Shown in pieces: positions 1-64,000 of a stretch of 64,000 nucleotides of DNA (position 1 is its first letter; every line of letters begins with the position of its first letter). The stretch lies in the IMG/VR virus record IMGVR_UViG_3300042542_006078. One strand, written 5' to 3'. The position numbers were made by a program, and so were the translations under genes. The notes under the pieces were generated by a model. The model did no database searches. It saw only the letters and a program-made list of their open reading frames with translations, and had not been told where the DNA came from. The stretch comes from a virus. Its lineage: Duplodnaviria > Caudoviricetes.

Positions 1-2
1 TT

Positions 3-386
3 ATGGATAAAAATGACAATATTATTTCCAAATGGTCTAAAGAAACGATTGATGATGCTGGCGGTTTGGAAAAATGCATTGAGCGTTTTAAGAAAGCTAA
101 TCCTAAATCAGAAATTGAAATGATTGGTGAACCAGCACCAGCACCAGAGCCAGCACCAGAGCCAGCACCAGCACCAACACCAGCACCAGAGCCAGAACCA
201 ACACCAGCACCAGCACCAGAGCCAGAACCAGCACCAGCACCAGAGCCAGAACCAACACCAGCACCAGCACCAGAGCCAGAACCAGCACCAGCACCAGAGC
301 CAGAACCAACACCAGAACCAACACCAGCACCAGAGCCAGAACCAACACCAGAACCAGCACCAGAGCCAGCACCAGTTAATGGCTGA
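3..386 (+). CDS. Pro/Glu/Ala-rich (PAPEPE repeat) protein, possibly 5'-truncated by the window edge
   Basis: ORF track; non-repetitive N-terminus followed by ~80 aa of [12 protein letters not shown] repeats. Confidence 0.7.
132..375 (+). repeat. Imperfect 6-bp-unit coding tandem repeat (ccagca/ccagag/ccagaa)
   Basis: Directly visible. Confidence 0.9.
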
Positions 387-414
387 AAATTTTAATTAAA
401 TACTCTAATATTGA

Positions 415-1044
415 ATGCAATATTTTATATTACCTCATTGTTGTATAGCTTTTAATGCCAAGGTTGCTTCATCGGCCTTGGCATCTGCTATTGTTAGAAA
501 GTATCATCCAGAAAGGCTTGAAAAAGTTCTTGCTGAATATGAGGAAAAATGGTCTATATTTAGCGATGATTTCAAAGCATCTCTGCCTGAAAGTTTCCAG
601 AGAATGTTTCGTTCTGACATGAATGATTCAATAAGTTTTTGGCAGAATTTATGTACGATAACAAGAAATCCTGAATTACCTGTTCTTTTGTTGGTTAGAA
701 ATCCTATTGATAGATTTTTATCTGGTGCTTCTTATTTGAGTCAGGATATTGATAAATTGTTAACTGGTTTGGAAAGTAACGACCAAAAATACATTTTAGA
801 AAGTTTGCCTATAGAGATTGCAAATAATACTCATTTTATCAAGCAATCATGGCTTATAAAGGGCGATACAAGACTTTATAGGTTTCCTGATCAGTTGGAG
901 CAGTTTTGTCTTGATGCTGGCTTAGAGTGGCCTTTACAGAGGATTAATGAGGGTAAGAATGTCAAGCCTGTCTTGACGGAAGAGCAGATCAAAAGAATAG
1001 AGTCTTATTACGCTGAAGATGTTGAACTTTTCAAATCTATTTGA
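415..1044 (+). CDS. Sulfotransferase family 2-like protein
   Basis: LVRNPIDRFLSG 3'-phosphate-binding-like motif; C-terminal YYAEDVELF typical of the family. Confidence 0.65.
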   Translation: MQYFILPHCCIAFNAKVASSALASAIVRKYHPERLEKVLAEYEEKWSIFSDDFKASLPESFQRMFRSDMNDSISFWQNLCTITRNPELPVLLLVRNPIDRFLSGASYLSQDIDKLLTGLESNDQKYILESLPIEIANNTHFIKQSWLIKGDTRLYRFPDQLEQFCLDAGLEWPLQRINEGKNVKPVLTEEQIKRIESYYAEDVELFKSI

Positions 1045-1050
1045 TTAAAC

Positions 1051-1866
1051 ATGAAATTTTGCATTAACACACTTATGCTGTCCAAAGAAATGAGCATTTT
1101 GGACAAGATAAAAATTGCTGGCCGAAGTGGATTTGATGGCATTGAGCCATGGGTTGATGATTTTATTTCTGTGAACCCTAATGATGTCAAAAAATGTTGT
1201 TTGGATTATGGAATATCAATTCCAACAATAATTCAAATAAGTGGTTGGTTTGAAAATGATGGTGGTTTGATGGGAATTGGAGATAATCATCAAGAAATAA
1301 TTGAAGAATGCAAGAGAAGGATGGAAATAGCTGTTTCTATTGGATGTGGTTGGATTATTGCGATGCCATCATTTAGTCATCGTGGTAAGGTGAGTGATTG
1401 GAATCTTGGTGTTGAGTATTTTCATGAATTATTGCAGATTGGAAAACAGATTGGTTGTATGCCAACTATTGAGTTCATGGGTCAGACTGGATTGATTAAC
1501 AATTATTTCACTTGTAAAAAATTTATAGATGAATTTGGCGACGATGCCAAGATGGTGATTGATTCGTATCATTTATGGCGTGGTGGAGGATCGGTTGATG
1601 ATTTTTTGAAGATAGACAAATCACAAGTTTCTGTTTTTCATATAAGCGATGCAGATAAGAGTATTGATAGGGAAAAGCACATGGATCGCAACAGGGTTAT
1701 GCCAATGGATGGCAAGATTGATCTTAAAAAATTTGCTGATAATGTGAAAAAAATAGGATTTGATGGTTTTGTAAACATCGGTGTTTACAATCAGAAACTT
1801 TGGTCTATTAATCCTCTGGAATTATGTGTTGATTCCATAAGAAGATTGAGGGAATTATTTCTCTAA
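1051..1866 (+). CDS. Sugar-phosphate isomerase/epimerase (xylose isomerase-like TIM barrel, AP_endonuc_2)
   Basis: GFDGIEPW, IEF, DSYHLW, FHISD metal-ligand motifs. Confidence 0.85.
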   Translation: MKFCINTLMLSKEMSILDKIKIAGRSGFDGIEPWVDDFISVNPNDVKKCCLDYGISIPTIIQISGWFENDGGLMGIGDNHQEIIEECKRRMEIAVSIGCGWIIAMPSFSHRGKVSDWNLGVEYFHELLQIGKQIGCMPTIEFMGQTGLINNYFTCKKFIDEFGDDAKMVIDSYHLWRGGGSVDDFLKIDKSQVSVFHISDADKSIDREKHMDRNRVMPMDGKIDLKKFADNVKKIGFDGFVNIGVYNQKLWSINPLELCVDSIRRLRELFL

Positions 1867-1872
1867 TTTATT

Positions 1873-2460
1873 ATGAATCCTTACAAATCAATATCTGATT
1901 TTGAAAAGAGAATGGCTGATTTTGTTGGCAGTCCTTATGCTGTTGCGGTAGACAGTTGTACAAATGCTTTGTTTTTATGTTGTAAATATTTGTCTGTTAG
2001 TGTGATTACATTGCCTAGCAAAACATATGTAAGTGTTCCATGTTCTGTAATTCACGCTGGTGGTTCTGTATTGTTTGAGGATTATTCTTGGAATGGAACA
2101 TATCAGTTAAAGCCCTATCCAATTTATGATAGCGCATGTAGAATGATAAGGGGCATGTATGTTCCCGGCACATATGATTGTGTTTCTTTTAGTGCGAATA
2201 AAATACTGAATATAGGGAAGGGCGGAATGATCTTCACAGATAGCGAGAAAGCTGTGAGATGGTTCAAATTAGCGAGATATGAGGGACGAGAGGAATTGTC
2301 GTTAATGGATCAGGAATCTTTTGAATTTGCTGGTTGGAACATGTATATGACACCAGAACAGGCAAGTCGTGGATTGGTATTAGCTAATTATCTGAGTGAT
2401 TCGTGTGTAAAGACACCAATGTATCCAGATCTTTCAAAGAAGTTTAAGGTATTGTCATGA
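1873..2460 (+). CDS. Short DegT/DnrJ/EryC1/StrS PLP-dependent aminotransferase
   Basis: AVAVDSCTNAL, DSA, SFSANK (PLP Lys), IGKGGM. Confidence 0.85.
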   Translation: MNPYKSISDFEKRMADFVGSPYAVAVDSCTNALFLCCKYLSVSVITLPSKTYVSVPCSVIHAGGSVLFEDYSWNGTYQLKPYPIYDSACRMIRGMYVPGTYDCVSFSANKILNIGKGGMIFTDSEKAVRWFKLARYEGREELSLMDQESFEFAGWNMYMTPEQASRGLVLANYLSDSCVKTPMYPDLSKKFKVLS

Positions 2461-3089
2461 AAGTTGCCATAATGCAGCCTTATTTTTTTCCTTATGGTGG
2501 TTATTTCCAGTTGATGTCTAGTGTTGATCTTTTCATTTATTTTGATGATGTTCAATTTGTCAGGCGTGGTTGGATGACAAGAAACAAGATTTCCTCTCCT
2601 AGTGGAGATGGTCAAATTTATATAAATGTTCCTGTTTGTAAGTCTGATCGTTCTGCCAAAATTAATGAGATAAGTATTTTTGGCGATTGGGTTGGCAAGC
2701 ACTTAAAGACATTTGAGCATATTTATGGCAAGAGTGTCAAAGATCATATTTTTTATGATTTTTATAGTAGTTTGGGTTCTGAGAAAAATCTCAATAGAAT
2801 GTTGGTCAGGTCTTTGGATTGGGTTTCTAATTATTTTAGAATTGGTTGTAAGAATGTTCTTTCGAGTGAATTGGAATGTGATGGTAAGGGTCAGGAAAGA
2901 ATCATAAATTTGTGTAAGAAGGTTGGGGCCAAAGAGTATTGGAATTTGCCGGGTGGTGTTGAATTGTACAACAGAGATGTTTTCTTGGATAACGGTTTAG
3001 AATTGAATTTTATTGATACTAGTCATCAAAAAAAATCAAGTATTATAGAGACTATATTTAATGAAAAAACTGGTAATATACGATTCTAA
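2457..3089 (+). CDS. wbqC: WbqC-family protein
   Basis: MKVAIMQPYFFPY..YF.L..SVD.F...DDVQF..RGW.TRN signature; ATGA overlap with upstream gene. Confidence 0.9.
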   Translation: MKVAIMQPYFFPYGGYFQLMSSVDLFIYFDDVQFVRRGWMTRNKISSPSGDGQIYINVPVCKSDRSAKINEISIFGDWVGKHLKTFEHIYGKSVKDHIFYDFYSSLGSEKNLNRMLVRSLDWVSNYFRIGCKNVLSSELECDGKGQERIINLCKKVGAKEYWNLPGGVELYNRDVFLDNGLELNFIDTSHQKKSSIIETIFNEKTGNIRF

Positions 3090-3453
3090 TTCAGGATCTA
3101 CAAAAGAAATAGCCTTAAATATTTGTAGCGATGCTCGTCATTATACTGAAGTTGATAATTTAGAAGAATATGATTTGATTGTTTTCGTTTGTCCAACATA
3201 TGGAGACGAAGAATTGAGTTTAGGGATGGAAAAATTTTTGATATGTTTGAAAAACAAGAAGAAATTTGCTGTTTGTGAAACTGGCAATTATTATGGATTT
3301 GATGATTTCTCATTTGGTTCTAGAAAAATAATCGAGCAATTGTTAATTGGTTCTGGTTGGGATAATATTGGTGGATTTTCTTTAGATTCTTATAAGCCCA
3401 TCAAGTGGGAAGCTTTTGAAAAATGGTGTAATAAAATAAATGAAAGATCGTGA
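3061..3453 (+). CDS. Flavodoxin-like protein
   Basis: IYDSNSGSTK FMN loop, CPTYGDEEL, FAVCETGN. Confidence 0.8.
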   Translation: MKKLVIYDSNSGSTKEIALNICSDARHYTEVDNLEEYDLIVFVCPTYGDEELSLGMEKFLICLKNKKKFAVCETGNYYGFDDFSFGSRKIIEQLLIGSGWDNIGGFSLDSYKPIKWEAFEKWCNKINERS

Positions 3454-4336
3454 TGTTGTATGCAAATTGAAGCAAATAACTCCATTAGCCACTTTTGGCT
3501 TTGAGGGCGATGATTGCGTTGAAGCTATTTTCACTGATCCCAATTGTTATTTTTATGGGATTTTGAGGTTAATGACGGATGATGCGAAAAGGGAAGTTTT
3601 GTCTTTGGTTTCAAATCTTAAGAATCTTCGTTATTTAGATTTAAGAAAAAACAGGCTTGGTTTCTTTGAGATTGATCTTTGTAATTTAAGTCATCTTGAT
3701 TTGGGATCGAATTACATGGGATTTGTGCCCAAATGGATTGAGAAAAACAATTTAAGTTACTTAAATTTGGGCGTAAATGAATTGCACGGTCTTCCTGATT
3801 GGTTTGGTAATTTGAAAGAATTAAAAGTATTAAAATTACACAAGAATAAGATATGTGATTTTTCTTGTGTATCTGATTTTGTGAATTTAGAAGAAATTAA
3901 TTTGTATTTCAATTGTGTAGATGATATTCCTTCTTACCTTTTTGATTTCAAAAATATAAAAGTTTTTTCTTGGGGAATATCCAATCTTTCCGTTTTATCT
4001 GATCGTGTTTGTGAATGGCAAAAATTAGAATACTTGTCTTTAGTTGGCAATAATTTGCGTAATTTGCCCGATAGTATTTGTTCGTGTAAATTTTTGATTG
4101 GCTTGAGGCTGAATAAAAATCAAATTGAAAATCTGCCTAAAAATATAGGCAATCTGTATAATTTGCGTGATATAACTCTTTACAAAAACAAGATAACTGA
4201 TTTGCCAGAGTCGTTCATGAATTTGAATTTAGAAAGATGTAATCTTGCTGGGAATTGTTTTAATGATTGTCCTGTTGTAAATAGTAAGTGGTTGGCCTTA
4301 AGTGAAAATGATTTGGATTTTGAATGGACAAAATAA
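3440..4336 (+). CDS. Leucine-rich repeat protein
   Basis: Repeated LxxLxLxxNxLxxLP units. Confidence 0.9.
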   Translation: MKDRDVVCKLKQITPLATFGFEGDDCVEAIFTDPNCYFYGILRLMTDDAKREVLSLVSNLKNLRYLDLRKNRLGFFEIDLCNLSHLDLGSNYMGFVPKWIEKNNLSYLNLGVNELHGLPDWFGNLKELKVLKLHKNKICDFSCVSDFVNLEEINLYFNCVDDIPSYLFDFKNIKVFSWGISNLSVLSDRVCEWQKLEYLSLVGNNLRNLPDSICSCKFLIGLRLNKNQIENLPKNIGNLYNLRDITLYKNKITDLPESFMNLNLERCNLAGNCFNDCPVVNSKWLALSENDLDFEWTK

Positions 4337-5349
4337 AATTAAATAATTCCGACATATATGTTTTCTATCCATCTGTAAATTATTGGGTCGATAGATTAAA
4401 GAATAATTCTTATTTTTCATATTCAAAATTATGCCATGCTTTTTGGAATGTTGCTGTTGGCATGGATCGTCAATTAAAAATGTTCAAAAAAATACACAAT
4501 GAAAATTTCATTAACGAATGTATTGGCATGCTATGTGCGATACCAGTTGATGGTAATTATTTTCAAGGAATTTCCATATGCGAATCAAATTGCGAACATC
4601 AATCGATAGATGAAATGTGTAATGCAGTAAAAAATCATTTACACAACAAAGAATTGTATTACGGTCTTATTTGGAAAAAATATTGTTTGAATGGTGTTGT
4701 TAAAAATTTCATTTACGAAGTAAGAAATAAACATGTTGTTTTTGTGGGAATGCCTCATATTGCTAATGTTCCATTGACATGGGGACTTGATAATTATGAA
4801 TTTTTGTCTGTAAATATTCTTGATGCAACTGAAAAGAGATATGAAATTTTGAATATTTTGAAAAATAAAAAAAATTCTGTTATTATTTTTCAATGTGGTG
4901 AGATGTTATCATTTTGGTTAATAAATAAATTGCATGAATTGAAAAGCGACAATTTTTTAATTGACATGGGCAGATCTTTAGATGTTTTTTGCAATATGGA
5001 CAATGTAGGAGAAGACACATTGAAATTTTTCCCAAATGTTGCAAAACCATATTGGAGTAGACAAAGTGATAATTTCAATAAATTCAATTCATATGAAAAA
5101 ATAATAGTTCCATATAACAATAATTATTTTCAAAACATACTAATCAAAAAAATAAAAATTGCAACTGGATTTGATGTCGTGGAAAATGATACTGACAATA
5201 CAAAAGTGATTATCAAGTTGCGTGAAGGAGAAAAAATAACTAGATACACACCATTAACTTGTTATGCTTTAACCTACAAATGCGATGATTTTTTTCTTAT
5301 GCCAAAATTTGAATGTTTATTTGATATAAATAAAACCATTAAATTGTGA
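4324..5349 (+). CDS. Hypothetical protein, possible GT-D-fold glycosyltransferase-like
   Basis: IIFQCG...LIDMGRSLD resembles the GT-D C-terminal IDIGS motif; position in glycan cluster. Confidence 0.35.
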   Translation: MDKIKLNNSDIYVFYPSVNYWVDRLKNNSYFSYSKLCHAFWNVAVGMDRQLKMFKKIHNENFINECIGMLCAIPVDGNYFQGISICESNCEHQSIDEMCNAVKNHLHNKELYYGLIWKKYCLNGVVKNFIYEVRNKHVVFVGMPHIANVPLTWGLDNYEFLSVNILDATEKRYEILNILKNKKNSVIIFQCGEMLSFWLINKLHELKSDNFLIDMGRSLDVFCNMDNVGEDTLKFFPNVAKPYWSRQSDNFNKFNSYEKIIVPYNNNYFQNILIKKIKIATGFDVVENDTDNTKVIIKLREGEKITRYTPLTCYALTYKCDDFFLMPKFECLFDINKTIKL

Positions 5350-5368
5350 AAATAAGTTTTATTGTTTT

Positions 5369-6067
5369 TCAATCATTAGTTCTGTTTTTTGGATAACCAC
5401 TATTTATGTATGATTTTTCAGCAAGGTCATTATACCTTAAATGTGCTGTCAATCTTATCTGATCTGTTGAATTGATTCCACTTCTGTGAATGGTTAGATT
5501 ATGAAAAACAAGCACATCTCCCATTTCCATTTTTATGGGAGAAAAGTGCCAATCTTGTTTTTTTAGAACGGGAACACCATGGAAGTCCTCTTGCTCTAAT
5601 GGGCCTAAATGGTGGCTTCCTTCTACGACTTCTAGAAATCCCAATTCACTGGTTATTGGTACAAGAGGAATCCAACAAGTAACCCCGTTTTTGCTTCCCA
5701 AGTTGCTATGATAATCTTGGTGTGCTGGCAGTTTCCAATATGATTCATCAATGCTTGTTCTTGGAGAACTAAATGCAAGACATGGCTTAGTGTTGAAAGA
5801 GGGTTTTGATATTTCACATAGATTTTTCAATTCTGATAGTAGCTTGTCATCTGTGCCTAAAGAGTACAGTGAAATAAGTTTTTGTGTGGCAAGAGCGCAA
5901 GATTTGAATCCTTGCAAATCATTTGAAAAAAGTTCAAATATATTTTGATTTATTTTCTTTTCTTCGCAATAAGAATTGAATACTGAAAAAATATCATTTC
6001 TAACTAACTCAATTCTTTTTGGACAGAATAATTTTTTTAATAGAATATGACTGTTTTCCATAATCAA
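5369..6067 (-). CDS. PhyH-family Fe(II)/2OG dioxygenase
   Basis: HQD, TCWIPL, GDVLVFHNLTIHRSG.N.TDQIR. Confidence 0.85.
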   Translation of the reverse strand: MIMENSHILLKKLFCPKRIELVRNDIFSVFNSYCEEKKINQNIFELFSNDLQGFKSCALATQKLISLYSLGTDDKLLSELKNLCEISKPSFNTKPCLAFSSPRTSIDESYWKLPAHQDYHSNLGSKNGVTCWIPLVPITSELGFLEVVEGSHHLGPLEQEDFHGVPVLKKQDWHFSPIKMEMGDVLVFHNLTIHRSGINSTDQIRLTAHLRYNDLAEKSYINSGYPKNRTND

Positions 6068-6093
6068 TAAGAGTTAAAAAACATATATAATTT

Positions 6094-6693
6094 ATGCCTT
6101 TGTGTCATGACAAAAAAATCTGTCACATACACATCCCTAAAACTGGCGGGACAAGTGTTATAAATTATTTTCGCATGCCAAAAAATTTAGATAGTATGTT
6201 CGGCATGGACGGAAATAGTGAAAGAAGTCATTTCAGCCAATTAGAAATACAAGAAATTTGTGATATATCAGATTATTTCAAGTTTGTATTTATAAGAAAC
6301 CCTTGGGACAGATTGGCTTCAGAATTTGCGTGGAGAATGGCCGCAAGACCAAACAAGCATGGAATTCTAAACGATTTTAATGAATTCAATGAATTTGTTT
6401 CTGGATTAGAAGCAATTTTCGATGATATTGTAAATAAAAAATATCCACACAGAATATGCAATCACTTTTTTCCTCAAAATTGGTTTTTTTATTCTGTGGA
6501 TTTCGTTGGCAGATATGAGACATTCAGAGAAGATTTGGAAAAACTTGGAAAAATGTTCAATATAGATCGTCTAATACCTCATGATAACAAGGCTAAAACG
6601 GTTGATTACAGAATTTTGTATAATGAAAATTCTATTGAGATAGTTAAAAAATTGTATCATGATGATATAAAACTTTTTGGCTATGATTTTTAG
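6094..6693 (+). CDS. Sulfotransferase family 2 protein
   Basis: HIHIPKTGGTS (5'-PSB) and IRNPWDRLASEF (3'-PB). Confidence 0.9.
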   Translation: MPLCHDKKICHIHIPKTGGTSVINYFRMPKNLDSMFGMDGNSERSHFSQLEIQEICDISDYFKFVFIRNPWDRLASEFAWRMAARPNKHGILNDFNEFNEFVSGLEAIFDDIVNKKYPHRICNHFFPQNWFFYSVDFVGRYETFREDLEKLGKMFNIDRLIPHDNKAKTVDYRILYNENSIEIVKKLYHDDIKLFGYDF

Positions 6694-6694
6694 T

Positions 6695-7492
6695 TTAGTT
6701 GAATAACATGAAAATTCCCGTGGAACCATATCCATTACCGTTATAAAGCATATATTTTTCTTTCCTGCCATTTAGTTGAAATAGATATGGATAGCATTGC
6801 ATATCTTGGTCCAGTTCATTTTTTGGAATGAATGGTTTAATTAATTTATTTTCATTTATAGAAAAAATTTCATAATTACTGTTTAGTTTTTTAATTGAGA
6901 AGTAAGATATTCCATCGTGAATGCAACAGCGAGAAATGGCATCATTTTCACAGTTGGTTTTGAAATATTCTTGATCGTCAATAAAGTTGAAATTTGAGCT
7001 AGAAGTTGCGATTCGCAAATGATAGCAGGGTTTATCTTGATCCCAATGAGTACCGGCACAGTATATCATTTTGGTTTTATTGTCTTCTGAATAAACAAAT
7101 GGAGAATTGACGAGGCATGGAGCATTTTTATTTGTTGAGAAAACTGGGCCTGAATAAATTCTTTCAAGTTTTTCGTTTTCGTTTATCTGACAAACTCCTA
7201 TGGCATGCGAATAAGGAACAGATTTTCTGAGATGCCATCCAGAGTAAAACAAATAATTTTCAAAGATGCAAGATGGCATCACGCCGCTGTCATCAAAGCT
7301 GCCCCTTTCTCCGGGCAATAGTGCATAAGGATCGTCATCAAGTAAACTGAAATTATAATCGAACTTTAGTTTGCCGATGTGGCTTATTCCATCTTTTCTC
7401 CAACTATAGAAAATTAAAATGTATGAATCTTTAACGAATGGAGTTGGCAATTGTCCTTGCTTGTCATAAATTAATTTTTTATTTTTCCACAT
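6695..7492 (-). CDS. Five-bladed beta-propeller glycosidase-like protein
   Basis: GSFDDSGVMPS, YSGW, YPY, YMLYNGNGYG motifs as in GH-like genes beside wbqC in surface-polysaccharide loci. Confidence 0.6.
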   Translation of the reverse strand: MWKNKKLIYDKQGQLPTPFVKDSYILIFYSWRKDGISHIGKLKFDYNFSLLDDDPYALLPGERGSFDDSGVMPSCIFENYLFYSGWHLRKSVPYSHAIGVCQINENEKLERIYSGPVFSTNKNAPCLVNSPFVYSEDNKTKMIYCAGTHWDQDKPCYHLRIATSSSNFNFIDDQEYFKTNCENDAISRCCIHDGISYFSIKKLNSNYEIFSINENKLIKPFIPKNELDQDMQCYPYLFQLNGRKEKYMLYNGNGYGSTGIFMLFN

Positions 7493-7524
7493 TGTTGTGA
7501 ATTTTTGCTAGATTGCCAATTTGT

Positions 7525-8205
7525 TCAAAATTTAATTTCGCTGCTTTCTTTTACTCTTTTTGCCGGAATTCCAACCCAAACACCGCCTTCTGGCTCTAAA
7601 TCACAAACCACAGAAGCATCTTGGCCAACAAATGTGCTAGAAGAAATATGTGTATCATTTTTAGTACTACAATTTGTCCCAAGAAAACAAAAATCATCAA
7701 TTCGGTTGTGACCAGCTATCACTACATTGCCAGAAATAAAATTATTGTTGCCAACTTTTGTGTGATGACCAATATGGCTAAAACTCCATATAACCAAGTT
7801 ATCACCAACCTCACAAAAAGGTTGTATGTTGCATCCTTCAAAAATAAATGCATTTTTGCCTATTTTTGCATTCCAAGTGTAAGCCTTGCTGCTAATGTAG
7901 CTTGCAAAGTTGTACCCCTTTTTTTCAATTTTATCACATATTTCGGCTTTCAATTTGTTCATCTTTGATGCATATATTGGCGCACTAAATAAAAATTTAT
8001 CTGGAGGATATTCTTTTTCAATGTCTTCAAAAGCGATGACTGGCAAATCATTAAAACGAGATTCTTTCAAATAAGCACCATCCACACAAAATGCGACAGG
8101 GACATAATTAGAATCATTTCTGAAATAAAAACAAGCTAACTCGGCCATATCTTTATTGCCAAATATAATTATCTTATTGGTGTTAGTATTCAAAAATTCC
8201 TCCAC
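7525..8205 (-). CDS. NeuD/PglD-like sugar acyltransferase (hexapeptide repeat)
   Basis: IIIFGNKDMAELA Rossmann-like N-terminus, hexapeptide repeats, WVGIPAK C-terminus. Confidence 0.85.
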   Translation of the reverse strand: MEEFLNTNTNKIIIFGNKDMAELACFYFRNDSNYVPVAFCVDGAYLKESRFNDLPVIAFEDIEKEYPPDKFLFSAPIYASKMNKLKAEICDKIEKKGYNFASYISSKAYTWNAKIGKNAFIFEGCNIQPFCEVGDNLVIWSFSHIGHHTKVGNNNFISGNVVIAGHNRIDDFCFLGTNCSTKNDTHISSSTFVGQDASVVCDLEPEGGVWVGIPAKRVKESSEIKF

Positions 8206-8223
8206 TCTTGATTTCCAGCAAAG

Positions 8224-8952
8224 CTATGAAAACATTTTCATCCAAATTCGCTCAAAGAAAAATCCATATACTTCATATTTGTTGATAAAGCTATAACAAT
8301 TGAAGTAGAAGTTTAGGTCATGTTTTCTGATCGATTCTTTCTTGGTTGCAAATATACCAGAATAGACGAAATTAAAAAAATCTGTACCATAGTCTTCGTC
8401 TGGAAGTCCTATCATGTTGCAGAAGTGATGAATTACATCATCTCCGTGCTGCAATTCTTCGTGTTCTGACAAATAGGCAAAATAAACACCCTTAATTCCA
8501 TCATCCCAATGTTTAACAGGACCAAGAGTATATCGACTTGCAGTTTCTACATAGTAAAGATCAAGATTGTTGTTTGTAACCTTCGGAGGAGGTAATTCAT
8601 CCTTTCTCCAATAAACACTCATAGGCAAAAATTTAGAATCAAGACCCTCATTCAACATTTTATAAGTAAGTAAAGCAAAGTTTGGCGCATGTTCAAGAGG
8701 ATTGCCTTGCGTAAATATTGTGATATCACTTAAATTATCATATTCTTTCAAAATATATCTAATATAAGTTTCTGATTCTCTTCCTGTGTTGTTGCATCCA
8801 TTGTGAACTATGACATTAGGATGTTTAAGTTCTTTAGGATTGATGATATCTTTGCCTTTATTGAATACCTCGATTTTGATTTGTTTTGGCATTAGTTCAA
8901 ACCAACTCAAATCTTCTTGGTATCTTGCAACGATCATTTTTATATCATGCAT
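8224..8952 (-). CDS. DUF3431-family protein
   Basis: VARYQEDLSW, GRESETYIRYI, FTQGNPLEH, FERIW. Confidence 0.75.
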   Translation of the reverse strand: MHDIKMIVARYQEDLSWFELMPKQIKIEVFNKGKDIINPKELKHPNVIVHNGCNNTGRESETYIRYILKEYDNLSDITIFTQGNPLEHAPNFALLTYKMLNEGLDSKFLPMSVYWRKDELPPPKVTNNNLDLYYVETASRYTLGPVKHWDDGIKGVYFAYLSEHEELQHGDDVIHHFCNMIGLPDEDYGTDFFNFVYSGIFATKKESIRKHDLNFYFNCYSFINKYEVYGFFFERIWMKMFS

Positions 8953-8964
8953 TCAATATAAGAA

Positions 8965-9831
8965 TTACTTTTTTCTTTTTTTAATTTCAAGAATCAGATT
9001 CTGCATTAGTTTTGTTGCTTTGTCGATTAGATTGCTTTTCTTGACATCGATATTATTTTGGCTGTATTTTTCCTTGTATCCAAAAACAGTGCCTTCAATG
9101 CAGTTTTCTGGCACAAAGATACCTGAATAACGACATTGATTTACAATTGGCATGATTGCTTCTTTGGGGTTAATATAACTATTTTGCTTGCAGTCAACCA
9201 TGGATAGTGGTATTTTCCTGTTCACATAATCATCTGCTCCATCATCTCCGTGAATGAAAAATGCAGCGACTTTTCCTTCGTAATGGTTTTTCAGTAGGTC
9301 ACGATATTTTCCGCTTTGTTCTGCTGCTATGGTCAGCTTTGGGTTTTTTATGTCTTTTCCATAGATTTCTTTTGCTTGTTCTTGAGTAAGAGTGAGGTTG
9401 ACGCAGACAAGTCTGTCAAATAAGGCTTTGACTTGACTACTTGGTCCAGACCAATGAACAGGAGTGAAGACTACAAATCCATCGGCTTTTTTTAATTTTT
9501 TATAAACATCTTTTTCGTGCATAAGATCATTTGTTCCATCACCTTTATCATAACAATCACAAGGATAATGGCAATGAAAACCATTGCTTGTTCCGATGCA
9601 ACCTTTACATGGTCTAATTTGAGGATCAGTATCCATGACCTTTAGATCGATAAGAGTGATCTTCACTTCTTTGGTGATTTTTTGAATGGCTTCATTTAGA
9701 AGAAAACTTGTCTTGCTATTTCCTCCAGAACACGAGTCTTTTGTTCTGGGGCTACCCTGAAATGCAACAATATTGATTTTGTCGTTATTATTGCCTGTTG
9801 CTTCTGCTAAATACTCAATAAAGCTAATCAT
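8965..9831 (-). CDS. Flavodoxin-fold NAD(P)H-dependent FMN reductase / iron-sulfur flavoprotein-like
   Basis: FQGSPR..SKT, PCKGC..CHYPCDC, ADGFVVFTPVHW..PSSQVKALFDRL. Confidence 0.85.
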   Translation of the reverse strand: MISFIEYLAEATGNNNDKINIVAFQGSPRTKDSCSGGNSKTSFLLNEAIQKITKEVKITLIDLKVMDTDPQIRPCKGCIGTSNGFHCHYPCDCYDKGDGTNDLMHEKDVYKKLKKADGFVVFTPVHWSGPSSQVKALFDRLVCVNLTLTQEQAKEIYGKDIKNPKLTIAAEQSGKYRDLLKNHYEGKVAAFFIHGDDGADDYVNRKIPLSMVDCKQNSYINPKEAIMPIVNQCRYSGIFVPENCIEGTVFGYKEKYSQNNIDVKKSNLIDKATKLMQNLILEIKKRKK

Positions 9832-9885
9832 ATTACTTCCAATTATAGTTTTTCTAATATATATATTTCGAGGAGATCAATAAAG

Positions 9886-10215
9886 ATGAGAAGTTACAAA
9901 GAGTTTCTTGCAGAAAAATATACAATTCGAGATTCTGGCGAGATTAATGAAGCAGTTGCCAAGAAAAAGGAAACTTCCAAGAAGAAGGAATCTGCCAAGA
10001 AAGACAAAAGCACAGACAAGATTAATTGCATGCAGGAAATTGTAGCTGAGTTGAAAAATACATTTAAGCATTACAGTCTTACGACAAGAAAATATGTGTG
10101 GGAAAAATTAATTTCTACGAAAGGTAAAGAGCTTGTTGGCAAGTTGGTTCATGATCCAATGATCTATCGTACAACCAGTCCATTTACTCAATTGGTTACT
10201 GACACCAAAAAATAA
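9886..10215 (+). CDS. Hypothetical protein with capsid-targeting-like N-terminus
   Basis: GAGGAG RBS; starts MRSYKEFLAE. Confidence 0.75.
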   Translation: MRSYKEFLAEKYTIRDSGEINEAVAKKKETSKKKESAKKDKSTDKINCMQEIVAELKNTFKHYSLTTRKYVWEKLISTKGKELVGKLVHDPMIYRTTSPFTQLVTDTKK

Positions 10216-10216
10216 T

Positions 10217-10245
10217 TTGACATGAGCATGATGTTTTGGAATAAT
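10217..10245 (+). promoter_or_regulatory. Sigma70-type promoter TTGACA-N17-AATAAT
   Basis: Perfect -35, 5/6 -10, 17-nt spacer, upstream of ATG at 10284. Confidence 0.5.
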
Positions 10246-10283
10246 TGAATACGCACAACCCGTGCGTATTTATGGAGATTGAA

Positions 10284-10574
10284 ATGAAGAAGATTATGTT
10301 TTTGGCGATTGCTGGCATTGGATTCTTCGGACTTGATGCCAATGCTGGCATTTTCAACAAGAAGAGCAAAACATGTTCTAATGGATCTTGCTCATCTAGC
10401 CAGACAAGTAGAGTTAGAACTGTTGTTGCGGCCCCATCTAAGGCACAAGCGCCAACTGCGCCTCAAAAGAAGGTGGAAGCTCCATCTCCTGTAAAAGCAC
10501 AAGAAAGCAAGCCGGGACAGGCTCCCGCTCCTGTTAAGGCCCCTTCCAAGAAGGTTGCTGCTCCTCAGCAGTAA
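10284..10574 (+). CDS. Small exported Pro/Ala/Lys-rich protein
   Basis: GGAG RBS; signal peptide MKKIMFLAIAGIGFFGLDANA; CSNGSC motif (ORF track start 10245). Confidence 0.7.
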   Translation: MKKIMFLAIAGIGFFGLDANAGIFNKKSKTCSNGSCSSSQTSRVRTVVAAPSKAQAPTAPQKKVEAPSPVKAQESKPGQAPAPVKAPSKKVAAPQQ

Positions 10575-10580
10575 TTTTAA

Positions 10581-10847
10581 TTAAGGTTTAGCTTGTGGTG
10601 CAGCAGGCGCAGGCCCGGCAGCGGGTGCTGCGCCTCCACCACCTCCCCCTCCGCCATCGCATGGTCCCGCTCCTCCTCCTTGACCACAAATGCGAATTTC
10701 CCCTGCCAAAGACCTAGGGGTTGGGTCTTTTGGGCTTGGTTTTGGTTTTTGGGGTGGATTGTCTCTTGGACCCGGTTTGAATGGATGACCTTTTCCTTTG
10801 CTGGAATACATTTCTTCTATTTGATTTAGCCAGTTCTTGAAATTCAT
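10581..10847 (-). CDS. Small Gly/Pro-rich protein
   Basis: Starts MNFKNWL; TAAATA 4 nt upstream. Confidence 0.65.
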   Translation of the reverse strand: MNFKNWLNQIEEMYSSKGKGHPFKPGPRDNPPQKPKPSPKDPTPRSLAGEIRICGQGGGAGPCDGGGGGGGGAAPAAGPAPAAPQAKP

Positions 10848-10903
10848 GTTATATTTACGCTAACTTAACATAAATAATATAAACTTTTTATCTTAGGAAT
10901 TGC

Positions 10904-11479
10904 ATGAGCGAATCATTTCATGAATATGTTAACAACAGAGAAGATCGTCATTTGTTTGAACAAACTGACATTCCTATGAAGTTGATTACAGAAGCGATTG
11001 TGAGCGAAGGATTAAAGTATCACTTGGAAAATAATTTATCCCTTTCCAACACCGTGTTCCGATATGGAAGCGAAGCGTATTATACTTTGGTCAACGAAGT
11101 TCGTGATCTTTATCGCAATAGACTTATAGAAATCAATGCTCATGATAAGTTTTTCATAGATACGGATTTGGGATGTGAAGCTGTTTATCATGGTCAGAGT
11201 GTAAAGCTTGATAGTCCTATGCGTTCATCTGGTCCTAAAAAGTATCAGGTTTTTGTGAACTCTGGCAGGAAAAATGCTCAAGGTGAAACGATTGCCAAAA
11301 AGGTTACATTTGGATACAGAGGTCTTAGTGTAAAAAATTACTCCGATGCAAGAAGAAAATCATTTCTTGCAAGACATAAATGCAATGAAAAGAAAGATAG
11401 GACAACTCCCGGTTATTGGGCTTGCAATGTAGGCAGATATGCTAAGAAATTAGGTTTGAGTTCATCAAAGAGATGGTAG
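10904..11479 (+). CDS. Conserved large-phage hypothetical protein
   Basis: KKVTFG..RRKSFLARHKC..KKDRTTPGYWAC motif recalled from large T4-like phages. Confidence 0.6.
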   Translation: MSESFHEYVNNREDRHLFEQTDIPMKLITEAIVSEGLKYHLENNLSLSNTVFRYGSEAYYTLVNEVRDLYRNRLIEINAHDKFFIDTDLGCEAVYHGQSVKLDSPMRSSGPKKYQVFVNSGRKNAQGETIAKKVTFGYRGLSVKNYSDARRKSFLARHKCNEKKDRTTPGYWACNVGRYAKKLGLSSSKRW

Positions 11480-11751
11480 ACAACAGTCACATTCCAGCAA
11501 AACAAGAAATCAATGATGGTGTCATTTATCGTTGTTTCAGCAAAGATGTTGATTCAGACGAGTTGAAATGGCATTGGGATGAAAAAGATCGTTTGGTTAA
11601 AGTCTTAAATGAAAATGATTGGCTATATCAATCAGATAACAATTTTCCAATTGTTTTGAAAAAAAATACAGAAATTTTCATTAAAGCTGGAGAATGGCAC
11701 AGGGTAATTAAAGGATCGACTGATTTGGAAGTTCGTGTTATTGAAAGTTAG
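11473..11751 (+). CDS. Small cupin-fold protein
   Basis: WHWDEKDR and IKAGEWHRVIKG cupin motifs. Confidence 0.65.
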   Translation: MVDNSHIPAKQEINDGVIYRCFSKDVDSDELKWHWDEKDRLVKVLNENDWLYQSDNNFPIVLKKNTEIFIKAGEWHRVIKGSTDLEVRVIES

Positions 11752-12152
11752 TTGCGACTAGGGATAATTTCCTCACATGAATCAAATAATCCTTTAACCG
11801 TATATTGTATTCTTTTATTTTCTATATCATCTTTACTGATAATTTCAGATAAAATAAAATCGTGAAATATACATTTACTTTTTCCTTCTTGAATAATGAC
11901 GCAGAATTTTTTTGATATAAGATTTACACTAGATAATTTATCAATGGCGAATTTATCATCAAAGCACATTGTGAGATTCTCTTCTGGGCATTCAGAAGGG
12001 AGTTTGGTATCGTATTTAATTAACTTAAACTCTGGTAAAATAATTTCCCAAGTGGCAGAAAGATGCCACTTAGCCGTTGTGTGAAAAAGTTCTCTTTGAA
12101 ATGTCATCATGAGGAGACTATAAAAAATTATTCGTAAAATTGCAACATGCAA
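11748..12152 (-). CDS. Hypothetical protein (start uncertain, possibly 12110)
   Basis: ORF fills the space between genes. Confidence 0.4.
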   Translation of the reverse strand: MHVAILRIIFYSLLMMTFQRELFHTTAKWHLSATWEIILPEFKLIKYDTKLPSECPEENLTMCFDDKFAIDKLSSVNLISKKFCVIIQEGKSKCIFHDFILSEIISKDDIENKRIQYTVKGLFDSCEEIIPSRN

Positions 12153-12700
12153 GTTGGTATTTTTGGTGCAACATACTTTAGAAACTCAAATGCGCCCTTG
12201 TTTGAAAAGACTATTTCATTCCTGTCTCTTGCTGTGCGTACTTCACAGTCGCAATCCAAAGAATTAAAATAATTTGCTATAACTTGACTGCCTTCTGCTC
12301 CAAACTTATGAGTTCTGAGGTAAGATTTTCTTTTGCTTTTTTTGCCAGCATCGAGAAACCAAGTCATCCATGCCTCATCTGATAAAATGTCGAGCATTTC
12401 TTTTGTGATGATCTTTTTCCCGTCCTTGTAAAAAATCCTGTAAACTTGGTTGAAAACAGGATAGGCTATGCTATAGCAGCGGAATGTATTTTTGTCTTTT
12501 TTAACAGTTTGATCATCAATTTTGAAAAAATCAGACAAAACTTCAATTTTATAATCTAGCCAAAGTTTGTTGCTATCCCTCATAGCAAGGTAGCAGTTTT
12601 TACCCCTATCGGGTTTGATTATGGAAGAACCACCCAATATTGTTCCGTACAGAGTTTGTTTCTGCGATTCCTTAAGTTGAGGTCCAGATTGGTATGTCAT
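12128..12700 (-). CDS. LAGLIDADG_2 (I-SceI-like) protein with degenerate active site
   Basis: QKQTLYGTILGGSSI and LSDEAWMTWFLDAG helices. Confidence 0.75.
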   Translation of the reverse strand: MTYQSGPQLKESQKQTLYGTILGGSSIIKPDRGKNCYLAMRDSNKLWLDYKIEVLSDFFKIDDQTVKKDKNTFRCYSIAYPVFNQVYRIFYKDGKKIITKEMLDILSDEAWMTWFLDAGKKSKRKSYLRTHKFGAEGSQVIANYFNSLDCDCEVRTARDRNEIVFSNKGAFEFLKYVAPKIPTCMLQFYE

Positions 12701-12821
12701 AATTTACCTCTAATTATATACTTTTTTCGCAAGATTTTTTCCGAAAAATGATTATAAGTTTCAACAAAATAAGGCAGCAACAATAAATATAATGTTCTTT
12801 TCTTTATAAGGAGAAATATAA

Positions 12822-13385
12822 ATGGCAGCTACAACTACACAAGGGACCGGACCCGGTTCCGCTTCCAATATTAAGCCATTGATTATCAATGGTACTGTAA
12901 AAACATTAAATCTCGAATCAAACGCTGTTACCGCACCGAAGCTTGATAACAACGCACTATCAAAAGCGCCAGTAGTTCTTAACACAGCAACTCAAACACT
13001 TAACTCCAGCTATGCTGGTATTCCTTTGGTTTTCGATAGAGCGGCTGGTGTTGTTGTAACTCTTCCAGAAGCAACTGGTACTGGCGATATCTATAAGTTT
13101 TATGTAAACACCACTGTAACTAGCAATAGTTATAAGATTCAAGTTGAAAATGCAACTGATGTTATTTGCGGCCTTGCTTTTGGTGATGATGGTGATGGCG
13201 AACCAGCTAATGCTTGGGCTTCAGGTGCTTCTTCTGACACCATCACAATGGATGGCAGCACACAGGGCGGCATTAAAGGCGACAGCGTTGAAATTACTGA
13301 CATTGCGTCTGGTCTTTTCTCTTGCAAGGTATTCATTACCCAAAGTGGTACTGAAGCTACTCCTTTCAGCGCAGCAGTTTCTTAA
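12822..13385 (+). CDS. Putative virion (head decoration-like) protein
   Basis: AGGAG RBS; DRAAGVVVTLPEATGTG..SGTEATPFSAAVS resembles a widespread phage structural family. Confidence 0.55.
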   Translation: MAATTTQGTGPGSASNIKPLIINGTVKTLNLESNAVTAPKLDNNALSKAPVVLNTATQTLNSSYAGIPLVFDRAAGVVVTLPEATGTGDIYKFYVNTTVTSNSYKIQVENATDVICGLAFGDDGDGEPANAWASGASSDTITMDGSTQGGIKGDSVEITDIASGLFSCKVFITQSGTEATPFSAAVS

Positions 13386-13397
13386 CACTGAGGTATT

Positions 13398-13724
13398 ATG
13401 GGGGCTACGACCACAGAAGGTACAGGTCCGGGGATTGCAAAAAGAGACACCAAGGGAAGACTATCCCTTGGTGTCTCTTCGTTAATTGGTCCCAAAATAG
13501 TTGCATCTGGGATCACAACTTTGAATGGCACATCTGAATATATTTACATACCTCAACAGATTGGATTAGTTAGCGATTACTGCGTTATTTTAACAAACAA
13601 CTCTTCTAATCATCCATACATTTCAAACGCTTTGTTGCCCATTTCTGGGTCAAATGAATGGAGATTCCAGATAACTGCTGGAAATAATGATGTCGTTCAC
13701 TATCTTGTAGTTAAAATAGGTTAA
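13398..13724 (+). CDS. Putative virion protein; N-terminus paralogous to upstream gene
   Basis: GAGG RBS; MGATTTEGTGPG vs MAATTTQGTGPG. Confidence 0.6.
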   Translation: MGATTTEGTGPGIAKRDTKGRLSLGVSSLIGPKIVASGITTLNGTSEYIYIPQQIGLVSDYCVILTNNSSNHPYISNALLPISGSNEWRFQITAGNNDVVHYLVVKIG

Positions 13725-13745
13725 GGAAAAATTCAAAATTTTTTA

Positions 13746-14117
13746 ATGCAACAAAAAAAATGTAAAAAATGCAAATTTGATAAGCCTATAGAATCATTTA
13801 GAATTTGCCGTTTGTATAAAGGAATGGAGCAAGGCAGTTATAGGCGATCTGAATGTATTGACTGTGAGAAAAAAAGTTCTGATCAATTGAGAAAAATAAA
13901 ACATACTGTTCCAGAAAAGCCTAAAAAGTGTGATTGTTGTCAAGAAATTACTGAAAATTTTGTTCCAGATCACAATCATGAAACTGGTAATTTTCGTGGT
14001 TGGTTATGCAGGAATTGTAATCAGGGAATTGGTAAATTAGGTGATAACTTAGAAGGATTGTTGAGGGCTGTGAGTTACATTATGAAAAACGATTTTACTC
14101 ATCGTCCTTTGGTTTGA
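13746..14117 (+). CDS. Endonuclease VII-domain protein
   Basis: CDCC..VPDHNHETGNFRGWLCRNCNQGIG.LGD; N-terminal CxxC..CxxC. Confidence 0.9.
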   Translation: MQQKKCKKCKFDKPIESFRICRLYKGMEQGSYRRSECIDCEKKSSDQLRKIKHTVPEKPKKCDCCQEITENFVPDHNHETGNFRGWLCRNCNQGIGKLGDNLEGLLRAVSYIMKNDFTHRPLV

Positions 14118-14658
14118 AGAATTTAATGTTTTTATCGGCCCATTCTATTGCCATGTGGGCTCCTCTGTTGAGAAGTCCTACAAGTTGAGTTGGGTTTCCG
14201 CTTCCTTCAATTGCGATGTTATCTCTTTCTGCGTTTTCGATCCAAACAAGTGCAAAAACAAGGCCATTTCTTTGTTTAAGTTCTGATGCCATTTGTCTTA
14301 TTGTAAGAAGTGACATGTCTGGAAGTCCTAATTCCTTTTGTTTGGCTTTTTTTAGGTCTCCATTTGATTCAAGAACATTAGCCAGTTTCTTTTGAAGCAT
14401 TTTGATTGTTTCAAATTTTTTTGTTTGTTCTATAACAATTTGATATGAAAAATCTTTTGGGTCACTTTGATTTGCAAGAACGAGCAAATTACAAGGGTAG
14501 TTTTCTTTTATTTCCGTTATTTGTACAGATAGTGCTGTAAGGGTTGCTTCTTTATTAATTTTGAAGTGAATCCAAGAATATTCCGTACTAGTGTCGATTA
14601 TTGATATTCCCTCATATTTATTGAGAGTCTTTACAAGAGACTCGAATTCCTTTTCCAT
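14095..14658 (-). CDS. Hypothetical protein
   Basis: 187-aa ORF with 1-nt overlap to upstream gene. Confidence 0.7.
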   Translation of the reverse strand: MEKEFESLVKTLNKYEGISIIDTSTEYSWIHFKINKEATLTALSVQITEIKENYPCNLLVLANQSDPKDFSYQIVIEQTKKFETIKMLQKKLANVLESNGDLKKAKQKELGLPDMSLLTIRQMASELKQRNGLVFALVWIENAERDNIAIEGSGNPTQLVGLLNRGAHMAIEWADKNIKFFKPKDDE

Positions 14659-15191
14659 TAATCCTCCAAAATTCCATTATTGTCTAGAGAACGCACAAGT
14701 TGCATAAGATGTTTGCACATTCCCGGTAATTTACGAGGATTCGCAGAACCGGGATTTATTTTCGCTTCGTACTTTCTTTTCTTTCTGCCATACAAAGATC
14801 GGTCGATATGATCTTCGTAGTTGAAGCGCCAATAAAAATCTTGACACCCGCAACGAAGAACAACATCCTGATTTGTATTCAGTCTTTCAAAAAAATACTT
14901 GCTTCCATTACTTGTGGATAACTCGGCCAAATGTGGATTTTTAGAATCGTAATACCTCACATTCTTGAAAAGAATCATAGGGTTATATTCTGTACCTTTT
15001 AGCTCATTCCTTGCCAAGCCTTTCACAAATAAAGTTCTAACACCTAGGAATGGAACGAATGATAAATTTGTAATACTTATTTCGTTAACCGAATTTTGCC
15101 TTTTCCTTGTGTTTGGAAAGGCATTTACGGCACTCGTATACAATCCTTGTAGGCTTGATTCATTGAGTTCGAGCCAATTGTGGAACTTCAT
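14658..15191 (-). CDS. SWIM-type zinc-finger protein
   Basis: LRCGCQDF...GMCKHL; start placed at MKFHNWLELNES, TAAATA 5 nt upstream (track start 15227). Confidence 0.7.
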   Translation of the reverse strand: MKFHNWLELNESSLQGLYTSAVNAFPNTRKRQNSVNEISITNLSFVPFLGVRTLFVKGLARNELKGTEYNPMILFKNVRYYDSKNPHLAELSTSNGSKYFFERLNTNQDVVLRCGCQDFYWRFNYEDHIDRSLYGRKKRKYEAKINPGSANPRKLPGMCKHLMQLVRSLDNNGILED

Positions 15192-15284
15192 ACATATATT
15201 TATCGGATATTCAAATTTTTCATTCAAAGTAAACTAATATATCCATAGATTTTCGGCAATCTGTAAAAAATGACGAAGTGATTT

Positions 15285-15611
15285 ATGTCAGACAATAATC
15301 AAGATAACCTTCCAGACAAATCGTCACTAGCTGACGAGGATTTTATTGCATTTGACATGAAGCGTTTTGAGGTCAGGACTCGCCCAGCAAAGGGAGGAGG
15401 CTTAGAGAACGCCATTTTCATTGGAGGAGAGTTGCTTGATTGGACTGTTGATCTAAACAGTCTAATGGAAGCAGCAAAAATGGGGCCTCAATATATTCGT
15501 GAAGTTCAAAAGGATATAGAAAAACACTTTGCCAATTCTGTTTCTGATTTCCTCGGCAGGAAGGTTACAATTGAGGAAATCCAAAAAGCCACCAAAACTG
15601 GTTGGATTTAA
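15285..15611 (+). CDS. Hypothetical protein
   Basis: 108-aa ORF followed by hairpins and terminator. Confidence 0.7.
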   Translation: MSDNNQDNLPDKSSLADEDFIAFDMKRFEVRTRPAKGGGLENAIFIGGELLDWTVDLNSLMEAAKMGPQYIREVQKDIEKHFANSVSDFLGRKVTIEEIQKATKTGWI

Positions 15612-15671
15612 TTTCATTTGATTTTTAACCCTGATGGGAGGTGATTCAGCTTAAAAAATCAAATGAAATAG

Positions 15672-15711
15672 AAAAGGGCTGTTAGGTTGTTCCTAACAGC
15701 CCTTTTTTTTT
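15672..15711. terminator. Bidirectional intrinsic terminator
   Basis: 15-bp perfect stem aaaagggctgttagg/cctaacagccctttt, T-run, between convergent genes. Confidence 0.85.
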
Positions 15712-17188
15712 AGTTCAACCAAGTTTTCTTAGGATCGTTCATTCTACCAAAAATTGATTCAAGAAATTTTTTGTCTTTATTTTGAATTTTTGAACTTTCT
15801 CCAGTCATTCCGCTATGCATGCTTTCCTCTTCTTCTTTTTGTCTTGCAAGTTTAGCAGCATCTTGAGCAGATTTTTGCGCCAAAGCTGATTGAAAAGGAG
15901 TGCGTCCAGTAGGAGCAGTAGGAGCAGTAGGAGCAGTAGGAGCGGTAGGAGCAGTAGGAGCTACAGGAGAAGTAGGTTTTGGTTGCGCTTGTTGCTTTTT
16001 AAGTTCTTGCATGCCTTTTTCCCAAGAACTCAATGGCTTTTCTGGTTGTGCAGCGGCAACTGGTTGTGCGGCTTGCTGCTGAATTTCCTTTGCAACTTTT
16101 TGCCTTGTTTGCTGTCCAAATTTCATGTGTTGCTTTAATGCTGTTGCAAACTGAGCAAATTCTTCTGTAGGCAGAACACCATGTCTAGCCAAAATATTTT
16201 CATACGCACTTAGCTTATCTTGAACACTCTTAATGATTGGCTCATCACGCTTTTGATCCCAAAGTTCTTGAGAAACATCTCCACCTTGGTATCCTCGACC
16301 AGCAAACCAGTTTGTCAGATTAGTTTTTTGACGACCCAACCAGTCGCCAACTGCCCTGAAAAGGCTTTCATCGATTCTTCCCCTCAATGTTCTGTGATAA
16401 GATTCAATAACATCATCAGGATTGATTCCATTGCTCATGAAATCAACAATGTGGCTTCTTATTTCATTGAAATTTCTTACTTTTTCGCCTGAAAAAACAC
16501 AATTTCTAATGTATGGATTTTGAATTGATTCTCTTTTAGGTGCGCTTGTAGTAAAGGCATCAGATGGTTCTGGCACAGTCAGAATAGGTGATTTTGATTG
16601 TTGACTGAATTGATAAGGAGTTGACACACCTGCAAATGTTGGATCTTCTATGTTATATGTACTTGGATCAGCTTCTGGAACACTAGATGGCTCGCCTTGT
16701 CGGCGGCGTGTTTGGAATTCTGGTCTATTTTCAGGATTTGCCTCGGGGGCAAGATCTTGTCCGGTTTCATCGCCAGTTTCATATTCAGGTTCAGACATTG
16801 GTTTTTGGAAATCGCCAAAATAATTCTTAAACTCTGGATGATCGTATTGTCCTTGTGGTTGTTGTGAGTTAAATCTCAAACTAGTGATAAGTTCAAGAAT
16901 GTCATGGCTGAATCCTGAAGACGAGAATATCTTTTGCATATAAGCAGAACTTTGATAACGATTTGAAAGATCGCTTAATGCCTGCTGCAACTCCATGGTT
17001 GCTCTTTGAATTTCCCTGTCACTATTCTGTTCTTCAATAACCCAAACACTGAATGATTCTTGGAAATATTCGTTGTTGGACAACCAACTTACAAATTTCT
17101 TCGGGCTTACACCATTGAGTGCCAATAGATGCATGGCTTCTTTAACAAGTTCCATGTTTTTTAATGTTGTTCTTGATGGTCTAATCAT
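15710..17188 (-). CDS. Large low-complexity hypothetical protein with PTA repeats
   Basis: AGAGG RBS before MIRPSR at 17188 (track start 17296 overlaps next gene). Confidence 0.75.
   Translation of the reverse strand: MIRPSRTTLKNMELVKEAMHLLALNGVSPKKFVSWLSNNEYFQESFSVWVIEEQNSDREIQRATMELQQALSDLSNRYQSSAYMQKIFSSSGFSHDILELITSLRFNSQQPQGQYDHPEFKNYFGDFQKPMSEPEYETGDETGQDLAPEANPENRPEFQTRRRQGEPSSVPEADPSTYNIEDPTFAGVSTPYQFSQQSKSPILTVPEPSDAFTTSAPKRESIQNPYIRNCVFSGEKVRNFNEIRSHIVDFMSNGINPDDVIESYHRTLRGRIDESLFRAVGDWLGRQKTNLTNWFAGRGYQGGDVSQELWDQKRDEPIIKSVQDKLSAYENILARHGVLPTEEFAQFATALKQHMKFGQQTRQKVAKEIQQQAAQPVAAAQPEKPLSSWEKGMQELKKQQAQPKPTSPVAPTAPTAPTAPTAPTAPTGRTPFQSALAQKSAQDAAKLARQKEEEESMHSGMTGESSKIQNKDKKFLESIFGRMNDPKKTWLN
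15909..15962 (-). repeat. 9-bp coding tandem repeat x6 (PTA)
   Basis: gtaggagc(a/g/t) x6 on + strand. Confidence 0.9.
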
Positions 17189-17198
17189 AATACCTCTT

Positions 17199-17987
17199 TC
17201 ATTCAGGTAGCTTATATTTATATTTTTGCAAGTCCATTTTAACAAATGGTAACTTTGGCAATTCTCTCTTTTCTGTATATATTGGCTCCAAACCATTATC
17301 TAGTTCTTCGTTCCAATTTTTGAGCATTTTTATGTCGGTGAAATAAGATTGATGGTTCATCAGTTGTTCTTTGTGCTTTCTAATAGCCCTACACACTCCG
17401 ATTACCTTGAGATCATCATTTTGAAACAAAGGTCCACCACTGTCTCCAACCATACAATATGCATTTGTTCTAATAAGACCTTTGAATATATTTGGGTTGT
17501 ATGTCTTGGTTTGTGTGATTTGGCCATAATCAATTCTTGCATCATCCATCATCCCAAATCCTATGTGGAATATATTTGAACCCATGAATATTTTATGGTC
17601 GAAATTAATTTGCACTGTCGGCAATTTCTCATCTGACTCAAAAACACCTATTGCCAAATCTTCTTTTGGTTCCAAGGCATAAATGAACATAGGATAAGTT
17701 TTTTCTGATTCGATTTCTGCGTGTTTTTTGTATTTGAATATTTTTACAAAGAATGGACCGTTACTTTCCGCTATGTGTTCTGCTGTAATAATAGCGTTGC
17801 GATACTTGTTGCCGTTTTTGGTTGATCTGACTATGAAGCCGCTTCCTCCAGTTTCATTTTTTGTATCAGTTATGCATACAGTTGGATAAAGACAAGATGA
17901 ATAAATATTATCTGGAACTTTTTGTGCAAATCCAGTTGTAATACTAATCATTAAAATAAAAAAAGACGATAATATGAATTTTTTCAT
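17199..17987 (-). CDS. Exported trypsin-like serine protease
   Basis: Signal peptide; GGSGFIV, TAEH, DLAI, GDSGGPL triad. Confidence 0.9.
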   Translation of the reverse strand: MKKFILSSFFILMISITTGFAQKVPDNIYSSCLYPTVCITDTKNETGGSGFIVRSTKNGNKYRNAIITAEHIAESNGPFFVKIFKYKKHAEIESEKTYPMFIYALEPKEDLAIGVFESDEKLPTVQINFDHKIFMGSNIFHIGFGMMDDARIDYGQITQTKTYNPNIFKGLIRTNAYCMVGDSGGPLFQNDDLKVIGVCRAIRKHKEQLMNHQSYFTDIKMLKNWNEELDNGLEPIYTEKRELPKLPFVKMDLQKYKYKLPE

Positions 17988-18016
17988 AGTTCCTCATTTT
18001 TATTTAGATTAGAAAC

Positions 18017-18048
18017 AAAAAAACACCTGTCTAAGATAGACAGGTGTT
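18017..18048 (-). terminator. Intrinsic terminator
   Basis: 11-bp stem aacacctgtct/agacaggtgtt with A-run on + strand (U-run on minus). Confidence 0.75.
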
Positions 18049-18071
18049 CGATAATTTTATTTTTAATTAAA

Positions 18072-18311
18072 TCAACCGTTAATCCAAGTGCCACCAGAGC
18101 CGTTGGTATAATCTTCAATATTCTGAGTAACATCGGTGAAAACTTCACCATCGATGAGTTCAAGAACTTTGCGATCAGTACCAGAGACAGTTTCGATGTA
18201 GCCGGTACGCTGAACTGAAACACCGTTAACAACTGAGGTGTCGAGTGAACCTTCGGTGCCGAGGTTTCTTAAGGTCGGGGTGAGAGCAAGAGTGTATGTT
18301 GCCATAGTCAT
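18072..18311 (-). CDS. Small hypothetical protein, possibly structural
   Basis: AAGGG RBS; own terminator; Thr/Gly-rich. Confidence 0.65.
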   Translation of the reverse strand: MTMATYTLALTPTLRNLGTEGSLDTSVVNGVSVQRTGYIETVSGTDRKVLELIDGEVFTDVTQNIEDYTNGSGGTWING

Positions 18312-18370
18312 TTCCCTTTATAAAAGATAAAAGAGGTTACAATCTATATATGCTTCAAATTATAAATTAT

Positions 18371-18706
18371 TCAATTGGTTAATGGTTGAAGCGTAAAATT
18401 CAAGCGTCTTATGCCTGAATTGGCAGAAATGTCTACGCAAACCTTTCTGCTCATTGAGTCAAAAGATACTATTGTCCAATTTGGGTTTGTCAGAAACATC
18501 CTTCTTGGCAGCAATAGTTCGTAATAAACCCAAGTACCATTATTTATGTTGGAGTTTATAATATTTTGAGATAGATTTGAAATACTAATCACCTGTCCTG
18601 TTTCAATAACTATCGCTTTGCTCTTATCAAGATTGCTATTTAGCATGGCGAGCAAAGTTGCTTTTGGTAATGTTGCTAAATTTGTGCAAGGCTGTGAAAT
18701 AATCAT
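18371..18706 (-). CDS. Hypothetical protein
   Basis: ORF track. Confidence 0.55.
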   Translation of the reverse strand: MIISQPCTNLATLPKATLLAMLNSNLDKSKAIVIETGQVISISNLSQNIINSNINNGTWVYYELLLPRRMFLTNPNWTIVSFDSMSRKVCVDISANSGIRRLNFTLQPLTN

Positions 18707-18735
18707 AGGTTTTTTCTCTATTACTCTTGATATTT

Positions 18736-18972
18736 ATGGAAAACACTCAGCAAAAAGAAAACTGTTATTTTTATACTGACTGTTCATTGCCTGTGAGTGA
18801 GCAGATTATTCAGGTCATGTGCATGAATTGTCATGAAAAAAACCCAGAAATGGGCTGGTTTTGGGAAGGCTCAAGGCTCGGTTACGGTCCATTTGATTTT
18901 ATTTGCAATTTGTGTGGTCATGCTGTTCATGAAAAGAGGAGTAATGATGAAAGTCAGTCGTCCAGCAATTAA
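18736..18972 (+). CDS. Small Cys/His-rich putative Zn-binding protein
   Basis: CYFYTDC, CMNC, CNLCGH (track start 18727). Confidence 0.6.
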   Translation: MENTQQKENCYFYTDCSLPVSEQIIQVMCMNCHEKNPEMGWFWEGSRLGYGPFDFICNLCGHAVHEKRSNDESQSSSN

Positions 18973-19702
18973 ATTAATGAATGATAAATGGTCGGTTAAA
19001 GATTGGATACTCTCAAATTTCCCAGAAGATTATGAGAACATGACTTATGTTGAGCCATATGGAGGTGGAGCAAATCTGCTTTTTTGCAAAAATAAGTCAA
19101 AGTTTGAAGTCATCAATGATATAAATTTTGATTTAATTGACATTTTCAGAGCAATGAGAGATGATCCTAGCGAACTTGTAAAAAGACTGACTGGTCAAAA
19201 ATGCACTCAGGAAAACTTTGATAAAGCATCAATCAGAAAAGACTTTGATGATTACATGGATCACGCCGTTAATGATCTTTTTCTTCGGAAGACAAGTGCG
19301 AATGGATTAAAAGATAAATTCAGCAAGCCTTCTAGCCTTGAAACATGGAAGAAGAGTGTCAAGGAAATTTTTGAATATGCGAATAGAATCAAAGATGTAT
19401 ATATCTTGAATAAGCAGGCCTTAGATATTATTGAAAAGTTCAATATAGAAGATTCTTTTATTTATTGCGATCCTCCCTACCTTCATGAAAACAAGGTTTC
19501 CAAGGTTGTTTACAGTAGTGAAATGACACCAGAATGTCACATGAAGCTCTACCAAATTCTCGATAAATTTAAGGGCAAGGCAATAATAAGTGGATATATG
19601 TCGCCATTATATAAAAGAATATACAAAAATTGGAATATTGAAAAAAACACAATAAATAAAGGCAATTCCCGTGAAGTGGAAATTATATGGAAAAATTTTT
19701 AG
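18944..19702 (+). CDS. dam: DNA adenine methyltransferase (Dam/D12 class)
   Basis: YVEPYGGG, EVINDIN, FIYCDPPY; GAGGAG RBS before 18944/18947. Confidence 0.85.
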   Translation: MMKVSRPAIKLMNDKWSVKDWILSNFPEDYENMTYVEPYGGGANLLFCKNKSKFEVINDINFDLIDIFRAMRDDPSELVKRLTGQKCTQENFDKASIRKDFDDYMDHAVNDLFLRKTSANGLKDKFSKPSSLETWKKSVKEIFEYANRIKDVYILNKQALDIIEKFNIEDSFIYCDPPYLHENKVSKVVYSSEMTPECHMKLYQILDKFKGKAIISGYMSPLYKRIYKNWNIEKNTINKGNSREVEIIWKNF

Positions 19703-19948
19703 GTGGTTGTCATGAAATGTGAAATGCCAAATTGCGACAATGAAAGTACAAAAAAAATAAAAAACAGCGGTGTTTTTTATGGCATTTATGTAGAAGATGC
19801 CGAGATTGATGTTTGTGATCAACATCCAATTGCCGATATACAAAATATAATAAATGAAGTCTCTGTTGATAGCTGCATGGATTCACAATTGTGCAATCCA
19901 TTTGATGACATGGAAATGCTTAGAAAACAGAAAATTATGTCTAAATAA
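19703..19948 (+). CDS. Small hypothetical protein with CxxxxC/CxxH
   Basis: ORF abuts dam stop codon. Confidence 0.55.
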   Translation: MVVMKCEMPNCDNESTKKIKNSGVFYGIYVEDAEIDVCDQHPIADIQNIINEVSVDSCMDSQLCNPFDDMEMLRKQKIMSK

Positions 19949-19951
19949 TGC

Positions 19952-20146
19952 ATGGTACTTAATTTCAAAGAATTCATGTCTTTGTCGAAAGATTCTCCAC
20001 AAGGGACATCCGACCTAAAATCAGATGGTTTGACTGTTACTTTTTCAGGGGAAAGCTCGAAAAATAAAACGCCAAAACCTAAAAAATTGTCAGGTTTAGA
20101 TCCAGAAAAAATGTATGGAAAGATAAAAAAAAATGAACTTCCGTAA
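19952..20146 (+). CDS. Small hypothetical protein
   Basis: Starts MVLNFKEFM; TAAATA 4 nt upstream. Confidence 0.6.
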   Translation: MVLNFKEFMSLSKDSPQGTSDLKSDGLTVTFSGESSKNKTPKPKKLSGLDPEKMYGKIKKNELP

Positions 20147-20474
20147 ATTATGGGAAAACATGAAATACGCCAAAGATCAAGGTTCGGAATCTCCCGAAAT
20201 TGATCCTATGGCAGTTACAGCTATAAGAACAGGATTAGGAATTGGCGAATCATTTTGGGATGATTTTATTCAAATTCTCAACAATTCCGAAGGACTCTCT
20301 GCTTTGTTGGATATTTCAGTCGATGAAATTTCAACATGGAGGAAGAAGATAGAGGATGCCTTGTCGCAAGTTGGTGAGGAAGATGGTGATTTGGATGTTG
20401 GAAAAAACAAGAAACTAGTCAAAACTGGACAACCGGAAGAACCAGAAGATGATGAAGATTTCTCAGGAGCATAA
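20133..20474 (+). CDS. Acidic hypothetical protein
   Basis: Overlapping operon arrangement. Confidence 0.7.
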   Translation: MNFRKLWENMKYAKDQGSESPEIDPMAVTAIRTGLGIGESFWDDFIQILNNSEGLSALLDISVDEISTWRKKIEDALSQVGEEDGDLDVGKNKKLVKTGQPEEPEDDEDFSGA

Positions 20475-20477
20475 TAA

Positions 20478-20861
20478 ATGAAGACTTTTCTGCAATATAT
20501 CAAAGAACAAGGTGACGGCGAAGAAATGCAAACAGTTGCTCCTCCCGGCGACATGCCATTGGATAAAGAGTCTGGTGACGGTGACAAACCAATCGTCCCC
20601 GGAGATGGCCATTCTGAAAGACACAAGGAAAAGTTGAAGAATGCATTTAACAGATTCCTTAATGAAAAAATGCTTGTAGCGGTCAAACATGGAAAAATAT
20701 CTAAAGAAGACGCTCTAATGTTGTTGAAAACTGAAATATCGGCTTTCTCCAATATGATTGGCGCTGATGCAAATAGCGCAGGCACAGAAGGGAAGAATGC
20801 CATGGCAACCAATTCCGAACCTAGGTCGCCAATTCCAAATCAACCAACAGCGAGTGGCTAA
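20478..20861 (+). CDS. Hypothetical protein
   Basis: Starts MKTFLQYIKE. Confidence 0.7.
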   Translation: MKTFLQYIKEQGDGEEMQTVAPPGDMPLDKESGDGDKPIVPGDGHSERHKEKLKNAFNRFLNEKMLVAVKHGKISKEDALMLLKTEISAFSNMIGADANSAGTEGKNAMATNSEPRSPIPNQPTASG

Positions 20862-20862
20862 A

Positions 20863-22020
20863 ATGAGGCGTGGAAGAATTGTTTCTAGTGATATTACAAG
20901 AAAAAAAATACAAGAAGCTCTTAAAAACAAGCCTTCTATAAACGACAATGCTCCTACTCCGCAGCAAATCAACGATTCCAGAAAGAACATTAAAAAAAAC
21001 CATTCAAATAAAAATGTAGTTACAAATAAAGTAATAAGACATAGAAATCAACCTGTAAAAAGGGCTACTACTCAATTTTTGACAAATGCGGCAAGTAAAA
21101 CTACAAAACTTATTCTTCCCGAGCGTGGCAGTTTCAATGCTGGAATTCTTGATTTGGGAAATAAGATTCTTTGTGTTTATAGGCCAGACGAAATTCAACT
21201 CGTTGCCTGTTTTTTGAATTATGATTACAGCGTAATACCTGATTCATTTTATAGATTCAGCTTATTGCTTGCAGCCGATCCAAGGCTAATTCTCACTCCA
21301 GACAATAAAGTTTTAATGTCATATTCAAAATATGAATCAAATAGTTCAAAAGAACATATTGATGGCAATATAATCATGGACTTGAATAAGTCAGACAACA
21401 AAATATTTTTAAGTGAAACAATAAGAATAAGCCCCGAGTGGATGAAAAACAGGCAAAAAAATTGGATGCCTTTCATTCATGAGGAAAAACTATATTTCAT
21501 ATCAACAGTTTGTCCTCATGCAATTTATAATGTAGACTGGAATGGTAAAACACAATCTTCTTTAGTGCATAGCACTAATTGGGAAAATAATTGGTTTTGC
21601 AAAGAACCACTGAGAGGAAACACCAATGCCATTTTGATGAATGATGGCAATTATATTTGCACATTTCATACTGCTTCAAGATTGGAAAATTGCCACTTTT
21701 ACGATAATGGAGCCTATATTTTTGAAGGACATCCTCCTTTCAAACCTTTGTTTGCTGCCAATAGAACATATCTTCGTGCAGAGGCTGCTAGAGAACCACA
21801 CTACAGAAAAGAAGGTCTAATTGTTTGTACATTTCCGATAGGCATGATGATGCGTGATGAGAAATTAATTATAAGTTATGGCGACAATGATTCTTGTGTT
21901 AAAATTATGGAAACCACATTGGAAGAAATGAAAAAAACCATGATGCCAGTAAAAAATGTTTCTACGAGCGTTAAGTTTAATCAATCTGACAATATGTCAG
22001 AAAATGTTCCAATGATATGA
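20863..22020 (+). CDS. Basic N-terminal region plus GH130/GH43-like beta-propeller
   Basis: FNAGI, ADPRL, QKNWMPF, LRGNT, FPIG..ISYGDND; start placed just after upstream stop (track 20758). Confidence 0.65.
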   Translation: MRRGRIVSSDITRKKIQEALKNKPSINDNAPTPQQINDSRKNIKKNHSNKNVVTNKVIRHRNQPVKRATTQFLTNAASKTTKLILPERGSFNAGILDLGNKILCVYRPDEIQLVACFLNYDYSVIPDSFYRFSLLLAADPRLILTPDNKVLMSYSKYESNSSKEHIDGNIIMDLNKSDNKIFLSETIRISPEWMKNRQKNWMPFIHEEKLYFISTVCPHAIYNVDWNGKTQSSLVHSTNWENNWFCKEPLRGNTNAILMNDGNYICTFHTASRLENCHFYDNGAYIFEGHPPFKPLFAANRTYLRAEAAREPHYRKEGLIVCTFPIGMMMRDEKLIISYGDNDSCVKIMETTLEEMKKTMMPVKNVSTSVKFNQSDNMSENVPMI

Positions 22021-22037
22021 ATTAGAGGAAAGATTAT

Positions 22038-23123
22038 ATGCATTATGTTCATCGTATGACTTTGATGATTCACACAGCTTCTTGCGATAATTTTTTAGAA
22101 TCGCAGGGAATACCAAGTTATTATGAGGCTTTGCTGAGAAATTTAAGCAGACAATCTTTGCGTGAATTTGAACTTGTTTATGTTGATAGTTTTTACGAAG
22201 AAAACAGAGAGAAATTTGATAGATTGCTATCAGGATTAAATTTCATAGCAAAGCATGTTCCTATTCATAAGGACCACAGATATTGGTTTGATAAAGGCTA
22301 TTGTTATATTGCTGCTGCAAAAAATACAGGTATTTTGCATGCCGATGGCGAATTGCTTGTTACATGTGATGATGGAGAGTTTTTCCCAGACGATTTTTTA
22401 CAGCGTTACTGGAGTCATTATAAATCAGGTCATTATATGCTGGGCATGCATAATAGACTCAGGTCTATCAAGACAGAAAACGGAATACCTGTTTTCCCTA
22501 TACAAGGTGAAATTTATATAAACGACAATAGATTTAATCAACTTTACATTAACGCCAGCCCATCTTCAAAAAGCAATAATATTTTTCAACATAATAATGG
22601 GAGTTGGGCCTATGCTGGCACTAGTTTCTCTTTGCTAGATGCTCTTGAACTCAATGGTTTCAACGAAAGGATGGATGGATGTAAAAGTCTTGATGATTGT
22701 GATTTTGGTAACCGTTTACAAATTCTAGGAAGAAAATTTGTACAAGACAAAAAAGGCATATTTTATATATTGGATCATCCTAGCTATGCAGACATGACTC
22801 CAGCAAACTGGGAAGTTGGATTGGACGGTCAATCAAATCAACTTCCTCCTCCCACAAGAAGGAAAAAGATTGATAATTTAATTGCAGTTGAAAATTATGG
22901 CACATTGCGCTGTTCAGTTGAGCTTAAGGAAATAAAAGCGAATGTAAAACCATTAACTGACAATCATTTGAATATAATTCAAAGAGAAACCATACACTAT
23001 AGAAAATTTGACCCATTGGCACCAGAAAATGCTGAAAAGTTCTCAATATGGAAAGGTGTACCAACATTTGATTTGGTCAAACAAAGACAAGAACTGAGAA
23101 CATCAAAAGAATGGAGATGGTAA
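22038..23123 (+). CDS. Glycosyltransferase family 2 (GT-A fold)
   Basis: KNTGILHADGELLVTCDDG; GFNERMDG..DDCDFGNRL. Confidence 0.8.
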   Translation: MHYVHRMTLMIHTASCDNFLESQGIPSYYEALLRNLSRQSLREFELVYVDSFYEENREKFDRLLSGLNFIAKHVPIHKDHRYWFDKGYCYIAAAKNTGILHADGELLVTCDDGEFFPDDFLQRYWSHYKSGHYMLGMHNRLRSIKTENGIPVFPIQGEIYINDNRFNQLYINASPSSKSNNIFQHNNGSWAYAGTSFSLLDALELNGFNERMDGCKSLDDCDFGNRLQILGRKFVQDKKGIFYILDHPSYADMTPANWEVGLDGQSNQLPPPTRRKKIDNLIAVENYGTLRCSVELKEIKANVKPLTDNHLNIIQRETIHYRKFDPLAPENAEKFSIWKGVPTFDLVKQRQELRTSKEWRW

Positions 23124-23746
23124 TGGATATTACAAGTTTTTTAGATATACATCTTGGCACCATTGATGGATGGTGCGAAAAAGACAAGGCCAAGAAGCTC
23201 TATGAAATAATTTGTGAAATAAAGCCTAGTTTGTGCGTTGAGATTGGTGTTTTTGGAGGCTCATCTTTGCTTCCTCAGGCTCTTGCCATCAAGCATAATA
23301 CAAAAGGTGTTATAGTTGGCATTGATCCTTGGAGCAATTCTTGTGCTATAGAGGCTATGGAGAATAAAGCCAATAAAAATTGGTGGGGAAATGTTGATCT
23401 TGAATCAGTATACAAGAAATTTTTACAAAAAATTAAATTATATGAAGTTGAAGATTTTGTTCAAGTATATCGTAATAAATCCTCGGAAGTTGTAAATCGT
23501 TTTGATGACAATAGCATTGATGTTCTACACATTGATGGTAATCATTGCGAAAAAATTTCTTATGCGGATGCAATTAATTATTATCCAAAAGTCAAAATAG
23601 GTGGTTATATTTTCTTTGACGACATCAACTGGAGCGAGAACATGAAAGATATTTCTACTGAAAAGGGATTAAAATATCTCTTGCAATTCTCTGAAGAGAT
23701 GGGCGTTTTTGGCAAAGACTGCTTGTTGATGAAAAAAGTAAAGTGA
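23111..23746 (+). CDS. Class I SAM methyltransferase (Methyltransf_24-like)
   Basis: VEIGVFGGSS, IDVLHIDGNH, GGYIFFDD. Confidence 0.85.
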   Translation: MEMVMDITSFLDIHLGTIDGWCEKDKAKKLYEIICEIKPSLCVEIGVFGGSSLLPQALAIKHNTKGVIVGIDPWSNSCAIEAMENKANKNWWGNVDLESVYKKFLQKIKLYEVEDFVQVYRNKSSEVVNRFDDNSIDVLHIDGNHCEKISYADAINYYPKVKIGGYIFFDDINWSENMKDISTEKGLKYLLQFSEEMGVFGKDCLLMKKVK

Positions 23747-23788
23747 AGATAATATTCCTCCTAAGCCATAAATAGCAATAGGGGGCAT

Positions 23789-24217
23789 ATGAATCAAAAT
23801 TTTACTACAGATCAGGTTCAAGAACAGCTTGTGCAATTACAAGTTTTTTTAGAAGAAGCCAAGCAAAAGTGGGATTCAGAAAATCCACAACCAAAATCAT
23901 GGTTCGATAAGAACAAGGCATATATTGTTAAAACAACTATTTTTTTGATAGGAATAACTGATAATCTTATCAATTTAGTTGAAACATTTTTGCTTAAAGG
24001 GCCGGATAAAAAGATTGCTGTTTTAGCAATTGCCACGCAACTTTTTGACTATGTTGCTTCAAAAGCATTTCCAATATGGATTTCTCCATTTGTTCCAGTT
24101 ATCAAGCAAATAGTAATATCAATAATAATCAGCAATATGATTGAATTCATAGTTTCTAAATACAAAGAAGGTGCTTGGAAATGGGAGAATAAAACAGATG
24201 CCTCTAGAACAGTGTGA
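23789..24217 (+). CDS. Putative membrane protein
   Basis: Hydrophobic/amphipathic segments; overlaps S8 gene. Confidence 0.6.
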   Translation: MNQNFTTDQVQEQLVQLQVFLEEAKQKWDSENPQPKSWFDKNKAYIVKTTIFLIGITDNLINLVETFLLKGPDKKIAVLAIATQLFDYVASKAFPIWISPFVPVIKQIVISIIISNMIEFIVSKYKEGAWKWENKTDASRTV

Positions 24218-25145
24218 TATTATCAATTTACTTCCTTTTGTTCGTGAAGACATTGCGACAGTGCAAGATGTCCAACAAAGAGCAGGATGGGAAATTACTG
24301 CTTTCAATCTTTTGGATACTTGGTCTTTGACACAGGGAGAAGGCGTTGTTGTCGCAGTCCTCGATACAGGTTGTGATTTGAATCACGATGACCTCAAGGG
24401 AAATCTTTTAGAAGGCAGAAATTTTGTAAAAAAAGGCATGCCTCCAATAGATGATCAAGGCCATGGAAGCCATGTGGCGGGAACTATTTGCGCTTTGAAC
24501 AATGATTTTGGAGTAGTTGGAGTTGCGCCAAAAGCGAAAGTCATGCCTGTCAAAGTTTTGGACAGCAAAGGAGCAGGTAATCTGTCAGTTGTGGCAGAAG
24601 GGATCAAATGGTCTGCTGATCAAGGTGTTGATTTTATCGTAATGTCTCTTGGTTCTCCGACACCTACACCTGTGATTTATGATGCAATTAAATATGCAGA
24701 ATCAAAAGGTGTTGTAACTTGGTGTGCAGCAGGCAACGCTGGCAAGACAAGACAGATATTTTATCCAGCCGCTTATCCAGAAGTTATTGGAATAGGCGCT
24801 ATTGATGAGAATTTGCATCGTGCCAACTTTAGTTGCACAGGCCCAGATCTTGATTTTTTGGCACCGGGTGTTGGAATTTTAAGTACAGTGCCTGATAATT
24901 GGTATGCAATTTTATCTGGCACATCTATGTCAACTCCTTTCGCAGCAGGAGTTGGTTGCTTGCTTCTTTCTCATAAAAGAAAAATACAACTTGGAATCAA
25001 TCTTAAAACAGCAAAAGATTATATTGATGTTTTGAGAAATTATACTATTCCAACAACCGATCCTAAATTCGCAAATCAAAATTTTTTAGAGGGATTTGGA
25101 ATTATTGATCCACGCAAAGTTACAGAATGGATGCAGCGCAACTAA
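24198..25145 (+). CDS. Subtilisin-like S8 serine protease
   Basis: VAVLDTG, HGSHVAG, AAGN, SGTSMST (track start 24171). Confidence 0.95.
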   Translation: MPLEQCDIINLLPFVREDIATVQDVQQRAGWEITAFNLLDTWSLTQGEGVVVAVLDTGCDLNHDDLKGNLLEGRNFVKKGMPPIDDQGHGSHVAGTICALNNDFGVVGVAPKAKVMPVKVLDSKGAGNLSVVAEGIKWSADQGVDFIVMSLGSPTPTPVIYDAIKYAESKGVVTWCAAGNAGKTRQIFYPAAYPEVIGIGAIDENLHRANFSCTGPDLDFLAPGVGILSTVPDNWYAILSGTSMSTPFAAGVGCLLLSHKRKIQLGINLKTAKDYIDVLRNYTIPTTDPKFANQNFLEGFGIIDPRKVTEWMQRN

Positions 25146-25729
25146 TCTTTTGAAGGCAATACTGCTGGAGGGAGATCATAAAATATAAAATCTTGTTCGC
25201 TGCTCAAGCTGCCATATCCTTTTTGGCCTTCTTTTCCACCTTTTGCCTGACTTTGTACTTTTCCATCTTTTTCTCCTGATCCTTTCTTTTCTCCAATAAC
25301 TCCTTTTCCTTGAGCTATTTGCTGCATTGCTTTTGCAAGTTTTTGGTGCATTTGTTCCGAGTATGGTAATTTATAAACTCTTGGTTCTTTTCTTTTCTTA
25401 ATCTTGAAAGGAAACAAGTGGTTTTCATTTTGTTCTTCTTCTTCGATGCTTGATGCCCAAATCAATATGCTGCCAGAATCTGCTGTTTTTAATTTTGATG
25501 GTTCTTTAACCAAAGACCAATGAACCGTGAATTTTTCTGGCATAACTTGTTCTGTCGGCCATCCTGACAAACTACTTACAGAGTGCCAAAGACCTAAACT
25601 AAAGTAAAGTACTACCGAAACCACAATTGCTTTGAGCCACCAATATCCTTTGCCGAGAATGATATACCATAAACACATAGCAGAAATAATCACAAATGTG
25701 ATTGAAATCCCGATGATTGTGTTGTCCAT
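25142..25729 (-). CDS. Membrane-anchored protein (2 N-terminal TM helices) of the ExbB-like trio
   Basis: Two hydrophobic helices followed by soluble domain; AAGGA RBS. Confidence 0.7.
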   Translation of the reverse strand: MDNTIIGISITFVIISAMCLWYIILGKGYWWLKAIVVSVVLYFSLGLWHSVSSLSGWPTEQVMPEKFTVHWSLVKEPSKLKTADSGSILIWASSIEEEEQNENHLFPFKIKKRKEPRVYKLPYSEQMHQKLAKAMQQIAQGKGVIGEKKGSGEKDGKVQSQAKGGKEGQKGYGSLSSEQDFIFYDLPPAVLPSKD

Positions 25730-25737
25730 TTTTTTCC

Positions 25738-26373
25738 TTACGGTGCTGATGGCACCTCAAATGTGTTCTGCTTTGTCCTTCCAATCATCTTTTTCTGAAT
25801 TGTGTTTGATGATTCTATTTCGCCATTTTTGTTTAATTTGAAACGAAGAGCAGTTTTTTCATCACCTTGTGAATCCAAAACCACTTGACTTATCATCATT
25901 GTTTTAAGTTTTGGATTTACTTTGTCGATCTGAATAGTGACAGGGCATGGTCTTTTATCATTCATTTTATAAGCATGAACATTAACGCAATACTCACCAA
26001 CATGGAATCCACGGAATGTGATAATCTCTCGATTGTAGGGATATTTCATAGGCCCTTGAGGGGTTTCCACCATGTCGTTTCGGAATCCCAAATCGTCACG
26101 GTCAAGGTGCATAAGTCCAACCTCTCTGCTCCTGAAAAAAACAAGATTGCCAAGAGGGTCTTCGACATATATGTCTATATCGTTGTCCATATCATCTGGC
26201 CATGTCATAGTGACGATTAACTCTGCCTTAACTTCGACAGATGATTTGCTTTGATCTTTATTTTGGTTTATGAGAGCAAACGACAATACGAAAAGAGCCG
26301 TAAATGCAAGAAGCATATTAAAAAGCAAATCCAAAAAAGATGTATTGCAACTATAGTGCTTTCTATTGATCAT
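25738..26373 (-). CDS. Single-TM ExbD/MotB-like partner with DUF2135/YfaP-like soluble domain
   Basis: TM SFLDLLFNMLLAF with conserved-type Asp; WPDDMDNDIDIYVEDPLG, HLDRDD; ATGA overlap with upstream gene. Confidence 0.65.
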   Translation of the reverse strand: MINRKHYSCNTSFLDLLFNMLLAFTALFVLSFALINQNKDQSKSSVEVKAELIVTMTWPDDMDNDIDIYVEDPLGNLVFFRSREVGLMHLDRDDLGFRNDMVETPQGPMKYPYNREIITFRGFHVGEYCVNVHAYKMNDKRPCPVTIQIDKVNPKLKTMMISQVVLDSQGDEKTALRFKLNKNGEIESSNTIQKKMIGRTKQNTFEVPSAP

Positions 26374-26879
26374 TTTGCTTCCTGTTTTTGCGCTATTTTG
26401 TTCAGATGCAAACCAAGAATCAATGCTTGCATTTTTAGACATTGTCCGCAGATCAAACCAACTAGTGTCGTATACAAAGCAGTTGCCATGCTCTTTCCTA
26501 GTTCTGACAAAAGTCCCTGAATGGTTTGTTGGTTTGATATATCGAGGTTTTCAAAACCTGCCAACATCATGCAGAATCCCACTATTGTTCCCAACATCCC
26601 AAGATTGAGGCAAAGCTCACTTGTGAACCAGATTGTTTCTTCTCTTCTTGCAAAAGATTCGATCTTTTCTTTGGTAATATTGTTTTCATTTTCAGTCAAG
26701 AAGATATCTCTGCCACATTTAATGCTCATAATGTAAAATATAACTATGGTAGCAATGCTTAAGTAGCTTGCATCTTTTTCCCAGAGTACTTTTACGAATC
26801 CAAGGTAAAAGGAAAAGACTGTTGCCACAATGAATAATGTGAACAAAAGCCACCATTTAAGAAATGATTCAAATTTCAT
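26370..26879 (-). CDS. MotA/TolQ/ExbB proton-channel family protein
   Basis: LGMLGTIVGF and MATALYTTLVGL helices. Confidence 0.85.
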   Translation of the reverse strand: MKFESFLKWWLLFTLFIVATVFSFYLGFVKVLWEKDASYLSIATIVIFYIMSIKCGRDIFLTENENNITKEKIESFARREETIWFTSELCLNLGMLGTIVGFCMMLAGFENLDISNQQTIQGLLSELGKSMATALYTTLVGLICGQCLKMQALILGLHLNKIAQKQEAK

Positions 26880-27384
26880 TTTGAGCCTTTTTGTTTTTGA
26901 GTTTATCTACTTTCTGCTTCAATTCATTCGCCAATTCGTAATTTTCTTCAGAAATTGCCAATTGCATTTTGGATTGCAATATGACAATTTCATCTTCTGT
27001 GTTTAGATAAAATCCTGTCGTATCATGTTTTTTTGGTCTTTTGCCAATATGTTTGTATCCAACCTGACATTTTGTAATCATTGCCAGAATCTTGTCTCTG
27101 AATGATTCGTAGCACATGTCGCATCCAAGTCTTGATTTTTTGACAATGTCTTCAAAGCAACAATTGCATTGAGAACACTTTTTTATATCTTTTTGATATT
27201 TATCTGTTATATTTTCAATGATGCCCATAAGTTCTTCAAGGGCTTCCACGCTATTTTTTTTGTATTGTAAATAAGCGCACTTTTCGCAAACCATTTTTTG
27301 CACAAATTCGCCGCCATCAGAAACTAGTATCTGATAAGACTTCGAGTTTGGACAAGGCGTTCCATTAAGAGGACAGTTTTCCAT
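26869..27384 (-). CDS. mcsA: McsA-like protein (CxxC motifs + UVR domain)
   Basis: VCEKCA, CSQC..F..I.K.SRLGCDMCY..F, HIGKRP, AISEENYELANELK (track start 27390). Confidence 0.8.
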   Translation of the reverse strand: MENCPLNGTPCPNSKSYQILVSDGGEFVQKMVCEKCAYLQYKKNSVEALEELMGIIENITDKYQKDIKKCSQCNCCFEDIVKKSRLGCDMCYESFRDKILAMITKCQVGYKHIGKRPKKHDTTGFYLNTEDEIVILQSKMQLAISEENYELANELKQKVDKLKNKKAQNEI

Positions 27385-27386
27385 AT

Positions 27387-27917
27387 TCAATCCTTGTTTT
27401 CAGATGCGACGATCTTCTTCAAATCATCCAACTTTTTGTAAATTATTTTCTTTTCATCATCTGTGATTTCATCCTTGAAATCCATTAACATTTTACGGGC
27501 AAAGGAATCATATTTCTTGGAAAATCCAATTCTTATTTCCAATAATTCTTTGCTGTATTTAACAACATCTTCTTTTTTGGCGATGCTCGGATTATCAGAT
27601 TCATAATCCTTTTCCGAAAATTTATTGATTTCTTGTTTCCATGCTGATTGCAGCTTTTCTGACTCTTGGCCTATCTGTTGCGAAAAAACAAGTATAAATG
27701 TATGTTTTTCAATTGGCTTCAAAATTGAAAAACTTTTAACATCATTTGTTTTCTTGTCTATTATCTCAATTTTATTCCAATACTGTTGCGAAAAAGTAGA
27801 ATCGTTAAAATTTTTGTAAACTGAAATGGCATTTTTATAATCATTATGAGTCGCCTTTGCCTTTGCTGGTTCATCGTAGCCAACAAAAGCAAGCAAAATA
27901 ATCAAAATTATTTTCAT
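27387..27917 (-). CDS. Exported helical hypothetical protein
   Basis: AAGGGA RBS before MKIILIILLAFVG signal-like peptide (track start 27941). Confidence 0.65.
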   Translation of the reverse strand: MKIILIILLAFVGYDEPAKAKATHNDYKNAISVYKNFNDSTFSQQYWNKIEIIDKKTNDVKSFSILKPIEKHTFILVFSQQIGQESEKLQSAWKQEINKFSEKDYESDNPSIAKKEDVVKYSKELLEIRIGFSKKYDSFARKMLMDFKDEITDDEKKIIYKKLDDLKKIVASENKD

Positions 27918-27924
27918 TTTTCCC

Positions 27925-28755
27925 TTAAATAAATACCGCATCGCCTTTTATTCGCAAGCTGAAACCGTCAACCTCAAGAGATTGCGAATTTGCTGCTACA
28001 GTTCTCTTTATCCATACTGGTATTACATCCAAATTGCGAAAAGTACCCAAAGAATATGAGGATGTAGAAAATACTACGCTTGTTGGTGGTGTGGTTTCAA
28101 CATCAATTAAGGTTGCTTCTTTATTGATTGGAGAGCCATTGACAGATTTGACTATTGAAACATTTGGAGCAGAACCAGAATAAGTAAGAGAATTGGATTG
28201 TAATATGAGCAGTTCTTGATACCTCGCCCCAGAATCTCCTAAAAAATTTACTTCAAAAGAAAGAGTGTTGCTTCCTGCATCATAACTTGCTGATACTGTA
28301 ACTCCTGTCAGATAATCCAACAAATTAATTGCGGTTTGGAAATTACTTGCAAAAGTGTTGACATCAACATCATAAGAAAAATTAAAGTTATGTGTTGTTG
28401 TATCGGTATAAGTTAAGGTAATTGTACCTCCAGTAACACTACTGAAGTTGCTGATGTTCACATATTGTCTGTCATTTAGAATCTCAAATCCAATCTCCAT
28501 TTCGGCACCACTAGTTGGATCGTATAGGATGTATATTTCAGAATTATACAAAATTTCAGATGCGCTATCGTTGCTTATATAAAGGCACCTGTAGTCTATC
28601 ATTCCTAATGATGCTTCTGAATTTGTGACATTATCAAACAAAGTGTTGTTATTTACTGAATAAATTGATGGCGCACCACCCAAAGATAAGTTGGGGTTGT
28701 TGTTTGAAGAACCCCCAGAGTATAAGTAAGAAATATCGCCGGGTACAATTGGCAT
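27925..28755 (-). CDS. Putative virion structural protein
   Basis: YSGG..NNNPNLSLGG, LFDNVT..EA..G.IDYRCLYI.N, VWIKRTV motifs of a widespread phage structural family. Confidence 0.55.
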   Translation of the reverse strand: MPIVPGDISYLYSGGSSNNNPNLSLGGAPSIYSVNNNTLFDNVTNSEASLGMIDYRCLYISNDSASEILYNSEIYILYDPTSGAEMEIGFEILNDRQYVNISNFSSVTGGTITLTYTDTTTHNFNFSYDVDVNTFASNFQTAINLLDYLTGVTVSASYDAGSNTLSFEVNFLGDSGARYQELLILQSNSLTYSGSAPNVSIVKSVNGSPINKEATLIDVETTPPTSVVFSTSSYSLGTFRNLDVIPVWIKRTVAANSQSLEVDGFSLRIKGDAVFI

Positions 28756-28878
28756 CTTAACCTCAAATTTTGAACTATAATATCTATAAGTAAGTATATT
28801 TTTTTACCATTTTGGTTGATTTGAATTTTCTAGGCACTTATAATAGATGGCAAGATTGTTTCGGAAACCTGTCAAAAG

Positions 28879-29733
28879 ATGACGGACTCGGAAATAACGA
28901 AGCAAAACATGCAAGAACACAAAGATCATTACAGGCTAGATTCATCTAATCCTAGAAGGATTAATGGAAAGCGTGTAATTTGGTCTAACTTCCAAACCAA
29001 TCTTAAAATATTACAAATATACAACAAAGGTCTGGAATACTCCGTACTTTCCGATAAGTATGAAACTTGCAATCCATTGGTTTGGTGTAAAGATTTTCTT
29101 CACGATGTTGTACATTCGTCTTTAGCAAAAAGATCTTTTGAAATATATCGTCTTCGATATGATCCTTCCATAAATCCCAAGCCTTGTATTAAACAAACAA
29201 GAATATTGGTTGCAAATAGTCGTGATATCAGGATGGTAAAAAAGATACCATCATGTCTTGATTTCATTAATCAAATTGAAGACAAGCTCAATATTTCTCA
29301 CACTATTGTTCGTCCATGTATCAATCCACCAGTTGGTTATACAAAAGATAATGTTTTCATTTTCCAAGGACACAAAAGGTGGCTTTTTGCTCCTGCAATG
29401 TTGTCTTTATACACACTTTTGATAAGAGTTGGATTTTCGCATTTTCTTGGAAAAGATTATAAATCCACAATATTAGGACTTAAAGAGGGATTGATTAAAC
29501 AGTATCAATCCAAAGATGCAAGATGGATTAAAGAAATAGAACCAGCTTTTGAAAAAATCATTAGAATTGGCGACCGTAAAATTTTTTATCGTGATATCAA
29601 ACTCAATTATCCCGCTCACATGTCAACAGACATTATGCATAATAGAATGGGCATTGTTGCTTTCGCAAATGATATTAGGGCCAAGCATGCAGGACTATCT
29701 GTGGTTATGCCTTATTGGCACCTAATCAACTAA
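28879..29733 (+). CDS. Hypothetical protein coupled to COOH-NH2 ligase
   Basis: 284-aa ORF; WCKDFLHD motif; directly upstream of ligase. Confidence 0.65.
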   Translation: MTDSEITKQNMQEHKDHYRLDSSNPRRINGKRVIWSNFQTNLKILQIYNKGLEYSVLSDKYETCNPLVWCKDFLHDVVHSSLAKRSFEIYRLRYDPSINPKPCIKQTRILVANSRDIRMVKKIPSCLDFINQIEDKLNISHTIVRPCINPPVGYTKDNVFIFQGHKRWLFAPAMLSLYTLLIRVGFSHFLGKDYKSTILGLKEGLIKQYQSKDARWIKEIEPAFEKIIRIGDRKIFYRDIKLNYPAHMSTDIMHNRMGIVAFANDIRAKHAGLSVVMPYWHLIN

Positions 29734-29756
29734 CCTTTCTTTTGGAGGAGCGGGAC

Positions 29757-30674
29757 ATGGAATTTACTTTTGGTTGTGATCCAGAATTCATGCTGAATCG
29801 ATGGGAAGAACTGCAAAGTGCTATTCCATTGTTGCCCAAAAAAGAAAAGGCTGTTTTGAAAAACGGAAATGGTTTTTATTTTGACAATGTGTTGGCAGAA
29901 ATTGCGGTTAAACCTTCAAAAACAAAAAAAGAATTATTCACAAATATACAAAATGCTTTGCTTCATCTTGCAAAGTTAATTAAGCCTTGCAGATTCACGA
30001 TTCGCTCTTCTGCTAGGTATCCAAGCAAGCAGCTTGATGATAAGGAAGCAAAAATTGCTGGCTGCAATCCAGAATGGAATGTTTATACCTTAAAATGTAT
30101 TTTGCCTCCAGAGGAGGTCATTTCTAAGACGACATTCAGAACTGCTGGTGGTCATATCCATGTGGGGGCCAAAGGACTAGATGATCCAATTAAATCATTC
30201 GATGTGATTAGAATGATGGATTTGTTTATTGGAATACCATCTTTGTTTATGGATACCGATCCAACATCCAAAGACAGAAGAAAGATTTATGGGCATGCTG
30301 GCAGTCATCGCATGACTGATTATGGATTTGAATATAGAAGTCTTGGCAATTTCTGGTTTTCTTCACCAGAACATGTTAGTTTAATTTATGACTTAGTTGC
30401 ATTTGTTCTTGATTTTGTTGAAAACGAAAACCACAAAAAGTTCTGGTCTGTTAATGAAAAAATGCTACAAGGCAATGATCCTAGCCGTGCTTATACTTGT
30501 ATTGGCTATGATGCAAAACTTCTTTGCAAGTCAATTAATTCTTGTGACAAGAATCAAGCTGAAAAATTCATGCTTTTTATTCACAATTATTTGACAGATG
30601 ATCTTGCGAATAGAATTGAAAAACTTTCAGAAAAACCTTTACCGAATCCCTATGAATCTTGGGAACTCATGTGA
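29757..30674 (+). CDS. phiEco32-like COOH.NH2 ligase type 2
   Basis: FGCDPEF, DNVLAE, GCNPEWN, RTAGGHIHVG, RRKIYG.AG..R, GFEYRSL.NFW; GGAGGAG RBS. Confidence 0.9.
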   Translation: MEFTFGCDPEFMLNRWEELQSAIPLLPKKEKAVLKNGNGFYFDNVLAEIAVKPSKTKKELFTNIQNALLHLAKLIKPCRFTIRSSARYPSKQLDDKEAKIAGCNPEWNVYTLKCILPPEEVISKTTFRTAGGHIHVGAKGLDDPIKSFDVIRMMDLFIGIPSLFMDTDPTSKDRRKIYGHAGSHRMTDYGFEYRSLGNFWFSSPEHVSLIYDLVAFVLDFVENENHKKFWSVNEKMLQGNDPSRAYTCIGYDAKLLCKSINSCDKNQAEKFMLFIHNYLTDDLANRIEKLSEKPLPNPYESWELM

Positions 30675-31294
30675 TGCCAATCAATAAATGCGTAATCCAA
30701 CATTCCCACATTTGTCTTGATAAACCAGATCAAGCCATTATTTTGCTTCCCGGCAGGGGATGCTCTGCCGAAATGATGATGGGTTTGTTTTCCCAAATTT
30801 TGGAAATCCCCAAATTAATTGTTTTTTCAATTGAGCCAGAAAAAGAATGGTATCCAATGCCGAATGGTGCATTGGATCAAAATGATGCTTTGTCAGGTCT
30901 TACTGAAAATTTACCAATCATAAAAAATTATATTGATGAATTGCTCGCAGAATCAGAAATCAATGTTGAATCTACAAGTTTGATTGGATTTTCAGCAGGT
31001 GCAGTCATTGCTTTATCTCTTGCAACAAATTATCAAACTCCATATAAAATAATTATTTCACATAGCGGTGCAATTCTTGATCCAGAAAATATCAAGCCAT
31101 GTGAAATATCGACAAAAATAGTCTTGATACATCGACAAGATGATTCTTGTTTTGAATGGCATGAGCGATACTTGCCCATGCGTGACTCATTAATTAAATT
31201 AGGATATGCTGTCTCTCCAGTAGAAAGACAACTTGGAAACCATCTCATTTACAAAGATGATGTGGATTACATTAAAGAAATTATCTGTCAATAA
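30674..31294 (+). CDS. Phospholipase/carboxylesterase alpha/beta hydrolase
   Basis: LLPGRG, IGFSAGA nucleophile elbow, D and H downstream; TGATG overlap. Confidence 0.85.
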   Translation: MPINKCVIQHSHICLDKPDQAIILLPGRGCSAEMMMGLFSQILEIPKLIVFSIEPEKEWYPMPNGALDQNDALSGLTENLPIIKNYIDELLAESEINVESTSLIGFSAGAVIALSLATNYQTPYKIIISHSGAILDPENIKPCEISTKIVLIHRQDDSCFEWHERYLPMRDSLIKLGYAVSPVERQLGNHLIYKDDVDYIKEIICQ

Positions 31295-31979
31295 TCTTCC
31301 TGATTTTTCTGCAATCTTCCCTCACATCGATGGATTTGCAATTTCTGCAAAGCCATGGTAGTCCATGAATTTTGAAAGCCCTCACCTCAAGCATCAATCT
31401 CGTCCTGTTTACATGAAACTGCTTTTTACAGCGATTGCAATGAGTGCGTAAGCATCCACTTTTATGCTTGGCTGGAGGTGGTTTTTGTTTTTCAGATTTG
31501 CTTTTGCGTATTGCTTTGTTTTGAAAATAAAATCTTTTCAATTCATCGGGCATTTCTGGAATGGGGAAAAACGAACTAGAAAGCCATTGATATTTGCTTC
31601 CATCTTCGTGGCAACTTGGAGGAACTACTGATTGGTGAAGGTTTCCACGAAATTCTATACCGTCAACAACAATTCTTGTGAGTGATGGGTCTGGGCTGAT
31701 GAACAGATTATGAATCGATTTACTGCTGCGAAATCTAGGTCTTTGGTAACCATCTATGATTCTTTCAAGTAGATCATTTGCTTCCTCGGAGTCTGCTTCG
31801 ACATCGACTATTTCACCAAGCAAAATTCCCATATTGTAGTCACCCGAGGCAAAAAGATGTCTCCATCTTTCCACACTCCAGTTCTTGTTCCATGCGGATT
31901 CTATTGGTGTTTTAGTTTTCTTGTAAATTGGTATGGGTTTCAAACCTAGTTCGACATACTTATCAAAGAATTGAATCAT
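31281..31979 (-). CDS. Bifunctional DNA primase/polymerase N-terminal domain + Zn ribbon
   Basis: GLKPIPI, NMGILLG..VDVEAD, SSKSIH, VVPPSCH; CNRC..CRNC. Confidence 0.8.
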   Translation of the reverse strand: MIQFFDKYVELGLKPIPIYKKTKTPIESAWNKNWSVERWRHLFASGDYNMGILLGEIVDVEADSEEANDLLERIIDGYQRPRFRSSKSIHNLFISPDPSLTRIVVDGIEFRGNLHQSVVPPSCHEDGSKYQWLSSSFFPIPEMPDELKRFYFQNKAIRKSKSEKQKPPPAKHKSGCLRTHCNRCKKQFHVNRTRLMLEVRAFKIHGLPWLCRNCKSIDVREDCRKIRKIIDR

Positions 31980-32074
31980 CCGAGAATCTCCTCGAAAGCA
32001 ATAATAATCTCACGATATGTCATGCTTTCAATTGTTTTTCCATAAAATCTTGCCCATTCAATTAAAAGGAGCAT
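31976..32074 (-). CDS. Possible 32-aa ORF coupled to Prim-Pol (not in track)
   Basis: MLLLIEWARFYGKTIESMTYREIIIAFEEILG; its TGA overlaps the Prim-Pol ATG (ATGA). Confidence 0.4.
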   Translation of the reverse strand: MLLLIEWARFYGKTIESMTYREIIIAFEEILG

Positions 32075-32121
32075 AAGCTTATGGTTGTTTATTACTCTAC
32101 TGTTTTCACAAGGAGCATTCA

Positions 32122-33009
32122 ATGAAAATTGTTGCATTGGTCACCGGGGGTACAGGTTTTATAGGATATCACCTTTGCAAGTTTTTGTTTGAAAACGGAT
32201 ATCATGTAATGGCAACGGGAGTCCAAGGTGAAAATAATCCTTTTTGTCACAAGCTTTATAGACTACCTTTAGACAATCTCCCCCATCAAGAAATGGGTCA
32301 GGTTGATATCTGCTTCCATCAAGCCGCCAACAATAATACTATTGAAAGCGACTTGGACATGATGATTGAATCAAATGTCCAACAACCATCTATACTATTT
32401 CGTAAACTTTTGCAAGAAAATAATTGTAAGAATTTTGTCTATGCTTCTTCATGTTCAGTGTATGGAGACCAATCTGTTCCTTTTCACGAGGAAAAGACAA
32501 AACCCAATCCTCTTAATGTTTATGCTCAATCTAAATTGTTATTTGAAAGATTTGCAGAAGATTTCGCCTTGAACAATCAAGTTAAAGCAGTTGGCCTAAG
32601 ATACACTAATGTTTATGGAAAATATGAAAATCACAAAGAAAAAAGAGCAAGCATGATTTTTCAAATTTTAGAAAAATGTATCAAAAAAGAAACGATAAAA
32701 TTGTTCTACAATGGAGAACAGTTAAGAGATTGGGTTCATGTCGATGATGTTGTAAAAGCAAATATAAAAGCTGCCAACTATTCTGGATCAGGTATTTTTA
32801 ATGTTGGATATGGAAGATCCTGTTCTTTTAATCATCTGGTCGAAACTATTTCCTACATGATTTCCAAAAATCCAAAAATAAAATATATTCCATGTAATTT
32901 CATAAAAAAATACCAATCTCATACTGCTGTTGATCTTTTTAAGTCGAACAATCAACTAGGATTCTATCCAGAAATATCATTGCCAGAAGGAGTTAGACTG
33001 ATGTTATAA
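32122..33009 (+). CDS. hldD: NAD-dependent epimerase, HldD/RfaD-like (ADP-L-glycero-D-manno-heptose 6-epimerase)
   Basis: TGGTGFIG, YASS.SVYG, PLNVYAQSK, LRYTNVYG..ENHK..RASM, RDWVHVDD. Confidence 0.7.
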   Translation: MKIVALVTGGTGFIGYHLCKFLFENGYHVMATGVQGENNPFCHKLYRLPLDNLPHQEMGQVDICFHQAANNNTIESDLDMMIESNVQQPSILFRKLLQENNCKNFVYASSCSVYGDQSVPFHEEKTKPNPLNVYAQSKLLFERFAEDFALNNQVKAVGLRYTNVYGKYENHKEKRASMIFQILEKCIKKETIKLFYNGEQLRDWVHVDDVVKANIKAANYSGSGIFNVGYGRSCSFNHLVETISYMISKNPKIKYIPCNFIKKYQSHTAVDLFKSNNQLGFYPEISLPEGVRLML

Positions 33010-33038
33010 AAAATGCCATCCTTTCGGATGGCATTTTT
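33009..33038. terminator. Bidirectional intrinsic terminator
   Basis: aaaaatgccatcc-tttc-ggatggcattttt between convergent genes. Confidence 0.85.
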
Positions 33039-33059
33039 GGCTAATTAGTAAATTAGAAT

Positions 33060-34379
33060 TTATGGTTCTCTTCTCAATGAAATATAGAGATTATCTTGAT
33101 CGACAGAGGTAAAAAGTGCTTCGCAACCATTGCTGAATTTAGTTGCAGGATTTCCACCTTCTAACATTCCATTAACACTTTTCCACCAATTGGCTTCTTC
33201 TTTGGTAACATGTTTCTTGGAATCGTGCTTTTTGCCATGGTGTTTGCGTTTGCGAAGTTCGGCAAAGTCATGACCAGTAATCTTTCCGTCTGGCTTGCCT
33301 TTTGGTCCTGAAACATCGAGTTTCTTTTGTCCGCCCTTCAGCATCTTTTTCTTTTCAGTCATACCACAGCCCATGTATTTCATCTTTTTCTTTTCAGTCA
33401 TATCAGAGTCCATGCATTTCATCTTTTTCTTTTCAGTCATATCAGAGTCCATGCATTTCATCTTTTTCTTTTCAGTCATATCAGAGTCCATGTATTTCAT
33501 CTTTTTCTCGTCAGTCATACCACAGCCCATGTATTTCATCTTTTTCTTACCATACATTTTGGCTTCCATGCGAGGCATATCTTCTTCTTCATGATCTTCA
33601 TCATCGTGGCTCAACATATCTTCATCACGACCTTCTTTGTCATGACCTAGCATATCATCTTCATCTTCATCTTCATCTTCATCTTCATCTTCGTATTCAT
33701 CTTCATCTTCGTATTCATCTTCATCTTCATCTTCATCTTCATCTTCGTATTCATCTTCGTATTCTTGATCATGGTCTTCGTCGCCATGACCTAGCATATC
33801 ATCTTCATCTTCATCTTCATCTTCATCTTCATCTTCATCTTCATCTTCATCTTCATCTTCATCTTCATCTTCATCTTCGTCATGATCTTCATGGTCGTGA
33901 TCATCTTCATGGTCGTGGCTAATCATTTCTTCGTCTTCGTCCTCGTCTTCGTCACCATGCTGAGTGATCATTTCTTCATCATCCATCATATCTTCGTCAT
34001 CTTGCATTTCTGTGTAATCAAAAGATTCCATCTTGCAGGAATTGCACTTTTTTGTGCCATTCTTTTTAGCCATTGAACCACACTTAGCGCCGCACTTAGA
34101 ACAAGTGCCTTGTTTGTGCTTGCGCTTGCGTTTCTTGCTCTTATGAGGCTTATGATCTTCGGAATCAAGCTCTACATCAACATCTGGCTTGTCTTTTGCC
34201 TCTGCTGGTTCAACTAGATCGGTGTCCTCGCCCTTCATCTTCTTTTTCTTTTTCTTGAACATTCCTTCCTCAAATCCAAACTGAGATTGAATGCCAAGGT
34301 TCGACGGTCTGCCCAATCCTAAATTGAAGCTAGGGAGAACAGATTCATTTACCATTTTCCATTGCTTGTATGACAACAT
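33060..34379 (-). CDS. Very acidic repeat protein, possible head-internal/scaffold protein
   Basis: AGAGG RBS; (DE)n tracts; 13-aa repeats; KKLDV..KPDGKITGHDFAELR motif. Confidence 0.8.
   Translation of the reverse strand: MLSYKQWKMVNESVLPSFNLGLGRPSNLGIQSQFGFEEGMFKKKKKKMKGEDTDLVEPAEAKDKPDVDVELDSEDHKPHKSKKRKRKHKQGTCSKCGAKCGSMAKKNGTKKCNSCKMESFDYTEMQDDEDMMDDEEMITQHGDEDEDEDEEMISHDHEDDHDHEDHDEDEDEDEDEDEDEDEDEDEDEDEDEDDMLGHGDEDHDQEYEDEYEDEDEDEDEDEYEDEDEYEDEDEDEDEDEDDMLGHDKEGRDEDMLSHDDEDHEEEDMPRMEAKMYGKKKMKYMGCGMTDEKKMKYMDSDMTEKKKMKCMDSDMTEKKKMKCMDSDMTEKKKMKYMGCGMTEKKKMLKGGQKKLDVSGPKGKPDGKITGHDFAELRKRKHHGKKHDSKKHVTKEEANWWKSVNGMLEGGNPATKFSNGCEALFTSVDQDNLYISLRREP
33342..33548 (-). repeat. 39-bp coding tandem repeat x~5.3 (MTEKKKMKxMxxx)
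   Basis: Units start at 33342, 33381, 33420, 33459, 33498, 33537. Confidence 0.95.
33653..33880 (-). repeat. 6-bp tcatct tandem tracts encoding (DE)n
   Basis: Directly visible. Confidence 0.9.
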
Positions 34380-34392
34380 TGTATTCCTCTCA

Positions 34393-34434
34393 CCGTCATT
34401 TGAGGACGGGGCTCACCGTCAAATAATGACGGAT
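34393..34434 (-). promoter_or_regulatory. Tandem CCGTC/GACGG leader hairpins
   Basis: mRNA sense ATCCGTCAttatttGACGGtgagccCCGTCctcaaatGACGGtgagaggaatacaATG. Confidence 0.55.
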
Positions 34435-34486
34435 AAATGAAACTAATCTATATATGTACAGTTAAAATTTTTTATTCGGTAAAAGC

Positions 34487-35290
34487 ATGAGAAAACTATT
34501 GGTTGCGACTATTATCATCTTTGGTTTTTTATGCATTTATTATTCAATTAAATACAAACATAAAAAAAATATTCAAAATGAAACAAGTTTACCTCATATG
34601 GAAAACAAGAAACCAATTAATAAAAACATTCCAGTTATAAATAAAATCAATGAAAAAAATGCAAAAATTAGATCGGTTTTGCTCAAGTCTATGCCAATCA
34701 AAATCAATAATGGCAATTTTACTTTTAGATTAACTGGTGATTTGGCTCACGAAAAAGAAAAAAACTTTCGTTTCATAGCAACAAGTAAATTAACTGGTAG
34801 GGAAATGGATTTGGGATCAAATAGGGAAATTTTTTGGTTTTGGTCTAAAAGAATCAATCCTCCAGCACTTTACTTTGCCAAGCATGAAGATCTGTCAAAA
34901 ACAAATCTTAAAACCCCATTGAATCCTTCTTGGATGATTGAATCATTGAATGTAGGACTTGTTAATCAAAAAAATATACATGGTTTTACAGAAACTGATA
35001 TTTATCTCCATCTTTTTGAAAAAAGGCTATCTTCTTCTGGGGAAGATTGCATATTCATGACAACAATCAATAAATTAACTGAAAATATTTGTTCTAGAAG
35101 ATTGACAGACAGTAATGGAAAAGTAATAGTAAGCACGGCATATAACGACCATATAACCACGATAGAATGGAAAGATGAAAATGTGACTATGGAATGGGAC
35201 ACGAAGGTCAGACAACTTAATGTTGATCTGCCCGAATCTATGTGGAAAATTCCCGATTATAAAAAGAAAATTAATATGGCGATTGAATGA
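34487..35290 (+). CDS. Membrane-anchored periplasmic protein
   Basis: N-terminal TM helix; EMDLGSNREIFWFW..PPALYF. Confidence 0.7.
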   Translation: MRKLLVATIIIFGFLCIYYSIKYKHKKNIQNETSLPHMENKKPINKNIPVINKINEKNAKIRSVLLKSMPIKINNGNFTFRLTGDLAHEKEKNFRFIATSKLTGREMDLGSNREIFWFWSKRINPPALYFAKHEDLSKTNLKTPLNPSWMIESLNVGLVNQKNIHGFTETDIYLHLFEKRLSSSGEDCIFMTTINKLTENICSRRLTDSNGKVIVSTAYNDHITTIEWKDENVTMEWDTKVRQLNVDLPESMWKIPDYKKKINMAIE

Positions 35291-35524
35291 TTACTTGTTC
35301 AAAGATTTTCTAATTGCATCTCTTCTGAGAGCCTGAACTTTTCTTCTTTCCAAGTTGACACCTCCAGAATTGACAGGCGTTTGTGGAGGAACAGCCTGAT
35401 TTCTCACTTCGGTAGGAGTTCGGACTGATGCCACTCCTCTTGTTGTGGATCTTGCTGATGTGATAGGCCTAACCATTGGTGTTCTGCTATTGCTTCCAAC
35501 ACCTTTTTTGCAACCACAAGCCAT
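35291..35524 (-). CDS. Small basic protein (MACGC)
   Basis: GGAGG RBS; Arg-rich. Confidence 0.65.
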   Translation of the reverse strand: MACGCKKGVGSNSRTPMVRPITSARSTTRGVASVRTPTEVRNQAVPPQTPVNSGGVNLERRKVQALRRDAIRKSLNK

Positions 35525-35538
35525 AGTCCTCCATTTCC

Positions 35539-35748
35539 TTATAAGGGGTTTCTTGAGCGTGTTTTTGAGATTTTGTTCTTTCTTTCATGAACCGCTTTAA
35601 TTAAACTCGCCAACGCTTGCTTTTCTTCCATTAGATTGTCTGGTGGCATATTCATGGGTTGAGAGGGGCCAAAATTTGAGCCTCCTCCACGGCAACCACA
35701 ACCGCCACTTTGCTTGGGAACCGAATCTTGTTTTTGTTCGTTTTCCAT
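35539..35748 (-). CDS. Small protein with GCGC motif
   Basis: TAAATA 4 nt upstream of ATG. Confidence 0.6.
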   Translation of the reverse strand: MENEQKQDSVPKQSGGCGCRGGGSNFGPSQPMNMPPDNLMEEKQALASLIKAVHERKNKISKTRSRNPL

Positions 35749-35776
35749 ACTCTATTTATCCTTGGGGAACAGAAAA

Positions 35777-37300
35777 ATGCATTCCGAAGATGAAATACAA
35801 AATCTTGTCAAGACTGCTCTTGATCTAGCTTATAAAAAGTTTCAAGAAAAGAAATTTGAAATAGTTTGTGTCATTGCAGAGCAAATAATCAAGATTATGC
35901 CAAATGAGTACGCCGCCATGCAAATTCTTGGTCTTTCTTACAGCGCACTTCAAAGACACGACGAATCAATTAAAATCCTAAGTGAGTGCCTTGAAAAAAA
36001 CCCAGATAATCCCGAAACACTCAATGATTTAGCATTATGCGAGTCAAATCGTGGCCTTTACGAAAAAGCAATATTATTGCTCGAAAAAGCAATTCAAATA
36101 AATCCTGAAATGTCTGAACTGCATAGCAATTTAGGGCTTCAATATAGACATAAGGAGCAACACGAAAAAGCAATAGAGTGTTTTAATAAAGCCCTCCAAA
36201 TAAAGCCTATTCCAACCACATATGCCATGATGGGAGGCTGTTATGGTGAATTAAAACAACTAGAAAAAGCAAAAAAATACATAAAAAAAGCAATTGAAAT
36301 GAAACCTGATTTCGCTGCTGCCCATGTTGATCTTGCTTCTATTCTAAAGTTGCAAGGAAAATGGCCTGATGGATTCGAGGAATATGAATGGCGATATGAT
36401 GTCCACGATCAATTGCAAGTATGGAAAAAAATATATGACCCAAACAAAAGATGGCATGGAGAAGAAATTAATGGCAAAAGAATAATCATACACACTGAAC
36501 AAGGACATGGAGATGCAATTCACTTTGTTCGTTATTTGAAACCTCTTAAAGACAGAGGTGCCTATGTTATTCTGCACTGCAATGAGATTCTGCAAGGCAT
36601 ATTTTCTTCTTTTGCTGACGAAATATTCACGCAAGAACCAGACAAAATGAGTTCTTGGCAAGAAGGGAACGGAATTCCGAAACATGAATATCATTGCCCG
36701 ATGTTGAGTCTTCCTCATATTTTCAAATCAATTTACACTTATCCATCATACATTAAAGTTGACCGTAAATTTGATCTATCCAATTACAAAGATTTTTACA
36801 AAATTGGCATAGTTTGGGCTGGCAATCCTCAACACCCGAATGACAGACAAAGATCATGCAAACTTGAGTTATTCAGGCAAATTAGTGAAATGCCAAATGT
36901 TAAATTATTTAGTTTAATGAAAGATACAAGAACAAGAGCCTATGTCCATGAAAATAAACCTATCGACTTAACAGATGGCGCAGAAGACATGAAAGTTGTT
37001 GATCTAAGGGACCAAATTCATGATTTTGAAGATACAGCAGCAATTATCAATTCTCTTGATTTAGTGATTGGTGTCGATACAGCAGTAATGCATCTAGTAG
37101 GAGCCATGGGTAAGCCTTCCATTCTTTTACTGCCTTGGAATCCAGATTGGAGATGGGAACTGGAAGGGTCATTCACAATATGGTATGGCAACATGCATAT
37201 AATCAGGCAAAAAACAAAAGGTGATTGGGAACCTGTTTTTGATGAGGCCAAACAAATATTAGAAAATTATTTAATCCGTCATCTTGATGTTATTGATTAA
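35777..37300 (+). CDS. TPR-repeat + glycosyltransferase family 9-like protein
   Basis: TPRs; EQGHGDAI.F.RY; IGIVWAGNP; DFEDTAAII..LDLVIGVDTAVMHLVGAMG; DWRW. Confidence 0.9.
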   Translation: MHSEDEIQNLVKTALDLAYKKFQEKKFEIVCVIAEQIIKIMPNEYAAMQILGLSYSALQRHDESIKILSECLEKNPDNPETLNDLALCESNRGLYEKAILLLEKAIQINPEMSELHSNLGLQYRHKEQHEKAIECFNKALQIKPIPTTYAMMGGCYGELKQLEKAKKYIKKAIEMKPDFAAAHVDLASILKLQGKWPDGFEEYEWRYDVHDQLQVWKKIYDPNKRWHGEEINGKRIIIHTEQGHGDAIHFVRYLKPLKDRGAYVILHCNEILQGIFSSFADEIFTQEPDKMSSWQEGNGIPKHEYHCPMLSLPHIFKSIYTYPSYIKVDRKFDLSNYKDFYKIGIVWAGNPQHPNDRQRSCKLELFRQISEMPNVKLFSLMKDTRTRAYVHENKPIDLTDGAEDMKVVDLRDQIHDFEDTAAIINSLDLVIGVDTAVMHLVGAMGKPSILLLPWNPDWRWELEGSFTIWYGNMHIIRQKTKGDWEPVFDEAKQILENYLIRHLDVID

Positions 37301-37304
37301 AAAT

Positions 37305-37344
37305 AAAGCAACCCCTGATAAACTTCATGGTCAGGGGCTGCTTT
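37305..37344. terminator. Bidirectional intrinsic terminator
   Basis: 14-bp stem with one mismatch between convergent genes. Confidence 0.7.
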
Positions 37345-37362
37345 GATAAATTATTTTTTTAA

Positions 37363-37722
37363 TCAGCGAGATGGGCGAGAAGAAGAGCTAGTGGTCTGGG
37401 TGGTTGCGCTCTGGGCTGGAGTCTTAGCCACTGGATTGGTGACTGGCGACTTCTTTGCGGCCTTCTTCGTAGCGGTTGCAGCAGTCTTCTGCTTGCTGGT
37501 TTGAGTGGTTTCGCCAAAATTAACATCACTGAAGCCATAGGCCTTTGCGAAGTTGCGAGCGGCACCAACTACAGCCGAACGGGTTGGAAACATAGTTGAA
37601 TTGTCGGCCTTGCGAACCAACTTAAAAGGACGACCACCACACATGGTGACAGTTCCTTCAAAAACTTCGGCATCGCTGGTGCCTTTACGACTGGTGATGC
37701 GAACTGGTAGAGTATTACTCAT
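37363..37722 (-). CDS. Small basic protein with Lys/Ala/Thr-rich tail
   Basis: AAGGA RBS; visibly GC-richer codons; TKKAAKK tail. Confidence 0.75.
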   Translation of the reverse strand: MSNTLPVRITSRKGTSDAEVFEGTVTMCGGRPFKLVRKADNSTMFPTRSAVVGAARNFAKAYGFSDVNFGETTQTSKQKTAATATKKAAKKSPVTNPVAKTPAQSATTQTTSSSSRPSR

Positions 37723-37739
37723 TGCTTGCTGTCCTTTCG

Positions 37740-37758
37740 CCGTCTCAATGTGACGGAT
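37740..37758 (-). promoter_or_regulatory. CCGTC/GACGG leader hairpin
   Basis: mRNA sense ATCCGTCAcattgaGACGGcgaaaggacagcaagcaATG. Confidence 0.55.
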
Positions 37759-37799
37759 TTCTTCCTAATGCTTGGTGGCAAAATCCACCGAACAGGAAA

Positions 37800-37828
37800 A
37801 TTATAAAAGAATTTAATGGCAGAATCAA
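37800..37828 (-). promoter_or_regulatory. Sigma70-type promoter TTGATT-N17-TATAAT
   Basis: Perfect -10, 4/6 -35, 17-nt spacer, upstream of gene starting at 37722. Confidence 0.55.
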
Positions 37829-38523
37829 GAATAATTCAAAGATTTCATCATAATTGGATGAAAATTTTTTATTTTGTCATAAGGAAACTTGATGTCTGGA
37901 GGTAAACATTCAAGGAATGTGGGCGACAAAGAGTGTTTGTTGCTTGGTCTTTCACGCTTTTTATGGAATTCGCTTATAGAATTTGCATATTTGGAAAAAA
38001 ACTTGTTGACATCTAAAGAAGGAACATTCTTTTCCAAATCGAAACTATCAACCACACTTTCAATTGTTTCGCAGACAGACTCTAGTTGTATTTTTTTACC
38101 ATCATCTCCGATACGACTGAAGTCAATAAACCACAACATTGTTTCTTCGTCGTACATGAATAATGGATTTCTAAGACCAATTTCTTTATGAGCTTGAATG
38201 TAGTCTTTGATCTGGCAAAACCACATCCTTGGACGGCCATTAAGATAATTTTGAAAATAAAACCAAGCTATTATTGACTTAAAACTTAATATAAGAACAT
38301 TATTTTTTCTTTGGGTTTGAAAAGCATTCCTTAAACAAAACTCACAAAAAAAAGTTGAATCTGGTCCAAGTTTTTTACAATAAGTATAATTTTTTGAATC
38401 ACTTTCGCATTTTTTGAGGCAAAATTCGCAGTAGCGAATAAATAAATCAGATAACTCTCCTGATGATGGCATCAACAGGGTTGACAGTTGAATTTGACTC
38501 ACATTCATAGTTTGTAGTTTCAT
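37825..38523 (-). CDS. Hypothetical protein with CxxC motifs
   Basis: CEFCLKKC, CEFC. Confidence 0.7.
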   Translation of the reverse strand: MKLQTMNVSQIQLSTLLMPSSGELSDLFIRYCEFCLKKCESDSKNYTYCKKLGPDSTFFCEFCLRNAFQTQRKNNVLILSFKSIIAWFYFQNYLNGRPRMWFCQIKDYIQAHKEIGLRNPLFMYDEETMLWFIDFSRIGDDGKKIQLESVCETIESVVDSFDLEKNVPSLDVNKFFSKYANSISEFHKKRERPSNKHSLSPTFLECLPPDIKFPYDKIKNFHPIMMKSLNYS

Positions 38524-38596
38524 GTGTGATAAATTTCACAAACTGCATACATAATAATAAGTGAGTCATCAAAACTCAATATGAGGCAGAAAAATT

Positions 38597-38821
38597 ATGA
38601 ATACATTTGTTAAATGGGCAGAAAAAACCAAAAAAGAACTTCCTGTTTACATGCAGGATGAAGCAACACGCCGTGCTGGCATTGCTTATTGGGCTTATCC
38701 AGATGCGTATGTTCGCAATCAATATCCAGATGCTTGGTTTACTCCATACGCAGCCGATGCTCCATTCAAGCTTGGTTACGGAAAAGGTGGTCCTAAGGCG
38801 AATAAACAGGTGGATGGCTGA
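38597..38821 (+). CDS. Small GIAYWAYPD-motif protein
   Basis: GAGG RBS; starts MNTFVKWAE. Confidence 0.75.
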   Translation: MNTFVKWAEKTKKELPVYMQDEATRRAGIAYWAYPDAYVRNQYPDAWFTPYAADAPFKLGYGKGGPKANKQVDG

Positions 38822-39132
38822 TTAAAAGTTTCATTCAATGGGCAACTGACAATAAGTTTGAACTACCAGTTTTTCAAACAGATGAAGGCGGTGGCAGCAC
38901 TGCAAGAGGTGGCATTGCTTATTGGGCATATCCTGATGGATATATCAGAGCGCATTATCCAGATGCTTACTTTATGAGTCGTGCTGCTGATGCCTTATTC
39001 AAGATGCATCCCGGCCCGCCAATCACTAAATACAAACACCATGTCAGTCGTCACATGACATCTCCCAACTATGCGATTGGGCCAGATAGTGAAATTGAGT
39101 ACGAAAAGGAAAAAGATTACGAAACAGAATGA
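38821..39132 (+). CDS. Uncalled 103-aa paralogue of upstream gene with apparent ATT start
   Basis: IKSFIQWATDNKFELPVF..GIAYWAYPDGYIRAHYPDAYF..AADA.FK; in-frame TAA at 38803-38805 and no ATG/GTG/TTG between it and the conserved region; AGGTGG 7 nt upstream of ATT. Confidence 0.75.
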   Translation: MKSFIQWATDNKFELPVFQTDEGGGSTARGGIAYWAYPDGYIRAHYPDAYFMSRAADALFKMHPGPPITKYKHHVSRHMTSPNYAIGPDSEIEYEKEKDYETE

Positions 39133-39138
39133 AAACAG

Positions 39139-39167
39139 AAAACCCGCTCTTTTGAGCGGGTTTTTTT
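39139..39167. terminator. Bidirectional intrinsic terminator
   Basis: aaaacccgctc-tttt-gagcgggttttttt. Confidence 0.9.
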
Positions 39168-39247
39168 GTTTAGCTTCTTGCAATTTTAATTCGATTTGAC
39201 AGGTATAGAAAAATTTGCATCATGTATTTTTACTTATTCAATATTAA

Positions 39248-39889
39248 TCATTTGTATTCATATGATGATGGATCTATTCTTTCTTTATAAAGATCCATTT
39301 TTGTATTATAGAAGCTTTTGACTTTTGGATTATTTTTTGATATGAAATTATATTCTGCGTGATGTCTTTCTTCAGATCCTTTTGGCAAATCTCCGACTAG
39401 TATGTTTTCAAGAGACTTAATGTAATTAGAATTTGCCCACCAAAAGTTTCCAGCAAATAAAGATATATTATAATATGATATCCATTCTGCGCCACAAACA
39501 TCATATTCGTCAAGAGCATCTATGCAACTTTTGTGTTTGTTTACAACAAAGTATTCTAAATATTTTCTCCAACTTTTTATATTAGAATTATCTTTTCTTA
39601 CTGCGCCTTTTGTGTGAATGTACCAAATCTTACATGGTTCTATTGTTTGACACATTTCATGCATTTTCCTTAATGTCTCATTCTCTCCTTTTTTTATGTT
39701 TTCATTATGTGCAACTATCTTTGCCTTCGGTAATAAATTGATTTTTGGCATTGCTCCAGAAACACCAATATAAACATTTTCAGTGATGTCTAGCAACCCA
39801 GAACTATTTAGCAATTCAACATGTTCTTCATATATCGATTGCCATATTCCTATGTTGCCAATATGGTAAAAACCATTTATTCTACTCAT
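39248..39889 (-). CDS. Putative glycosyltransferase-like protein of large viruses
   Basis: WYIHTKG, WRKYLEYF, AGNFWWANS.YI motifs recalled from large-virus glyco genes. Confidence 0.5.
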   Translation of the reverse strand: MSRINGFYHIGNIGIWQSIYEEHVELLNSSGLLDITENVYIGVSGAMPKINLLPKAKIVAHNENIKKGENETLRKMHEMCQTIEPCKIWYIHTKGAVRKDNSNIKSWRKYLEYFVVNKHKSCIDALDEYDVCGAEWISYYNISLFAGNFWWANSNYIKSLENILVGDLPKGSEERHHAEYNFISKNNPKVKSFYNTKMDLYKERIDPSSYEYK

Positions 39890-40009
39890 AATTCATATTC
39901 TTCAAAAATGTTGAAATTAATCTGAGCCTTATATTATTTGAATGAAAACACCTCTTGGTGTCCTACTCTTTGGTAGGAACTGATTGCCAAGAAGTATTAA
40001 AATTCATCA

Positions 40010-40348
40010 TTAGATCTTCGCTTTTTTGACTCTATTTTTACGATCTTCGTCATTGATGCTTTGGGTGTCATTGGGAACCATTTGTGGAACCCTCTCCCAA
40101 TAGCCCCATTGATCATCGTTTTGCGGGTTCTGGAATACCATTCCTCTCTTCCAATACTTGTTCAATAATTCTTCAACTCTTTCTTTTGATAGTCCAGATT
40201 CTTTGGCAATAGCAGCAACACTTCTCCATTGCCATTTGGGATTCCTAGCCAAAGCGATGAAAAAATCCTGTTCTTCGTCTCCGGCCTTGCATCCCTGCGG
40301 GTAAACATCTGTCCATTTTGGTGGATTTTTCATGATTGCTCCAATCAA
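40010..40348 (-). CDS. Hypothetical protein, possible winged helix
   Basis: WRSVAAIAKESGLSKERVEELL HTH-like segment. Confidence 0.55.
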   Translation of the reverse strand: MIGAIMKNPPKWTDVYPQGCKAGDEEQDFFIALARNPKWQWRSVAAIAKESGLSKERVEELLNKYWKRGMVFQNPQNDDQWGYWERVPQMVPNDTQSINDEDRKNRVKKAKI

Positions 40349-40530
40349 ATTATCATTTACAATAATAAGAATGATTTATTGTAATTGTTTGAGTTATTCA
40401 AAAAGTATTTTCTTTACATACTATATTATTATACATGATGGCGAGAAAATAAAAACTCGTAATTTTTGTTTTTAGCAACTTGTTATTCAATAAAGCATCA
40501 TGAGAAAGAAAAACGAAAGAGCGAGGCAAA

Positions 40531-41016
40531 ATGAGATATTCTCCAAAACCCAACCGACTAGAACGCAGAACGATCAATGCCGAAAAACTTGCCAACAATA
40601 TGGGCGGTTCAGGCCTTTACATCTATGAAAACAATACGAACAGCGATCTAAAATTACCAAAGCCAACCGCTTCTGGTGTGCGTGTGGTTGGTCCTCGCAA
40701 ACGATTTCAGGGCGATAGCTATTATTTGATTTGGGTAGGCAGGCCTATGAATCTCCTTCGTTTAATTGAAGAAATCACACCCAAGAAAACAACGCAAGAA
40801 ATTGCTGAGGAAATTGCAAGGAGAAATTCCCCTATGAACGAACAAAAATTGATTTTGGATCAGCCAGATACCATCACATCAAAAGGCAAGATTGAGCATG
40901 TTGTCGATAACGAGCATCCAGTCCAACCTCTGAATGATTCAACAGCATCCAAGCCAGCAGTTGATTTTCTTCTCAATGAGAATCCACTTGATGGTGTTGC
41001 TATCACCAAAGGTTGA
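40531..41016 (+). CDS. Hypothetical protein
   Basis: GAGG RBS; 161 aa. Confidence 0.7.
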   Translation: MRYSPKPNRLERRTINAEKLANNMGGSGLYIYENNTNSDLKLPKPTASGVRVVGPRKRFQGDSYYLIWVGRPMNLLRLIEEITPKKTTQEIAEEIARRNSPMNEQKLILDQPDTITSKGKIEHVVDNEHPVQPLNDSTASKPAVDFLLNENPLDGVAITKG

Positions 41017-41069
41017 ATAATCACTTCTTCTTGTTGCTGAAAAAAAGCCATGCAAGGATAAATACCTGC

Positions 41070-41549
41070 ATGGCTCACCGCTGGATCAAGCAGCGGAACG
41101 ATTTCAGTTGCGGCCCCGTTGCTATCATGAATATACTGAAATGGATTGGCGAGTCAGTGACTTATGCCAATGATTATAAATATTGGGTCAACAAGTGCAA
41201 AACAGAAAAATACGGAACATCATTACATGATTTTGTCAGTGTTCTGTATAATCTTGATGGTATCAAGATATCTCCACGAAATGTGCCAAACATAGGCGTT
41301 ATTGACGAAGCCATTCAATCAGGAAAGGCAGTTGTCATGAAGTCTGCCTATGTTATAGATAACACATACGAAGGTCATTATTATCTTATAACAGACCATA
41401 CTGATAAATCATTTTATTGCATAAATCTAAACGATAAACATGGTTGGGTTTCCAAGCCAAGTTTCAAAAATCAATGGCTACAACACCATACTAACTATTG
41501 CCATGAATGCGGAATAGCTCCATACGCTTGGATAATTAGAAAGTGTTAG
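41070..41549 (+). CDS. C39-like papain-fold cysteine peptidase
   Basis: QRNDFSCGP (Gln, Cys) and EGHYYLI (His); TAAATA 5 nt upstream (track start 41013). Confidence 0.75.
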   Translation: MAHRWIKQRNDFSCGPVAIMNILKWIGESVTYANDYKYWVNKCKTEKYGTSLHDFVSVLYNLDGIKISPRNVPNIGVIDEAIQSGKAVVMKSAYVIDNTYEGHYYLITDHTDKSFYCINLNDKHGWVSKPSFKNQWLQHHTNYCHECGIAPYAWIIRKC

Positions 41550-42037
41550 CTCTTTTTCTCAGAAATCCATTCCGAAAATGATTTGATTTGTGGAAGACGC
41601 TTTTTGATTTTTTCGCAAAAATATGGCCAATTAGAAGAAAATCTTGGATGTAAATTCAACTTGTTAACATCATCCAGTGACACCCATTTTGAATCACTGT
41701 GTTCATCAGATAATCGAACATCAAAAGGTTTATCTATAGCGTAAAAAAATGTATGGAAGTGATGTCTTCCATCTGCATCGTCATAGTGTCCGAACCTATA
41801 ACCGGAAAAATGACCGCATTCTTCTCTTGCTTCCCTTTGGGCAGCATCAATGATGTTTTCACCATTCTCGACTTTGCCGCCCGGTATGCTCCATTTGCCA
41901 AAATGGTCGCCCTTTTCAGCCCTTTTTAATAAAAGAATTTTCTTACCATCGGTAAAAATTATCCCTGCCCCAGCTTTGCCCCAATATTTTTTGCCATCCT
42001 TGCCAAAATGATGATATTGTTCACGCCAATTCATCAT
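41546..42037 (-). CDS. Nudix hydrolase
   Basis: PGGKVENGENIIDAAQREAREECG Nudix box. Confidence 0.95.
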   Translation of the reverse strand: MMNWREQYHHFGKDGKKYWGKAGAGIIFTDGKKILLLKRAEKGDHFGKWSIPGGKVENGENIIDAAQREAREECGHFSGYRFGHYDDADGRHHFHTFFYAIDKPFDVRLSDEHSDSKWVSLDDVNKLNLHPRFSSNWPYFCEKIKKRLPQIKSFSEWISEKKS

Positions 42038-42624
42038 TTTGGCCCTCTTTTCAATGGAACTGGTTTTAATTTTTCACGATGATTGTCTGGCTGATCTTTC
42101 AAGTGATGCATTGTGTTAATCACTTCTTTTGTTATTTCAGAAGCAGAGTTTCCAGAACATTTTTCAGATTTTGTTATGCTTATTGTTTGCCTGTCACGAT
42201 TGTAAATGCCTTTATTTAGAATAAAACATTTATGATCAGGATTCCATGTTACACATCCAGTCCACTCTCCATCATCCCAGTTTCTAGAGGAGATCAAAAG
42301 TCTTAATGGCTTCTCCGTGTAAACATGTTTTGTGTGATATCCCGCTTTTTTCAAGGCTGCGCTTATGTAGCCCAAACAGATCTTTGCAAATCCTTCTAAA
42401 GCTTCTTCTCCAGTAGTTCTGTAATTAACTTCAACTGAATATCTTGATGTCTCAACTGCTTCAATCAGGTTCTCAGACCTGTATTGATGGACAGTTTTCA
42501 TATTGCCACGAATGGCAGAACCAAAATATTCAAGGCAAACATCGAGAAATTGGGGCTTAGTGACAACTTGAATCTGAGTCCCTTCAAGATTTTGCTCTTT
42601 TCTCCAATCATCAAATTTTTTCAT
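42034..42624 (-). CDS. Hypothetical protein
   Basis: GAGGG RBS; starts MKKFDDWRKE; ATGA overlap with Nudix gene. Confidence 0.75.
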   Translation of the reverse strand: MKKFDDWRKEQNLEGTQIQVVTKPQFLDVCLEYFGSAIRGNMKTVHQYRSENLIEAVETSRYSVEVNYRTTGEEALEGFAKICLGYISAALKKAGYHTKHVYTEKPLRLLISSRNWDDGEWTGCVTWNPDHKCFILNKGIYNRDRQTISITKSEKCSGNSASEITKEVINTMHHLKDQPDNHREKLKPVPLKRGPK

Positions 42625-42647
42625 TTTACCCTCATGCTATATATTGT

Positions 42648-43373
42648 ATGTTATACATTAATTTCTCAGAATGGTTGTCTATTCAAGAGAGCTACAACCA
42701 GCCAATAAAAGGCATTCAATCAAGATCGACTGCAAAATACAAAAAGAGCGTAGGCCATTATCAAGAGCAATCGACACTTGGAACAGAGGAAGTTGATGCC
42801 AGACAAGTTATGTCATTATATGGAAGAGTAAAAGAGAGTGTTGAAATGGTAAAGATGTACGATCAGACTCTTCCAGTAAATCAACAATTGCTGCGTGATG
42901 TTTCAACCATAGCAAACTTGAGTGGAGGCTCTGCATTTGGAATGTTTGTCAATAGTGACAACACGAATGTAATAGGCCAAGATGTCATGCAAAAAATTAA
43001 ATTAATTTATCCAAATGATCCAATGATTGATACAAAGATAAAAAAGCTTTCAAGGAAGAAAATATTGGATACTCTACCTGATGATGTGAGAAAACAAATT
43101 GATCCCAGAAAAATACAACCATCAGACATTATAAAAATTGATGTGAAAAAACATCTTGCAAAATATGGAGATAGTGATGCTGCTGTAATAGAAATAGCCA
43201 GCACAATCGTCCATGAGGCGACACATGTTAAGGAATATGTTGAAACAGGAGAAACTTTTGATGGACCCGGCACAGCAGTAGAAAAGGCAGAAGCTTCTTT
43301 CAAAAGCTGGGTCAAGGCTAACTGGCCCACAATATCAAGAAGATTCAATTTCTCAGGTCCATATCCTTTTTGA
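42648..43373 (+). CDS. Putative zincin metallopeptidase (HEXXH)
   Basis: IASTIVHEATH followed by E in AVEKAE; starts MLYINFSEWL. Confidence 0.6.
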   Translation: MLYINFSEWLSIQESYNQPIKGIQSRSTAKYKKSVGHYQEQSTLGTEEVDARQVMSLYGRVKESVEMVKMYDQTLPVNQQLLRDVSTIANLSGGSAFGMFVNSDNTNVIGQDVMQKIKLIYPNDPMIDTKIKKLSRKKILDTLPDDVRKQIDPRKIQPSDIIKIDVKKHLAKYGDSDAAVIEIASTIVHEATHVKEYVETGETFDGPGTAVEKAEASFKSWVKANWPTISRRFNFSGPYPF

Positions 43374-43413
43374 GTAAAAATAGATAGTTTGTATATGTAT
43401 GATAAGGAGAAAC

Positions 43414-44124
43414 ATGCAAAAACTTGACGAAATGCAATATTTGGCTGGCGTAATTAATCAGGATCACTTCTACAGCAATGGTTATGACAAGGTTGCGATT
43501 AAAAAAATTACTCGTAGAATCAATAGAATCATTGAAAATATTAATTACACTCTTGAGAATGCCGAAGAACCAACATCTGATGATACAAACAAACAAGCAG
43601 CATCAGCTTCTTCGTTTTTTGAAAAACTTAAAAGCTCGCTTGGAACTCCAACAAATAATAGTCTTCTTAAAAAATCACCTGCTGAAATAGAAAATTTAGG
43701 AAATTTAGCTGAATCTAAAGTCGAAGAATTCAAAAGAAATTTTGAACAAAATTATCCAGAAGCTGCTGCAAAACTGAAAAAAGAAGCTTTGTCTGATGCT
43801 GGCTCTCTCAAAGCAGAACTTCCCCTTACAACAGAAGGCATATTAGGAATGCTTGGTAAGGGCGCAGCCTTGATTGGAGGCGGATTATTGTGGGCGGCAT
43901 GGAAAGTAATTAAATTCATCTTGCTCACAATACTCAAAGTGATCATAAAAATTGCCAAAAATATTTTTACTTCTCATGGCAAAGGTGTTCTTCCTTTTGT
44001 CACAATATGCTTTGCGATAATATTCCCTTGGCTAGGCTTCGTTAAGGAACCAATATTCCTCATCCCTGCTGGCATTTATTACATGGTAATGACAATTGGG
44101 GCTTTAATGAAAGTTGGCGAATAA
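43414..44124 (+). CDS. Protein with C-terminal hydrophobic membrane helices
   Basis: AAGGAG RBS before MQKLDE (track start 43399); several hydrophobic stretches. Confidence 0.7.
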   Translation: MQKLDEMQYLAGVINQDHFYSNGYDKVAIKKITRRINRIIENINYTLENAEEPTSDDTNKQAASASSFFEKLKSSLGTPTNNSLLKKSPAEIENLGNLAESKVEEFKRNFEQNYPEAAAKLKKEALSDAGSLKAELPLTTEGILGMLGKGAALIGGGLLWAAWKVIKFILLTILKVIIKIAKNIFTSHGKGVLPFVTICFAIIFPWLGFVKEPIFLIPAGIYYMVMTIGALMKVGE

Positions 44125-44150
44125 TTATAAAACTTGAATCACAATTCAAA

Positions 44151-44897
44151 TTAATGATATTGGCCATCATTGATTTCCCACCAAATCTTGTTTATTTCAG
44201 TATTGTTTCTTTTCTTCCAAGGTTTCTCAAGAGTGAAATGAAGAATGCAAACATCATTCTTCATTTCACGCCACTTATGAGGAGCGACATCATAAACTCT
44301 TCTGGTGAAGTTATAAATTGGTTTTAGTCTATGCCATCTATTTGCAAAATAATGATTAAGCAAGCCTTGATCAGATGGGTCTTTAGGTGTTTCAACTAAG
44401 TCTTTGGCCTCAAGCAATTCTTGATATACTTTTGAAGAAGGAGTTAGAACCATTACTCCCGAATTAAAATAATCACCTCTCCATCCAGCCCTCAAAGCTT
44501 TTCCTGTTTCCGTGGAGAATGTTGTTTGAAAACTAGAACCCGCTGCAAATTCATGCTCTAAGTCAAAAAGATGATCGACATTCTTGATGACAACCACATC
44601 AGCGTCAAAATAAATTATTTTTTCAAATTCTTGATTCCAAAGATGAATCTTATTGTAGCAATTATTGGCAAAATTTGGATTGTCTCGATAGTTCTGAGGC
44701 TTGCATGTTTTTGAACCAAGGTATTCAGTATCAATTACCTTACATCCGACAGATTGAAGCAAAGACTTATTTTCAGCCGAAATGTCAATTCCTATCACAT
44801 GTAAATTGCTACTTCCAACATTGGAAAGTGACCTTGCAAGACAATAAGCTCCCGGCACATAATCATTACTGGCTACTGTGAAATAAGCGTTTTTCAT
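44151..44897 (-). CDS. Glycosyltransferase family 8 (glycogenin-like)
   Basis: YFDAD, FNSGVMV, DQGLLN, ILHFT..KPW. Confidence 0.9.
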   Translation of the reverse strand: MKNAYFTVASNDYVPGAYCLARSLSNVGSSNLHVIGIDISAENKSLLQSVGCKVIDTEYLGSKTCKPQNYRDNPNFANNCYNKIHLWNQEFEKIIYFDADVVVIKNVDHLFDLEHEFAAGSSFQTTFSTETGKALRAGWRGDYFNSGVMVLTPSSKVYQELLEAKDLVETPKDPSDQGLLNHYFANRWHRLKPIYNFTRRVYDVAPHKWREMKNDVCILHFTLEKPWKKRNNTEINKIWWEINDGQYH

Positions 44898-44984
44898 AGT
44901 AAAGTTTTCTCGCCTTCAAGTTGCAGAAACAACTTCTGAATAAGCAATTATAAGAGTTTGTTTCATATTCAAAAGGAGCGGCAA

Positions 44985-45080
44985 ATGACAGAAATTCAAA
45001 TTTTGACAGTCATCATTTTTTTTAATTTAATTGCAGCTTATCTTTTAATCAAGACATGGAATTACCTTACAGAAAGTTAA
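44985..45080 (+). CDS. 31-aa single-TM peptide (not in track)
   Basis: AAGGAG RBS; MTEIQILTVIIFFNLIAAYLLIKTWNYLTES. Confidence 0.6.
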   Translation: MTEIQILTVIIFFNLIAAYLLIKTWNYLTES

Positions 45081-45185
45081 ATAAATCATGTAAAATATTT
45101 TTCTGTGGGTTTTTATATAAGCGGTAAAAATCAACAAATTCTTCATGAAAATTAAATTATTTCGTTAAAGATTTTGCCAAAAATA

Positions 45186-46073
45186 TTACATCATCTTGAT
45201 TGGAAGCAAATCTCCGAATCTTACGAGCAATCTTTCTTCAAAATCCTTCTTGTCTTGTATTCCTTCTGCGAGTATAGCGGCTCCATCAAGTTGAACTCCA
45301 CCACCGGGTCCGGGTGGATTGGCGATTCTTGATCGTATTCTTCCAAGAATAATTTTAGCAAAAGCAAGAGCGCCTTCTTGCATAGCTTGTGTAACGAGTT
45401 GAAAATCCGGTTTTCTTTGAAGATATCTGACAACTACAGGATAAGTTCTGTATGGAACTGGATACAACTTGACATGGCGATAACCACCTAAATATTCCCA
45501 ACCACCTTGCTGTCCTGATATGCGGTTGTACATATCTTCATATTGTTTGTAAAGAATCCAGTCTCCCATTTTGCCCCACACAGGCTGTTGTGGGTTGATA
45601 CCACCAGCGATTGAACCATAAGCTCCAGCACCCATGTATTCCAAAGGAATTACACCACCAAGGTCTGATGCCGAAAATGCGTAATTAGCAGTTTCTTTAT
45701 AAGAAATTTGACGAATGAATCCTACATCTGCTGGCATTTCGTAAACACTTTGGCCGGGAACTGTATAAAAGCTGTAGTACTGGAAATACTCAGAAGGAGC
45801 ATAATCCTCAAAAATCTGAAGAGCGAAATCTATGCTGTTTTCAAGTTGTTGATCGTCTAATTCCAAAGGAAGAACAGGAGCGCCGAGCATTGTAAGGACA
45901 TAATCTTTAATTTGTTCTCTGACTTTTTCTCTATTTCTTCTAGCACCGATTGAAATTAAAGGATCAGTAGGTCCAAGACTTCCGCCTCCATTACAACCAG
46001 AACCGCATGATCCACAGGAAAGCTGATTGTATTGATCTTGGGTAGGCCTAGGTATGTAAATGTTATTATTCAT
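45186..46073 (-). CDS. gp13: Neck/head-tail adaptor protein, T4 gp13-like
   Basis: IKDYVLTMLGAPV..ELDDQQL; AKIILGRIRS..PGGGVQLDG..ILAEG. Confidence 0.85.
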   Translation of the reverse strand: MNNNIYIPRPTQDQYNQLSCGSCGSGCNGGGSLGPTDPLISIGARRNREKVREQIKDYVLTMLGAPVLPLELDDQQLENSIDFALQIFEDYAPSEYFQYYSFYTVPGQSVYEMPADVGFIRQISYKETANYAFSASDLGGVIPLEYMGAGAYGSIAGGINPQQPVWGKMGDWILYKQYEDMYNRISGQQGGWEYLGGYRHVKLYPVPYRTYPVVVRYLQRKPDFQLVTQAMQEGALAFAKIILGRIRSRIANPPGPGGGVQLDGAAILAEGIQDKKDFEERLLVRFGDLLPIKMM

Positions 46074-46181
46074 GCTGCCCTGCTAAAAAAATGATCGATG
46101 TTATTTTATATATTATGAAGGTTGGATTTAACTAATATCCAAATCCCCAATATTATTGGTTGAAGAGCAAAAAGGAAATAA

Positions 46182-49064
46182 ATGTTGAAGTCATTCAGAG
46201 ATTATCTAAAAGTCGAGTACAAAAAATTACCCATTCTGATTGATTTTGATCGATTTGATGAAATGGCCCAGCAGAGACAGGTTGTTAGAAAGCCTGTCAA
46301 TCTTGACGAGGATGATATTAATTTTTTGAATCAATTTGATTACAGCAAGTGGGGAGACGCAATCCACCAAAGATACAATCTTCTTTTTGATGAAATTGAT
46401 AGATTGCATAAGGTAAAACATGCGAGAGATTTTAAGGTGTTAATTGATGGAATCAAAAACTTTTTGAAAGATAGGTCTAAGGAAAATGTAGATTTCTTAA
46501 AGAGAATACAAGAACCATTTGACATGAGCCAAGATGAAATCGAAGAAATTGCAAACAGACAACCTTTGAGTGATATTGAAGAACTAAGCGATCATGAAAT
46601 AGAAGCTTTGGCAGAAAAGTATGCTCAAGATCATTTTGATAATAAAAACGAAGATAATGTAGGCATCATTAATGATCCTGATTATCATGATTTTGTGTTT
46701 TCTGGAAAAACACGCATTCCGGTAGAGGGTTCTCCTGCACAAACTATTGGTTCAGGAAGAAGCGCAAAAATTACCGTTCAAGCAAAGCCATACATTTTAA
46801 GGCTTTATCATAAGTTGGAAAGAACTGAGGGCGAGGAACACCTTCGTGGATCTGGATTAGAAGGTCTCAAAGCAAAATACGGTTATGAACTAAGCCATCC
46901 TGTTCGTGGAATTGGGGAAGACCCCCATGTTACAAGAGGCATGACATTCCCAACATTGAAACAATCAAGGGAAGTAGCCAAAAGGTTTATGGAACTAAAT
47001 GCTCATCGCATGTTTGGCGAATATGGACCAGATGTCAAGTGGATGGATTCTGGTTTTGAAGATTCTTTTACAAGAGAAGAAGCAATTAGAAAGTATAAAA
47101 AAATTGTAAAACAAAGTAAAGGTTGTCCATCAACAGGTTCAAAATTGGAATTAGGCCAATCAACTGACATAGATGCCGATCTTATTGAAAGAGAAGCAAT
47201 TAAATGTTTAGTCGCCGACATGAAAGCTGGTAAAAAATTTAATGGACCTCCTTATCCTCCTGATCATCGAGATGGTTTACCTCTCACTATTGGCGTAAGA
47301 ACCGTAAAGGGCGAGAGAAGAGAAGATGTTTTCGGACCTCCTCTTTATTTGCCTTTTAAGAAAAATGAAAAAGACGAATGGAAACCAGTTGTCAAGCCAG
47401 CATATTTTTATAGAAGGGCGAATGTTGAAGACAGAGTTTCTAAAGAAGCAAGAATAGGTCATAACAAAGAATACATAAAAATGCAGGATGTTGATGATCC
47501 AACTGGGGAGGAGATCAGCAAAGATGCTGCTCTAAATATAAACCAAAATACGACAAAGAGATTGCGACTTATAAAAGCCACTCCAGAATACAAAGAAGCA
47601 TACAAAAACATTATGCAAAGCCAGATTAGGGCCGAATTTACCTTTGATCGTTCGGGCGAGATAGTTGTAATGCCTAACAACAATGGTAAAATGTTTTATC
47701 GGATTTTGTTAGGTGTTGCTAAATGCATAAACAGCAAACATTGCGGCGGTAAGACAACCCACGAAATGTCCATCATGAAGAGAAATATTCCAGCCATTTA
47801 TGATTTTGCTTATAAGTATGTTGAAGATCAATTTGGAAGTGAAAAATTTTTTAGCAAAAAGACTAATCAGTTCTTAAGTGTTCCCCAGCTTCATCGTGCT
47901 GCTGAAAAATTAGCACACACAGCAACCAATTTACTTTCTCAAAAGCAACAAACTGTTGGAGGAGGAACAAGAAGAAGGAGAGCTAAATCAGAAGAAATGA
48001 GAAAGGAAAGAGAAGAGAGGCCTCTATTCCCAACAAGAATACAGTATACTGGAGATTATCTTAATTTCTCTTATGATCCTGAAAATTTTGGAAAATATTT
48101 GACTGATTTGCACAATTTGGAAGCAGAGGCTAGAGAAGAAGAATCTGTAGCAAACCAAATCAAATCAAAAAGAACTGATACCATTATCGGTAAAAATGAA
48201 CTCGGCACACTTCTGAGAAATACTATCAACAAAGAAAACGCCATTGTTGAAGATATATTACAGATACTTATAGCAGCAATAAGGAGTGTCAACAGACTAT
48301 CTCCAGAAATATCAAGACAAAATGCAGAATCACAAATCAAGGAATGGGAAAAAGAACTTCTCACTCCCGCCGCAATGATTGATAGGATGAAAGATTTGCC
48401 AGTAATCAAAAAAATGATGGAGGAGTCAAAATCTCAGATTAAAACCAGAGGTGTGGCAAACATGCCAAATATTATTGTTCAAAGAGAAATTAATGATGCA
48501 AAATCAGAATTGGATAATGATTTAACATCACATGATGCAGATAGTGCTTTCATTAAGGGAAAATATGGTCCTGCTTTTCCTCCTCCTTATGGTCCTCAGG
48601 AGCAGGAAAATCAATATGGCACATATGTTAGAAACATGGCTCAGGAATTGCAAAGCGATCCATCTTTGACTGGAGACGCAGCGGGATTTAACTATGTTTT
48701 GCAACAAGTTCAAAAATATATCAATCAAAGATTGGGAATAGGTGAAGTACAAACTCCACCAAAAGATCTCACTCCAACTCCAAATGCGAATTGGGTAAAT
48801 TTAATGAACAAAGAGCAAAATCCTCAGAATTTGTTCGATATTGTATCTGATCCTAATTTTGCCAAAAATGCCATGGATAACATGACTGCAAAATTAAAGG
48901 GTAGAATTGATAAAATCAAAAATAAATTTACTCAGAATGATTATGAAAAGATGATGAAAATTTTAGATGATACTGGAAAAAGAGCGCAATCTGATGAAAA
49001 ACTTGCTGGCGATTATAGAATAAGATTTAGGCCCAGAACATCAACTAAAGACGAGGATGAATAA
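46182..49064 (+). CDS. 960-aa hypothetical protein
   Basis: AAGGA RBS; starts MLKSFRDYL. Confidence 0.85.
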   Translation: MLKSFRDYLKVEYKKLPILIDFDRFDEMAQQRQVVRKPVNLDEDDINFLNQFDYSKWGDAIHQRYNLLFDEIDRLHKVKHARDFKVLIDGIKNFLKDRSKENVDFLKRIQEPFDMSQDEIEEIANRQPLSDIEELSDHEIEALAEKYAQDHFDNKNEDNVGIINDPDYHDFVFSGKTRIPVEGSPAQTIGSGRSAKITVQAKPYILRLYHKLERTEGEEHLRGSGLEGLKAKYGYELSHPVRGIGEDPHVTRGMTFPTLKQSREVAKRFMELNAHRMFGEYGPDVKWMDSGFEDSFTREEAIRKYKKIVKQSKGCPSTGSKLELGQSTDIDADLIEREAIKCLVADMKAGKKFNGPPYPPDHRDGLPLTIGVRTVKGERREDVFGPPLYLPFKKNEKDEWKPVVKPAYFYRRANVEDRVSKEARIGHNKEYIKMQDVDDPTGEEISKDAALNINQNTTKRLRLIKATPEYKEAYKNIMQSQIRAEFTFDRSGEIVVMPNNNGKMFYRILLGVAKCINSKHCGGKTTHEMSIMKRNIPAIYDFAYKYVEDQFGSEKFFSKKTNQFLSVPQLHRAAEKLAHTATNLLSQKQQTVGGGTRRRRAKSEEMRKEREERPLFPTRIQYTGDYLNFSYDPENFGKYLTDLHNLEAEAREEESVANQIKSKRTDTIIGKNELGTLLRNTINKENAIVEDILQILIAAIRSVNRLSPEISRQNAESQIKEWEKELLTPAAMIDRMKDLPVIKKMMEESKSQIKTRGVANMPNIIVQREINDAKSELDNDLTSHDADSAFIKGKYGPAFPPPYGPQEQENQYGTYVRNMAQELQSDPSLTGDAAGFNYVLQQVQKYINQRLGIGEVQTPPKDLTPTPNANWVNLMNKEQNPQNLFDIVSDPNFAKNAMDNMTAKLKGRIDKIKNKFTQNDYEKMMKILDDTGKRAQSDEKLAGDYRIRFRPRTSTKDEDE

Positions 49065-49342
49065 TGAGTTGGATGAACATGATGATGAACCCAAAAGTTC
49101 ATAACTTAAAAAAAGCTTTGTTTGAAATTCTTAAAGAGAGATACGCTCAAAATGACAATATTATTGAGCGTGTTGGCGCTTCTCTTGTAACTGATTCTGA
49201 CATGAAGGATTTTATGACATTAGTTACAAGCATATATGAAACAGCATATATGAAATGCGTAAATGATCATCGTGAGCAGTTAAAGAAGGCTGGATTGGTT
49301 GCAAATATAGTTGCCAATAATCAATTTTCAAAAGATGGCTGA
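49064..49342 (+). CDS. Hypothetical protein
   Basis: TAATG overlap with upstream gene. Confidence 0.7.
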   Translation: MSWMNMMMNPKVHNLKKALFEILKERYAQNDNIIERVGASLVTDSDMKDFMTLVTSIYETAYMKCVNDHREQLKKAGLVANIVANNQFSKDG

Positions 49343-49923
49343 TAATCTGAAAGGATGCAGCTAAGAATCCAGCCATTTGCCTTTTGATCTTTCTTTTTAA
49401 CTCTCCACCATCTTTTGTTGCCAGTTTTTGGGAAAAGGACTGATCCCAAATTAATTGTATTTGTGTCTGTCCATATTTCGTAGATTAGGTCATTTTCATT
49501 TAATAAAACTGCTTCAAAACTTGTTGGTTTTTCGTATTGGATTGTCTGGTATGTTTCTCCATATAGATCATCCGTTTTTGTTCTCAAGATTGCTGGAAGA
49601 CAATGAACGAAAATCTTTTGGATTTCTGGTTTTGTTTCTTCTTCTATTCTTTGATTGTCGGGAGCGGTTATCACTTTCCTTTCAAATACTGGTTCTTCAT
49701 TTTTTTCTTCTGGTTTAGTTTCCTTTAATTCATCAACAAAATTATCTTGAACTACCAAATCAGACTGAATTGGCGTTAATTCTGTTTTATCTTCGGCTAT
49801 TTCTGCCGTCCACTTCATATTATGAAGAATGAATTTTTCATTTGCCCAAAGGCTTTGTTCTTTCATAGCGGGATTAGGCTTTTGCAGTTTATATGTGCTG
49901 CCATCTTTGTTTTTAAGAGCCAT
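49321..49923 (-). CDS. Hypothetical protein
   Basis: Likely start MALKNKDG (track start 49986). Confidence 0.7.
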   Translation of the reverse strand: MALKNKDGSTYKLQKPNPAMKEQSLWANEKFILHNMKWTAEIAEDKTELTPIQSDLVVQDNFVDELKETKPEEKNEEPVFERKVITAPDNQRIEEETKPEIQKIFVHCLPAILRTKTDDLYGETYQTIQYEKPTSFEAVLLNENDLIYEIWTDTNTINLGSVLFPKTGNKRWWRVKKKDQKANGWILSCILSDYQPSFEN

Positions 49924-49998
49924 AAAATATAGTAGTGATGAAAAACTATGATTTTTTGAATCACACTCTATATAACTTTGACGCAAGACGAGGTTTTT

Positions 49999-50427
49999 AT
50001 GGCTTTAGTTGTTCCTAATACTGGCGATGTGCTGATGTTGAAATATATAGTCAACCAATTAGCACAAGATGGCGGCTCTGGTCCTGTTGGGGGACAAAGA
50101 GTTTTGCGTCTCTTTACCAACAATCTTGCTCCGTCAAAGTCAACAGTCATTGGTGACATAACGGAAACTGCCATTGCCGGTTATACTGCGGTAACCCTTG
50201 CGGGTACAAGCTGGACAGTTGCTACTTCTACGGCAGGAACTAATTCAGCAGTTTATAGTGAGCAGGCATTTAACTTTTCAACCGCAGCTACTATTTACGG
50301 TTATTACATTACTACAACAGAAATGAGTCCTAGCTTATTGTGGGTGGAAAGATTTTCCACGGCTCCGTTCACCTTACCAGCCGGTGGTGGCGAGATCGCA
50401 ATTACCCCACGACTTACATTAGATTAA
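49999..50427 (+). CDS. Putative virion structural protein
   Basis: GAGG RBS; LRLFTN..GYTAVTL..TIYGYY..LLWVERF motif seen in phage tail regions. Confidence 0.6.
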   Translation: MALVVPNTGDVLMLKYIVNQLAQDGGSGPVGGQRVLRLFTNNLAPSKSTVIGDITETAIAGYTAVTLAGTSWTVATSTAGTNSAVYSEQAFNFSTAATIYGYYITTTEMSPSLLWVERFSTAPFTLPAGGGEIAITPRLTLD

Positions 50428-50454
50428 AATTACATTGAAAATTCTTACTATAAG

Positions 50455-50488
50455 AAACCTCAACATATTTTATGTTGAGGTTTTTTTT
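50455..50488 (+). terminator. Intrinsic terminator
   Basis: 13-bp stem aaacctcaacata/tatgttgaggttt plus T-run. Confidence 0.85.
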
Positions 50489-50542
50489 ATAAAATCTGAT
50501 TAAAAATTAAATTTTTCAAGTAAATAAAACAAGAGGTAAATT

Positions 50543-53185
50543 ATGATTACATTCGACTATTTGAATTTTATTTTGTCTGAGGCCAAGAAAAGTAAAAAAT
50601 TTGTTGGGCCAAGAATGAGTGGCAGCTATGACAGATATTTTCTGCCATTTCATGCAGACATTGAATCAAAGTGGGAAAAATTTAATGATGAATATAAAAA
50701 AAGCTTTAATTCAAGCCTTACTCCTCCAGAGTCCACTGAGCGTATCTGGACAAGCGACGATGAGAGAGAACGCAGGCAAGGCGTGGCAGGCAAGAAGGTA
50801 AAACAAGCCCAGCCAAGAGGAAAAGGATCAGGCACAAAAGGAAAAGATTTAGAAGCTTCTTATGGAGTTAAGTTTAAGAACAAATTTAACAAATTAATTG
50901 CCAATACTCTAGGATTTTTCAGCTTTGATGCTAAAGGTAAAAAAAATTATGCAAACATCAATTTTTACGGACAATTGATGGCAATTTGTTCAAACCAAGC
51001 AAAGATACTAAATTCAAGACTCAAGTTTGATGTGCCATTGGTTTTCGGAGGCATGGCAACAAGACTATGGTCTACTGAGAGACAAGAAGTCAGTCGTGGA
51101 GTCGAAGGTGGCGCTGGTATTCTTAATCCAGAATCAGAACAAAACAAAGAAATCAAGTCAAAATGGATAGTATCCAAAGATTCTAGCGGTAGACAAGTAG
51201 GACATCTTGATCCAAAAGATTTTAATGATGTGGCTGATACGCTGAGGGCTAATGCAAGGAATGCCGCTAAAAACTTTATTGAAAACGAAGACTTAAGGTT
51301 TAGGAGAGAAAGTGGATATTCTCAGGACTCTAAGGGAAGGGATGTCGAACTTGATCCAAGTTCTAAGATAACCGGAGAAAGAGAATCGATTGGAAAAGTT
51401 GAATTGGCTCATAACATGTATGAGCTATTCAAAAAATACATCGACACAAGAGATGAAAAATTCTATGATGATGCCAAGAATCTTTGGGACAACATCAAGT
51501 CCAGAGAAAGATTAAAATTTAGGTATTCTGGGGAATGGCAGAGATTTATAGATGAAGTTAAAGGTTATCCAAAAAAAATAGCCAACGAAAAATTAGCTGA
51601 ACTATCTCGTCTTGGAATGGGAGCGGGTACTGAATTCAAAACAGGATATGGATCAAGAAGAGCAGAAGTTGCCCATCGGGCTTTTATCGACAAAGTAAAG
51701 CGTAGGATGGAAAGTTATGTAAACTTTTATGAACTAATTTCTGATCCTAATTTTTATAATGAAGTCCAGAAAATGGCTATTGATAATTATGAAGAAATGA
51801 AAGTTTACAATTCTGGTCCAACAATTCGGTACAAATTCCTATCTAACGATAAGAACCCAATAAGTAATTATGTCAGAATAGATTTTGTGAATGCATTACT
51901 CAAAAAATATCCGATTTTCTCCCAAGTGGACTATTCTGAACCTTTGAATCTAATTAAGAACTTTGTTCAAGAATCGTTGAATGACTATGCAGCAGGTGCA
52001 AAAAAGCTGCCTAAAATGAGCGGTAACGCTTTGAGAGGATATAAGCAAACAATCGAAAAATTCAAAGAAGCAGGTGAAATTGCAGATATAGTTTTGAGCA
52101 AGGGGGAAGGACAAGAATTATCAGCTTCAGAATTAGTAAAGCGTTCTGTTGTTCTTGGCAAGCCAATGAAACTAGACAGGGCAACTGAGCTTGTAACCTT
52201 GGTTGGAAAAATACAATCTCAGACTGAAATAAACGCAGAAGATTTGATTCCGGGTGACTTTGAAGTTCCAGAAAAACCATCTTATAAGCCACAAGTGGAA
52301 ATCGATCCAGACTACGACACTCAATTTGCTGATATTCAGGCTAAGGCAAAAGAGGCCGAAGCCAAAGAGCAAGAAAAAATCAATAAACAATATAATGCTG
52401 ATATTGAAAAGGTTCAAGAACTTGAAAAAGAAGATGATGAAAGAGAAAAAAAAGGTGAGCCCAGAATGTATGTCAGGGACAAAAACTTGCCTCTTAGTCA
52501 GCGTGGAGATGATATTGACCTTGGTAAAAGAGGAACTTATCTTGGCGACTTGAGTAATTTTGGAGTCCCTGTTGAGCCATTGGCGACTCTTCGCAAAAGA
52601 ATCAAAGCCCTTGGCCATTTAGTTGTTTATGGCCCAAGCGCAATTTATGGCACAACTATAGATTATGGCCAAGAAAAAAGAGGCGACTATGAATCTGGAC
52701 CAGAAGTAGAATTCGGTCCAAGTTTTGGAAAACGAGGACCAAAATTGCTTTATTCGCCAACTGATCCAGAATACAAAACGGGCGCTTACACTATGGAACC
52801 GGCTAAGTATTATCCCGGTGGCAAAGCAAGAACTTCTGAATACAAACCAAGAAAAGTATTAGGTATGGCTCGCAAATATGACAACATCATGAGAGATTTG
52901 CCTGATCCAGTTATGACAAAGCCGCCAACTACTTTGACTACTACAGTTACTCCTCCAAGAGGAAAATTTAGTTGGTCTGATGTTTCTTTGAGGCCTAAAA
53001 CTTCGATTGAACCAATAGGATCTATAGAAAAAACTACTGGACCTGAAAAAAATGTGCCTATTCCGGGCAAAGCAATCGATGATCCTCTCCGATTTACTAG
53101 ATTTGAAGGTTATCGTAATGCACAGGCCAAATGGAAGCCTTTGCTTGAACACATCGTTGATTCAAAATTTCCTTGGATGAGGTAA
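50543..53185 (+). CDS. 880-aa hypothetical protein
   Basis: TAAATA and AGAGG upstream; long ORF. Confidence 0.85.
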   Translation: MITFDYLNFILSEAKKSKKFVGPRMSGSYDRYFLPFHADIESKWEKFNDEYKKSFNSSLTPPESTERIWTSDDERERRQGVAGKKVKQAQPRGKGSGTKGKDLEASYGVKFKNKFNKLIANTLGFFSFDAKGKKNYANINFYGQLMAICSNQAKILNSRLKFDVPLVFGGMATRLWSTERQEVSRGVEGGAGILNPESEQNKEIKSKWIVSKDSSGRQVGHLDPKDFNDVADTLRANARNAAKNFIENEDLRFRRESGYSQDSKGRDVELDPSSKITGERESIGKVELAHNMYELFKKYIDTRDEKFYDDAKNLWDNIKSRERLKFRYSGEWQRFIDEVKGYPKKIANEKLAELSRLGMGAGTEFKTGYGSRRAEVAHRAFIDKVKRRMESYVNFYELISDPNFYNEVQKMAIDNYEEMKVYNSGPTIRYKFLSNDKNPISNYVRIDFVNALLKKYPIFSQVDYSEPLNLIKNFVQESLNDYAAGAKKLPKMSGNALRGYKQTIEKFKEAGEIADIVLSKGEGQELSASELVKRSVVLGKPMKLDRATELVTLVGKIQSQTEINAEDLIPGDFEVPEKPSYKPQVEIDPDYDTQFADIQAKAKEAEAKEQEKINKQYNADIEKVQELEKEDDEREKKGEPRMYVRDKNLPLSQRGDDIDLGKRGTYLGDLSNFGVPVEPLATLRKRIKALGHLVVYGPSAIYGTTIDYGQEKRGDYESGPEVEFGPSFGKRGPKLLYSPTDPEYKTGAYTMEPAKYYPGGKARTSEYKPRKVLGMARKYDNIMRDLPDPVMTKPPTTLTTTVTPPRGKFSWSDVSLRPKTSIEPIGSIEKTTGPEKNVPIPGKAIDDPLRFTRFEGYRNAQAKWKPLLEHIVDSKFPWMR

Positions 53186-53206
53186 TTAATTTTCCTAGGA
53201 GGGAAA

Positions 53207-53749
53207 TTGGCTCTTTGCAATCTTGATGGAACACCATATCAATTAAGAGGAAGTGTTCAAATGTTTGATCCTCTGGATCGAACATTTGACCTTTTCAATT
53301 TATGGGATCAGGAGGCAATAAAAAGAGGTGGATCGCCAATTTACTACTATGAAGTTGTAATCACACAAGACATGATTGACCCGATTTATTTGGAGGCTAG
53401 GAACAAATTATTTTCCAATAATCCTGTTGAACTTTGGTGTACATATGAGCCTATTCCATCTCAAAATCTTTTGAATCAGTTTGGAATTGATGCTCCAGAT
53501 GAAATGAAGTTTGAATTGAATTATAGGGCTGTTTTGCAAAACCTAGGCCATCCTCCAAAAATTGGTTCAAGATTGTTTACTCCTCACCTTAGAGAAAACT
53601 GGGTTATTGTTCAGAGAAACCTAGGCGAATTCAAGATGTGGGGCGCTTTGAGAATAGAATTGATTTGTCAGAGATTTCAGGAAGATGTTGTTACAGGTGA
53701 CGGCAAAGTCACTCAGAAACAACCGGATCTTAAAATTAAAATTGTATGA
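53207..53749 (+). CDS. gp14: Head-closure/neck protein, T4 gp14-like
   Basis: QFGIDAPDEMKFELN..PPKIGSRLFTP; AGGAGG RBS before TTG; position ahead of gp15/gp18. Confidence 0.7.
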   Translation: MALCNLDGTPYQLRGSVQMFDPLDRTFDLFNLWDQEAIKRGGSPIYYYEVVITQDMIDPIYLEARNKLFSNNPVELWCTYEPIPSQNLLNQFGIDAPDEMKFELNYRAVLQNLGHPPKIGSRLFTPHLRENWVIVQRNLGEFKMWGALRIELICQRFQEDVVTGDGKVTQKQPDLKIKIV

Positions 53750-53758
53750 GGTGATATT

Positions 53759-54121
53759 ATGAAGTCTTTTTATGAGTTTTATCTTCAGATTCAAAGAGAA
53801 AATGCCGCTGCTCCTGCCGCCGGTGCTGCCCCTGCTGCTGCTCCTGCCGCTGCCCCTGCTGCTGGTGCGGCCCCTGCTGCTGGTGCTGCTCCTGCTGCTG
53901 GTGCTGCCCCTGCTGCTGGTGCGGCTCCTGCTGCTGGTGCGGCTCCTGCTGCTGCTGGCACAGCGAAGCCTGTTCCTCCACAAGACCCGGGAGTTGCTGC
54001 TTTCATAACTGCTGTTGGCAAAAACACAAAGGTTTATCAGGATGCATTGTCCCAAATTAAAGATCCCAAGTTAGCGCCAGCAGCGAAAGCGATATCTGCT
54101 CTTCTTAATCCTCAAAAATAA
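53759..54121 (+). CDS. Ala/Pro/Gly-repeat protein
   Basis: GAGGTG RBS; starts MKSFYEFYL; (AAPAAG)n. Confidence 0.75.
   Translation: MKSFYEFYLQIQRENAAAPAAGAAPAAAPAAAPAAGAAPAAGAAPAAGAAPAAGAAPAAGAAPAAAGTAKPVPPQDPGVAAFITAVGKNTKVYQDALSQIKDPKLAPAAKAISALLNPQK
53804..53959 (+). repeat. ~18-bp coding repeat (AAPAAG)
   Basis: Directly visible. Confidence 0.9.
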
Positions 54122-54234
54122 ATTCTTGTTTCTCGTACAAATTTGGCTTGTTAATTTTTATAAAATACCACAATGGCAATTTTGGTTTTTTGAATTGAGT
54201 GATGGGTTCTCCTGCGATATAAGGGACGAACCTA

Positions 54235-55089
54235 TCACTTCTTTTCTTTATTTTGTATGATTTCATTTTTTTTCTTTGGGAAAAATAATTTCTTTTTGAT
54301 AATCTTGCATTTTTCCATGTTTTGGTTTGAAACACTTTTTAAGAATGTGCGGATTCCTTCCTTGCCTTCTTTCGTGAATATATTATTCAATATCTTATAT
54401 TTGTCATCAAAGTTATTTCCCTTGTAATCAAACCAACTATTCTTGACAAATTTTTTATTTAGTGTTTCTATGCCGTCCTCAAGTAATGCTCTGGCAGAGC
54501 TTTCTCCAGATGTCATTTCCCTGATTTCATATTGCATTTTTCTTGGAAGTATAATTATTTGTGCATATGGTTCATTTTTTCGGAAAATATATGTTTGTCC
54601 CGGCATCGGATTTTTGAATACAACAAAAAATATTTTGGGCCACATGCTTGTGTTGAGATGGCCGGGAATGGCTAGTGGAACGGTGTATGTTTCATCTGTG
54701 TAAAACCTTGGATGCGGTTCTATGCGAAGAATGTAGTCTTCAGGAGCTTCGATGTCCAAACAAGATGTCATTCCAAAGTGACCGGGAGCAAAGCTAGAAA
54801 ATGGAGGAGTGACACTTTTGGGTATTTTCTTGCTTTCTTCCGAAAAATCACCAAAAAATTTCACTTCACCCTCAACCATTTTGACATGACATTCGGTGTC
54901 AAAAGCGTAAAAAAGCTCAAGACCGTATGTTGAACCTTCAACAAAAGGTATGCAATGCCAAGGTTGTGGAACATCGCCGTTTCTATGTTGATTTTGTTCT
55001 CCAGACCATCCCGGTATCTGGAGACGAATTGGTCTAGGTGGCTCACCCTGATACCAAGATCTGTATTTAAGCAACATTTTTTCCATCAA
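54235..55089 (-). CDS. DUF6065-like protein
   Basis: WHCIPF..GSTYGLEL and IFRKNEPYAQIIILPR recall DUF6065. Confidence 0.45.
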   Translation of the reverse strand: MMEKMLLKYRSWYQGEPPRPIRLQIPGWSGEQNQHRNGDVPQPWHCIPFVEGSTYGLELFYAFDTECHVKMVEGEVKFFGDFSEESKKIPKSVTPPFSSFAPGHFGMTSCLDIEAPEDYILRIEPHPRFYTDETYTVPLAIPGHLNTSMWPKIFFVVFKNPMPGQTYIFRKNEPYAQIIILPRKMQYEIREMTSGESSARALLEDGIETLNKKFVKNSWFDYKGNNFDDKYKILNNIFTKEGKEGIRTFLKSVSNQNMEKCKIIKKKLFFPKKKNEIIQNKEKK

Positions 55090-55116
55090 TAAAACCTACA
55101 TAAATAAGGAGAAAAG

Positions 55117-56103
55117 ATGAAACCAGATTCAGGATCACATCAACAACGACCTTACGATCAATGCAATGAAATTGCAAGTGTTCCCGATCCCATTCTAGAT
55201 CAACCGCCACCTTTTTGCGATCCCGATTCCAATCCAAATCTGAGAAGTGTAAATGATGAAAGCATGAACTGGCTTAAAGACCAGACTATGAAAAAAACAG
55301 GTTTCGGGGCAAATGCAAATAGCGATCCAATGCAAAAGGGTAAAATACTCAATGACCCGGATGCAAATAATCGTGCTGTACTTTATCGCTATTCAAGAGG
55401 TCTTCGTGGAAGCGACGAGGCCATGCTGGACCTTTTCAGGAATGTCATTGTGATTGACGAAGACGGCAAGGCTTGGCCAGTACCAATAATGCTTGGTCCT
55501 CCTGAAAAAGCTGTTGCTGCTATGATTCAGGAAAATGTAAGAAAAGATGAAACTCTTGTTGTTAACCGTATTAGACTTCCAATGATGGCAATGACACAAA
55601 CCAACATTGAATATGATATTAATAGATACACATATCATAAGGCTCTCAATTATTTCTTGGACGAAGAAGGAAAACCGTCAATAACACAGAGCGAAAGATA
55701 CAAAAAAGATACAATTTTTGGATTTGCGAGGGGTATTCCTGTCAATATGGGGTACACCGTAACTGCTTGGACACTGTATAGAGAAGACATGAACCAAATA
55801 GTAGAGCAAATAATGACAAAATTTAGCCAAGTCGCATATATAAGAGTGACTGGTGTACCATGGGAAGTGATTGTCAAATTAGACTCTGTTGCCAACAACC
55901 TGAACAATGAGCCGGGAGATCAGCAAATTAGAGTAATAAAATATGAATTTAATATGACGGCACAAACATATATACCACAACCAATCGAACGCAAGAAGGC
56001 TGTTCTGAGTGCTAAAGTTGATTTTGTTGACGGATTGACAGATGAAACTGTAACAGAAGTTTTGGCGAGAATTGAACAGTCAGTAAAGGAATTAGAATGC
56101 TAG
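55117..56103 (+). CDS. gp15: Tail terminator/sheath stabiliser, T4 gp15-like
   Basis: VPIMLG..EK, RLPMM, YDINR, PVNMGYTV..W..DMNQIVEQI; directly upstream of sheath. Confidence 0.75.
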   Translation: MKPDSGSHQQRPYDQCNEIASVPDPILDQPPPFCDPDSNPNLRSVNDESMNWLKDQTMKKTGFGANANSDPMQKGKILNDPDANNRAVLYRYSRGLRGSDEAMLDLFRNVIVIDEDGKAWPVPIMLGPPEKAVAAMIQENVRKDETLVVNRIRLPMMAMTQTNIEYDINRYTYHKALNYFLDEEGKPSITQSERYKKDTIFGFARGIPVNMGYTVTAWTLYREDMNQIVEQIMTKFSQVAYIRVTGVPWEVIVKLDSVANNLNNEPGDQQIRVIKYEFNMTAQTYIPQPIERKKAVLSAKVDFVDGLTDETVTEVLARIEQSVKELEC

Positions 56104-56318
56104 AAATAACGAATAAGAAAAGGCATCCTGTGCAATTGATCATTAGGTCTAGGAGAGCCATTAAATCTTTCACTACATTAAACCTTCCCGGCGTTGGTGC
56201 AGGAAAAAATGTTTTAGTTTTGGAAGATGAAAGATCAACACCATATATAGATAGAGCAGAAAAAGATGGATTGATTTCCATAAGGCATATAACAAACAAG
56301 TTACGAAAGGGAGAATAA
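56097..56318 (+). CDS. Small hypothetical protein
   Basis: Overlapping operon position. Confidence 0.6.
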   Translation: MLEITNKKRHPVQLIIRSRRAIKSFTTLNLPGVGAGKNVLVLEDERSTPYIDRAEKDGLISIRHITNKLRKGE

Positions 56319-56322
56319 GACT

Positions 56323-58683
56323 ATGGCAATTCTTAAAGGTTTTCCACCATCTAACACTATCAGCCCAAGCGTTAGAATTGCAGAAAAAGACCTGAGCTTC
56401 ATTGCGCCTGAGCAATCTACACATGTTGCTGGTTTGGTTGGTTTCGCCTCTAAGGGTCCAATCAACCTTCCCATTTCTGTTAGCACCTCTCGCCAATTGC
56501 ACACTATATTTGGCAATCCTCATCCTGATACCAGCGATCCATTTCTTCTTTATGCAGCAGACCAGTATCTTTTGGTTTCCAATACCCTTTATGTGGTTCG
56601 TGTTGCTGATACAGATCCGGTAAGCGATGAGCAAGCTCTCACCGCTAGTGTTGATGTGCCTGCTGCTGGTACAATTATCGAAATTATATCTGACACTGCT
56701 GGCCCATACACTTTTGATGAAGACAGCTTCTTCCGATGGAAACTCAACGATTCTCTCTCAGATAAGACTCTTGTTGTTTTGGCAGGAATTTACTCTGTGA
56801 CTGAATTGGTTTCCGAGTTGAACAATCAGATTGATACGCAATTAGACGGAATTGAATTCTACGAGAGCGACACCAATACAATCGCTGTTCAAACCGTTTG
56901 GGCCTATGGTCCAGATGCCAGCTTGGAATTTGTGTCAATTCAAAACGCCATCTACGGTGGCGCTGTTTCTGACGGCTTATCAATTCGTGACAACCCAACT
57001 GGTTTGGGCACTGGTATGACCCGTGCCTCTGTGACCGGATCAGCAGATCGTTATCCAGCAAACGGCTATACCGCTTCTGGACACTACGATCTATCAGGAT
57101 TCACAGATCCTGTTATCGAGATCGTGATTGACGGTACTGACAACATTCTGATTGATCAGGTTGTTCAGACAATCACTTTCGCTGCTGGCGCAAACTATTC
57201 AAATATCGGTGACATCGTGACTGATATCAACGATCAGAAAACTGAAAACGGCGGTACACTACCCGGTGGTTGGACAGCAGTTGCTTCAGGATTCTCTTTG
57301 AGATTTGTTACAAATGCTCACGGTGCCGATTCTCGACTCTACATTAAGCCAGCAAGCGTTTCTGCTTTCGGCCTCAGCACCACCACCAAGTCAGGAACAA
57401 CTCCTTCCGGCGAAAGTGGCGCAATTGATATTGAAACTTTGGGTTTGGTAACTGGCGGTGCAAATACAGGTGGCGATGTAACATTCACCATCAACGCTGA
57501 TTCTCCCGGTATCGATGGGAATGACACTCAGGTTGTAATTAAAAACGATATCTATGACAACAATTTCACAGTTGAGATTTATACCAATTCTGTGCAAGTT
57601 GAATCATGGGGAGGCCTTACCAAGGATGATGCAAGCCGCTTCTATGTTGAAACCTATCTTGCTCTAGTAAGCGATTATATCAGAGTATTGGACGACACTG
57701 CAATTGCAGCCGCTCCCGCAGATGGCACCTACACCTTGACAGGTGGATCAGATGGTATCCCCGCTGACCCAGATCAACAAGATGTTCTCCTGATGGGAAG
57801 CCCTGTTGGCTTCACAGGCATCTATACCTTGAGCGAACCAGAACAGGTTAACATCGACCTTATCGCTGTTCCCGGTCACTCAAGCACAGCAGTCGTTCAG
57901 GAACTTCTCGCTTTCTGCCGTGATTATCGTCAGGATTGCCTAGCAATTATCGACGCACCATTCGGCTTGACTGTGAAAGAAGTTGTATCGTGGCAGAACG
58001 GCGCACATCCTCTTAACAATGTTCGCTTTGATAGCGACTTTGGCGCACTTTACTGGCCATGGGTTAAGATTTATGACTCCTACAACAAGGTTGATGTTTG
58101 GTGTCCTCCTAGTGGCTCCATCATGGCTGTTATCGCTCGTAGCGATTTTCTTGGCGCTCCTTGGTTTGCCCCAGCCGGTTTGACCCGTGGTATTGTCCCC
58201 AATATTACCGATGTCTACAATCGTCCAACTTTGGAAGAGCGTGACCTTATGTACGGCAATCGCAACTGCGTGAACCCAATCGTTCAGTTCCCTGATGTGA
58301 ATGGTTTCGTGGTCTTCGGACAGAAGACTTTGCAGCGTATGCCGACTGCTCTGGACCGAGTAAATGTTCGTCGTCTCATGTTTTACATCGAGAAGGCAAT
58401 TCGCACCGCAAGCCGTGCTTTGCTGTTTGATCCAAATGATGAAGTTTTCCGCTCAAGGTTCGTGTCTTTGGCCGACAATATCTTGAAAAATGTTCAAGTT
58501 GGTCGTGGCCTAACTGCTTATATCATTAAGGCCGATGCCGAATTGAACACGCCGGATGTCGTTGACCGAAATGAATTCCGTGCAAGAATTGGTATTCAAC
58601 CAACCCGTGCCGCTGAATTTATGTTTATTGAGTTTTCAATCCATAGAACTGGCAGCTTCGCAGCAGGAGCCGAAACATTCTAA
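56323..58683 (+). CDS. gp18: Tail sheath protein, T4 gp18-like
   Basis: SPSVRIAEKDLS, GFASKGP, YWPW, WFAPAG..RG, FGQKT..ALDRVNVRRL, EFMFIEF. Confidence 0.97.
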   Translation: MAILKGFPPSNTISPSVRIAEKDLSFIAPEQSTHVAGLVGFASKGPINLPISVSTSRQLHTIFGNPHPDTSDPFLLYAADQYLLVSNTLYVVRVADTDPVSDEQALTASVDVPAAGTIIEIISDTAGPYTFDEDSFFRWKLNDSLSDKTLVVLAGIYSVTELVSELNNQIDTQLDGIEFYESDTNTIAVQTVWAYGPDASLEFVSIQNAIYGGAVSDGLSIRDNPTGLGTGMTRASVTGSADRYPANGYTASGHYDLSGFTDPVIEIVIDGTDNILIDQVVQTITFAAGANYSNIGDIVTDINDQKTENGGTLPGGWTAVASGFSLRFVTNAHGADSRLYIKPASVSAFGLSTTTKSGTTPSGESGAIDIETLGLVTGGANTGGDVTFTINADSPGIDGNDTQVVIKNDIYDNNFTVEIYTNSVQVESWGGLTKDDASRFYVETYLALVSDYIRVLDDTAIAAAPADGTYTLTGGSDGIPADPDQQDVLLMGSPVGFTGIYTLSEPEQVNIDLIAVPGHSSTAVVQELLAFCRDYRQDCLAIIDAPFGLTVKEVVSWQNGAHPLNNVRFDSDFGALYWPWVKIYDSYNKVDVWCPPSGSIMAVIARSDFLGAPWFAPAGLTRGIVPNITDVYNRPTLEERDLMYGNRNCVNPIVQFPDVNGFVVFGQKTLQRMPTALDRVNVRRLMFYIEKAIRTASRALLFDPNDEVFRSRFVSLADNILKNVQVGRGLTAYIIKADAELNTPDVVDRNEFRARIGIQPTRAAEFMFIEFSIHRTGSFAAGAETF

Positions 58684-58712
58684 GTTGAAATAATTTTTAC
58701 AAGGAGAATAAG

Positions 58713-59306
58713 ATGGCTATAATTGGTGGAAATATGGGCCTTGATAAAATCGGCGGGCCAGCGATTGTTTTCAAGCGCAAGTACAGATGGACATTTGATG
58801 TTCAATGGAACAACCAAATTGTTCCCAGTGCATTCGTGAAAGTTGCAAGCCGCCCCAATCTCACGATTGAGGAAACTGAAATTAACTATCTTCACGGCAA
58901 GATGTGGATTCCCGGCAAAGGTAGTTGGGAATCTATCACCGTGACCTACTATGATATCGGTGGTGCTGGCGCTGGTGGTATGCAGACTCTGTGGAACTGG
59001 CTTGCATCCGTTTACAACTTCACCGACCCTAATAGCCTTTCGCAGACATCACGAAGAGGCAATGACGGAACAGAAGGTGGTTGGGCTGCTGTTGGCACAT
59101 TGAGTATGTACGATGGTACTGGTGCGACTATGGAAACATGGGAATTAAAGAACATGTGGCCAACCGCTGTTAACTTTGGCGACCTCGACTATAGTAGCTC
59201 CGAAGAAGCAAGTCTTGAGTTGACTCTCAGATTTAGCGAAGCTAGATACACACCATCTTGCGGAATCAACAGACCAGTTCCAAGCAAGATCGGTTGCAAC
59301 GCCTAA
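58713..59306 (+). CDS. gp19: Tail tube protein, T4 gp19-like
   Basis: KRKYRW, RPNLTIEE, W.L.NMWPTAVNFGDLDYSS; follows sheath. Confidence 0.9.
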   Translation: MAIIGGNMGLDKIGGPAIVFKRKYRWTFDVQWNNQIVPSAFVKVASRPNLTIEETEINYLHGKMWIPGKGSWESITVTYYDIGGAGAGGMQTLWNWLASVYNFTDPNSLSQTSRRGNDGTEGGWAAVGTLSMYDGTGATMETWELKNMWPTAVNFGDLDYSSSEEASLELTLRFSEARYTPSCGINRPVPSKIGCNA

Positions 59307-59331
59307 ATATAAAACTAAAATTTCGATTTTG

Positions 59332-59362
59332 GGCCTCGTATATAAAGTACGAGGCCTTTTTT
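59332..59362 (+). terminator. Intrinsic terminator after first tail-tube gene
   Basis: ggcctcgta-tataaag-tacgaggcc-tttttt. Confidence 0.85.
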
Positions 59363-59378
59363 ATTTATTGGGGTTTTA

Positions 59379-59888
59379 ATGGCTCAACAAATGGGTTGGT
59401 TTGACGATTTTGGTTTATCGCAAGCTGATGGATGTTTCAAAAGAAAAAATAGATGGCTGCTTAAAATCGATAACATAAGCGCACAAGGAATTAATGCTTT
59501 GCCTCCTCAAAAGGCTTCTAGGCCATCTGTTTCCTTCAAAGAGCTTTCAATGGAGCATTTGAATGAGACTATTTATTATCCCGGCAAACCCGAGTGGAAG
59601 CCGATTACATTGACTCTTTATGACCTTAAAAAAAATAGCAACCCAGTTCTTGGTTGGATTAATCAAATTTATGACACGGGCACAGAGCAGTGGAATGCAT
59701 CAGCAGATGGTTTCAAAAAAGATGCTTATTTAGAATTGTATGATGGTACTGGAGAAACATTAGAGTCTTGGCTTCTTGTGGCCGCTTGGCCACAAGACAT
59801 CAATTTTGGTGATCTAGACATGGGAACAAGCGAGGTTGTAACTGTTGATGTCACATTAAGATATGACAGGGCCGTCTCATTGGTTTAA
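59379..59888 (+). CDS. Second tail-tube-fold protein
   Basis: KRKNRW, RPSVSF, W.L.AAWPQDINFGDLD, VTLRYD. Confidence 0.85.
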   Translation: MAQQMGWFDDFGLSQADGCFKRKNRWLLKIDNISAQGINALPPQKASRPSVSFKELSMEHLNETIYYPGKPEWKPITLTLYDLKKNSNPVLGWINQIYDTGTEQWNASADGFKKDAYLELYDGTGETLESWLLVAAWPQDINFGDLDMGTSEVVTVDVTLRYDRAVSLV

Positions 59889-60178
59889 TCTTCTTCTAAA
59901 ATTTCAACTTTAAGTTCTGATTTCAATATTTCTTGACACGCCTTCAGAGAATCTTCAAGTTCTTTGGGTTTGCACTTTAGAACCCTACATGCACCACTTT
60001 TATTGAGACGACCTTTCTTGGTGTATACCTTTGCATCATGTAGAAGGAATGCATCAACTATTTTTCCATAACCAGAGTCAATCAGTTTTTGTATCAATTC
60101 TTGATTTTCTATCTGATCAAATAGACTTTTACCTTGATTTGTCATATAACCTGCTTTTTCAAAAAAAATAAGAGACAA
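59885..60178 (-). CDS. Hypothetical protein, possible HTH
   Basis: RLNKSGACRVLKCKPKEL. Confidence 0.6.
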   Translation of the reverse strand: MSLIFFEKAGYMTNQGKSLFDQIENQELIQKLIDSGYGKIVDAFLLHDAKVYTKKGRLNKSGACRVLKCKPKELEDSLKACQEILKSELKVEILEED

Positions 60179-60206
60179 AATATTTTATAAAAATTGATGA
60201 CGAATA

Positions 60207-60752
60207 TCAAGGATCACTAACGATATTGTGTCTTTTATACAAATTTTTTGTTTTAATGGGTGGTAATTTTTGATCAAGTTGAATTTGTATGAAGTCAAGA
60301 TATTTTCTTTTTAGTTCATTGTAGTTTCTTGCAGTCCTGTAAAGTTGACGGAAATGATTTAGAATACATGTTGTCATATAATTAAAAGCTTTGCCTTTTT
60401 CTGGATCAAAACGATCAATCTTTTCAAAACAGATCATGACTCCTTCCTGCACGGCATCATCTTGATCTATAAGATTAAACTTGGCATATCTGACTATATT
60501 TTCAGATAATGTATAAAAAGCTATTGCTAGTTGGTCCTGTGATTCTTGAAATTCGGATGAAATAATCTTAAATTCTTTTTCGGTCAATAACCAAGATTCA
60601 GGTTTTTTATATTTATCTTTTTTACCAACTCTGTTTTGCGTTTCTATAATATCATCCATGAAAAGTTGATATTTAACTCTTTCCTTTTTTGTTTTTTGGA
60701 AATGGACGATAAGCGATTCAAATGTCTTGTTATTCAAATATTCTGTCGCCAT
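60207..60752 (-). CDS. gp55: Phage late sigma factor, T4 gp55-like (sigma region 2)
   Basis: AAGGAG RBS; YLNNK N-terminus; DDAVQEGV..CF..IDRFDPEKGKAFNYMT..I.N.F.Q. Confidence 0.75.
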   Translation of the reverse strand: MATEYLNNKTFESLIVHFQKTKKERVKYQLFMDDIIETQNRVGKKDKYKKPESWLLTEKEFKIISSEFQESQDQLAIAFYTLSENIVRYAKFNLIDQDDAVQEGVMICFEKIDRFDPEKGKAFNYMTTCILNHFRQLYRTARNYNELKRKYLDFIQIQLDQKLPPIKTKNLYKRHNIVSDP

Positions 60753-60782
60753 TTATCTCCTTTATAGTGCTTATAATATTTT

Positions 60783-61001
60783 ATGGAAATATCACAAATT
60801 TTTGCTTCCATGTTGGACAAACCAGATGCTCCCAAATTTTATAGGGAACTTCAATCGTACTATCAAAAAAAGAACTTGAATGACGAAGCGTTAGCCATAG
60901 GTTTTTTATTAGAGAACAAATTTGGAAAAAATAATGAACAGTCCTCTGACGGTGAACATGTTAGTGAGGAACAATCAAGAAACAATTCAGAATTTTCTTG
61001 A
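60783..61001 (+). CDS. Small hypothetical protein
   Basis: ORF track. Confidence 0.55.
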   Translation: MEISQIFASMLDKPDAPKFYRELQSYYQKKNLNDEALAIGFLLENKFGKNNEQSSDGEHVSEEQSRNNSEFS

Positions 61002-61899
61002 TTCAACCAAAGAAATTAAATTCAATTTATTGGTTGGCGATTTAGGTTCGTCAGACAAAACAATTGATATATTGGCTCAAAAAGGCGCAAAAATAATTAA
61101 ATTGGCAGGATGCGAAGATTTTGCAAAAGCTCGAAATGAATTAATTTCCCAGACAAAAACAGATTGGATTCTACAATTAGAACCATATGAAAGTTTTCTT
61201 TCTGGATTAGAAATTATAAAAAATGCTGTTGCTGGCCCTGCTTATTCTTATAACTTTGGTGTCATGCAGGGTGATATAATAACAAGACAAACCAGATTGT
61301 GGCACAAATCAATTGGACTCAAATTTACTAACCCTGTGTATGAAACCATCGAAAATGAATCGAATTTTATAAATGTTTTCTTATCTTCTGCAAATAATCA
61401 AAACTATTCTTACATTAAAGAATTGACTAAAAAATGGCATGAAAGACAACCTTTGTTGCCAGACCCTGTCTATTATATGGCTTGCAATGAATTGCTAGAT
61501 AAAAATTGGGACTCATTTATAAATTATGCTGATTTATATTTACACCAACAAAAAAAACCAACAATATCATACTATATGACTCATTACTATATGTCAATGG
61601 TTCTGTGTTACATGAAAAAAGACTATAAAAATTCTTTGAATCACATAGTAAACTGTATTATAAAAAAGCCTACAATGGCTGAATTTTGGTGTATGCTGGC
61701 AGATATATTTTACGCAATTAAACAATATGACAAGGCTTTTTCTTTCTATAATAACGCAAAAATACTTGGCTCAAGAAGATTGGCAGCATGCGATTGGCCA
61801 ATGGAAATATCCAAGTATGATCAATACCCTACCAAAATGATTGATTCATGTAAAAAAATGATGAAAAATACAACTTTGTATTACAAAAATTCAGAATAA
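60934..61899 (+). CDS. GT2-fold + TPR-like glycosyltransferase
   Basis: MLVRNNQETI, DLGSSDKTI, DFAKARN, helical C-terminus (track start 60922). Confidence 0.75.
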   Translation: MNSPLTVNMLVRNNQETIQNFLDSTKEIKFNLLVGDLGSSDKTIDILAQKGAKIIKLAGCEDFAKARNELISQTKTDWILQLEPYESFLSGLEIIKNAVAGPAYSYNFGVMQGDIITRQTRLWHKSIGLKFTNPVYETIENESNFINVFLSSANNQNYSYIKELTKKWHERQPLLPDPVYYMACNELLDKNWDSFINYADLYLHQQKKPTISYYMTHYYMSMVLCYMKKDYKNSLNHIVNCIIKKPTMAEFWCMLADIFYAIKQYDKAFSFYNNAKILGSRRLAACDWPMEISKYDQYPTKMIDSCKKMMKNTTLYYKNSE

Positions 61900-62271
61900 A
61901 ACATCAAGCTCGTTAACAATAACTGTCACCATGTCTTCATATCGTGCAATAGCAATTTGTTTCCGACCGCTTGGAAGTTTTTTGAGTTCCTTTTCCAAAT
62001 CTTCGGCTTTGCAATTAATTACACGCCAATTGTTTTCGGCAAGTTTCTTAGCTTCATCGTCAAGATTTGCGACAGATCGATTTGGAAAGTATTGCTGCAA
62101 TTGCTCCTTGGCCTCAGACATGACCTTTTTATAGATTGGAACATTGCAAGCGCAACCGGGATTGTTCAGATATTTTTGAATATCTGATGTAAAACTAGGA
62201 GGCAAGCTCTCACGGAACCTACTGTCACGGAGAGCTTGCTTTACATCCATTAGTCCAATTGGTCTACTCAT
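61891..62271 (-). CDS. Hypothetical protein (CAC motif)
   Basis: ORF track; overlapping operon. Confidence 0.7.
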   Translation of the reverse strand: MSRPIGLMDVKQALRDSRFRESLPPSFTSDIQKYLNNPGCACNVPIYKKVMSEAKEQLQQYFPNRSVANLDDEAKKLAENNWRVINCKAEDLEKELKKLPSGRKQIAIARYEDMVTVIVNELDVLF

Positions 62272-62572
62272 TTTTTTCTTCTATTTCCTCTTCTATTTCC
62301 TCTTCTACATTTTCAACTTTATAAGCCTTGACTGTGAAGCCGCAATTTGGGCATTTGAACATTTTTGTTCTTTTTTTATTTGGTGCGTTAACAGATTTTT
62401 TTTTCACAATATCAAGTTTTGGTATGTTTCTTGGTATGTCGCTTTGCTTTATTTGCAACAAATCACCGATGTCGTTTCCTTTGGAGAAACGCTTAAAGTG
62501 GCATTTGTTGCAATGCAAAACATATAGATTAGGATTTTCCTTCATTTGTCTCTTCAGATGGTAGATTGACAA
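62264..62572 (-). CDS. Zn-ribbon protein
   Basis: CNKC..CPNC. Confidence 0.7.
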   Translation of the reverse strand: MSIYHLKRQMKENPNLYVLHCNKCHFKRFSKGNDIGDLLQIKQSDIPRNIPKLDIVKKKSVNAPNKKRTKMFKCPNCGFTVKAYKVENVEEEIEEEIEEKNE

Positions 62573-62879
62573 TAGTTGCTGATTCTATCCAGTTCATAAT
62601 GACTGCTGCGAAGTTTGAAATGAAACCTCCTGCACAGCCACAGGCAAATATTTCAAATAGATTATTTGAAAGCCAAACCCAGCCCATAAAGAAGCCGCAC
62701 CAAGTGCCGCAACACAAGTAGCAATCGACTACTCCTCCAAGTTTTGGAACACGCATTTTGATTGAAATGCTTTTGACAAGATCCCGAAACCATTGAAGTA
62801 TTGATCCGTCCACAATGATATGTGACATTCCAATGGTGCTAATTAAAAACATAAAAAGTTCAACAAAATTCATGGTCAT
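62529..62879 (-). CDS. DUF1360-like membrane protein
   Basis: TM helices with VDCYLCCGTW; ATGA overlap with upstream gene. Confidence 0.55.
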   Translation of the reverse strand: MTMNFVELFMFLISTIGMSHIIVDGSILQWFRDLVKSISIKMRVPKLGGVVDCYLCCGTWCGFFMGWVWLSNNLFEIFACGCAGGFISNFAAVIMNWIESATIVNLPSEETNEGKS

Positions 62880-63235
62880 CTCCAAAATGTTGCCACAACT
62901 CCATCTTTGTTCATTGTGATACAGAAGTCCTTGAATTCTGTATACTTGCAAAGATCGTCGTGTTGTTCATTTGTAAAATTATAATGTTCGACTATGTTGG
63001 CATTCAACCTGCCAACAAATACTTGTTTTCCAAAATGATCTGTTAATCTTTGCAATTGTTCTTTTTCCAATCCATTCAGAACATTCATCAAACTTTTTTG
63101 TCCCAGTTGTCTAAGACCGGGAGACATTTGTGAAATTCTCCATGAATCAAAATCGTTTCTGAACTCAGGCAATAGTTCCCGAACATTTTTGTCAAGAAAA
63201 AACATTTCTTCTATATTCTGAAAGTTAATTTCCAT
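62876..63235 (-). CDS. Hypothetical protein
   Basis: ATG at 63235 (track start 63241). Confidence 0.65.
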   Translation of the reverse strand: MEINFQNIEEMFFLDKNVRELLPEFRNDFDSWRISQMSPGLRQLGQKSLMNVLNGLEKEQLQRLTDHFGKQVFVGRLNANIVEHYNFTNEQHDDLCKYTEFKDFCITMNKDGVVATFWR

Positions 63236-63289
63236 GTACAACTCTTAAAAAAATATTTCTTATACTATAATAGTAACGAAAACTAGACA

Positions 63290-63312
63290 ATCCGTCACTA
63301 AATGCAGGACGG
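63290..63312 (+). promoter_or_regulatory. CCGTC/GACGG leader hairpin
   Basis: ATCCGTCActaaatgcagGACGGgcgaa upstream of RBS and ATG at 63338. Confidence 0.55.
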
Positions 63313-63337
63313 GCGAACAAAAATCAGGAGTAAAAAA

Positions 63338-64000
63338 ATGGCAGATGAAAGTTTCCGCATGAGAAGGCCAAGCGATCAGAGTCAAGATACCGCACAATCA
63401 TCAGCGCCCCTAGATTCAGTCAATCAGATTCGTCAACAAGTTGCAGCCGAATCGGGAGACCCCATTGATGCTTCGACTGCTGGAATTCCAATCTCAGGGA
63501 ACATTCCTCCCGCTTTTGCTGCTGCGTTAGCAGCGGCAAAATCTACCACTCAGCCAAAGCGTGGCCTAAACAATATGAGTTCTGTCAGCGAAAATAATTC
63601 GTACACAACGCCGTCCAACACACTTTCTGGCTCAAATGCATCTGGCCACCTCAAGGAGCTTCTTGAAGGTCTTCGTGGCTCAACAACCGTATTTGAAGAG
63701 ATTGAATTGCCATCCAAAGGTAAGTTCTATGATGGCGAAAATGGACCAAGCAATGGCATTGTGTCTTTGAGGCCTATGACTGGCGAAGAAGAGCAGATTT
63801 TGGCTACTCCTCGATTTGTTAAGAAGGGTCAAGCCATCAACATGATTTTTCAAAAGTGCTTGAAGGAAAACTTCCGCACAGAAAATCTGCTCACTATCGA
63901 CAGAACATATTTGCTTATCTATCTTCGTGGCATCAGTTATGGGCCAAGTTACGATGTGGAAATCAAGTGCCCTGAATGTGAAACAAAGTTCTCAACAAGT
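63338..64000 (+). CDS. gp26: Baseplate hub subunit, T4 gp26-like (3'-truncated, not in track)
   Basis: Hand translation: IELPSKGKFY..LRPMTGEEEQIL..DRTYLLIYLRGISYG..EIKCPEC; AGGAG RBS. Confidence 0.8.
   Translation, partial: MADESFRMRRPSDQSQDTAQSSAPLDSVNQIRQQVAAESGDPIDASTAGIPISGNIPPAFAAALAAAKSTTQPKRGLNNMSSVSENNSYTTPSNTLSGSNASGHLKELLEGLRGSTTVFEEIELPSKGKFYDGENGPSNGIVSLRPMTGEEEQILATPRFVKKGQAINMIFQKCLKENFRTENLLTIDRTYLLIYLRGISYGPSYDVEIKCPECETKFSTS

Follow-up and report, generated by a model that had tools for sequence, protein, structure and literature searches.

Organization of the A-B-C locus

The stretch of DNA analyzed here (the window, 64,000 nucleotides) comes from an uncultured T4-like phage, and it carries T4 gp15-type and tail-sheath genes. 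Gene A (positions 26370 to 26879, minus strand, 169 amino acids) encodes a predicted minimal channel subunit of the MotA/TolQ/ExbB type. Gene B (25738 to 26373, minus strand, 211 amino acids) encodes a single-pass partner with an N-terminal membrane helix and a beta-sandwich, and gene C (25142 to 25729, minus strand, 195 amino acids) encodes a third subunit with two predicted membrane helices. The start of B, at position 26373, corresponds to Met24 of a 234-amino-acid open reading frame. Here the TGA stop of A overlaps the ATG of B, and the minus strand reads ...gcaaaATGAtcaat...; the resulting ATGA (26370 to 26373, minus strand), read directly in the sequence, bears out the translational coupling of the channel gene to its partner proposed in an initial annotation of the locus. 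Genes B and C are separated by an 8-nucleotide spacer (25730 to 25737, minus strand), with an AGGA-type ribosome site, likewise read directly, just upstream of C. Every feature described in the initial annotation lies at the coordinates given there. Promoter and terminator scans of positions 24900 to 29100 returned sites no more numerous than those in shuffled sequence.

Gene A, the channel subunit

The initial annotation described A as a MotA/TolQ/ExbB channel with GTIVG and TALYTT helices. The A protein matched PF01618 (MotA_ExbB) with an E value of 1.2e-7 and 32 bits (curated Pfam cutoff, 22.9) and contains LGMLGTIVGF and MATALYTTLVG, and its homologues from Rhizobium phage N34, Desulfobacterales, and Azospirillum also matched PF01618. 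On sequence grounds, A is thus a member of the MotA/TolQ/ExbB family. Four of its segments are hydrophobic, the TM2-TM3 loop spans only ∼28 residues, and the last helix is followed by 14 residues; the short cytoplasmic loop of the phage protein (28 residues) is poorly conserved.

Several searches placed the core of A nearest to ZorA. Matches to NCBIfam ZorA_4 (1.2e-8; 34 bits against a cutoff of 500) and PADLOC ZorA2 (9e-6) covered the core region only. When a profile of 34 A sequences was compared with the PDB, ZorA 8vvn (3.8e-4) was followed by MotA 8gqy (1.4e-3), TolQ (7.4e-3), and ExbB (0.1); PomA 8brd was also matched. In the profile alignment, the GxxGT and TT helices of A line up with the same helices of ZorA, MotA, PomA, and TolQ, and among the solved relatives shown aligned, ZorA alone matches TM3-loop-TM4 without a gap. 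These comparisons indicate that the A core is nearest to ZorA and MotA/PomA, not to ExbB. Neither A nor C had a match in PHROGs.

Seven residues of A (Gly94, Gly97, Thr98, Gly101, Ala134, Thr138, and Gly141) are kept in 99 to 100% of 103 relatives. Thr98 and Thr138 are present in 100% of these and fall on the GT and TT positions when A is aligned with MotA, PomA, and ZorA. In TolQR, the proton path is made up of a Thr145/Thr178 ring together with Asp23, and these residues are essential (PMC12583513). By analogy with that work, Thr98 and Thr138 of A would be the equivalents of TolQ Thr145 and Thr178 on the ion path, and Asp15 of B would be that of Asp23.

Gene B, the Asp-bearing partner

The AlphaFold model of B (pLDDT 74) consists of a helix at residues 7 to 42 and eleven strands. 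The sequence SFLDLLFN lies within this predicted helix, and its aspartate, Asp15 (codon at 26329 to 26331, minus strand), is kept in 98% of 106 relatives, as anticipated for a single-TM partner with an essential Asp (FLDLLF) positioned in the membrane. With a single N-terminal helix, an Asp near the cytoplasmic end, and a gene directly after the channel gene, B has the makeup of a channel partner. The helix weakly matched ZorB1 (E value, 0.0017), and B matched phrog_1735 (unknown function) in PHROGs (6.4e-5). The B family is large, with 2094 clusters at 50% identity (E ≤ 1e-3).

The soluble part of B (residues about 50 to 190; bases 25804 to 26226, minus strand) is modeled as a beta-sandwich of the DUF2135/TerD-like fold with many invariant acidic residues: Asp65, Asp67, Asp72, Asp91, Asp93, Asp94, Asp100, Glu116, and Glu172 are kept in 96 to 99% of relatives. 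In a fold search of AFDB, DUF2135 names stood on 10 of the top 16 cluster matches (E values of 2e-8 to 1e-5, probability 1.00). Bacterial proteins in AFDB, such as A0A2E3C4D5 (aligned over B residues 1 to 196), combine one helix and a DUF2135 domain in the same layout as B. In the PDB fold search, calcium-binding TerD proteins matched best (2qz7, Z of 7.5; 2kxt, Z of 6.7), and calcium-bound 2lge followed (Z of 5.8). The likeness extends from the fold of residues 50 to 190 to the acidic pattern, which is of the D.D.D..Y..DP...F....G...H.D.DD.G type. Given these calcium-binding fold relatives and about ten invariant acidic residues, the sandwich probably binds calcium.

A Pfam search with the window B protein gave no match at E ≤ 1, including OmpA, ExbD (PF02472), and DUF2135 (PF09906). 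Across 42 diverse B relatives, PF09906 was found in one (E value, 6e-4), PPC in four (0.016), ExbD in one (0.001), and MotB_plug in one (0.089). The initial view that the soluble domain is neither OmpA-like nor ExbD-like agrees with these results, since B matches neither Pfam model. The resemblance to DUF2135/YfaP that had also been suggested stands at the level of fold only, DUF2135 being the best match in AFDB, because the window protein has no Pfam match. The literature searched contained no link of DUF2135 to a MotA-type channel, nor the term DUF2135 itself.

Gene C, the third subunit

In the AlphaFold model of C (pLDDT 73), helices at residues 3 to 25 and 30 to 54 form a membrane hairpin (residues 3 to 54), in keeping with the two-TM protein first described. 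A small beta-rich domain (about residues 58 to 148) with GWP and PR..Y.LPY...H motifs follows. Next come a disordered, Gly/Lys/Glu-rich linker (residues 152 to 178; pLDDT below 50), the length of which differs among relatives, and a conserved C-terminal motif, Y.LPP..LP.K (residues 181 to 194). Conservation was read from alignments of 16 and of 104 relatives; no His is conserved in the helices of the aligned relatives.

C has no known family or fold. Pfam models matched none of 16 relatives, and a sequence search of the PDB was also negative. A fold search of AFDB returned unnamed members of C's own family only, and other fold searches, which the hairpin dominates when the whole protein is used, returned generic helical hairpins and insignificant matches (E > 0.3). 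Some of the latter were small beta-barrels, e.g., toxin B subunits, which we take to be OB-like. A complex prediction of B (residues 45 to 211) with C (residues 52 to 195), run without controls, scored 0.01 (mark, 0.32) and counts neither way for binding.

Linkage and distribution of the trio

The main new result is that A, B, and C are one conserved unit. Wherever the contig permits, the three genes are complete and keep one order in all 80 viral loci; the same holds for 35 of 35 genome loci and for Rhizobium phages. On bacterial chromosomes, the arrangement is whole in 28 of 30 further loci: 20 of 22 alphaproteobacterial loci, 7 of 7 loci of a second class, and one locus in Azospirillum. Across hundreds of phages the three genes remain linked. 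C adjoins B in 77 of the 80 viral loci and lies within 1 kb of it in the remaining three; it is co-conserved in essentially every locus, and its assignment to the trio is therefore upheld. The survey of phage and bacterial genomes that had been suggested thus recovered the trio, with its gene order unchanged, from more than 140 independent loci of both kinds, and the arrangement is not due to chance.

Relatives of B were found in 42 of 301 sampled Alphaproteobacteria and in 34 of 300 sampled genomes of the second class, and the trio is a chromosomal operon in 11 to 14% of sampled Alpha- and Gammaproteobacteria, including Azospirillum brasilense Sp7, which has two copies. The chromosomal loci sit among housekeeping genes, and some genomes hold two to three paralogous copies. 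These loci and the B relatives in sampled bacteria demonstrate that the trio is not phage specific: the initial annotation was correct in that the window copy is phage encoded, as the gp15-type and tail-sheath genes attest, but the trio is not a phage specialty. A host locus does exist, as that annotation had allowed, although it is uncharacterized rather than well characterized. The trio was not described in the literature searched on MotA/ExbB-type motors with phage.

A tree of B indicated at least five moves between phages and chromosomes; some related contigs binned to phyla other than ordinary diderms group with viral sequences on this tree. Comparison of the trio DNA with GenBank phages matched nothing, and the same was true of the A protein; only B reaches Rhizobium phages. 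Canonical ExbB/TolQ genes are retained in genomes that have the trio, so the trio is not a simple replacement for them. The idea that it substitutes for missing ExbB/TolQ in small marine genomes was rejected, as three canonical copies are present there.

No conserved fourth gene recurs beside the trio in viral or chromosomal loci. Among 105 immediate neighbors in 55 viral loci, the commonest was GDP-mannose dehydratase (13 of 105), and proteases of three kinds combined accounted for 7. A VWA-FHA gene and a PP2C gene adjoin two chromosomal copies, and neither recurs. A six-gene run (U3-U2-McsA-like-A-B-C) present in 4 of the 80 viral loci is lineage specific.

A working model for the trio

We propose, at what we judge to be about even chances, that A, B, and C form one inner-membrane, proton-driven motor of the MotA/ExbB kind, of 5:2 type and with periplasmic output, in which C would be a Tol/Ton-like third subunit. 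The analysis shows the family membership of A, the conservation of the ion-path residues, the fold of B, the strict linkage of the three genes, and their distribution, and the model builds on these. Protons would pass between Thr98/Thr138 of A (last two helices) and Asp15 of a central B dimer, and this passage would turn the A ring relative to B; the 5:2 assembly is assumed from family likeness. The positive-inside charge pattern suggests that the B sandwich and the C domain are periplasmic. Because A is almost without cytoplasmic mass, work would have to be delivered on the periplasmic side. There, the acidic sandwich of B may stand where other motors have an OmpA-like or ExbD-like domain and may anchor the machine to, or touch, a component of the envelope. 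C would sit on the A ring via its membrane hairpin and reach out by its small domain, flexible linker, and conserved C-terminal peptide as a transducer, a role likened to that of TolA for TolQR and TonB for ExbBD. The phage copy would be a pared-down bacterial operon, with which the phage most likely subjects the infected cell to a proton-powered envelope function of the phage's own.

The trio shares with Tol/Ton systems the order of a channel, an Asp-bearing single-pass partner, and a third anchored protein with flexible periplasmic reach. The gene order A-B-C matches tolQ-tolR-tolA, A is likewise a PF01618 protein, both have the Thr/Thr/Asp pattern of ion-path residues, and output is presumably periplasmic in both. 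The differences are that B has a TerD/DUF2135-like beta-sandwich in place of the ExbD/TolR domain, that A, with four hydrophobic segments, has nearly no cytoplasmic domain and is further in sequence from TolQ/ExbB than from ZorA/MotA, and that the trio coexists with canonical copies. C resembles TonB/TolA in its flexible spacer (residues 152 to 178). Several observations count against the motor reading: C has no detectable TonB/TolA sequence or fold (no TonB_C or TolA domain was matched) and has two helices rather than a single N-terminal anchor, no conserved neighbor points to an outer-membrane or cell-wall target, the trio occurs alongside canonical ExbB/TolQ genes, the A core lies closer to ZorA, and some related contigs were binned to phyla other than ordinary diderms, although these contigs group with viral sequences. 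With MotAB/PomAB, the trio shares the four-helix layout of A, the profile matches to MotA and PomA, and an Asp near the cytoplasmic end of the B helix. In contrast to MotAB/PomAB, A lacks the cytoplasmic torque-generating domain, B lacks an OmpA-like domain and a clear plug (MotB_plug being matched in the one relative noted above), and a third subunit is obligatory.

Because the A core is closer to ZorA than to TolQ/ExbB, a sensing or defense role is conceivable. The trio might be a Zorya-like envelope sentinel or superinfection exclusion system, in which a proton-driven A-B complex uses B and C to sense envelope disturbance by an incoming phage and responds by blocking entry or depolarizing the cell, protecting the resident phage or bacterium. 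ZorA provides the nearest profiles and solved relative of A (ZorA_4, ZorA2, and 8vvn), and the B helix weakly resembles that of ZorB. The patchy occurrence, the paralogues, and the repeated transfers between phages and chromosomes also form a pattern typical of conflict systems. However, A (169 amino acids, versus 413 to 696 in ZorA models and structures) lacks the long ZorA cytoplasmic tail, B lacks the peptidoglycan-binding ZorB domain, no ZorC, ZorD, ZorE, or other effector gene lies beside the trio, and the surroundings of chromosomal copies are housekeeping genes, not defense islands. A PADLOC search matched neither C nor either of the two genes upstream. We consider this explanation unlikely.

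It is less probable still that the phage copy interferes with host motors, its minimal subunits mixing or competing with TolQRA or ExbBD-TonB so that the outer membrane is weakened ahead of lysis or the receptors of competing phages are closed. Canonical motors are present in hosts alongside the trio, and A is shorter in phages (169 to 182 amino acids) than on chromosomes (237 to 254 amino acids) in the gene calls on record, but the chromosomal copies of marine alphaproteobacteria are equally small (A of 173 amino acids). Moreover, the three genes and the ion-path residues are under strong constraint in more than 80 viral loci, which suits a machine that works by itself better than a decoy. 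Finally, the near absence of cytoplasmic or periplasmic mass in A itself would fit a gated proton leak through A-B without mechanical output, tuning membrane potential (e.g., lysis timing) with C as a regulator, but this is the least probable reading, for it does not account for the periplasmic domains of B and C, which are large and highly conserved, no lysis-type family ranks in the top 25 by frequency for the 105 neighbors in 55 viral loci, and free-living bacteria carry chromosomal copies without lysis context.

Among the known MotA/ExbB branches, each drives a process different from the others: swimming, nutrient import, outer-membrane constriction, gliding and secretion, or phage defense. 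The branch that contains the trio is large (B alone has the 2094 clusters given above), compact, and self-contained, and B and C, two of the three proteins, are outside any described family. The trio may represent an additional class of 5:2 ion-driven motors, as yet without a name, alongside Mot/Pom, Ton/Tol, Gld/Por, and Zor; its stator anchor, a beta-sandwich that would bind calcium, and its force transducer, C, would both be peculiar to it. About one in eight Alpha- and Gammaproteobacteria would carry this class, and phages would have captured it repeatedly in miniature for their own proton-powered envelope function in infection; we place the likelihood of this broader proposal a little under one-half. 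The presence of the trio in many unrelated phages implies that infection benefits from a proton-driven machine in the envelope. To our knowledge, no phage machine of this kind has been described, and none appeared in the literature searched. The trio is directly testable in its cultured carriers, Azospirillum brasilense Sp7 and Rhizobium phages 16-3 and RHph_N34.

Gene organization of the trio

The window comes from an uncultured, T4-like myovirus with a gp15-type tail-sheath stabilizer (55117-56103) and a tail sheath (56323-58683) that is at most ∼35% identical to the sheaths of isolates; its GC content is ∼36%, and no tRNA genes are present in the window. One IMG/VR contig (L042) has a B gene that matches the window copy at 100% identity. 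Three membrane genes lie on the minus strand in the order A-B-C (here, the trio): A (26370-26879; 169 amino acids [aa]), B (25738-26373; 211 aa, numbered from Met24 of a longer open reading frame), and C (25142-25729; 195 aa). As read from the sequence, the B start ATG shares bases with the A stop TGA (ATGA), and 8 nt separate the B stop from the C start, which is preceded by an AGGA-type site. A overlaps the gene upstream by 11 nt, so that A-B-C close a co-directional run. The initial annotation of a MotA/TolQ/ExbB channel coupled through ATGA to a single-helix Asp partner and followed by a two-helix protein was borne out by a PF01618 match, the ATGA junction, Asp15 of B, and a modeled hairpin in C.

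Directly upstream of A (26869-27390, minus strand) is a gene for an McsA-like protein of 173 aa that carries Cys-rich zinc fingers along with a UVR motif (NCBIfam McsA, 1.4e-14, far under the cutoff; Pfam UVR, 2e-5). It adjoins the trio in this phage lineage only (4 of 80 viral loci), and to our knowledge such a protein is unusual on a phage. On the plus strand, an S8 subtilase gene (24171-25145) converges on C with a 4-nt overlap of ends; its homologue on a related 262-kb contig (L003, 6417-8609) is interrupted by an intein that contains a LAGLIDADG homing endonuclease. A glycan-related gene cluster (20758-23746 and 35714-37300) includes a GH130-like gene, a GT2 gene, a gene for a 211-aa product, and a TPR protein whose end resembles a GT9 heptosyltransferase.

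Channel subunit A

A scored 32 bits against PF01618 (MotA_ExbB), exceeding the curated cutoff of 22.9. It has four hydrophobic segments, and the spacing between segments 2 and 3, only ∼28 residues, is very small for the family. When solved relatives were ranked by a 34-sequence profile, ZorA (8vvn, 3.8e-4) came first, followed by MotA (8gqy, 1.4e-3), PomA, TolQ (7.4e-3), and ExbB (0.1), with each match limited to the final two helices. Of the ZorA, MotA, and PomA alignments inspected, only that of ZorA ran through the inter-helix loop without gaps, and ZorA models were also the best NCBIfam and PADLOC matches, with scores far under membership level. Seven residues (Gly94, Gly97, Thr98, Gly101, Ala134, Thr138, and Gly141) are 99 to 100% conserved across 103 relatives. 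Chromosomal A proteins (237 to 254 aa by the gene calls on record) have a longer cytoplasmic loop and tail than phage A; the minimal forms are those of phages and marine alphaproteobacteria.

Asp-bearing partner B

The AlphaFold model of B (pLDDT 74) consists of a single long helix (residues 7 to 42) followed by a beta-sandwich (residues ∼50 to 190). Asp15 lies where the hydrophobic stretch meets the cytoplasm, at what we take to be the position of the essential Asp in MotB and ExbD, and 98% of 106 relatives retain it. The basic N terminus suggests the usual N-in topology.

The soluble domain had been annotated as DUF2135-like, which held at the level of fold (10 of the 16 top AlphaFold DB matches carry that name, with E values from 2e-8) and not at the level of Pfam, where B of the window matched no family. 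Among 42 diverse relatives, Pfam returned DUF2135 once (6e-4), PPC four times (0.016), and ExbD once (0.001). The AlphaFold DB matches include bacterial proteins of identical layout, one helix plus sandwich. Among solved structures, B scored best, at middling Z values, against TerD proteins, which bind calcium (2qz7, Z 7.5; 2kxt, Z 6.7), followed by a Parabacteroides protein solved with bound calcium (2lge, Z 5.8); matches to subtilisin-like proteases fell in their C-terminal domains. Because these fold relatives bind calcium and ∼10 acidic residues are invariant among B relatives, we infer that the modeled sandwich is a putative divalent-cation binder.

Probable third subunit C

The C model (pLDDT 73) comprises a membrane hairpin (residues 3 to 25 and 30 to 54), a small beta-rich domain containing a single helix (residues ∼58 to 148), a disordered Gly/Lys/Glu linker (residues 152 to 178), and a short C-terminal strand. 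Relatives conserve a GWP motif after the hairpin, PR..Y.LPY...H, and a C-terminal Y.LPP..LP.K. C has no Pfam match and no PDB sequence match, and fold searches returned no named relative. Two basic residues in the hairpin loop suggest that both ends, and hence most of C, are periplasmic.

Distribution and linkage

A 90%-clustered collection yielded more than 800 relatives of B, none of them named or carrying a Pfam domain, and the family forms 2094 clusters at 50% identity (E ≤ 1e-3). In IMG/VR, a B relative is encoded on 204 viral contigs of up to 527 kb. A precedes B in 77 of 80 fetched viral loci, and the remaining three end at the contig edge; C directly follows B in 77 of the 80 and lies within 1 kb in the others (with an insert of ∼1 kb separating B from C at L096/L097 4424-5339 and L102 4651-5682). 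The A-B-C order was found in all 35 loci from representative genomes, and all three genes were detected in 20 of 22 alphaproteobacterial loci from class searches (L130 and L131 gave no C match) and in 7 of 7 loci from the class of the betaproteobacterial carrier. The trio is present in Rhizobium phage RHph_N34 and in temperate phage 16-3 (p038, p040, and p042, with p039 inserted).

That the trio is phage encoded, as first annotated, is correct for the window phage and many viral loci; it is not phage specific, since several loci are plainly chromosomal. These include a 6.97-Mb Desulfobacterales chromosome (flanked by acyl-CoA dehydrogenase and radical-SAM genes), a 625-kb alphaproteobacterial contig (ABC transporter and trehalose genes), marine alphaproteobacterial contigs (adjoining suf genes), and two chromosomes from the class of the betaproteobacterial carrier (beside dnaE, tilS, and smc). 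In Azospirillum brasilense Sp7, the trio lies on the 1.75-Mb replicon p1 between an oligopeptide transporter and yajQ. Among sampled genomes, B relatives were present in 42 of 301 from the Alphaproteobacteria, 34 of 300 from the class of the betaproteobacterial carrier, and just 1 of 301 from the phylum of the Desulfobacterales carrier. Some bacteria (G002, G003, G292, and G389) have the whole trio as divergent paralogs, two or three per genome; one genome has three copies. A-B-C form a single unit that occurs in phages and beyond them.

In a tree of 135 B sequences, rooted at the midpoint with no outgroup, B of the window falls within a large, mostly viral clade, with the chromosomal alphaproteobacterial clades outside it. 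B of phage 16-3 groups inside chromosomal copies, that of Azospirillum among them. To fit the well-supported branches, the viral or chromosomal label must change, in either direction, at least four to five times.

A literature search found no description of the trio in the papers searched. A 2025 survey of MotAB relatives described non-flagellar "generic ion transporters" of unknown function and mentioned neither such a trio nor phage copies (PMC12505986). The trio is real and strongly conserved, an undescribed variant within a known type of machine; the window phage carries it, but it is not specific to phages.

Proposed mechanism and function

In TolQR, TolR Asp23 and a ring of Thr145 and Thr178 form the essential proton path (PMC12583513). 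Family membership, the Thr/Thr/Asp triad, translational coupling, and strict three-gene linkage argue for a proton motor with an obligatory C: A-B is likely such a motor, and C is probably a physical subunit of the machine. That C is a TolA/TonB-like force transducer, as initially proposed, is a plausible but tentative reading. Since A nearly lacks a cytoplasmic domain and B and C have conserved periplasmic parts, output would be expected in the periplasm, as in Tol and Ton; the A-B-C order mirrors tolQ-tolR-tolA.

A sensing or exclusion device is a live alternative, consistent with the ZorA-like core of A and with a patchy, mobile, sometimes multicopy distribution. A Zorya-type system, however, has a long ZorA tail and effector genes, neither of which is found in or alongside the trio, and the housekeeping neighborhoods of chromosomal copies also argue against it. 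Carriers of the trio retain canonical ExbB/TolQ genes, making the trio an addition rather than a replacement.

Neighborhood of the trio

No recurrent extra gene was found beside the trio in viral or chromosomal loci. DUF2135 domains elsewhere are said to travel with VWA domains; a VWA-FHA protein and a PP2C-FGE-sulfatase protein directly follow two chromosomal copies (L152 10299-11825 and L153 10082-11998) and were not found beside other copies. In a clade of small-genome marine alphaproteobacteria (L154/L155 2610-4865), an operon divergent to the trio and ∼5 kb away closes with a TonB-dependent receptor; the 1.1-Mb genome G005 has just one other such receptor. The proximity of operon and trio was not seen outside that clade and so may be coincidence. 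The commonest neighbor in other viral contigs was GDP-mannose 4,6-dehydratase (13 of 105 immediate neighbors at 55 viral loci). Proteases made up 7 of these 105 neighbors, in addition to the S8 gene of the window, and the 25 commonest neighbor families included no lysis-type family. In 11 viral loci, an actin-like protein of the Volactin type (PF25216, E 1.7e-66) is encoded a few kilobases downstream of the trio (for example, L004 8062-9069 and L069 6673-7680).

Follow-up and report, generated by a model that had tools for sequence, protein, structure and literature searches.

The window, that is, the whole 64,000-nucleotide stretch of viral DNA analysed here, comes from a T4-like myovirus and has a low GC content of about 36%. 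Its genes include those for a gp15-type tail sheath stabiliser (55117-56103) and for a tail sheath (56323-58683). Two tandem paralogues, a short gene A and a long gene B, were found at 38597-39132. The features of the A-B locus, with the related contigs L001/L064 and L061 for comparison, are as follows:

38526..38561, + strand: putative promoter region of the A-B unit, predicted from a weak sigma-70-like match (GTGATA-18-CATAAT)
38597..38821, + strand: gene A, the short paralogue, 74 aa; ATG start at 38597, TGA stop at 38819-38821
38808..38813, + strand: Shine-Dalgarno-like (SD) AGGTGG within the 3' end of A, 7 nt before the ATT; anti-SD duplex energy -7.2 kcal/mol
38818..38823, + strand: junction CTGATT, in which the TGA of A (38819-38821) overlaps the ancestral start position of B, now ATT (38821-38823); TGATG in L001/L064, TGATT in L061; G-to-T at 38823
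38821..39132, + strand: gene B, the long paralogue, 103 codons from the ATT, with an intact frame and an acidic C-terminal tail; TGA stop at 39130-39132; 73-91% identity to full-length homologues of 101-102 aa
39137..39173, + strand: strong intrinsic terminator closing the A-B unit, with a 13-bp stem (6 GC pairs) and a T run; identical in L061 and L001

B lies in the -1 frame relative to A, and its frame opens past the TAA at 38803-38805. ATG, GTG and TTG are absent from this frame between 38806 and 38973. The sole in-frame canonical start is the ATG at 38974, codon 52, which would give a product of 52 aa. The initial annotation, which described a duplicate without a canonical start, was correct on this point. 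It was also correct in placing an ATT at the upstream stop codon, 7 nt after AGGTGG; the ATT and the TGA of A have one A in common. The CTG at 38818-38820, which is in frame with B and adjoins the ATT upstream, is a second near-cognate candidate start. The frame of B in the window stays open over 103 codons, and no frame-disrupting lesion was found in it. The acidic tail is found in B only; A ends without it.

The putative promoter scored 9/12, and shuffled sequences did equally well. The ATAATAATAAG at this position is similar to CTAAATAAG, a motif that precedes family members in other phages. The T4 late promoter TATAAATA was found five times in the window against 4.1 expected; because this motif is not enriched, the promoter assignment of the A-B unit stays tentative.

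BLASTP aligned A and B with 34 identities over 62 aa (55%, E = 2e-23). The Ile encoded by the ATT was placed opposite Met1 of A (MNTFVKWA vs IKSFIQWA); the ATT sits at the ancestral start position. The claim that 38821-39132 duplicates 38597-38821 thus held. A search of 5.8 billion proteins returned 38 homologues, 22 of them full-length (101-102 aa, 70-81% identity, starting with MK[ST]F); one of the 38 begins with V and one with M-I-K-S-F (P0028). In viral contigs, 59 loci of the family were detected. A single short copy is the commonest arrangement among phages with the family, and the short (A-type) and long (B-type) forms stand in tandem at about a dozen of the loci. Since the tandem pair recurs in at least 12 phage contigs besides the window, the duplicate represents a real gene family and not a chance reading frame. 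The A-B junctions of the relatives are TGATG (L001), TAATG (L003, L065) or gaps of 2-16 nt.

An exhaustive profile search gave 59 clusters at 50% identity, all of standalone proteins of 38-100 aa. A, B and these clusters share an N-terminal helix, MK[ST]F.QW, and a core, R.GIA.WAYPD.Y.R..YPD..F...ADA. Compared with the other family members, B adds a tail of 25-30 aa (PGPP..KHHV.H..PPDYAIGP.GE...EKE.DYETD) that is confined to the clade with the tandem pair. The GIAYWAYPD motif had been noted at first as unfamiliar, and the searches agreed with this. The family had no match in Pfam, PHROGs, ESM Atlas or Foldseek, the best hit of a PDB profile search was not significant (E = 0.42), and the GenBank phages (INPHARED) gave neither a DNA nor a protein match. 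The family consists of small proteins, is uncharacterised and is restricted to phages. The structure prediction suggested earlier was obtained with AlphaFold2, and its quality was poor. B reached a pLDDT of 51.7, and A a pLDDT of 71.5 and a pTM of 0.37, with a short N-terminal helix and otherwise little regular structure. As the models are poor or mostly coil, they were left uninterpreted and gave no reading of the motif.

One contig (L058:2438-3520) encodes a 360-aa protein with the ~65-aa core of the family at its N-terminus and a long Gly/Ala-rich basic C-terminal region, which had no Pfam or PHROG match. This is the sole fused form of the family that was seen. Family members were also found on three contigs binned to MAGs labelled Chloracidobacterium, Acidimicrobiaceae and Neisseriaceae (L104, L105 and L106). 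These contigs are probably mis-binned phage DNA and are unreliable as a host signal.

The neighbours of the A-B genes are kept in 46-50 of the 59 loci. They encode proteins of 112 aa (40010-40348, - strand), 161 aa (40531-41016, + strand) and 119 aa (37363-37722, - strand). The syntenic block spans 37363-41016 in the window, and the 112-aa product is winged-helix-like. A Cys-rich 232-aa gene (37825-38523, - strand) is common to 25 loci. A 732-bp segment (39270-40001) is present in the window and absent from the ~99% identical L061 and L001. A short repeat that ends in GATCT flanks it, and it carries a 213-aa ORF (39248-39889, - strand) for which neither Pfam, above cut-off, nor PHROGs gave a match. 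The adjoining 50 bp (39217-39264) are heavily substituted, with 14 differences. The region 39217-40001 looks like a gain or loss of a gene cassette by recombination.

The start position of B was compared among relatives. The nearest contig, L001 (= L064, 43 kb), matches the window across several kb with 98.5-99% DNA identity. At the junction, L001/L064 has ggcTGATGaaaagtttc and the window ggcTGATTaaaagtttc, that is, TGATG vs TGATT; this junction can also be given as ggcTGATGaaaagtttcattcaatgggc in L001/L064 and ggcTGATTaaaagtttcattcaatgggc in the window. This indicates that an ancestral, coupled ATG has undergone a G-to-T substitution at 38823 in the window, and a point mutation, at first listed only as an alternative, was thereby borne out. 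The first residue of the 32 other distinct long-form proteins was M in 28, V in two and I in two. Other starts in the family are GTG (P0003, L008) and TTG (L034). Because the ~99% identical sister has TGATG and 28/32 long-form proteins start with M, the ATT arose, judged from these comparisons, by a recent point mutation specific to this lineage; it is not a conserved design. The comparison with relatives, in which an ATG was to refute the initial annotation, gave a divided answer: the ATG that was seen speaks against a designed AUU start, and the hidden paralogue itself was confirmed.

A one-base difference from a sister contig could also arise as a sequencing or assembly error. The true codon would then be ATG, and B would be an ordinary coupled gene. 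A degenerate pattern scan of metagenome contigs found TGATT again in L061 (Ga0049081_10000286), a 19.8-kb contig separately assembled from another sample. L061 is 99.1% identical to the window, with 23 mismatches over 2575 aligned positions nearby, and within A it differs at three synonymous positions (38680, 38707 and 38806). The same T in an independent and non-identical contig makes an error very unlikely. In addition, the ATT lineage differs from L001 in B by 13 more substitutions and two indels. We regard an error, which had been raised earlier, as highly improbable. The ATT allele was retained while about 0.9% divergence accumulated, and it is present in two assemblies.

Another explanation is that B has no independent initiation of its own. 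It would be made either through a programmed -1 frameshift near 38806-38820 that fuses it to A, or from the CTG at 38818 only. The frame of B is -1 relative to that of A and open from 38806, the SD-like AGGTGG lies just upstream, the CTG is in frame, and P0028, with M-I-K-S-F, starts one codon before the Ile. However, no slippery heptamer of the X XXY YYZ type was found in 38806-38821, where the sequence reads CAG GTG GAT GGC TGA, and no stable structure was found downstream, where folding gave no gain in stability over shuffled sequences (MFE z = +0.92). In the relatives, moreover, A and B are separate ORFs with their own ATGs, in varying relative frames and at variable spacing, so the frameshift from A into B proposed at first was not supported. 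As for the CTG, it is no better than ATT as a start in published measurements (bioRxiv 10.1101/063800). We believed that this explanation is improbable, if less so than an error. A separate candidate, an alternative genetic code reading TGA as Trp, was rejected; A would then continue in a frame unrelated to the paralogue.

The A-B junction resembles the known -1 nt stop/start pairs (TGATG/TAATG, e.g. E. coli trpE-trpD; reviewed in PMC12548453) in that the stop and the start share a base and the upstream ORF contains the SD. Such overlaps support translational coupling (PMC12548453; PMC10666635). L001 has the canonical TGATG of coupled pairs. In the window, the stop of A overlaps the downstream start position, no terminator lies between A and B, and one is located after B. 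Since the ATG of B in the relatives overlaps or closely follows the stop of A, B would normally be coupled to A. In contrast to the pairs of the trpE-trpD type, the downstream start in the window is now ATT, so the predicted coupling would act on a near-cognate codon.

The initial annotation had also compared the ATT with the IF3-sensitive regulatory AUU starts of infC and pcnB. The AUU of infC is conserved and underlies the autoregulation of IF3. Both genes are confirmed AUU-start cases of E. coli (bioRxiv 10.1101/063800), and they share with the window an AUU at the initiation position behind an SD. However, only two near-identical contigs have the AUU of the window; the relatives, including the sister contig, have ATG, GTG or TTG. 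A start that is not conserved does not fit such a regulator, and the analogy is not supported. The ATT case is no evidence for a new mode of initiation, regulation or mechanism. Another comparison is with start-codon polymorphisms and start-loss alleles of accessory genes, such as the non-canonical starts among variants of the E. coli lac operon (PMC11445065), in which a natural single-base start variant lowers the expression of a non-essential gene within a population. Compared with such variants, the present case occurs in a phage and concerns the downstream member of a tandem duplicate.

Lesions of B were also found in other lineages. In L006, which is more distant and GC-richer, the homologous start (L006:1079-1387) reads TAATA, that is, ATA, compared with TAATG in L003 and L065. 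No canonical start was found upstream of this ATA. It lies behind GGAGG, and the protein is otherwise well conserved; the sole canonical start in frame, a TTG, lies 14 codons further downstream and would drop the conserved N-terminal helix. When the ATA allele was scanned for close relatives, only the contig of L006 itself was returned. In L004 and L005 (two metagenomes; both at 2501-2806), codon 77 of the long paralogue is changed from AAA to TAA. The first 76 residues of L004 equal those of L002, and the 24-codon tail past the TAA is still open and recognisable, with three replacements vs L002. The TAA represents a recent truncation to about the length of A or else a candidate for read-through. 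In P0030, which is otherwise a copy of P0005, the N-terminal half is frameshifted. The ATA, TAA and frameshift lesions, together with the prevalence of phages with a single short copy, indicate that B is a clade-specific dispensable duplicate. The same lesions, together with the ATT of the window, allow for a stronger statement, that independent freshwater T4-like lineages have knocked down or truncated B repeatedly since losing or reducing it pays on some hosts; for instance, a host defence may sense B or its acidic tail. We consider such an advantage of loss unlikely. If it were true, weakening the start of a coupled gene would be a quick and reversible way to dial B down.

The A protein is identical in the window, L061 and L001, and the changes on the ATT branch fall in B. 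Compared with L001 and polarised with seven outgroups, this branch carries M1I and the following replacements in B:

38950-52, + strand: S44A
39061-63, + strand: P81S
39067-69, + strand: D83N
39088-90, + strand: G90S

B in the ATT lineage also has a duplicated GTC codon (39047-39049), an extra codon found in no other sequence, and has gained a GGC codon in a GGC-GGT-GGC run. In total, it differs from L001 by 13 substitutions besides the start and by these two indels, both multiples of three. S44, P81, D83 and G90 are kept in 31-32 of the 32 other long-form proteins. Near-invariant columns make up 42 of the 101 columns (42%) and hold all four replacements, which is the opposite of the pattern left by purifying selection. 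Between the window and L001, A shows 0 nonsynonymous and 5 synonymous differences and B 7-8 and 4-5, respectively (Fisher p about 0.035, from small counts). The differences are clustered, reaching about 6% over 38750-39090 compared with about 1% in the flanks. Instead of decay after loss of the start, the replacements could therefore reflect a tract acquired by recombination from an unsampled phage. B is identical in the window and L061, and selection after the change from ATG to ATT is for this reason not readable from this pair.

These data bear on a further explanation, in which the ATT is a selected, functional weak start. The A:B ratio would be tuned down, as in a heteromer or for dosage, by exchanging ATG for AUU and strengthening the SD; B would still be needed and be made by termination-reinitiation. 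The intact ORF, the TGATT overlap and the AGGTG at 8 nt provide a good context for it. The G at 38812 is derived vs L001 and L065 (GTT to GTG, synonymous in A, strengthening the SD) in the same lineage as the ATT, and the allele was kept through about 0.9% genome divergence in two assemblies. A second lineage (L006) combines a non-canonical ATA behind GGAGG with a conserved protein, the GTG and TTG starts in the family show that start strength varies naturally, and short overlaps are enriched in gene pairs for heteromeric complexes (PMC10666635). On the other side, B took four replacements at residues invariant in 31-32/32 proteins and an inserted codon when A remained unchanged, and the ATT is conserved in two near-identical contigs and no further. 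The change at 38812 could be a compensation for the weak start. However, the SD duplex energies range from -7.2 to -10.0 kcal/mol for the ATT and ATA alleles and from -0.1 to -9.2 kcal/mol for the ATG alleles. The two ranges overlap, and SD compensation is not supported by them. A selected weak start is a possible explanation, and we consider it doubtful.

The explanation that we favour, with somewhat better than even confidence, is that the ATT is a start-codon knock-down. B would be a strongly down-tuned copy that the phage can probably do without; its constraint would be relaxed and its loss in an early phase, and it would not be a gene regulated by AUU by design. The tandem duplicates A and B form one unit ending at the terminator 39137-39173, and in the relatives B would be made through translational coupling to A. 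In the lineage of the window, a single G-to-T change at 38823, which is real and heritable, turned the ATG into ATT. What remains would be weak initiation at the AUU or at the preceding in-frame CUG. In E. coli reporters, these two codons reach roughly 1-2% of the level of AUG (bioRxiv 10.1101/063800), and a value of about 0.3% is given for ATT (PMC10666635). Initiation may be raised somewhat by the AGGTG SD and by ribosomes terminating on the overlapping UGA. The output of B would now be a small fraction of its former level. The open 103-codon frame, the in-frame indels, the SD at 7-8 nt and the overlap with the stop fit a maintained low-level expression of B, and the ATA of L006 behind GGAGG, with its conserved protein, fits this as well.

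For annotation, this means that standard gene callers miss B or take a 52-aa fragment from the ATG at 38974. The comparison with relatives illustrates how a conserved gene can be hidden by a one-base change of its start. The TGATG and TGATT alleles, in phages that are about 99% identical, provide a clean natural pair for gauging how far coupling rescues a near-cognate start. The recurrent lesions mark B as an accessory gene of this uncharacterised phage family, one that is dispensable or, under some conditions, costly.
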